Shown here: in pieces, positions 1 through 17,625 of the stretch
Numbering within the stretch: the first letter of the stretch is position 1
How the letters are laid out: each line of letters starts with the position of its first letter
From: a virus
Strand: one strand, 5' to 3'
IMG/VR virus record: IMGVR_UViG_3300045988_101864
Span: 1-17,625 of that record
DNA: 17,625 nt
The notes under the pieces: model-generated
The model's input: only the letters and a program-made list of their open reading frames with translations
Database searches by the model: none
What the model was told of the DNA's origin: nothing
Program-made: the position numbers and the translations under genes

Positions 1-32
1 AAAAAGTGTTTATACGGTACATTATGGGATTT
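1..32. repeat. Left inverted terminal repeat (ITR), candidate protein-primed replication origin
   Basis: Bases 1-32 (aaaaagtgtttatacggtacattatgggattt) equal the reverse complement of 17594-17625, with one mismatch (C15 vs A17611). The end begins with a run of five A, as needed for sliding-back initiation in TP-primed phages. Confidence 0.9.
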
Positions 33-54
33 TTCCCCTAACCATCATAAGCAA

Positions 55-74
55 CTTGTGAATAATATCACAAG
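55..74. promoter_or_regulatory. Perfect palindrome CTTGTGA-ATAATA-TCACAAG (TGTGA-N6-TCACA core); candidate operator or protein-binding site near the left origin
   Basis: Arms 55-61 and 68-74 are exact reverse complements separated by 6 nt. The site lies in the non-coding left end, 23 bp inside the ITR. Confidence 0.5.
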
Positions 75-90
75 GCAAAAATAGAATCAA
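62..90 (-). promoter_or_regulatory. Possible outward-facing (leftward) promoter: TTGATT-17-TATTAT with TG extension
   Basis: On the minus strand the -35 TTGATT is at 90-85 and TGaTATTAT at 70-62, with a 17-bp spacer. The match is weaker than the plus-strand promoters and the context is AT-rich. Confidence 0.3.
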
Positions 91-95
91 ATTTA

Positions 96-104
96 TGGTA
101 TAAA
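96..104 (+). promoter_or_regulatory. Extended -10 element TGgTATAAA inside the recurring ATTTATGGTATAA motif
   Basis: The 13-mer atttatggtataa (91-103) recurs at 13951-13963, upstream of the portal gene. No -35 element is present. Confidence 0.3.
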
Positions 105-108
105 ATAC

Positions 109-137
109 TTGACAATAACAGCATACCATGTTATACT
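109..137 (+). promoter_or_regulatory. Early sigma-A-type promoter: TTGACA-17-TATACT with TG extension
   Basis: TTGACA at 109-114, TG at 129-130, TATACT at 132-137, 17-bp spacer. Confidence 0.7.
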
Positions 138-205
138 ATAGATGAAAAGAAAGGAGATATACAAAAGAGATTGAAAAAGAAAATTATAAAAAGTAAAAAT
201 AAAGC

Positions 206-234
206 TTGACAAAAAGTCAAAAATAGCTTATAAT
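206..234 (+). promoter_or_regulatory. Consensus early promoter TTGACA-17-TATAAT, with TTGAC-N5-GTCAA palindrome over the -35
   Basis: TTGACA at 206-211 and TATAAT at 229-234. ttgacaaaaagtcaa (206-220) is a 5-bp-arm palindrome. Confidence 0.85.
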
Positions 235-266
235 AAAGATGTAAAAAGAAAGAGGTAAAGAAAATG
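206..266 (+). repeat. Copy 1 of a 61-bp direct repeat spanning promoter, leader, SD and ATG
   Basis: 60/61 identical to 671-731; the only difference is A235 vs T700. Confidence 0.95.
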
Positions 267-614
267 AAAAAGTACACGAAGAAAGCCTTAAGGGAAGAGG
301 CAAAAAGATTAGGGGCATTTGAGTTAACAAAAGAATGCTATCATTATGAGGATGACTTATACAAGTTAACACATTTGTATAATGTTAAGACTGGTGAGGA
401 TTACACAAAATTAAGCAATGCAGTTCTTAAATTTTTAGATCATTACAATATTAAAATTTCAGATTTTTATGGAGGTTTTGCAAATGCTTCAGCAACGCAA
501 CTTGGATACAGTTGTGGGAAGTATGGCAATAGTGGACAGTTACATGAGATTACTTTTTACGATGCAAATTGGGGGCACGCAAGGGAATCTGTATACGTTT
601 ATTATGTAGAATAG
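264..614 (+). CDS. Hypothetical early protein (116 aa)
   Basis: ORF with SD AGAGG 8 nt upstream of the ATG, directly downstream of a consensus promoter. No family recognised. Confidence 0.8.
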   Translation: MKKYTKKALREEAKRLGAFELTKECYHYEDDLYKLTHLYNVKTGEDYTKLSNAVLKFLDHYNIKISDFYGGFANASATQLGYSCGKYGNSGQLHEITFYDANWGHARESVYVYYVE

Positions 615-670
615 TTAGTTAATTCTAACTATTCTATATAAATTCTACTTAAAATAAGTGAAAATAACTA

Positions 671-699
671 TTGACAAAAAGTCAAAAATAGCTTATAAT
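671..699 (+). promoter_or_regulatory. Consensus early promoter TTGACA-17-TATAAT (duplicate of 206-234)
   Basis: TTGACA at 671-676 and TATAAT at 694-699, with the same TTGAC-N5-GTCAA palindrome. Confidence 0.85.
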
Positions 700-731
700 T
701 AAGATGTAAAAAGAAAGAGGTAAAGAAAATG
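671..731 (+). repeat. Copy 2 of the 61-bp promoter/leader/ATG direct repeat
   Basis: 60/61 identical to 206-266. Confidence 0.95.
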
Positions 732-1025
732 CTAGAAAACATTAATATTTTAGATCGTTATGATGAAACACAAAAGAACAGAGGACAATTGTCTCTGTTC
801 TTGGAAGAAATGGGTATCACATTGGTTGAACTTGAAAAAGAGGAGGGCATTACTGTAGAAGATGAGTTTGCATTATGCGAGTGGGATTATGTACTGGAAG
901 AAATATACAATAAATATAGAGATTTAGTATATGATAATGTGTTATTTACTGCTATTGGATTATGTCACGTGTTGCGAAAAAGATGTTCAGCAGATGGAAT
1001 TTATAAGGAGGTATATTATGAATAA
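729..1025 (+). CDS. Hypothetical acidic early protein (98 aa)
   Basis: Same leader and SD as the first gene. By hand count about 22 Asp/Glu versus 10 Lys/Arg. Confidence 0.8.
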   Translation: MLENINILDRYDETQKNRGQLSLFLEEMGITLVELEKEEGITVEDEFALCEWDYVLEEIYNKYRDLVYDNVLFTAIGLCHVLRKRCSADGIYKEVYYE

Positions 1026-1362
1026 ACCAGTGGAATTACTTTATGATGAGTATATTGAAAGTTATGATCCAAAAGCCATGCTTTCAAAACTCAAGAAAAG
1101 TGAATTAATTGAGTTATTAATGTATGCTACAGATGACGTTCAAAGAACTGAATCATGCGCACTATTAGAAGAAGAAAATCAGGAATTGACTGAAAGATTA
1201 GAATACATTCACGAAGAATGTATTGACATTGACAATTTAAAACAATGGATGGAATGCAGAACAAATGACATAGTTATTGAATTGTTACCTAAACTTTTAG
1301 ATCAATACGTTAGAGAAATGAACCAAGCAAAACAGTTGCAAGACAAGAAAATGTATGCATAG
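1018..1362 (+). CDS. Hypothetical acidic, probably helical or coiled-coil early protein (114 aa)
   Basis: Start moved to ATG 1018, which has AAGGAGG at 1005-1011. It overlaps the previous stop. The track start at 931 lacks an SD and overlaps 95 nt of the upstream gene. Confidence 0.75.
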   Translation: MNKPVELLYDEYIESYDPKAMLSKLKKSELIELLMYATDDVQRTESCALLEEENQELTERLEYIHEECIDIDNLKQWMECRTNDIVIELLPKLLDQYVREMNQAKQLQDKKMYA

Positions 1363-1374
1363 GAGGACTAATAA

Positions 1375-1416
1375 ATGAATAGGACAATTAATTATTGTGT
1401 ACGAGGGAGAATTTAA
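1375..1416 (+). CDS. Possible 13-codon micro-ORF (MNRTINYCVRGRI) coupled to the next gene
   Basis: GGAGG at 1362-1366 lies 8 nt upstream of ATG 1375. The TAA stop at 1414-1416 is 2 nt before ATG 1419, and the downstream gene's SD lies inside the micro-ORF. Confidence 0.25.
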   Translation: MNRTINYCVRGRI

Positions 1417-1418
1417 AA

Positions 1419-1688
1419 ATGAAACTATCAGCAAATGCAGAAGCAATTTTTAGGGATATGGAAATTCAGTATTCAAGATGTATAACAAGGTTGTATGAAA
1501 AGGAATATTTTCAAGCAGGCATAGATGCGTATACTATCACGGGCTATAAAGATGCTATTACAAAGGCCTTTGATAATGACTGTATCACTAAGGATGAAGC
1601 AATACACTTATTAGAAGTATTAAACTGCTATTTAATATCTATTAGTAAATTATTGGGAGAAAGCGAGGTGATGTCAGATGATGAATAA
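1419..1688 (+). CDS. Hypothetical early protein (89 aa)
   Basis: ATG 1419 is preceded by GAGGGAGA (1403-1410). The track start at 1395 is a TTG without an SD. Confidence 0.75.
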   Translation: MKLSANAEAIFRDMEIQYSRCITRLYEKEYFQAGIDAYTITGYKDAITKAFDNDCITKDEAIHLLEVLNCYLISISKLLGESEVMSDDE

Positions 1689-1890
1689 CTATCCAACACC
1701 CAACACTTTCATGATTCATCTAGCTGATGAAATGAAACAAGTTTTTGAAGGTGTGGGAGATAATGAAACAAAAGCCTTTGTTTTGGATGATATCTATATA
1801 CATAAAGTCCACGCATGGAAGTGGGCAGATGATGAACTAGCTTATTTGAACGCAGTATATGACAGATACATGAAGGAGCTTTTATCATGA
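1678..1890 (+). CDS. Hypothetical early protein (70 aa)
   Basis: GAGGTG at 1665-1670, 7 nt upstream. Overlaps the upstream gene by 11 nt. Confidence 0.75.
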   Translation: MMNNYPTPNTFMIHLADEMKQVFEGVGDNETKAFVLDDIYIHKVHAWKWADDELAYLNAVYDRYMKELLS

Positions 1891-2159
1891 TTCACTATAA
1901 AAAGTTCGTTAAATACCACAATCAGATGGTTACACTAACACGTATCAATTTGCATGATGCACGTTTCTTTTTCAAGATTGGATATGATATTTACATCGTA
2001 CAAGACTTAACTGAGTTTGATAAGAAAGACGAGTTAAGACTTCTTTTCAACGCAAACAGAAATCAAGGTATAAAGAATTTTGACGATGTTTGCAAAGTAT
2101 TTAGGAGTCATTACAAAGTTAAAAAGTCTAAAACATTGTTGTATTTTATACTTGTATAA
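1887..2159 (+). CDS. Hypothetical early protein (90 aa)
   Basis: ATGA overlap with the upstream stop; AAGGAG at 1873-1878. Confidence 0.75.
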   Translation: MIHYKKFVKYHNQMVTLTRINLHDARFFFKIGYDIYIVQDLTEFDKKDELRLLFNANRNQGIKNFDDVCKVFRSHYKVKKSKTLLYFILV

Positions 2160-2180
2160 AGTATAAAAGTATGATAGTAT
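2152..2180 (+). promoter_or_regulatory. Possible internal promoter TTGTAT-17-TAGTAT with TG extension
   Basis: -35 at 2152-2157, TG at 2172-2173, -10 at 2175-2180. Lies in the 47-bp gap before the membrane-protein gene. Confidence 0.3.
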
Positions 2181-2206
2181 TCAGGTACAAAAGAAAGGAG
2201 CATAAA

Positions 2207-2443
2207 ATGAAATATGAATATTTGTTCGTATTCTTGTTTGGTATGTATTTATTATACTATGTTATAGCAGTCTATAATGGTGTAATAAAGATGAAAGATA
2301 AGAAATGCTGGTATTTGGTGCACGTTAGTGTATTCAAGATTCTAATAGCAACGGCTATTGCATTAGGGGCTATGTTTATCATTCAATCCTACAGGATTGA
2401 TTCATTAAAGAAGGAGGTACAATACTATGAAAGCCAAAAATAA
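2207..2443 (+). CDS. Small membrane protein with two predicted TM helices (78 aa)
   Basis: ATG 2207 with AAAGGAG at 2193-2199. Hydrophobic stretches YLFVFLFGMYLLYYVIAVY and ILIATAIALGAMFII are followed by a charged C-terminus. Confidence 0.75.
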   Translation: MKYEYLFVFLFGMYLLYYVIAVYNGVIKMKDKKCWYLVHVSVFKILIATAIALGAMFIIQSYRIDSLKKEVQYYESQK

Positions 2444-2807
2444 TTTAGATTTATTCAGAAATGAGATTATTTATGAATTGACAAAAGGTGGATATATTTA
2501 TGATGTAATGATGAATATTTATTTAAGAGAATCTGGTAATGAAACACGTTGTGTAGAGCATATGTTAAAATGGTACGCAGATGTTCCAGGTGAAACATTA
2601 GAACTAGATGAATATTCGTACCATCTGATTAATGAATATTATTCTGTATTGTTAGAAGAAGCTATTATTGATTTCAATAGTAAACCAGTTGAGTGGTACA
2701 CTATGTTTAAAACATTAATTAGGATGGATCTTATTCCTTCAAGATATTCACAAATGCCTTTAGGCAAATTTATGAAGATTATACGATTAAAGGAGAAAAA
2801 GAAATGA
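2427..2807 (+). CDS. Hypothetical early protein (126 aa)
   Basis: AAGGAGG at 2411-2417; overlaps the upstream gene by 17 nt. Confidence 0.8.
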   Translation: MKAKNNLDLFRNEIIYELTKGGYIYDVMMNIYLRESGNETRCVEHMLKWYADVPGETLELDEYSYHLINEYYSVLLEEAIIDFNSKPVEWYTMFKTLIRMDLIPSRYSQMPLGKFMKIIRLKEKKK

Positions 2808-3100
2808 AAGTATATTTTTTCAAACTTAAAGATAGTCAAAAAGTTGAAGGTGCTTCCTTATATCCAAACGAGGTTTACAGAATGATGGAAGGAAAACCTT
2901 ATAATGACATTCGGATGTATACAGCTTCCATTAGTCCATGCGTTTATGGTCTGTTCAAAAGTGCAAGAAGTAAAGGCAAGACGCAGGACGACAACTTCTG
3001 GGTGGCTCGTTATATTGAAGAAAATGAAGGAGTGCTTACAAACAAAATCAGAAAGCCAAATATACACTTTTTAAAAAGTTTTTGGAGGGGAGGTATTTAA
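2804..3100 (+). CDS. Hypothetical early protein (98 aa)
   Basis: ATGA overlap with the upstream stop; AAGGAG at 2790-2795. Confidence 0.8.
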   Translation: MKVYFFKLKDSQKVEGASLYPNEVYRMMEGKPYNDIRMYTASISPCVYGLFKSARSKGKTQDDNFWVARYIEENEGVLTNKIRKPNIHFLKSFWRGGI

Positions 3101-3101
3101 A

Positions 3102-3359
3102 ATGTCAGTATTATACAACAAGATTCAGAGAACCATTAATACTACAATTGTAAATGTATTGGTGTTTGATGATGATACGAACAACACTCGTGAAGTATCA
3201 ACAGTATTCAGCAACAAATTGAAAGCGGATAAAGTCATGAGTGAGTTTAGTAAAATGGGATATAAACCAATTAAGGTATTATCTCTATCTTATGGTAAAG
3301 AATACTATGAAATGGAGTTAGATACATTTATTAAATATGCTAAAAAAGTAGAAATGTAA
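3102..3359 (+). CDS. Possible phi29 p6-like double-stranded DNA-binding (origin/histone-like) protein (85 aa)
   Basis: The CDS itself is solid (GGAGGGGAGG SD). The function call rests on two things. Its position directly upstream of SSB-TP-pol matches phi29 gene 6. A hand alignment to my recollection of phi29 p6 pairs TINTTIVNV with TKTTVNV and IKVLSLSYGKEYYEMELDTFIKYA with VQVVSVEPNTEVYELPVEKFLEVA. Not verified by search. Confidence 0.45.
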   Translation: MSVLYNKIQRTINTTIVNVLVFDDDTNNTREVSTVFSNKLKADKVMSEFSKMGYKPIKVLSLSYGKEYYEMELDTFIKYAKKVEM

Positions 3360-3375
3360 AAAGGAGGACAAGCAT

Positions 3376-3717
3376 ATGATGAACAAATTATTTTTAGAAG
3401 GAAGATTGACAAAGGACCCTTATGTAAACGAAAAGGGTACAGTGGTTATGTTTACATTGGCACAGGACACTGGTTACAAGGATAAGAAAGGGAACAAAAT
3501 TACTAATTTTGTCAGCCTAAAAGCCTTTGGAGAAGGTTTAGTCAAGGTCATTGGTGACTACTGCTTAAAAGGTGATTTAATTTCAGTAGAGGCGCATGCT
3601 ACGACTGAAAACAACAATGGTGATTATTCAATCGCATTGATTGTTGACAGTATGCACTTCTTAACAAAATATGAGCAGAAGGACGAAGAACCGAAGCCAA
3701 AATCAAGAAGAAGATAA
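3376..3717 (+). CDS. ssb: Single-stranded DNA-binding protein, bacterial OB-fold type (113 aa)
   Basis: N-terminus KLFLEGRLTKDP matches the canonical SSB start (B. subtilis RVVLVGRLTKDP), followed by an OB-fold pattern (FTLA...F..L.AFG...CLKGDLISVE). AAGGAGG SD. The C-terminus is basic (KPKSRRR), not the acidic DDDIPF-type tip. Confidence 0.75.
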   Translation: MMNKLFLEGRLTKDPYVNEKGTVVMFTLAQDTGYKDKKGNKITNFVSLKAFGEGLVKVIGDYCLKGDLISVEAHATTENNNGDYSIALIVDSMHFLTKYEQKDEEPKPKSRRR

Positions 3718-3723
3718 ATTACA

Positions 3724-3750
3724 AAAGGGATAGGGTTCTATCCCTTTAAT
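3724..3750 (+). terminator. Intrinsic terminator-like hairpin after ssb
   Basis: 10-bp stem aaagggatag/ctatcccttt (3724-3733 / 3738-3747) with loop ggtt. The trailing U-tract (tttaatt) is weak. Confidence 0.5.
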
Positions 3751-3755
3751 TGTAG

Positions 3756-3761
3756 TATAAT
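3756..3761 (+). promoter_or_regulatory. Possible -10 box TATAAT upstream of the TP gene
   Basis: Perfect TATAAT 30 nt upstream of ATG 3792, but no TG extension and no recognisable -35. Confidence 0.25.
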
Positions 3762-3791
3762 AGAAGTACGATAAGCTCGGAGGTAAAGCCT

Positions 3792-4586
3792 ATGGCAAAA
3801 AGAAAGACGATAAACATAAAGAAAGTAAAGCTAATACGACCAGCATATAGACCACCTCAAAAGATAGTCAATGCTTTTGCAAACCCTTTAGGAGTAAGGC
3901 CAGAAGAAGTTAAAGTTGATGTCAAGAAGAAACGTAAACACAAAAGGTCTGTTAAAATTGAAGCACCTAAAATAAGTCACAAGCCAAAGAAAACAATATC
4001 ATTGACAAGGTCCAAGGGTGGAAAGCTTGAGTTAAAGACAAAGCAGAAACGCACTAGAATCAGTGTTAAGAAAGTAAAGCCAAAATCAACACGTATCGGA
4101 AGAAAACAGAGAATCAGAAGAAAGCCAGTAAAGGAAGTCTCTAATTTCCCTTTAGCAAAAGAACCAACGATAGCGACTGGAATTGAAGATGTAGAAGATA
4201 TTGAATTATCTGATGAATACATTGACTGGTCGAGTGCTAAACAGAGTGCGATTGATAGATTATACAGTGCATTGCATTTAATGGCTGATGAAAACCCAGA
4301 AGCAAGTTCTAAGGAGCTTGCACATATAGGTGCTGATTATGTAGTCAACTATTTAAAAGATACTTTCATTGATTATGATGAAGACACACTGGCAGAGTTT
4401 CTATTGTCATATCCACTGGCAGACTTTTTTGACAGTTATGTATTGTTCTATGGTGGACTTGGTCTAGTAACTGGTGACACAAGTCAACTGTACAAACTAG
4501 AAGACCAATTGGCTAGATATGCAGATAATCTAAGCTATAATTATAAAAAAGATTTAGCGAACAGCGACAGATTGGACGATATTTAG
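3792..4586 (+). CDS. Terminal protein (phi29 gp3 analogue; 264 aa)
   Basis: Lies immediately upstream of the protein-primed polymerase (2-nt gap) and is close in size to phi29 TP (266 aa). The N-terminal half is extremely basic. The acidic C-terminal domain contains ADFFDSY, resembling the phi29 priming-loop EEFDS(232)E as I recall it. Confidence 0.7.
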   Translation: MAKRKTINIKKVKLIRPAYRPPQKIVNAFANPLGVRPEEVKVDVKKKRKHKRSVKIEAPKISHKPKKTISLTRSKGGKLELKTKQKRTRISVKKVKPKSTRIGRKQRIRRKPVKEVSNFPLAKEPTIATGIEDVEDIELSDEYIDWSSAKQSAIDRLYSALHLMADENPEASSKELAHIGADYVVNYLKDTFIDYDEDTLAEFLLSYPLADFFDSYVLFYGGLGLVTGDTSQLYKLEDQLARYADNLSYNYKKDLANSDRLDDI

Positions 4587-4588
4587 GC

Positions 4589-6529
4589 ATGGCTAGAAAA
4601 AGAAAGAAGAAAATACTGGTAGGTGACTTTGAAACCACTGTATACAAAGGTCAGCAGGATACCCAAGTATGGGCCAGTGCAGTAGTTGAACTGTATACAG
4701 AGGACGCAAAAGTTTTCCATTCGATCGAAGCTACATGGGAATATCTGATAAGTTTAAAATCAGATGTTCTCATCTATTATCATAATCTTGGGTTTGATGG
4801 TACATTCTGGTTATGCTATTTGTTAGGAAAGCTGAAATTGAAGCAGGCATATGAGGATTTGTCTACAATGGACGAGTTCAAAGTCAAATGGATTCCAAAC
4901 GAGGATATGCCAGATGGAAGTATCAAGTACAGTATATCTAACATGGGTAAGTATTATTCCATCACTTGTTTTGTGAAAGGACATTACATTGAGTTTAGAG
5001 ACAGTCTAAAACTTCTTCCTTTCTCTGTATCTGAAATTGGAAAAGCATTCAAGACAAAGCATCAAAAATTGGCAATGGAATACGAAGGGTTCAGGTACCC
5101 TAACTGTTTCATTTCAGATGAAGAAAAGGAATATATTAAGAATGATGTTTACGTGGTAAAGGAAGCACTTGAATTTATGTTTGAACAGAAACACGATTCC
5201 ATGACGATTGGTACGTGCTGTATGAAAGAGTTCAAGCATACCTATGACAAGTGGACTTACGAAGAAATGTTCCCAGATTTAAAAGCGATAGAACTGGATG
5301 AAGATAAGTTTGGTTCAAAGGATGTAGATGAATATATTAGAAGGTCCTATCGAGGTGGATGGTGCTACGTTGTAAAAGGATGCGAGAACAGAATTTTTAA
5401 AAAAGGATGTGTATGCGATGTAAACAGTTTATACCCTTCCGTTATGCACTCATCATCTGGTAATGCATATCCTATTGGTCAGCCATTGTTCTGGAAAGGA
5501 AATTTCATACACCCAGAAGCATTGAGGGACAATATGTATTATTTCGTGCGTATTAAAACCAGATTCAAATTGAAAAAAGGTATGCTTCCATTTATTCAGA
5601 TAAAGAACAGTGGAATGTACAAGTCCAATGAATATCTGGAAACGAGTGACTTTAAAATCAATGGAAAATATTATAAAGGGTATATTGACAAGGACGGAAA
5701 CAAGGTAGATGCAAGGCCTACCCTTACATTGACCATGACGGATTATGCACTCTTTAGAAAACACTATGATGTAAAGGACTTTGAAATTCTGGATGGGTGT
5801 TACTTTGAATCTAGAGCAGGTATCTTTGATGACTATATCAATCCTTGGCGAGACTTGAAAATGAAGTCTACTGGAGCCATGCGACAACTGGCAAAACTTT
5901 TCTTGAACAATCTTTACGGTAAAATGGCTACGAACTCATGTTCAAGTTTTAAAGTAGTCAATATCATTGATGGCAAGATTGACTATGACTTGGTGATTGA
6001 GTTTGAAAAGAAGACTGGATATATTGCTTGTGGAAGTGCCATTACCAGTTATGCCAAAAACTTTACTATCACAAATGCTCAGAACAATTTTACAGGTAGT
6101 GTCAATCCAAAGTTTGTATATGCGGATACAGATAGTATTCACTGTATGTGTTCTCGTGAAGAACTTGTGGGTGTTAGAATACATCCAACAGACTTCAACG
6201 CTTGGAAGTGTGAAAGCTATTTTGATGAAGCCGTGTATGTGAGACAGAAAACCTATATAGAGCATATTACACATGAGGATGAAGTACCTTGTGAACCTCA
6301 TTATGATATCAAGTGTGCTGGCATGGGGAAGAGGTGCAAGGAACTGATGAATATATCTTTAAGTGGTGGGGAAGTGCCTACGGATGCAGATGAAAAAGAA
6401 AAAGAGTTCTTGCAGACAAGAAGAACTCTAAAGGATTTCAAGGTAGGATTGAAAGTTCCAAGTAATTTAAAACCTCATCGTATTGAGGGTGGTATTCTGT
6501 TAGAAAAATTTGACTATGTTATGAGATAA
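4589..6529 (+). CDS. Protein-primed family-B DNA polymerase (phi29 gp2 homologue; 646 aa)
   Basis: All hallmark motifs are present: ExoI DFETT, ExoII YYHNLGFDG, ExoIII YIKNDVYVV, motif A DVNSLYPSVM, motif B KLFLNNLYGKMA, motif C YADTDSIH, RQKTYIE, and KCAGMG. Confidence 0.97.
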   Translation: MARKRKKKILVGDFETTVYKGQQDTQVWASAVVELYTEDAKVFHSIEATWEYLISLKSDVLIYYHNLGFDGTFWLCYLLGKLKLKQAYEDLSTMDEFKVKWIPNEDMPDGSIKYSISNMGKYYSITCFVKGHYIEFRDSLKLLPFSVSEIGKAFKTKHQKLAMEYEGFRYPNCFISDEEKEYIKNDVYVVKEALEFMFEQKHDSMTIGTCCMKEFKHTYDKWTYEEMFPDLKAIELDEDKFGSKDVDEYIRRSYRGGWCYVVKGCENRIFKKGCVCDVNSLYPSVMHSSSGNAYPIGQPLFWKGNFIHPEALRDNMYYFVRIKTRFKLKKGMLPFIQIKNSGMYKSNEYLETSDFKINGKYYKGYIDKDGNKVDARPTLTLTMTDYALFRKHYDVKDFEILDGCYFESRAGIFDDYINPWRDLKMKSTGAMRQLAKLFLNNLYGKMATNSCSSFKVVNIIDGKIDYDLVIEFEKKTGYIACGSAITSYAKNFTITNAQNNFTGSVNPKFVYADTDSIHCMCSREELVGVRIHPTDFNAWKCESYFDEAVYVRQKTYIEHITHEDEVPCEPHYDIKCAGMGKRCKELMNISLSGGEVPTDADEKEKEFLQTRRTLKDFKVGLKVPSNLKPHRIEGGILLEKFDYVMR

Positions 6530-6538
6530 TGTTATACT
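6510..6538 (+). promoter_or_regulatory. Promoter TTGACT-17-TATACT with TG extension, spanning the polymerase stop codon
   Basis: -35 at 6510-6515, TG at 6530-6531, -10 at 6533-6538. It points into a 260-bp ORF-free region. Confidence 0.65.
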
Positions 6539-6544
6539 ATAAGT

Positions 6545-6790
6545 GTGTTGATTGTAGCTTTAACACGCATAGACTCTTTCTTTAAAAATCGTACTGTAAG
6601 GCCCAGTGTTCCACGTGAAACATTGGGTCTTACACATTATGGTATTGCCAGACGTACTCATTCATGAGGTGAAAATTGTGGGTCTCTTCACTTGGAAAAC
6701 AGTGCCACACACCTAGTCGAAGTAAGATATCGCATGGTCTTGAGTTGTCTGTAACAATATAAAAGGTACTCTAATGAGTACCTTTTTTAT
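6545..6790 (+). ncRNA. Candidate prohead/packaging RNA (pRNA) or other structured ncRNA (about 245 nt; ends approximate)
   Basis: This is the longest non-coding stretch in a densely coded genome. It has its own promoter and ends at a strong terminator. It contains a 15-bp hairpin (6596-6610 / 6619-6633, two G-U pairs) with loop CCACGUGA, plus further helices at 6545-6567 and 6677-6709. It lies downstream of pol in the direction of transcription, as pRNA does in phi29. Confidence 0.5.
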
Positions 6791-6793
6791 TTT
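6761..6793. terminator. Bidirectional intrinsic terminator between the convergent pol/ncRNA and ATPase units
   Basis: 11-bp stem aaaaggtactc/gagtacctttt with loop taat. Flanked by an A-run upstream and ttttttatttt downstream, so a U-tract follows the stem on either strand. Confidence 0.85.
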
Positions 6794-7871
6794 ATCCATA
6801 TGACAATGCAGTCATAAGGCATTCTTTACAGTTCAAATCTTTGAAACGGAACAGTCCGCAGTCATACATTGTTCTAAGTTTCTGAATAATAAACGTGTTG
6901 CTTCTAAGAAGACGATAATTTATCTGGTGGTCTGAGTTTGTTACAGCCAGTTTGAATGGGGAAGTCTTGTCATAGGATGTGGAGCAATAGTAATAACCTT
7001 CTTCCATATAATCAAATATACCATAGTTCACATTATTGAATTTCAATGTACATACATAGGCACACTTACCACTTGGCTTATCGACAAAGGATTTATCATC
7101 ACGAAGATATATACCTTCACTGGAGTATTCAACATACGCATTATTTGAAAAAGCTTGATTGAATCCAGATTCTTTTTGGCATTCACTAGCACTTTCATTG
7201 AAGCCTTGTTCCAAGACCCATCCTACACCACGTAGGAATTTAGTATTCCACTGCAATCGTTTGATTAAGGAGTACGGAGTACCACTTCCAAGTGCTAGAT
7301 AGTATGGATTCAGTAATGTGACTGGGTTGGATATCATATAGACTGGTACATACCGGACTTGCTTACCGCCACCACGCGCCACGGAAGTATGGATAGATAT
7401 GAACTTTGTTATTTCATCTGGAGCATACTTGTTAGTTTCAGACTGAAACTCATCGAAGATGATACACGTTGCATCAGCTAGAAAGTGGGAATACTTTTTA
7501 ACTTGGTCCGCCTTGTTCAAGGCGATAGCATAACCGCAAGATTTCTTTTCGGTCTGTTCACCTTGATATACCATTAATTCATAGATAGTCCCACCAGCTC
7601 GTTTTTCCGTAAACATAGAACAGTTTGGGAAAAACAGATCTCGTATTTCCTTAAAGAATCTATCACCTATATTAGGAAGTTCGTAGTCAAATCTTGTAAG
7701 GATGATGAACTTTTCTTTTTTCTTTAGCCATTTTTTAAATGCATATCTATTGAAGAATGTTGTTTTTCCAGCAGAACGGTTTGAAGTACAGATGAATATT
7801 TCTGGGGTATTCCCATTGATATCTTTCATACCCATGATTTTAGTCCCATCATAGAATTTATTTTCACTCAT
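6792..7871 (-). CDS. DNA encapsidation (packaging) ATPase, phi29 gp16 homologue (359 aa)
   Basis: Walker A NRSAGKTT and Walker B CIIFDEF (phi29 TIVFDEF). N-terminal ENKFYDGTKIMGM resembles phi29 KSLFYNPQKMLSY. ATG 7871 is preferred; the track start at 7880 is a GTG only 2 nt from the SD. Confidence 0.93.
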   Translation of the reverse strand: MSENKFYDGTKIMGMKDINGNTPEIFICTSNRSAGKTTFFNRYAFKKWLKKKEKFIILTRFDYELPNIGDRFFKEIRDLFFPNCSMFTEKRAGGTIYELMVYQGEQTEKKSCGYAIALNKADQVKKYSHFLADATCIIFDEFQSETNKYAPDEITKFISIHTSVARGGGKQVRYVPVYMISNPVTLLNPYYLALGSGTPYSLIKRLQWNTKFLRGVGWVLEQGFNESASECQKESGFNQAFSNNAYVEYSSEGIYLRDDKSFVDKPSGKCAYVCTLKFNNVNYGIFDYMEEGYYYCSTSYDKTSPFKLAVTNSDHQINYRLLRSNTFIIQKLRTMYDCGLFRFKDLNCKECLMTALSYG

Positions 7872-7895
7872 AAATTTCACTACCTTTCTACTATA

Positions 7896-7904
7896 ATTAT
7901 ACCA
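7896..7904 (-). promoter_or_regulatory. Extended -10 promoter TGGTATAAT for the ATPase gene
   Basis: The reverse complement of 7896-7905 is ATGGTATAAT, the same motif found at the late plus-strand promoters. Confidence 0.55.
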
Positions 7905-7912
7905 TACTTTTA

Positions 7913-7921
7913 TGATATAAT
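7913..7921 (+). promoter_or_regulatory. Extended -10 promoter TGaTATAAT for the holin/lysis/structural genes
   Basis: TG at 7913-7914 and TATAAT at 7916-7921. A second ATGGTATAAA at 7923-7932 follows. The element is divergent from the ATPase promoter. Confidence 0.55.
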
Positions 7922-7948
7922 AATGGTATAAAGATAGGGGGTGTAGTC

Positions 7949-8284
7949 ATGATGCTAATTGGTATTGCTATGATTTTCAATGGCTTGGATTTAGTGACTG
8001 GGATTCTTGGTGCGGTTCGTGATGGTGAAAAGTTGCAATCAAGTAAACTAAGGGATGGACTATTCAAGAAAGTAGGGTTCGTATGTTGCTACGCATTAGG
8101 AGTTGCAATCAACTATGCAGAAATGTACTTTGAGTTGCCTTTCGCAAAAGACTTGTTGCCTATTATTTGTGGTTATGCAATCATTACAGAAGTGGTAAGT
8201 ATCTGCGAAAATATTTCAAAAATCAATCCAGATATCTTACCAGATAGAATCAAAGCATTGATTGGATATAAGGAGGAAAAATAA
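7949..8284 (+). CDS. Holin (phage_holin_4-like; 111 aa)
   Basis: Hydrophobic protein with pattern GLDLVTGILGA...SSK....GLFKK......E..SI.ENI. It sits immediately upstream of the endolysin and overlaps it by 1 nt. Confidence 0.8.
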   Translation: MMLIGIAMIFNGLDLVTGILGAVRDGEKLQSSKLRDGLFKKVGFVCCYALGVAINYAEMYFELPFAKDLLPIICGYAIITEVVSICENISKINPDILPDRIKALIGYKEEK

Positions 8285-8985
8285 TGTTTTATAAAAGAAC
8301 AAATATTCAAGGACTTATGGATTCAGAATGGATGTCTTATGCCATACAGAGAACTGGTGTAAATATGCCAAACTGCTTCACATATGCGACCGCTAGATTA
8401 TCTGAGATTCTGGGAGAAGTGTTTCCTATTGATGGATATACACGTGTACATGGGGCACAGGACTTATGGACAACACACAACTCAAGGCTTAAGCCAAGCA
8501 AGTATGCAAGCAAAGGAGCTTTAATGATTTGGTCTTATGGAGAGTATGGCCACGTGGCAGTTTGTGAAGATATCATTGATACGTATACCGTAGCATGGTC
8601 TCAGTCCAACTATGGTGGAAATCTATTTGACTATGTAGAAGGAAATCCAAATGGGTATTGTGGAATGACTTTTCTAGGGTATCTAGTGCCAGATGTGGTA
8701 TTGGATGAAGAACCAGTCAATTCAGTATTCAATATGAAGGATGTTATTCTGGAAACTGGCACGGCTAAGTTTCTTGTTGATTGTGTCAACGTGAGAAAAC
8801 AGAACCCAGTATGTGGTAGAGTTGTTGCCCAATACAATAAAGGAAATACAGTCCATTACTGGGGTAAATGGGTTGGAAACGGTCATAGGTATGTATGTTA
8901 TACTGGGGCAAGTGGTAATACAAATTTTGTAGCCGTAAGTGGAAGTGAGATTTATGGAAAAGAAAAGTGGGCAGAAATTGTGTAG
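8284..8985 (+). CDS. Endolysin: N-terminal CHAP peptidase/amidase plus C-terminal SH3b-like wall-binding domain (233 aa)
   Basis: Candidate catalytic Cys in NCFTYATA and His in YGHVAVCED. The C-terminal VNVRK...GRVVAQYNKGNTV...W is SH3-like. TAATG coupling to the holin gene. Confidence 0.85.
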   Translation: MFYKRTNIQGLMDSEWMSYAIQRTGVNMPNCFTYATARLSEILGEVFPIDGYTRVHGAQDLWTTHNSRLKPSKYASKGALMIWSYGEYGHVAVCEDIIDTYTVAWSQSNYGGNLFDYVEGNPNGYCGMTFLGYLVPDVVLDEEPVNSVFNMKDVILETGTAKFLVDCVNVRKQNPVCGRVVAQYNKGNTVHYWGKWVGNGHRYVCYTGASGNTNFVAVSGSEIYGKEKWAEIV

Positions 8986-9004
8986 CTTTTCTTCCATATA
9001 TCAA

Positions 9005-9169
9005 ATGAAAGAAGAAAAAGATATACCATACAGTTTACCAGATGGAATGAGCAAGGAATGGTATATTGAATTTTATACTGTAGCATGCAGCATATTTAGA
9101 AAAACAAACAGAGAAAGATATGAGGTGTGCTTCAGTAAATTAATGGAGTTATGCAATGAAACCAAATGA
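9005..9169 (+). CDS. Possible small hypothetical protein (54 aa)
   Basis: ORF fills the endolysin to tail-lysin gap and overlaps the next start by 14 nt, but no SD precedes ATG 9005. The longer 8939 start overlaps the endolysin gene. Confidence 0.35.
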   Translation: MKEEKDIPYSLPDGMSKEWYIEFYTVACSIFRKTNRERYEVCFSKLMELCNETK

Positions 9170-10337
9170 GAAGTTGAGTTATAAAGGATATCAGGTATGC
9201 TTGTTTCCTATGGAAACAATGTATATCACACAATGGTCAAGCCCAGATGCAGATTCACATTGTTGTGGACACCCTTTCGATTGCGCAGTTACAGATCGTA
9301 CGGATGTGCCCTTGTACGCACCTTGTGATTGTCACTTAATATATTCAGACGGTGCCCAAAACGGTAATACACGTATATACACGTCAGATAAAAAGGTATG
9401 GACACCGAGTGGTTTACGTCAAGTAACATTCAGTTTTACACATGATAATAATCCGCCCACGAAAACTACTTTCAAACAAGGTGAATTAATAGCTCATACT
9501 GGTGTTACTGGTATGGTTACTGGAGATCATTCGCATATTGACCAGACATTTACAGTGAATGGGACTTTAATATACTATGGTATTACGTGTAGATATGGAA
9601 ACAAATGTTACGCTTTGAATGGCTCAGTCCTTCCTACATTGTTTTGGTATGTGAATGATACAGTCATAGCAAATGACATGGGTCATACATTTTCAACATT
9701 CAAAAAAGGAAAACCAGTATATGACACTTTGCAATGGGTAATTACAAACACGAGTTTAACAGAACATTCAAGACCATTAACAGAGGATGAAATGAAGAAC
9801 AATGCCAAGTGCTTCTATGGAACAATGAATATATTATATGGATGGACATTGAATGCTTGTTGTGGAGTACTTGGTAATATGCAAAGTGAAAGTACGATTT
9901 CACCTTGCCGTTGGCAGAACGATACCCCATATGGTACACCTACGGAAAGTCAAGGCTATGGCCTTGTACAGTGGACACCTTATACCAAAGTGTTGGACTG
10001 GCTACGTGAGAATGGGTTTACCATAGATAATTTTGGATATGGTGAGTGCGCACGCATGAATTATGAAGTGGCTACCAACACGCAGTGGATAGCCACAAGC
10101 GCATATCCAGAAAGCTTCAAGGAGTTTACACAAAGTACTGGAAAACCTTATGATTTGGCAATCGAGTTTCTGGCCAACTATGAAAGGCCGGCAGACCCTA
10201 ATCAACCTATCAGAGGTACGCAGGCCGAACAATGGTATCAGTATTTAAAGGACTGGAAACCAGTTCTTCCAGGAAGTGATGTACCAGAAAAGAAAAAAAA
10301 ATCAAAATGGATATTCTACATAGGTAGACCATTTTAA
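9156..10337 (+). CDS. Tail-associated cell-wall hydrolase: N-terminal M23-like endopeptidase plus C-terminal phage tail lysozyme domain (phi29 gp13 analogue; 393 aa)
   Basis: GVTGMVTGDHSHID fits the M23 signature G-x-T-G-x-x-T-G-x-H-x-H. GVLGNMQSESTISP...GYGLVQWT...YERP fits the tail-lysozyme (lysozyme-2) signature. Confidence 0.85.
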   Translation: MKPNEKLSYKGYQVCLFPMETMYITQWSSPDADSHCCGHPFDCAVTDRTDVPLYAPCDCHLIYSDGAQNGNTRIYTSDKKVWTPSGLRQVTFSFTHDNNPPTKTTFKQGELIAHTGVTGMVTGDHSHIDQTFTVNGTLIYYGITCRYGNKCYALNGSVLPTLFWYVNDTVIANDMGHTFSTFKKGKPVYDTLQWVITNTSLTEHSRPLTEDEMKNNAKCFYGTMNILYGWTLNACCGVLGNMQSESTISPCRWQNDTPYGTPTESQGYGLVQWTPYTKVLDWLRENGFTIDNFGYGECARMNYEVATNTQWIATSAYPESFKEFTQSTGKPYDLAIEFLANYERPADPNQPIRGTQAEQWYQYLKDWKPVLPGSDVPEKKKKSKWIFYIGRPF

Positions 10338-10352
10338 AAGGAGGAAAAGAAA

Positions 10353-10673
10353 ATGGCAAAATTAAGTAAAGAAGATTTAATTAAAAAAGTGAATGAAATG
10401 TTTGGAGAAGATGCTACCGATGAGCAGATTTCATTGCTGGAAGATATTTCAGATTCTATGGAAACTTCTAACAATGATGAGTTAGAAACCACAAAACAAG
10501 CATTAACAAAAGCTCAGACAGATTTAAAGGAATTCAAACAGAAATATCGTGAGCGATTCTTGGGTGGCGTGAATAATAACCCCTTCCCTAAAGATGTTCA
10601 GGATGAGCAGAATGAAGGCGGAGAAGAGGAAGATAATAAATTAACTTATGACGATTTATTTAAAACAGAGTAA
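10353..10673 (+). CDS. Scaffolding protein (phi29 gp7 analogue; 106 aa)
   Basis: Small, acidic and predicted helical. Lies directly upstream of the major capsid gene, the position of phi29 gene 7. AAGGAGG SD. Confidence 0.6.
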   Translation: MAKLSKEDLIKKVNEMFGEDATDEQISLLEDISDSMETSNNDELETTKQALTKAQTDLKEFKQKYRERFLGGVNNNPFPKDVQDEQNEGGEEEDNKLTYDDLFKTE

Positions 10674-10678
10674 AAATA

Positions 10679-10687
10679 TGCTATAAT
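10679..10687 (+). promoter_or_regulatory. Extended -10 promoter TGcTATAAT upstream of the capsid gene
   Basis: TG at 10679-10680 and TATAAT at 10682-10687, in the 61-bp gap before ATG 10735. Confidence 0.55.
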
Positions 10688-10734
10688 AGATATGTAAAAG
10701 ATTACCAACATAGATTGGAAGAAAGGAGATTTTT

Positions 10735-12150
10735 ATGGCAGAAAAACCAATGAAAGCAGAGTTGAATGCCAAAACCCCAGAGATTTTGAACACAGTTCGT
10801 GAAAGCATTGGTGGTGATTTTCAAGAAGGTACACCACACGTTTTAAGTGCTGGTGAAGAAATGGCAGATGGTGTAATGGCTACAAGTAACGACTCATTAA
10901 TGAGTATTCGTGCTTTTGGTCAAGCGATTATGTCAAACGTGGGATGGCAGAATGCATTCCTAAGTGAATTATTAAATAGAATTGGTCTAGTAATTATTTC
11001 TTCTAAGTCATACCAGAACCCTTGGGCCAACTTGAAACGTGGTCGTTTGGAATATGGTGAAGTGATTGAAGATATCTTTATCAATATTTGTGAACCTTAC
11101 AACTATGATCCAGAAGTTGCAGAAAGCCAAGTTGAAAAACGTGTGAAACCAGACGTGGAAGCCATGTTATATCGTATCAACTCGCAGATTTTCTACAAAC
11201 AGACGATTGAGCAAGTGACTTTACGACAAGCATTTACTTCAACCACTGGAGTTGTAAACTTGATTACGGGTATCATTGATGCAATGTATACGGCTATGGA
11301 GTATGATGAACGTTTAGCAATGAAATACATTTTAGTTCAAAGACTTTTGAACGGTACGATGTATAAACAAATCATTCCAAAGAATTCAACTAGCGAACAG
11401 TTGATTACAGCGGTTAAAACTGTTTCTAACTTGCTAATGACACCAAGTCGAAAATATAACAGTGCTGGTGTATTGAACTATGCGTTAAAAAACGACCAGT
11501 ATATGTTTGTAACAAGTGCGTTCGATGCACAGTCTGGAGTTGAAGTTTTAGCAAAGGCATTCAATGTGGATTATGTACAATTCAGTGGTCGTTATATTGT
11601 GTTAGATGATTTCTCATTTACACCAGATGAATTGGATAGATTGGATATCATCTTTGCTGGTGAACCAAGTTATATTCGACCAAGCGCAGACCAGTTGTCT
11701 AAGTTGAAGGAAGTTAATATAGTAACAGTTGACAAAGACTTCTTTATGGTATACGATGTGGAACAGTACTTTGATATGAGAAGAAACCAGCAAGGTTTAT
11801 ACGAGAACAACTTCCTGCACGTATGGAAAGTATATGCGAGTGGTTACTTTGCAAATGCCGTTATGTATGTTGAAACAGAGCCTACAGTAACAAGCGTTGA
11901 TGTTGCACCAAGCAAAGCAACAATGCCAAAAGGTTCAAGCTTGACGATGAAAGCAACTGTTACAGCTTCTGACTTTGCAGACAAAACCGTGCACTGGGAA
12001 GTATCTGGTGGTGGAACTGATGTAACAATCAACGAGAAAACGGGTGTTCTTACTATTGGTAATAACGCTACGGCTCAAGCATATACGGTTAAGGCGGTTT
12101 CAAACGGAGACACCGAAAAATTTGGTTCAGCGACTATTACAGTGGCGTAG
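10735..12150 (+). CDS. Major capsid protein with C-terminal Big_2 Ig-like domain (phi29 gp8 homologue; 471 aa)
   Basis: Hand alignment to phi29 gp8: LNRIGLVIIS with VDRIGLVVIR; VDKDFFMVYD with VDKDWFMVYD; LHVWKVYASGYFANAV with YHVWQTLSVSRFANAV. The C-terminal VTSVDVAP...TVKAV repeat is Big_2-like. Confidence 0.95.
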   Translation: MAEKPMKAELNAKTPEILNTVRESIGGDFQEGTPHVLSAGEEMADGVMATSNDSLMSIRAFGQAIMSNVGWQNAFLSELLNRIGLVIISSKSYQNPWANLKRGRLEYGEVIEDIFINICEPYNYDPEVAESQVEKRVKPDVEAMLYRINSQIFYKQTIEQVTLRQAFTSTTGVVNLITGIIDAMYTAMEYDERLAMKYILVQRLLNGTMYKQIIPKNSTSEQLITAVKTVSNLLMTPSRKYNSAGVLNYALKNDQYMFVTSAFDAQSGVEVLAKAFNVDYVQFSGRYIVLDDFSFTPDELDRLDIIFAGEPSYIRPSADQLSKLKEVNIVTVDKDFFMVYDVEQYFDMRRNQQGLYENNFLHVWKVYASGYFANAVMYVETEPTVTSVDVAPSKATMPKGSSLTMKATVTASDFADKTVHWEVSGGGTDVTINEKTGVLTIGNNATAQAYTVKAVSNGDTEKFGSATITVA

Positions 12151-12157
12151 TATATAG

Positions 12158-12185
12158 AAAGGTGGGACCTCCCACCTTTTATTTT
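12158..12185 (+). terminator. Strong intrinsic terminator after the capsid gene
   Basis: 9-bp GC-rich stem aaaggtggg/cccaccttt (12158-12166 / 12171-12179) with loop acct, followed by ttatttt. Confidence 0.85.
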
Positions 12186-12199
12186 AAGGAGGTAAATAT

Positions 12200-13846
12200 A
12201 TGGCTTATGTTATTCCAAACAGTACAGTTGTGCTTTTAAAGAATATTTCATTAACACCAAACTATGAAAATACAGTGGATTATGATAATGCTACGGCTCA
12301 GTATAATGATATGTACGCTCATAAACTAGCTCAATGGGATAGATGTACGTATGTTGGAAAGAACAAACAACAAGGTACTATCAGATTAGAATCTACGCAA
12401 GGATTGCTTATGCAACAAGCTACGTATATGATGTTTAAGAATACGAACTATGAAAACAAATGGTTCTATGCTTTCGTTACAGATGTAACATGGGTAAATA
12501 ATGTAACATGGGAAGTTTCCTTCATTCTGGATGTTATGCAGACTTATTATTTTGATTTTACGTATGAAAAATGCTTTATTGAACGTGCCCACACAAAAGA
12601 TACTGCTATAGGATCAAACATTGTTGATGAAAAATTAGATACTGGAGAATATATTGTAAACTATCAAAATGATATAACTCAATTTACAGATTTAGTTGGT
12701 ACTGTATGTTGCACTTTAAAACCAACTGGGGAAGAACAAGACAGTTTCGTCACTTCACAAATTGATAAAACAAATGTTGCAGGCAGTATTTATGCTTTTG
12801 GTACATTGGCAGAATATCAAGAATTTTTTGTGAAAGCCACTGACAGTAACCCAGACGATACTATCATTGATACATATATGCTACCGAGATTCTTTGCGAC
12901 TGGTGGAGATCCAACTGGAATACATAGAGTACATGGAGATTGTGAACACGTACAAGTTGAATTTGATAAACCACAAAATCATACGGATGGTTCACTGAGT
13001 GGGTATATCCCAAAAAATAAAAAATTATATACGTATCCATATTGCTATATGAGACTAACCACTTTTAGTGGAAACTCAACAGAATTGAGATATGAAGATT
13101 TTAAAAATGATAAATGCCGTTTTGATATCAGTATGACAAGAACTCCAAACCCAGAAGGCTATGTGTACCCTACATATTATAAAGGATTAGTGGATAACAA
13201 GGATGAAGGTATTAGTATTAATAACTTCCCAAAGTGCGCATTCACTATTGATACTTATAAAGCTTGGCTGGCTCAGACGGCTAACTCAAGAACCATTCAA
13301 GCGTTAAGTGTAGCTGGCCAAATTGGTATGGGTATTGCTGGTTCTTTGGCACTAGGTGGTGCTGGTGGAGGTGCAGTACTGGCAGGTGCAGAAGGCGGAG
13401 CATTACTGGCCCAGAGTGAAGCTACAAATGCTATATCAATGGGTAACAACGCACTAGGAAATCTTAACAAAGCATTCAGTATGATAGCCCAAGATAGAGA
13501 TATGGCTGTAAAAGGCCAAAGAGCAGTTGGAAATGTAAACACAAGTTGGATGAGTGCAAACAATGAGAATACGATTCATGTACAATGTCTTTGTGCTAAA
13601 CCAAGCAGTTTAAGAATCATTGATGATTATTTTGAAAAATATGGGTATGCATTACATACATTATCTATGCCAGTAATTAAAAATAGACCACATTGGAACT
13701 ATATAAAAACTGTTGGATGTGATGTAAAAGCTAGTTTACCAGCATCGTTAGTAGAACAGATAAATTCTATTCATGATAACGGAATCACCTTCTGGAAAAA
13801 TCTTGACTCGGTTGGTAATTATAGCCTGGACAACAGACCAGTTTAA
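12200..13846 (+). CDS. Tail knob protein (phi29 gp9 homologue; 548 aa)
   Basis: YMMFKNTNYENKWFYAFVTDV aligns with phi29 YIMFQNADYGNKWFYAFVTEL. C-terminal IHDNGITFWKNLDSVGNYSLDN aligns with IFDNGITLWHTDNIGNYSVEN. An internal Gly/Ala-rich hydrophobic loop is present. Confidence 0.93.
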   Translation: MAYVIPNSTVVLLKNISLTPNYENTVDYDNATAQYNDMYAHKLAQWDRCTYVGKNKQQGTIRLESTQGLLMQQATYMMFKNTNYENKWFYAFVTDVTWVNNVTWEVSFILDVMQTYYFDFTYEKCFIERAHTKDTAIGSNIVDEKLDTGEYIVNYQNDITQFTDLVGTVCCTLKPTGEEQDSFVTSQIDKTNVAGSIYAFGTLAEYQEFFVKATDSNPDDTIIDTYMLPRFFATGGDPTGIHRVHGDCEHVQVEFDKPQNHTDGSLSGYIPKNKKLYTYPYCYMRLTTFSGNSTELRYEDFKNDKCRFDISMTRTPNPEGYVYPTYYKGLVDNKDEGISINNFPKCAFTIDTYKAWLAQTANSRTIQALSVAGQIGMGIAGSLALGGAGGGAVLAGAEGGALLAQSEATNAISMGNNALGNLNKAFSMIAQDRDMAVKGQRAVGNVNTSWMSANNENTIHVQCLCAKPSSLRIIDDYFEKYGYALHTLSMPVIKNRPHWNYIKTVGCDVKASLPASLVEQINSIHDNGITFWKNLDSVGNYSLDNRPV

Positions 13847-13855
13847 TGTTATAAT
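13827..13855 (+). promoter_or_regulatory. Promoter TGGACA-17-TATAAT with TG extension, spanning the knob stop codon
   Basis: -35 at 13827-13832, TG at 13847-13848, -10 at 13850-13855. It shares TAATGTTATA with the promoter at 6527-6536. Confidence 0.6.
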
Positions 13856-13861
13856 AAATAT

Positions 13862-13948
13862 GTTCCTAATGAATAGGTCCTCCTATTACTCATTTCAGTC
13901 TTGATTTACTAGCTAAAGGTGGTACGTTTTATGCGTATCACTTTTAGT
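13862..13948 (+). ncRNA. Candidate small RNA or structured leader (about 85 nt) between a promoter and a terminator-like hairpin
   Basis: Hairpin 1 spans 13868-13894: aatgaatagg/cctatt(act)catt with a C-rich apex UCCUCC. Hairpin 2 spans 13915-13945 as a 12-bp stem with two G-U pairs. No credible ORF. A separate promoter for the portal gene follows. Confidence 0.35.
13915..13948 (+). terminator. Terminator-like hairpin upstream of the portal promoter
   Basis: aaaggtggtacg/cgtatcactttt with loop ttttatg. The A-run before it and the T-run at its 3' end form part of the stem. Confidence 0.4.
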
Positions 13949-13955
13949 CTATTTA

Positions 13956-13964
13956 TGGTATAAT
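13956..13964 (+). promoter_or_regulatory. Extended -10 promoter TGGTATAAT upstream of the portal gene
   Basis: ATGGTATAAT at 13955-13964, with a second ATGGTATAG at 13966-13974. No -35 element. Confidence 0.55.
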
Positions 13965-13990
13965 AATGGTATAGAAAGTGAGGTAAACGT

Positions 13991-14935
13991 ATGGGAAAGA
14001 AGAACAGATATAAATTACAGAATACATGGAATATGCCTAATATCCACAATAGAAACTTCTTCTCAAGTCTTGGCCTAAACAAATGGACCTATAATAAATA
14101 CTGGGTCCAGTTATTAGATTTAACACTGGCCTTATTCAAATATGATAATCTTCCAGATACGATAGATCCAAGATTTATGGAACTTGTTATGATAGCTCAA
14201 GGCTCAGTATTATTAAGCGAAGACCCAGACTTTAAAGTGGATGAATCAGACAGTGGACATATATGTACGATGTGGAATTACAATGGCTCATTAAATATCT
14301 ATGGTATTCCAAACAAAAGACACGCATGGGCTTATGGTGGATATAATAGAAACTTAACGAACAAAGATTCTGTTATCATGTGGGATAAATTTTCGCATAT
14401 GCCTACGATTGATACAATCAACTATTATGCGCAAAGATTATGGGAGTGGGATAATGTTATTAATGTAAATATGAACGCCCAAAAAACCCCTTTAGCGATT
14501 CTTACAAACGAAGAAGATAGACAAACGTGGCTAAACATTTATGCACAATATGATGGAAACGTACCTATTGTCTTTGGTGCAAAATCACTGGATTTAAAAG
14601 AATTCACTGTATTAAAAACAGATGCACCATTCATTGCAGATAAGATTCAAGAAATGAAAAAAGAATTGTGGCATGAAGCACTTACAGAAATAGGAATTCG
14701 TAACATGAATATTGGAAAGAAAGAAAGACTTGTTCAAGATGAAGCACGAAACAGTCTAGGTGATACGAACAATATTCTTGTAAATAAATTACAGTCACGA
14801 AGAAACGCTATAGAAGAATACAATAAAATGAAGGGTTTAAACATTACAGTTGAAGTCAACGAAAATATCTTGTCTCAAGCTCAACAACTTGATACAACTG
14901 GAATTTTAGGCCAACCAATTGAAGGAGGCGAATAG
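13991..14935 (+). CDS. Portal / upper collar connector (phi29 gp10 homologue; 314 aa)
   Basis: Hand alignment to phi29 gp10: NLPDTIDPRFME with NLPPTINPSFLE; NMNAQKTPLAIL with NQNAQKTPVLIR; YDGNVPIVFG with YEGNAPVIFA; LKTDAPFIADK...GIRNMNIGKKERLVQDE with FKTDAPYVVDK...GIKNANLEKKERMVTDE. Confidence 0.95.
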   Translation: MGKKNRYKLQNTWNMPNIHNRNFFSSLGLNKWTYNKYWVQLLDLTLALFKYDNLPDTIDPRFMELVMIAQGSVLLSEDPDFKVDESDSGHICTMWNYNGSLNIYGIPNKRHAWAYGGYNRNLTNKDSVIMWDKFSHMPTIDTINYYAQRLWEWDNVINVNMNAQKTPLAILTNEEDRQTWLNIYAQYDGNVPIVFGAKSLDLKEFTVLKTDAPFIADKIQEMKKELWHEALTEIGIRNMNIGKKERLVQDEARNSLGDTNNILVNKLQSRRNAIEEYNKMKGLNITVEVNENILSQAQQLDTTGILGQPIEGGE

Positions 14936-14936
14936 A

Positions 14937-15611
14937 ATGGCTAAGTATACAATTCAAGTAAAAACTATTGTAGAATCACTAAGTGGAAGAACTGAAAGCG
15001 TTGGTTTATCCACACTGGATGAAGCAATTGAAATAGCACGTACTAAAATATTTGATTTTGACTATCCATTCTATGACCCTACGCAAAAGGCTAACTTTGA
15101 AACATGGATCCTAGAGTCAATCCTAATGGATGAAATCAACTATGAAACATATGGTTTATGGCACTTAAAGTTAAGGGTGTGGATGAAAACAAATATGGAT
15201 TATTATTCTAAAATGTTCAAGTCTTTAGATTCTATCATTGATCCATTCGTAAACTATAATCTTAAACGTGTAACGCAGGGAAATGAAAAAGGTTCGAATA
15301 ATGGAAGTAACGAATCAACAAGCTCTTCTATCGGTTGGAATATGTTTAGTGATACCCCCCAAGGTGGCATAGAAGGGCTTGAAAATGGCGATTATTTAAC
15401 AAATGCTACTAAAGATTTAAACGACGAAACAAGCAATAGTAAGAATGCTTCAACATATACAAATGACACAAATGGTGTTGAAACAATTAGTGGATTCAGT
15501 GGTATCACATATTCCAGAATGTTGAAGGAATATCGAGAAAGTTTTGCTAATATAAAGCAGATTTTTATTGATGATTTTAAAAGTAAATTAACACTTAAAC
15601 TTTGGTACTAA
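14937..15611 (+). CDS. Lower collar protein (phi29 gp11 analogue; 224 aa)
   Basis: Lies directly after the portal gene. The N-terminal pattern IFDFDYPFYD...FE..IL is typical of picovirus lower-collar proteins as I recall them. Start set at ATG 14937 (GAAGGAGG at 14921-14928); the track start at 14919 lies inside the portal gene. Confidence 0.7.
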   Translation: MAKYTIQVKTIVESLSGRTESVGLSTLDEAIEIARTKIFDFDYPFYDPTQKANFETWILESILMDEINYETYGLWHLKLRVWMKTNMDYYSKMFKSLDSIIDPFVNYNLKRVTQGNEKGSNNGSNESTSSSIGWNMFSDTPQGGIEGLENGDYLTNATKDLNDETSNSKNASTYTNDTNGVETISGFSGITYSRMLKEYRESFANIKQIFIDDFKSKLTLKLWY

Positions 15612-15614
15612 ATA

Positions 15615-15623
15615 TGGTATAAT
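15615..15623 (+). promoter_or_regulatory. Extended -10 promoter TGGTATAAT upstream of the appendage gene
   Basis: ATGGTATAAT at 15614-15623, in the 39-bp gap before ATG 15651. Confidence 0.5.
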
Positions 15624-15650
15624 TAATATAAAGAAAGGCGGTATGGAATA

Positions 15651-16850
15651 ATGCCTATTAATCACAATACTTACAAATCTCTTTATCCTTTTAGAGCTTG
15701 GGTACAACAGACATTACCTTCTATTTATGACGATTCATTATCATATACAGATTTATTAGCTAAAATGCTAAGTTATATGAATGAATTGATTACAAATAAT
15801 AATTTATTACAAGATGATATTAAAAAGGCCTTCGACTATATCAACAACTATTTTCTAGACTTAAATATTCAAGAAAATATTGATAAAAAACTAGATGAAA
15901 TGGCTAAAGATGGTACTTTGGAAAAGATTATTAATGAAGAATTGTTTGGAAATCTTGAAAATAATCTTAACAATTTAACTCTTGCTACTACTCAAAACAG
16001 TAAGTTCATGTGTCCTTTATTCTTTGATACAGATGAAAGACAATCTGAGCAATATATTGCAGGATATATCAAACTAGCAAGAAAATTAGGATTTGGAAGT
16101 TGTCAGATGTTGGCCCACATTGACAATGGAGTTGTTACGCAGAAACCAAACACGTTTGTTTGGGCTAATAAATATGCCACAATGTATAATGTTCCTATCA
16201 CTTCATTAAAAGTGCATGGTACAGTGGACAGTAACTATATAAGTACGGCATTACCTTTATTAGATTATTTCCCTAATTTAAAAACTGTGTTCATTATCAA
16301 TGAACAGTTTGCAGATGTAAAAAATCATACATACTTTGCAGTTAAAATTAAGGAAAAGAACAACAAATTAAAAGTTGGAATTACTGCTGATACAGGTCAA
16401 TGCTTCTGGAATTCCCCAAGTATTTCACCATCAGACATGGCTATTATTGAAAATAACTTTGATATTCTAGGGGTAAACTTCTATCCTTCATGTAATAACT
16501 TTTATTCAAGTGATTTAAACCCAGATAAGATGCAGGCTAAAATCAACAGTCAAGTTCTGACTTTGCCTTGGAACAAAGAAATCTGGGTTACAGAATGTGG
16601 GGTATTGCCTTACGATCAGTTCTTGTGCCAACCTTGGCAGTATGATTTTACTAAGATTACAAATAAAACTAAAAATACATATGCTCAATATTTGTTTTAT
16701 TCATGTTGCTTTAATCACCCAGTATTAAAAAATGCTGAAATTGTTGTACCTTGGTTTTTTGAAAACTGGTATGATACAAATGATACAGAATTTCTTAATA
16801 AAATGAAAAACTTAATTTTAGGAGGTAACTCAAATGTCGAAGTTATGTAA
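15651..16850 (+). CDS. Tail appendage / receptor-binding protein with a putative clan GH-A-like (TIM-barrel) glycosidase domain (399 aa)
   Basis: Occupies the position of phi29 gene 12. The N-terminal YDDSLSYTDLLAKML..MNELI motif is common in Firmicute phage tail-fibre N-termini. The C-terminal part has FIINEQ (candidate acid/base NE) and IWVTECG (candidate nucleophile Glu). The enzymatic assignment is tentative. Confidence 0.55.
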   Translation: MPINHNTYKSLYPFRAWVQQTLPSIYDDSLSYTDLLAKMLSYMNELITNNNLLQDDIKKAFDYINNYFLDLNIQENIDKKLDEMAKDGTLEKIINEELFGNLENNLNNLTLATTQNSKFMCPLFFDTDERQSEQYIAGYIKLARKLGFGSCQMLAHIDNGVVTQKPNTFVWANKYATMYNVPITSLKVHGTVDSNYISTALPLLDYFPNLKTVFIINEQFADVKNHTYFAVKIKEKNNKLKVGITADTGQCFWNSPSISPSDMAIIENNFDILGVNFYPSCNNFYSSDLNPDKMQAKINSQVLTLPWNKEIWVTECGVLPYDQFLCQPWQYDFTKITNKTKNTYAQYLFYSCCFNHPVLKNAEIVVPWFFENWYDTNDTEFLNKMKNLILGGNSNVEVM

Positions 16851-17493
16851 TTTATATAAAAATGCTCCACAAGGTATGGTAAAGTTTTTGGAAATTGAAT
16901 ATAATTCACCAGTTAAAAATCAAAATCAATACGCAGACCATACACTTATAATTCATTTACGTAGAGACAGTATTTATAAACTAGACAGATATCACGAATT
17001 AATGATATCTGTCAGCAGTTATGGTGTTATAGCATTTAGTGACTGTTCTTATTTTGCATATATTGATGATGGTCATACATTAAGCTTGTTATTTAAAAAC
17101 AATGCTTTAAATCATAACTTATCTATTGAAGTTGAAGGTAATGACATTGGAAATGTTAAATTTACGGAATTAAGTACACCTACTGGTTATACTGCTATTA
17201 TTCCTTTTATGACCACTCAACCATCCAAAAATATATTTGGTTATATTTCTAAAACACCTACTGTGTATTTTCTATCTGCTAATAACCATATATTCCTTGC
17301 TTGCTTATCTTATAGTAGCTATGTTGTTGGTGAACAACATGGTGGTAAACAATGTATGCTACATGGTGACGCAAATTATCAACTAACAAATCTTTCAATA
17401 GAATTAGTAAAAACAATTCAAGAAGATGGTACTGATACAATATATATTTATAAGGTGACTGCTGGTGCAAACGAACAAGTTATCTTATGGTAA
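16834..17493 (+). CDS. Hypothetical tail-end protein, possible second receptor-binding or accessory protein (219 aa)
   Basis: GGAGG at 16821-16825, 8 nt upstream. Overlaps the appendage gene by 17 nt. The sequence looks beta-rich and no family was recognised. Confidence 0.7.
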   Translation: MSKLCNLYKNAPQGMVKFLEIEYNSPVKNQNQYADHTLIIHLRRDSIYKLDRYHELMISVSSYGVIAFSDCSYFAYIDDGHTLSLLFKNNALNHNLSIEVEGNDIGNVKFTELSTPTGYTAIIPFMTTQPSKNIFGYISKTPTVYFLSANNHIFLACLSYSSYVVGEQHGGKQCMLHGDANYQLTNLSIELVKTIQEDGTDTIYIYKVTAGANEQVILW

Positions 17494-17497
17494 AAAT

Positions 17498-17524
17498 AGA
17501 GTCTAGAAATAGGCTCTTATTTTA
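17498..17524 (+). terminator. Intrinsic terminator after the last gene
   Basis: 7-bp stem agagtct/aggctct (one G-U pair) with loop agaaat, followed by tatttta. Confidence 0.6.
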
Positions 17525-17528
17525 TACC

Positions 17529-17557
17529 TTGACATTAATTCTATTTTATGATATACT
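17529..17557 (+). promoter_or_regulatory. Near-consensus promoter TTGACA-17-TATACT with TG extension, pointing outward toward the right terminus
   Basis: TTGACA at 17529-17534, TG at 17549-17550, TATACT at 17552-17557. Only about 62 nt of template remain downstream. Confidence 0.65.
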
Positions 17558-17593
17558 AAGTGTAAAGGTGAGGACGTAAACTTGGGATATGCT

Positions 17594-17625
17594 AAATCCC
17601 ATAATGTACCATATAAACACTTTTT
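17594..17625. repeat. Right inverted terminal repeat
   Basis: Reverse complement of 1-32 with one mismatch (A17611). Confidence 0.9.

Follow-up and report, generated by a model that had tools for sequence, protein, structure and literature searches.

The pRNA of bacteriophage phi29 is, to our knowledge, the sole RNA component known in any viral DNA-packaging motor, and RNA nanotechnology makes wide use of it as a building block. In reviews as recent as 2024 it is treated as a peculiarity of phi29 and its Bacillus-phage relatives (PMC11476376, PMC5066667). The pRNAs of the group comprising M2/Nf, B103, SF5, GA1 and Goe4 share a common secondary structure with very divergent sequences, and their kissing-loop sequences vary by lineage yet remain complementary (PMC4201828). 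For Streptococcus phage Cp-1 a pRNA was also proposed, which is not reliably identified by the covariance models of the Bacillus phages (PMC6266182) and so offers an earlier case of a pRNA missed by models based on sequence. The published literature we searched links RNA of the pRNA kind almost only to Bacillus phages, and in the open-access literature we found none described from phi29-like phages of Clostridium or of the gut.

The stretch of DNA analysed here (17,625 nt, hereafter the window) is the genome of a phi29-like podovirus, a small human-gut phage of 17.6 kb. It encodes the phi29-type set of polymerase, gp16 ATPase, gp10 connector, capsid and tail-knob proteins as recognised by Pfam (Phage_connector, E = 3e-49; also Phi29_MCP and phi29_gp9_C). 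Positions 6530-6791, bounded by the polymerase stop on the + strand and the ATPase stop on the - strand, form the sole internal ORF-free stretch above 200 nt in the window, as a previous sequence-only reading had pointed out, and the longest open frame inside has at most 40 aa. A small protein was considered and dropped, with no ORF above 40 aa and frame-breaking indels in relatives; a coding role is ruled out because single-base indels occur among close relatives. No tRNA or tmRNA was found. The same reading had proposed a promoter-to-terminator non-coding RNA gene on the + strand, a pRNA candidate, and this idea we uphold because of comparative evidence, on grounds other than those first given, namely ATPase synteny, pRNA topology and a covarying loop pair. 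With a probability of about 0.7, the region is a + strand gene for a non-coding RNA of ~245 nt, whose 3' ~120 nt (6640-6763) are of pRNA type and serve DNA packaging. The locus and its flanks are composed as follows.

4589..6529, + strand: protein-primed family-B DNA polymerase gene (ORF list; Pfam DNA_pol_B_2, E = 7.9e-44)
6510..6538, + strand: predicted sigma-A/sigma-70-type promoter, TTGACT-17-TATACT with extended -10 TG (10 of 12 consensus positions plus TG)
6545..6566, + strand: P1, a 7-bp hairpin starting at the predicted +1 (100% of cells paired in 17 sequences)
6595..6634, + strand: P2, a 16-bp hairpin with loop CCACGUGA at 6611-6618 (fold; pair alternations)
6640..6763, + strand: pRNA-like domain, 124 nt (full-length match to the family covariance models)
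6642..6666, + strand: 5' strands of helix A, i.e. A1 6642-6647, A2 6649-6654, A3 6656-6660 and CAUG 6663-6666 (pairs with 6733-6760)
6667..6714, + strand: B/C/E arm (compensatory changes in B, C and E)
6667-6671 with 6710-6714, + strand: helix B of this arm, then internal loop AAAAU
6677-6681 with 6705-6709, + strand: helix C of this arm
6682-6688, + strand: 5'-side bulge GUCUCUU between C and E
6685..6688, + strand: UCUU, candidate R-loop-type (CE-loop) kissing nucleotides directly 5' of helix E (complementary to AAGA 6724-6727)
6689-6692 with 6701-6704, + strand: helix E of this arm, with loop UGGAAAAC at 6693-6700
6718..6732, + strand: D hairpin, CGA/UCG with a 9-nt loop AGUAAGAUA at 6721-6729 (loop covariation)
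6724-6727, + strand: AAGA, candidate L-loop-type (D-loop) kissing nucleotides (complementary to UCUU 6685-6688)
6733..6760, + strand: 3' strands of helix A, i.e. CAUG 6733-6736, A3 6741-6745, A2 6746-6751, UAA bulge and A1 6755-6760 (compensatory changes)
6761..6791, either strand: bidirectional intrinsic terminator, 11-bp stem (6761-6786) and T-run (called on both strands)
6792..7880, - strand: gp16-type DNA-encapsidation ATPase gene (Pfam Podovirus_Gp16, E = 4.3e-24)

Both ends of the gene had been predicted before, and both are present. The TG-extended promoter takes its -35 element and spacer from the final 20 nt of the polymerase gene and places the predicted transcription start at about G6545. 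Its -35 and -10 hexamers are invariant in 16 aligned IMG/VR relatives and in 3 metagenome relatives, one of them the more divergent L092, and all substitutions are confined to the spacer; taken as a class, promoter-like sites show no enrichment in the window (77 observed vs 79.8 expected). The bidirectional terminator is called on the + and the - strand with a better T-run on the former, and two pairs of its stem are compensated (G-C to A-U and U-A to C-G). The ATPase gene is convergent with the RNA gene; the terminator is predicted to close the latter on the + strand and, in the other direction, the ATPase transcript on the - strand. The whole region folds at -79.8 kcal/mol on the + strand (z = -5.8 vs shuffles) and is somewhat less marked on the - strand (z = -4.3); this stability is owed mostly to the long hairpin and the terminator, and the pRNA-like domain folded alone is not unusually stable (z = -1.9). 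Directly upstream of 6640 no convincing promoter is seen in the window. Because of the 5' extension of ~95 nt, helix A would stand away from the 5' end of the RNA unless the transcript is processed.

Within the 124-nt domain, helix A comprises 21 bp in four segments and has C-G to U-A and C-G to G-C double changes, with G.U pairs on the + strand only. For the 17 sequences of the window's clade, 99% of cells are paired, 7 pairs are changed on both sides, and every one-sided change gives G.U on the + strand. L092, which is of the same type and more divergent, has compensated changes in A3 (two more pairs), B, C, D (a stem pair A-U to G-C) and P2. The parse was checked in 27 distant sequences plus the window, and the E-loop motif UGGAAnAU is common to the window and the distant members. 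An RNA from the - strand of the window was rejected: the arm order is mirrored, the family model finds no match, and the G.U pairs turn into A.C mismatches.

Clostridium phage CS229P2 and dozens of related phage contigs from gut and rumen have a member of the same RNA family beside their ATPase gene. Model R1, built from the + strand of the window's clade, matches over its full length at 14 of 16 distant loci (E from 4e-8 to 0.37), each time on the strand of the ATPase gene and immediately behind its stop codon, and it also matches the cultured phage CS229P2 (E = 1e-6). Model R2, built only from the distant ATPase-strand elements (in an alignment, A5, that had been selected with R1), finds the window at 6640-6763 on the + strand with 89.7 bits (E = 7e-18) and nothing on the - strand, and it detects 39 elements in an independent metagenome set. 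In the family alignment 93.6-93.8% of cells are paired and 36 of 38 pairs are changed on both sides, which none of 500 shuffles matches and where slid controls stay at 26-44% paired, these covariation counts being taken from model-fitted alignments, which lean toward the structure. The compensatory changes are spread across eight helices. MAFFT with RNAalifold predicted no structure for the distant elements, MAFFT having misplaced the differences in bulge and loop length, and its alignment was replaced by a manual parse checked helix by helix and by the model-based alignments. At the distant loci the fold is systematically better on the ATPase strand.

Regarding the range of the family, no element was detected within 3 kb of the ATPase gene in the sister clade L047-L054, whose ATPase is 39-40% identical, and R2 has no match in Clostridium phage HM2, Eggerthella phage LE1-1 or the L047/L053 clade. 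Only weak R2 matches beside the ATPase gene are seen in MT836152, MT835904 and Hungatella phage CH17P1; a weak match in MT835826, away from the ATPase gene, was taken as noise. The orientation differs between clades. In the distant ones the element sits in the 3' tail of the ATPase message, from which it may be released by processing, and no convincing promoter is recognisable directly upstream of it. The RNA gene of the window's clade runs opposite to the ATPase gene and has an additional domain at its 5' end. The structure is retained whether it lies on the ATPase strand or on the opposite one, and since the gene stays beside the ATPase gene in spite of the flip, a trans-acting product fits better than a cis element.

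The two loops covary as well. The UCUU of the bulge is complementary to the AAGA of the D loop, and relatives lengthen this pairing to AUCUU/AAGAU and UAUCUU/AAGAUA. Inside the window's clade the pair changes from UCUU/AAGA to ACUU/AAGU, with L092 having AACUU/AAGUU, where one U-A pair has become A-U; across lineages it appears as AGCA/UGCU, UGCA/UGCA, UGGU/ACCA, GACA/UGUC, AAACU/AGUUU and AUAG/CUAU. According to the manual parse the mean complementarity is 4.06 bp within lineages vs 2.46 bp across them, and columns taken automatically from the model alignment give 4.09 vs 2.51 bp; in both treatments none of 100,000 permutations reaches the observed value. The loops that behave like the kissing loops of phi29 are the bulge at 6682-6688 and the D loop at 6721-6729, two different complementary loops of the kind that known pRNAs use. 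Such complementarity could equally well reflect a pseudoknot inside one molecule.

The comparison with phi29 pRNA (RF00044, '3WJ core of Phi29 bacteriophage pRNA') concerns two phi29-type podoviruses, both with a gp16 ATPase and a gp10 connector. In both RNAs a core of ~120 nt is closed by a long bulged helix A of 5' and 3' ends, and a three-way junction leads into a C/E arm and then a D hairpin; the order A, C, 5'-side bulge, E hairpin, C', D hairpin and A' is that of the Rfam phi29 consensus. In both, the bulge between C and E is on the 5' side only with the pairing nucleotides abutting helix E, the loop complementarity is 4-5 nt of Watson-Crick pairs (AACC/GGUU in phi29, UCUU/AAGA in the window), the gene lies downstream of the polymerase (early) genes with a promoter of its own, a predicted one in the window, and an extra, dispensable-looking domain lies outside the core. 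This domain is at the 3' end in phi29 (domain II), whereas in the window it is the first ~95 nt (P1, then P2), an accessory domain limited to the window's clade. The gene abuts the ATPase gene in mid-genome, unlike that of phi29 at the left end; the D stem has 3-4 bp and a 7-9-nt loop in the family vs 6 bp and a 5-nt loop in phi29; the E loop in the window is 8 nt with the conserved UGGAAnAU; the arm is divided into B and C by a 5-nt internal loop; and helix A has its 3-nt bulge in the 3' strand (UAA), where phi29 has it in the 5' strand (CCA). There is also no covariance-model similarity in either direction. The RF00044 scan that had been suggested as a check is negative in the window at the gathering score and at E ≤ 10, RF00044 has no match in 20 related loci or in CS229P2 (the phi29 positive control scores 145.4 bits), and neither R1 (E ≤ 10) nor R2 (E ≤ 1) matches positions 1-1200 of phi29, which hold the pRNA gene. 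Formal Rfam membership is less likely in view of this negative result, while the functional analogy is not lowered by it. The family shows the same pattern of lineage-variable, complementary loops as the pRNAs of Bacillus phages, and unlike them its hosts are gut Clostridia (Clostridium symbiosum for CS229P2). Cp-1 is likewise a phi29-like phage outside Bacillus, but its host group and the genome position of its proposed pRNA differ from those of the window.

The RNA would be transcribed from the promoter at 6510-6538, starting near 6545 and ending at the terminator at 6761-6791; the long interrupted helix A joins the ends of the domain, and the junction bears the C/E arm and the D hairpin. 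By analogy with phi29, the UCUU bulge and the AAGA D loop would pair between molecules, so that a ring of RNA closes on the connector of the prohead before it is filled, and helix A would serve with its distal end as the docking site for the gp16-type ATPase of the neighbouring gene. Packaging of the DNA would depend on such an RNA, and mature virions would lack it. In phi29 gp10, an N-terminal RKR binds pRNA; the connector encoded in the window has a basic N-terminus (MGKKNRYK), which is the sole hint toward a role of the RNA at the prohead and connector.

Regarding the wider scenario, we give slightly better than even odds to the view that RNA-dependent motors are not peculiar to Bacillus phages, and that a pRNA family unseen by current models is widespread in phi29-like phages of human-gut and rumen Clostridia. 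The RNA would always lie beside the ATPase gene, as the 3' tail of its message in most clades, and in the window's clade it would have been inverted, have acquired a promoter and a terminator and have been joined to a 5' domain with the palindrome, through which its synthesis might be coupled to a regulator. If such a second, very divergent pRNA family exists, the RNA ring would be an old and general part of the phi29-type motor, and dozens of natural kissing-loop and three-way-junction variants would become available for structural and engineering work, with phages CS229P1-3 on Clostridium symbiosum as a culturable test system. It would also account for a gap of 120-260 nt that is left unannotated in many genomes of gut phages, and the orientation flip together with the 5' domain would serve as a natural experiment on RNA end formation.

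Different explanations have to be weighed against the pRNA reading, and one of them places the function elsewhere in the same RNA. The hairpin previously described as 15 bp at 6596-6633 exists with its loop, but it is actually 16 bp long (6595-6634); it varies by G.U/A-U and G-C/G.U alternations and by one pair changing from U-A to C-G. Its apex (6607-6622) is a copy, with one mismatch, of a clade-wide 16-bp DNA palindrome TGTTTCACGTGAAACA, of which ~80 copies vs ~1 expected occur in 512 kb of related phage DNA, in genes and intergenic regions alike. The palindrome in P2 resembles a protein-binding site. The sequence-only reading had proposed multimerisation through the CACGUG of this loop, together with an anti-terminator-like switch in which gtactcatt (6654-6662) pairs with aatgagtac (6773-6781). 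Both features are present in the window, the two 9-mers being exact complements as stated, and a 4-nt self-complementary core (ACGU or CGCG) survives in both of the close relatives where the hexamer is broken (CCGCGUGA in L010, CCACGUUA in L013). Nevertheless this version is very improbable, since P2 is not part of the conserved domain and none of the distant family members has it, and the self-complementarity of CACGUG arises because CACGTG is the centre of TGTTTCACGTGAAACA, a palindrome found genome-wide with coding regions included; the chance of a 4-nt palindrome in an 8-nt loop is moreover estimated at ~0.27. For the 9-nt complement the chance expectation is estimated at ~0.1 per region. 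Its pairing has no compensatory change at all: it is broken in 6 of 17 relatives by substitutions that are compensated within helix A, and at another position in 9 of 17. Helix A and the terminator stem are compensated independently of each other, and the two exclusive pairings, both conserved and covarying, that would characterise a terminator/anti-terminator switch are not observed.

A conserved structured RNA with some other role, e.g. a regulatory small RNA or a binder of the ATPase or polymerase message, is an unlikely but more serious candidate. Its loops would form an intramolecular pseudoknot, as complementary loops of one RNA can do, and its likeness to pRNA would be convergent or superficial. 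In line with this, no covariance model connects the family with RF00044 or phi29 pRNA, whichever way the search is run, and the distant elements sit in the 3' tail of the ATPase message with no recognisable promoter of their own. Against it, the full pRNA feature set, that is the size, closing helix, three-way junction, arm order, 5'-only bulge, pairing nucleotides adjacent to helix E and a covarying complementarity of 3-6 nt, occurs together in phages with the gp16/gp10 motor, and the structure is kept on either the ATPase strand or the opposite strand, which argues against a cis-acting 3'-UTR role. Least credible of all is an element acting as DNA (an operator cluster, a cruciform, a replication or packaging signal) or a mere terminator spacer with no functional RNA, as might be suggested by the location between convergent genes, the bidirectional terminator and the palindrome copy with its resemblance to a protein-binding site. 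The many G.U pairs, with one-sided changes to G.U on the + strand only, speak against a DNA cruciform or the other strand, where A.C mismatches would result; the ATPase strand folds systematically better at the distant loci, and compensation over eight helices would be needless for a spacer or an operator.

As for the remaining hairpin of the accessory domain, P1 varies at one pair as U-A, U.G or C-G and at another as G.U or A-U, with G.U again only on the + strand, and it probably stabilises or protects the 5' end of the RNA.

The 17.6-kb window belongs, by its encoded proteins, to a phi29-like podovirus, which besides the polymerase and ATPase listed below encodes a phi29-type major capsid protein, a gp9-type tail knob and a gp10-type connector. 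Its sole internal ORF-free stretch longer than 200 nt is 6530-6791, in which no ORF longer than 40 aa is open and no tRNA was found, and the equivalent region of close relatives carries 1-2-nt indels. The promoter, with its TG extension, and the bidirectional terminator proposed by the sequence-only reading are both in the sequence. The + strand of the region folds at -79.8 kcal/mol (z = -5.8) and the - strand at -68.4 kcal/mol (z = -4.3), while the pRNA-like domain (6640-6763) is by itself not unusually stable (z = -1.9). Using ATPase-based searches we gathered 54 viral and 57 metagenome loci; the nearest relatives come from human-gut metagenomes, and the nearest cultured ones are phages CS229P1-3 of Clostridium symbiosum, with 53% ATPase identity to the window. 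In the close clade (ATPase 92-99% identical) the gap is about 260 nt long and near-identical to the window's. The region is a real, conserved + strand RNA gene, as the idea of a candidate gene for pRNA, the prohead (packaging) RNA of phi29, had rightly anticipated, and its 3' 120 nt are best explained, with a probability of about 70%, as a pRNA-type motor RNA.

Features of the region and its flanking genes; arrows lead to the changed sequences in L092, a relative that has the window's layout but is more divergent
4589-6529 (+), protein-primed family-B DNA polymerase
6510-6538, promoter, TTGACT-17-TATACT with TG
6545-6566 (+), hairpin P1, starting at the predicted +1
6595-6634 (+), long hairpin P2, 16 bp, loop CCACGUGA
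6642-6647 with 6755-6760 (+), helix A1, GUAUUG / CAAUAU
6649-6654 with 6746-6751 (+), helix A2, CAGACG / UGUCUG
6656-6660 with 6741-6745 (+), helix A3, ACUCA / UGAGU -> AGACA / UGUCU
6663-6666 with 6733-6736 (+), CAUG helix, CAUG / CAUG
6667-6671 with 6710-6714 (+), helix B, AGGUG / CACCU -> GAAUG / CAUUC
6672-6676 (+), internal loop, AAAAU
6677-6681 with 6705-6709 (+), helix C, UGUGG / CCACA -> CUUGG / CCAAG
6682-6688 (+), bulge, GUCUCUU
6689-6692 with 6701-6704 (+), helix E, CACU / AGUG, loop 6693-6700 UGGAAAAC
6718-6720 with 6730-6732 (+), helix D, CGA / UCG -> CGG / CCG, loop 6721-6729 AGUAAGAUA
6761-6786, terminator, called on both strands
6792-7880 (-), gp16-type encapsidation ATPase

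In distant clades (ATPase 41-54% identical) a terminator comes first, followed by a conserved element, non-coding and about 115 nt long, that extends up to the ATPase stop codon and naturally forms the 3' tail of the ATPase transcript. In almost all of these loci the better fold is that of the ATPase strand, not of its complement. A covariance model built from the + strand of the window's clade (R1) gave full-length matches in 14 of 16 distant loci (E from 4e-8 to 0.37), each immediately behind the ATPase stop and in the ATPase orientation, and another in CS229P2 (E = 1e-6). A second model (R2), built solely from these distant matches, led back to window 6640-6763 on the + strand with 89.7 bits (E = 7e-18) and no mispaired position, a score that may be somewhat flattered by the selection of its alignment with R1, and had no match on the window's - strand. 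The agreement in position and strand, together with an independent manual parse, does not depend on that selection. Run on the independent metagenome set, R2 picked up 39 elements (E <= 1.5e-6). Their strand follows the clade without exception: all loci of the window's clade carry the element antisense to the ATPase gene, and all loci of the 43-54% clades carry it in the ATPase orientation. These matches and this strand pattern show that the distant elements are homologues of the window's gene, which is inverted relative to the ATPase gene; a promoter and a terminator of its own flank the inverted gene. Adjacency to the ATPase gene is kept throughout, the on-strand element standing immediately past the stop codon in the 41-54% clades (L018-L046, L093-L120).

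The manual parse checked the shared plan helix by helix in 27 sequences on the ATPase strand. In the distant elements a long helix A closes the structure; inside it follow, from 5' to 3', helix C, a bulge of 5-7 nt confined to the 5' side, a short hairpin E whose loop is near UGGAAnAU, the return strand of C without a bulge, a short linker and a D hairpin with a 6-9-nt loop. The window's domain follows this plan on the + strand; read from the - strand, its arms come in mirror-image order. In the outermost helix and tail the sequence itself is conserved family-wide, beyond pairing (GGUAUC...GAUAUAAA; in the window GGUAUUG...CAAUAUAAA, 6641-6647 with 6755-6763), and could be a protein-recognition site and, by analogy, the end of helix A that binds the ATPase; its 3' strand bears a 3-nt bulge (UAA or similar) across the family. 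One lineage (L027, L029-L031, L102; about 4100-4150) has an additional small hairpin after D, e.g. GUC-AUAACA-GAC, which would turn the three-way into a four-way junction.

Base changes follow these helices. Within the window's clade 99% of cells are paired, seven pairs have changed on both sides and every one-sided change gives G.U on the + strand; L092 adds compensated changes in several helices, including P2. Across the family, model-fitted alignments, which favour the structure, have 93.6-93.8% paired cells and two-sided changes at 36 of 38 pairs; none of 500 shuffles reached the observed covariation, and slid controls were 26-44% paired.

Every lineage has a D loop complementary to the 3' end of its bulge, with sequences that vary between lineages (AAGC/GCUU, UAGCA/UGCUA, AAACA/UGUUU, AGCA/UGCU, UGCA/UGCA, GGC/GCC, UGGU/ACCA, CAGCA/UGCUG, AAACU/AGUUU, GACA/UGUC, AUGCA/UGCAU, GGCA/UGCC, AUAG/CUAU, UGGCA/UGCCA). 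Mean complementarity is 4.1 bp within against 2.5 bp across lineages; 0 of 100,000 permutations reach the observed value, both with the manual parse and with columns extracted automatically from the independent set's model alignment. The window pairs UCUU (6685-6688) with AAGA (6724-6727); close relatives lengthen this to AUCUU/AAGAU and UAUCUU/AAGAUA, and L092, inside the same clade, has AACUU/AAGUU, one U-A pair having become A-U. The pairing nucleotides adjoin helix E or sit one base away, placed like the AACC that adjoins helix E in phi29.

The order of elements in the Rfam consensus of phi29 pRNA is also that of the distant elements and the window's domain. However, compared with phi29 the D stem is shorter, the D loop longer and the 3-nt bulge of helix A lies on the 3' strand. 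The scan proposed earlier with the Rfam pRNA model, RF00044, gave no match in the window, CS229P2 or 20 related loci, while detecting phi29 pRNA at 145 bits, and neither R1 nor R2 found phi29 pRNA. According to reviews of 2024 and 2016, phi29 and its Bacillus-phage relatives are the only phages known to have a pRNA (PMC11476376, PMC5066667); models based on Bacillus phages are cited as unreliable for detecting the pRNA proposed for Streptococcus phage Cp-1 (PMC6266182). We found no report in the open-access literature of a pRNA in Clostridium or gut phi29-like phages, and the corresponding gap of the CS229P2 record is without any annotation. The window's probable pRNA-type RNA is new and unrelated in sequence to known pRNAs.

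Compatible and compensatory changes seen on the + strand support both 5' hairpins, P1 and P2, neither of which occurs in distant family members. The hairpin described by the sequence-only reading is present with its loop, but its stem has 16 bp rather than 15. The proposal that its CACGUG loop mediates kissing did not hold: the hexamer is broken in two close relatives and is the centre of a recurrent DNA palindrome, TGTTTCACGTGAAACA, from which the self-complementarity of the loop stems. The 12-nt core (at most one mismatch) has about 80 copies in 512 kb of related phage DNA against about one expected, both intergenic and intragenic (the polymerase gene included), occurs also in phages HM2 and CH17P1, and adjoins the pRNA-like gene in three lineages. 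The suggested anti-terminator pairing of 6654-6662 with 6773-6781 is an exact 9-nt complementarity, yet compensation is absent and the pairing is disrupted in 6 to 9 of 17 relatives.

The palindrome, 16-18 bp as (A)TGTTTCACGTGAAACA(T), recurs in nearly all lineages of these phages, even where the ATPase is only 24-35% identical (window 6607-6622 and 2582-2597; L027 2064, 4179 and 5623; L073 5782; L074 10530; L079 8390; many others), its intergenic copies often lying upstream of the ATPase gene at a distance of 100-150 nt; it resembles a binding site for a protein or a conserved hairpin. The best matches to the promoter consensus in the window (11-12/12; 109-137, 206-234, 671-699, 17529-17557) cluster at both genome ends, as would be expected of early promoters in a linear genome of the phi29 type.

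In a sister clade (ATPase 39-40% identical; L047-L054, L124-L134) the terminator adjoins the ATPase stop, and a convergent ORF (about 73 aa) comes next; the RNA model had no match in L047 or L053 (unfiltered search) or in the metagenome loci of this clade, whose motor RNA, if any, is located elsewhere or too divergent for detection. Hungatella phage CH17P1 has a weak candidate between the polymerase and ATPase genes, on the same strand (L079 13688-13790). The terminator following the element in L027 (4165-4200) is composite, with a lower stem like that of the window's terminator at 6761-6786 (AAAGGUAC/GUACCUUU) and an apex like hairpin P2 (GUUUCACGUGAAACAUUG), possibly a relic of the rearrangement behind the gene's inversion.

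Follow-up and report, generated by a model that had tools for sequence, protein, structure and literature searches.

A clade of phi29-like gut phages with terminal-protein-primed genomes shares a conserved right-terminal module, and this module contains an outward-facing promoter of the sigma-A type, which probably yields a non-coding RNA of about 60 nt or acts on the adjoining replication origin. We describe it in the phage genome IMGVR_UViG_3300045988_101864, which was analysed over the whole of its 17,625 nucleotides (the window, to which all positions refer; table 1), together with the right ends of related phages. Its sequence speaks for a real promoter of a known kind, that of outward terminal promoters, in a variant that is new; its function we only infer.

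Table 1. Positions of the features discussed in the text.
Feature	Position	Strand	Remarks
Left inverted terminal repeat (ITR)	1-32		partner of 17594-17625
Inner inverted-repeat block, left copy	78-107		directly 5' of the inward early promoter 109-137
Candidate p6-like dsDNA-binding protein gene	3102-3359	+	85-aa product; phrog_6370 'dsDNA binding protein', E 5.7e-7
SSB gene	3376-3717		after 3102-3359
Putative terminal protein gene	3792-4586		assigned by position only
DNA polymerase gene	4589-6529
Structured RNA, conserved small non-coding unit	6545-6790
Conserved small non-coding unit	13847-13950
Terminator-like hairpin of the last gene (16834-17493)	17498-17517	+	8-bp stem, 3 GC pairs, tail TATTTTATAC
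Inner inverted-repeat block, right copy	17518-17547		partner 78-107; 30 nt, 83% complementary
-35 hexamer TTGACA	17529-17534	+	sequence scan
Spacer, 17 nt	17535-17551	+	extended -10 TG at 17549-17550
-10 hexamer TATACT	17552-17557	+	preceded by TGa
Predicted run-off transcript, ~62 nt	17564-17625	+	start predicted
Conserved 5' segment AAAGGTGAGGACGTAAA	17564-17580	+	SD-like polypurine tract
Variable segment containing TTG 17582-17584	17581-17593	+	five variants in nine ends
Right inverted terminal repeat (ITR)	17594-17625		replication origin of the terminal-protein-primed genome

Promoter at the right genome end

The full match, TTGACA-17-TGa-TATACT, occupies positions 17529-17557 of the plus strand and leaves 68 bp to the right end. 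Both the last long ORF, which ends at 17493, and its terminator lie upstream, the T-run of the hairpin grading into an A/T-rich stretch 5' of the -35, and a search for terminators from the promoter down to 17625 found none. An initial annotation of this DNA had placed the promoter beyond the last gene and its terminator, aimed at the terminus; that arrangement is confirmed, and the coordinates it stated all hold. The site shows what sigma-70/sigma-A recognition calls for, namely a -35 near TTGACA, a spacer of 17 +/- 1 bp and TAnnnT with a TG one base 5', and on these features we regard it as a real promoter-grade site of the sigma-A type (-35 plus extended -10).

Chance expectation was estimated with a first-order Markov simulation in which matches of at least 11/12 were counted. 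On both strands of the 17.6 kb, 0.97 such matches are expected against six observed; with the TG required as well, 0.05 are expected against three. For the outward strand of the 132-nt tail the expectation falls to 0.004-0.006, and to about 0.0002 with the TG: the promoter match in the tail is not a chance occurrence. The claim that it ranks among the four best in the genome is nearly right. Two sites, at 206 and 671, match at 12/12, and 17529 is one of four at 11/12, alongside 109 and 13827 on the plus strand and 212 on the minus strand; the figure of four does hold for plus-strand sites with a perfect -35, to which 17529 belongs. A TG is present in three of the four 11/12 sites, 17529 among them. 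The early promoters of the left end, at 109, 206 and 671, have the same perfect -35, and the promoter sites 5' of the late genes have an extended -10 only. The structured RNA at 6545-6790 has a promoter similar to the terminal one, with the same AAGTGT start region.

Conservation among related phages

All 12 right ends recovered from the clade (8 full-length and 4 truncated) carry the promoter. They derive from at least six samples, IMG/VR 3300045988 and ENA ERZ27297478, ERZ28596148, ERZ28644842, ERZ15609725 and ERZ779643. The -35 reads TTGACA in 11 of them and TTGATA in one (mean identity 0.96); the spacer length is 17 in every one of the 11 ends reaching the -10, and the TG is found in 10 of the 11 that reach that far. 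The -10 occurs as TATACT, TAAGAT or TATTAT, with T1, A2 and T6 invariant and changes at positions 3-5 only. Within the spacer, pairwise identity among nine ends is 63% over the first 9 nt and 88% over the last 8 nt. This comparison of right ends had been proposed as a check by the initial annotation, and its outcome is a promoter present throughout with its recognition elements kept. Such a pattern is the one predicted under selection for sigma-A recognition, to which the promoter is evidently subject. The relatives are close, their DNA polymerases being 82-98% identical, so part of the conservation reflects shared ancestry. In the subclade with 82-83% DNA polymerase identity (contigs 106433, 3300029338_000036 and ERZ26858497), the contigs break off at the -35 or before it.

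The surroundings of the promoter are more mobile than the promoter itself. The upstream neighbourhood has been swapped, relatives with other last genes carrying other terminator hairpins, and the module boundary lies directly 5' of the -35; the conserved right-terminal module of about 108 bp travels as one unit. In one relative (L067) the outermost terminus has been replaced, yet the promoter and the segment from +1 to +17 are retained. These observations bear on the possibility, raised in part by the initial annotation, that the promoter is a remnant of a lost or moved terminal pRNA gene or of a right-end early operon (compare phi29, Cp-1 and asccphi28), still active but functionless. Its position and type are indeed those of the pRNA promoters of relatives, and the promoter at 6510-6538, past which the structured RNA now lies, has a -10 and discriminator resembling those of the terminal promoter (TGTTATACTATAAGTGT against TGATATACTAAGTGT). 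A functionless site should, however, decay. Here the hexamers, the TG and the spacing are kept in all 12 ends while the neighbours vary, the promoter survives where the upstream gene, and even the outer terminus, has recombined, and the 17 nt downstream of it are conserved too. The relic idea fits poorly, because drift affects the sequence of the spacer but spares the hexamers, the TG and the spacer length, and we assign it a low probability.

An inward promoter on the minus strand, TTTACA-17-TAGAAT (17566 to 17538), overlaps the outward one and might be the functional element, producing antisense RNA to the late genes. Although it scores 10/12 in this phage and 11/12 in contig 134435, it is confined to the TATACT subgroup, the best minus-strand site reaching only 8/12 in four relatives that retain the outward promoter, and neither a minus-strand ORF nor a terminator follows it. 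The probability of this reading is practically negligible.

No promoter is present at the right ends of the more distant relatives CS229P2 and L052, the end of L052 being identified by a sequencing adapter. Searches for near-identical phage records returned none, and distant blastn of the right end gave A/T-rich noise only. A scan of IMG/VR with the ITR pattern yielded no matches to the full 32-mer and five loci for the inner 21-mer, a metagenome scan recovered only a duplicate of one contig, and a scan of genome contigs with the portal had no match and thus gave no clue to the host.

Genome termini and inner inverted repeats

Position 17625 is the genuine terminus of the genome. The 32-nt inverted repeat formed by 1-32 and 17594-17625 is 97% complementary, the inner part of the right ITR, AAATCMCATAATGTACC, shows 99% pairwise identity across nine full-length ends, and independent contigs of relatives from several samples stop 0-7 nt from the same point. 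A genome extending past 17625 with a gene downstream, a case that the initial annotation had named as fatal to its reading, is not borne out. An apparent fold-back beyond the terminus in contig 143138 involves a 6-nt microhomology (ACACTT/AAGTGT) absent from half the clade and was dismissed as a library or assembly artefact. Contig 099134 (74.9 kb) opens with the left end of this phage, and its positions 10025-20975 (L038) contain no right-end module.

Inward of the ITRs, the two copies of an inner inverted block lie equidistant from their respective termini. Within the right copy fall a UP-like stretch (TATTTTATACC), the -35 and the greater part of the spacer, and GGTAnAAAA is retained about 97-105 nt from either end in relatives; the block is presumed to be where an origin protein, for instance a p6-like DNA-binding protein (DBP), binds or nucleates. 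The left copy has ATAAAT in place of the -35 of the right copy, and hence no outward promoter. The hexamers are, therefore, not part of the symmetric replication element.

We also considered whether the site is kept as DNA, that is, as a right origin or packaging signal bound by a p6-like DBP or by the terminal protein-polymerase complex, with its likeness to a promoter incidental or of use only in keeping RNA polymerase in place, in an architectural or auxiliary role at the origin comparable to that of NFI and Oct-1 in the adenovirus ITR. The overlap with a block equidistant from both ends would be expected in this case, as would the movement of the ~108-bp terminal stretch as one module and the presence at the left end of a conserved palindrome at 56-73, which resembles a binding site and is a candidate for recognition by a host factor. 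What is conserved, however, is what the sigma-70 family needs (-35, 17-bp spacing, TG, TAnnnT), whereas the spacer and positions 3-5 of the -10 drift, and the left copy of the block does without the hexamers; we consider this explanation unlikely.

Two outward matches near the left end were rejected. TTGATT-17-TGa-TATTAT occurs in this phage only, and in relatives its '-10' corresponds to the variable spacer of a conserved palindrome, TTGTGA-N6-TCACAA; the match from 212 to 183 arises because the promoter at 206 has a palindromic -35. The left origin carries no conserved outward promoter, so this phage is able to use an origin that lacks one.

Predicted run-off transcript

Transcription is predicted to start at the first A of AAAGG, which lies 6-7 nt past the -10 in both promoter subtypes. 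Since no terminator follows and the genuine terminus is ~62 nt away, a run-off RNA copying the right ITR is the only product that can result, in agreement with the initial annotation. The first 17 transcribed nucleotides (AAAGGnGAGGACGTnGA) have a mean pairwise identity of 79%, against 69% for the following 13 nt. AAAGGnGAGGA stands at +1 to +11 in nine of the ten ends that extend that far (eight full-length ends, L046 and L067) and is accompanied by no conserved start codon; in contig 139322 the polypurine tract is degraded (AGAAGTAGTGA). This segment may be a STAB-SD-type stabiliser of the RNA's 5' end or, alternatively, a DNA element.

In this phage the SD-like AAAGGTGAGGA (17564-17574) is followed 7 nt further on by the TTG, which opens a frame of 14 codons plus 2 nt that runs up to 17625 with no stop (translation LGYAKSHNVPYKHF). 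These elements exist in the sequence as the initial annotation described them, but they do not form a coding unit, as both the TTG and the frame are broken in relatives. The TTG is replaced by TAA in L046 and by TGA in L048, and in-frame stops occur at codon 3 (TAA, contig 139322) and codon 11 (TAG, contig 128492). That the frame is translated off a non-stop mRNA, giving a peptide or causing ribosome stalling with engagement of tmRNA, would agree with the 7-nt spacing and with a frame open to the terminus; two of the changes between the closest relatives are synonymous, and L067, with its different terminus, likewise has an open frame. The 3' part of the frame is, however, ITR constrained by replication, and no stop codon precedes 17625. 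Together with the interrupted frames, this makes translation most improbable, and the stop-less TTG frame is not a gene.

Nor does the transcript look like a conserved structured RNA. An Rfam search of the whole sequence of this phage with E up to 10 gave no match. The run-off RNA of this phage alone folds at -12 kcal/mol (z = -1.6), but no fold is conserved among the relatives, the consensus having -1.0 kcal/mol and 0 compensatory pairs in an alignment where the missing ends of truncated contigs were, by assumption, padded with T. A 5'/3' panhandle and a GGGAT/ATCCC hairpin were rejected, neither being retained in relatives. For antisense targets in the genome, the longest complement found is 10 nt, which is typical of shuffled sequences. 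A phi29-type pRNA was rejected as well: with an outward early consensus promoter adjoining the terminus the unit has one feature of a pRNA gene, but its RNA of ~62 nt is too short, matches nothing in Rfam and has no covarying structure. The structured RNA at 6545-6790 is the likelier pRNA analogue.

Discussion

What could be the role of a promoter that fires off the end of a genome? The explanation we prefer, and which we judge to have an even chance of being correct, is that a genuine and maintained sigma-A promoter acts in cis through early transcription into the right origin. Host RNA polymerase, initiating near 17564, would leave the DNA at the protein-capped end 62 bp further on and release a short non-coding RNA with a 5' SD-like polypurine tract and a 3' half that copies the ITR. 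Each passage of the polymerase would unpair the terminal base pairs and thereby free the 3' end of the plus strand, the template for protein-primed initiation. RNA polymerase located 40-110 bp from the end would compete with the origin proteins. Accumulating p6-like protein would cover 17518-17547 (over the -35 and spacer; mirrored at 78-107) and switch the promoter off. In phi29, p6 does the same to the right-end promoter C2, and the product of the gene at 3102-3359 is a possible repressor or competitor at the terminal promoter. In phi29, unpairing of about 6 terminal nt strengthens the origin up to 30-fold (PMC4150772), so opening of the end is plausibly limiting. A head-on RNA polymerase 40-110 bp from the origin could equally inhibit initiation at the right end. 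The lack of a conserved outward promoter at the left origin, and of any promoter at the right ends of CS229P2 and L052, likewise counts against this explanation.

Action of transcription in cis leaves the first 17 conserved, SD-like nucleotides unaccounted for, which suggests that the RNA itself or a site in the DNA matters. The RNA product, rather than the act of transcription, might be what matters: an abundant, stable RNA of ~62 nt, with an SD-like 5' end that binds 30S and blocks 5'-exonuclease in the manner of STAB-SD elements, could imitate the origin or act as a decoy towards the terminal protein-polymerase complex, base-pair with the ends of displaced strands, or label the right end for packaging. 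Over its last 32 nt the RNA has the same sequence as the 3' end of either template strand and is the complement of the two protein-linked 5' ends. Its 5' segment, more conserved than the next 13 nt, is SD-like in most relatives and has no conserved start codon, and in Gram-positive bacteria STAB-SD elements are known to make RNAs more stable although they do not direct translation (PMC4113751). The conserved non-coding units at 6545-6790 and 13847-13950 indicate that the phage does use RNAs. This explanation is weakened by the lack of conserved structure or covariation, of an Rfam match, of antisense targets in the genome above chance and of a protecting 3' hairpin, as well as by the degraded tract in one relative; we see it as possible but doubtful. 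A narrower version, which we consider rather improbable, would be a 'telomere-copy' RNA of ~60 nt, protected by ribosomes and bearing the exact 3'-terminal sequence of both template strands. It would influence protein-primed replication or the choice of end, for example as decoy or co-factor of the terminal protein-polymerase complex or through pairing with the protein-linked 5' ends of displaced strands, and in packaging it might also tell the right end from the left. If true, it would be a bacterial-virus counterpart of the transcripts that run from subtelomeric promoters into chromosome ends.

Protein-primed phages are a model for end-initiated replication and the source of the phi29 polymerase tools, while the opening, timing and distinction of their two origins are only partly understood. 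A strong host promoter that reads through one origin and leaves no space for a gene offers a small test case (a 29-bp element, few point mutations) of whether protein-primed initiation or end choice is influenced by transcription or by a terminal RNA. It also shows that an outward terminal promoter of the type known from phi29, Nf, Cp-1 and asccphi28 can occur without a pRNA-sized product, so that such a promoter may as such have a function at the terminus. Should it prove dispensable, the result would still be of use as a warning that a consensus promoter can be conserved and yet have no product.

Comparison with known systems

Transcription is known to activate replication origins at lambda ori and, through the phi1.1A/B promoters, at the primary origin of T7, and in the adenovirus ITR the host factors NFI and Oct-1 help organise the origin. 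The phage described here resembles these systems in having host transcription machinery beside an origin, but none of them has run-off at a protein-capped end 60 nt away. We know of no documented role of this kind for transcription or a host factor at the origin of a protein-primed phage, and a literature search for run-off transcription at a phage terminus found no paper. The SD-like tract at the predicted 5' end of the RNA, with no conserved start codon, recalls the STAB-SD and polypurine stabilisers of Gram-positive mRNAs; the known examples, however, stabilise long mRNAs, whereas the RNA predicted here has ~62 nt and the tract is weak in one relative.

Among phi29-like phages, a strong early sigma-A promoter within ~160 bp of the right terminus is found in phi29, Nf and GA-1. 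This promoter, C2, sits where the origin-activating DBP assembles and is annotated as repressed by p6 in phi29, and the phage described here has a candidate p6-like gene. C2, however, is directed inward into early genes (17, 16.x), while the promoter described here points outward and has no genes.

Outward consensus promoters 150-370 bp from a terminus occur in phi29, Nf, Cp-1 and asccphi28, so that the position that the initial annotation called unusual is so for its distance only. The outward A1 promoter for pRNA, to which that annotation had pointed in phi29, is present at the left end of both phi29 and Nf. It is early and host-RNAP dependent, has the sequence TTGACA-17-TGn-TATAAT and directs the last unit before the protein-capped terminus, as does the promoter here. 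The distance from the end of its -10 to the terminus is 327 nt in phi29 and 297 nt in Nf, however, and the unit encodes a structured RNA that ends more than 100 nt before the terminus, whereas the transcript here, with ~62 nt left, must run off through the ITR. The pRNA measures 174 nt in phi29 and is annotated at 120-290 in Nf; in phi29, 120 nt suffice for the pRNA fold (PMC11476376). In the Lactococcus phage asccphi28, putative units in the 577-bp ITRs (P1/T1 and P8/T4) also have an outward promoter in the terminal region, at 12/12 plus TG, but they are ~300 nt long, are duplicated at both ends and have an annotated terminator 23 nt from the terminus.

The Streptococcus phage Cp-1 has an outward promoter inside its 236-bp ITR and therefore at both ends, with -35 and -10 at 172-177 and 150-155 on the minus strand and at 19166-19171 and 19188-19193 on the plus strand. 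A small pRNA-like RNA was reportedly proposed in the Cp-1 genome paper of Martin et al. (1996); Rfam searches of Cp-1, asccphi28 and Av-1 gave nothing pRNA-like. As in the phage described here, the consensus with TG (perfect in Cp-1) is aimed off the end, and no annotated gene or terminator follows it, so that a run-off RNA is expected. The Cp-1 promoter leaves a transcript of ~143 nt, while the one described here, which is found at the right end alone and not within the 32-bp ITR, leaves ~62 nt.

The right end and its promoter

The window, 17,625 bp in length, is the apparently complete genome of a phi29-like podophage with protein-primed replication, carrying a 32-bp inverted terminal repeat (ITR) and the gene order p6-like protein, SSB, putative terminal protein and family-B polymerase. 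A search for a near-identical phage record found none; the closest named relatives are the Clostridium symbiosum phages CS229P1-3, with a polymerase identity of about 51-54%, as also in human-faecal phages. Relatives' contigs assembled independently (IMG/VR sample 3300045988 and several ENA assemblies) end 0-7 nt from the same point in the common terminal sequence ...GTACCGTATAAACACTTTT, and since they stop there independently, the right end is a genuine terminus and the genome does not continue beyond 17625.

Related contig IMGVR_UViG_3300045988_143138 (L006/L041) folds back beyond the terminus in its last 37 nt (...AAACACTT, then the reverse complement of the promoter region) at a joint of 6-nt microhomology (ACACTT/AAGTGT), probably a snap-back artefact from library preparation or replication. 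Contig IMGVR_UViG_3300045988_099134 (L017/L038; 74,921 nt) starts out as the left ITR and early region of this phage, matches the window up to window position 15913 and is probably a chimeric assembly; the right-end module was not found in the stretch examined (L038, contig 10025-20975).

Features of the genome, in window coordinates
Feature	Position	Strand	Remarks
Inverted terminal repeat	1-32; 17594-17625		97%
Palindrome TTGTGA-N6-TCACAA	56-73		Perfect; CRP/FNR-type
Second inverted block	78-107; 17518-17547		83%
Early expression cassettes	184-266; 649-731		83 nt each, 92% identical
Palindrome (ATG)TTTCACGTGAAACAT	2582-2597; 6607-6622		
p6-like dsDNA-binding protein	3102-3359		phrog_6370, E 5.7e-7
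SSB	3376-3717		PF00436
Putative terminal protein	3792-4586		Assigned by position alone
Family-B polymerase	4589-6529		
Promoter of structured RNA	6510-6538		TTGACT-17-TGt-TATACT
Structured RNA	6545-6790		~245 nt
Bidirectional terminator	6761-6786		
Packaging ATPase	6792-7880	-	Pfam match in near-identical relatives
Holin, lysins, phi29-type capsid, tail knob, connector	following packaging ATPase	+	Pfam matches in near-identical relatives
Second small non-coding unit	13827-13950		
Its extended -10 promoter	13847-13855		AATGnTATAAT
Its terminator hairpin	13912-13948		
Terminator-like hairpin	17498-17517		
-35 TTGACA	17529-17534	+	
TG, in 17-nt spacer	17549-17550	+	
-10 TATACT	17552-17557	+	
SD-like AAAGGTGAGGA	17564-17574	+	
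TTG opening 14-codon frame LGYAKSHNVPYKHF	17582	+	No stop up to 17625

The initial annotation described an outward promoter at this end, lying after the last gene and its terminator and followed by an SD-like tract and a TTG frame. All its coordinates proved correct, as did the placement, the last long ORF ending at 17493; a hairpin search of the window found no terminator downstream of the promoter. Its ranking among the four best promoters needs only slight adjustment: with 11 of 12 matches to the -35 and -10 consensus hexamers the site is near the top, behind two 12/12 sites (206 and 671) and tied with three others (109, 13827 and 212 on the minus strand). Simulated sequences with the window's dinucleotide transitions yield, per 17.6 kb and counting both strands, 0.97 sites that score 11/12 or more, where 6 are observed, and 0.05 with the extended -10 TG, where 3 are observed; for the outward strand of the 132-nt tail the expectation is 0.004-0.006, or ~0.0002 with TG, the test being post hoc and its margin large.

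Promoters 109, 6510 and 17529 have in common a -35 TTGAC(A/T), a 17-bp spacer and TGnTATACT, whereas the sites ahead of the holin, capsid, connector and 15651 genes consist of an extended -10 only (TATGnTATAAT) and lack a -35. From this resemblance we infer that the right-end site belongs to the early, host-polymerase-only promoter class.

Among candidates that were rejected, an overlapping inward minus-strand promoter (17566 to 17538) is found in one subgroup only, and a left-end outward promoter (TTGATT-17-TGa-TATTAT) maps onto the variable N6 of the conserved TTGTGA-N6-TCACAA palindrome; comparison of the window with its relatives' left ends gave no conserved outward promoter there. The palindrome, 56-73 nt from the left terminus, recurs in three other left ends with preserved half-sites and variable N6, and may be a host-factor site by the left origin or early promoter.

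Conservation among relatives

Relatives were gathered by last gene, polymerase (82-98% identical), connector and ITR pattern. Twelve right ends reaching at least the -35 were counted: eight that are full-length give or take a few nt (contigs 134435, 143138, 101401, 128492, 154145, 139322, L048 and L067), one with its final nt missing (L046) and three stopping earlier (091730, 137423 and L066); L050 was left out because it breaks exactly where the -35 should start. The promoter is present in all 12, and its -35 reads TTGACA in 11 of them, the exception having TTGATA. All ends extending to the -10 have a 17-bp spacer, TG is kept in 10 of 11, and the -10 variants (TATACT, TAAGAT, TATTAT) have T1, A2 and T6 constant. 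Pairwise identity over the first nine spacer positions is 63%; the conserved module starts at TTTTnTACC, just 5' of the -35, and the gene and terminator directly upstream are entirely different between relatives. L067 retains the promoter and first 17 transcribed nt with the outermost 17 nt of the terminus replaced. The preservation of hexamers, spacing and TG, while the early spacer, the upstream gene and even the outer terminus vary, argues for selection for sigma-70-family recognition and not for general sequence retention, albeit within a shallow clade. Among more distant relatives, two have a usable right end, CS229P2 and L052 (its end marked by an Illumina adapter), and neither has a promoter there.

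The last 30 nt of L067 (ERZ15609725 NODE_2541, a close relative) end ...CATAATGCACGTAAAGGGCAGGGG versus ...CATAATGTACCGTATAAACACTTTTT, with the inner ITR part retained, which suggests that terminal origin sequence has been exchanged within the clade.

The second inverted block is equidistant from both termini, and its GGTAnAAAA core is preserved among relatives. The left copy lies directly upstream of the inward early promoter 109-137, and the right copy extends over the outward promoter's -35, its spacer and an UP-like tract. Because the left copy has ATAAAT in place of TTGACA, the hexamer stands outside the symmetric element.

The predicted transcript and a separate structured RNA

The proposal that the SD-like tract and stop-less TTG frame form a gene is rejected, since neither start codon nor open frame is kept: the aligned TTG is TAA in L046 and TGA in L048, and in-frame stops occur at codon 3 (TAA, contig 139322) and codon 11 (TAG, contig 128492). 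Towards its 3' end the frame consists of ITR sequence that is under constraint from replication, and this accounts for the seemingly synonymous changes in the closest relatives.

Transcription would start at the first A of AAAGG, 6 nt past the -10 where this reads TATACT and 7 nt where it reads TAAGAT or TATTAT, since the discriminators differ by a 1-nt indel that leaves AAAGG where it is. The predicted RNA of ~62 nt comprises a conserved 5' segment AAAGGnGAGGACGTnGA, 13 variable nt and an ITR copy ending in U5. An Rfam search of the window gave no match to it; its fold in the window reaches -12 kcal/mol (z = -1.6), no fold is conserved among relatives (consensus -1.0 kcal/mol, 0 compensatory pairs), and no antisense target in the genome exceeds chance. 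The main rival to the action in cis favoured below, that the RNA itself is the effector, would account for the conserved SD-like 5' segment. STAB-SD elements, 5' stabilisers in Gram-positive bacteria, bind 30S subunits and block RNase J1 (PMC4113751); the predicted RNA resembles them in its conserved SD-like tract without a start codon, and a stabiliser of this type is a lead.

A separate conserved RNA, ORF-free, GC-richer and strongly structured, is driven by its own promoter at the polymerase gene end and ends in a terminator adjoining the packaging ATPase gene. Relatives share 87-99% identity over this stretch; the consensus fold has -73 kcal/mol and 8 compensatory pairs, of which two fall in the terminator stem, and a search of Rfam gave no match. 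This is likely a new structured non-coding RNA, possibly a pRNA analogue, for which it is a better candidate than the right-end run-off RNA. The apical part of a long hairpin in this RNA (TGTTCCACGTGAAACA) is the palindrome (ATG)TTTCACGTGAAACAT, which occurs in varying places elsewhere in the group (L050, L001; left leaders of L015, L017, L020, L021, L028 and L029) and could be a phage-regulator operator or a self-complementary loop.

Other elements

The second small non-coding unit has the tail-knob gene on one side and the connector gene on the other. Its promoter, kept in 14/14 relatives examined, is followed by ~75-90 nt of conserved sequence containing GGTCCTCC (anti-SD-like), and its terminator stands directly ahead of the connector's own promoter. 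The early cassettes precede two different early genes; each is complete, with a 12/12 promoter whose -35 region (TTGACAAAAAGTCAA) is palindromic, a leader and SD common to both copies, and an ATG. A hammerhead-ribozyme motif (CUGAUGAG...CGAAAC...GUC, closing stem CTAGCC/GGCTAG) is found in the early leader at L017 237-295 and likewise in the left early regions of L013, L022, L027 and L029, matching Rfam RF00163 at 25.9 bits (E 0.0012), under the gathering score of 34; the window is without one.

Possible role and comparison with known phages

What could such a promoter do? It is real, conserved and early-type in its motifs, all it can produce is a short non-coding RNA that crosses the right origin and runs off the end, and it is very probably functional. 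We favour an action of outward transcription in cis. The minus strand would serve as template, so that the plus-strand 3' end, the template for protein-primed initiation at the right end, would be unpaired whenever polymerase reaches the terminus; in phi29, an origin becomes up to 30-fold stronger when ~6 terminal nt are unpaired (PMC4150772). Later, the promoter would be silenced by the p6-like protein covering the -35 as part of the inner block, on the model of the phi29 right-end promoter C2, annotated as silenced by p6. An RNA polymerase approaching head-on could just as well hold back initiation at the right end, and since the left origin works without such a promoter, any claim of necessity is limited.

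Ten reference genomes, together with their annotations, were searched for promoters on the outward strand over their terminal 450 nt. Outward 12/12 promoters with TG were found in phi29 and Nf (A1, driving pRNA; -10 ending 327 and 297 nt from the terminus), Cp-1 (149 nt; both ITRs, annotated -35/-10 signals) and asccphi28 (372 nt; both ITRs, P1/T1 and P8/T4, with terminator). Matches in phiCPV4 and CS229P2 reach 10/12 only, and GA-1, Av-1, 44AHJD and C1 have no outward promoter of at least 10/12 in this stretch. As the four 12/12 cases show, phi29 relatives recurrently carry an outward consensus promoter as the final unit next to a terminus. In the studied cases its product is pRNA, and the authors of Cp-1 reportedly proposed a small pRNA-like RNA. 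With a role proposed from sequence, the present case adds to the known terminal outward promoters of phi29-like phages, and differs from those of phi29, Nf, Cp-1 and asccphi28 in scale and asymmetry, lying at one end only, not within the ITR, and leaving room for a transcript of just 62 nt that has no structure.
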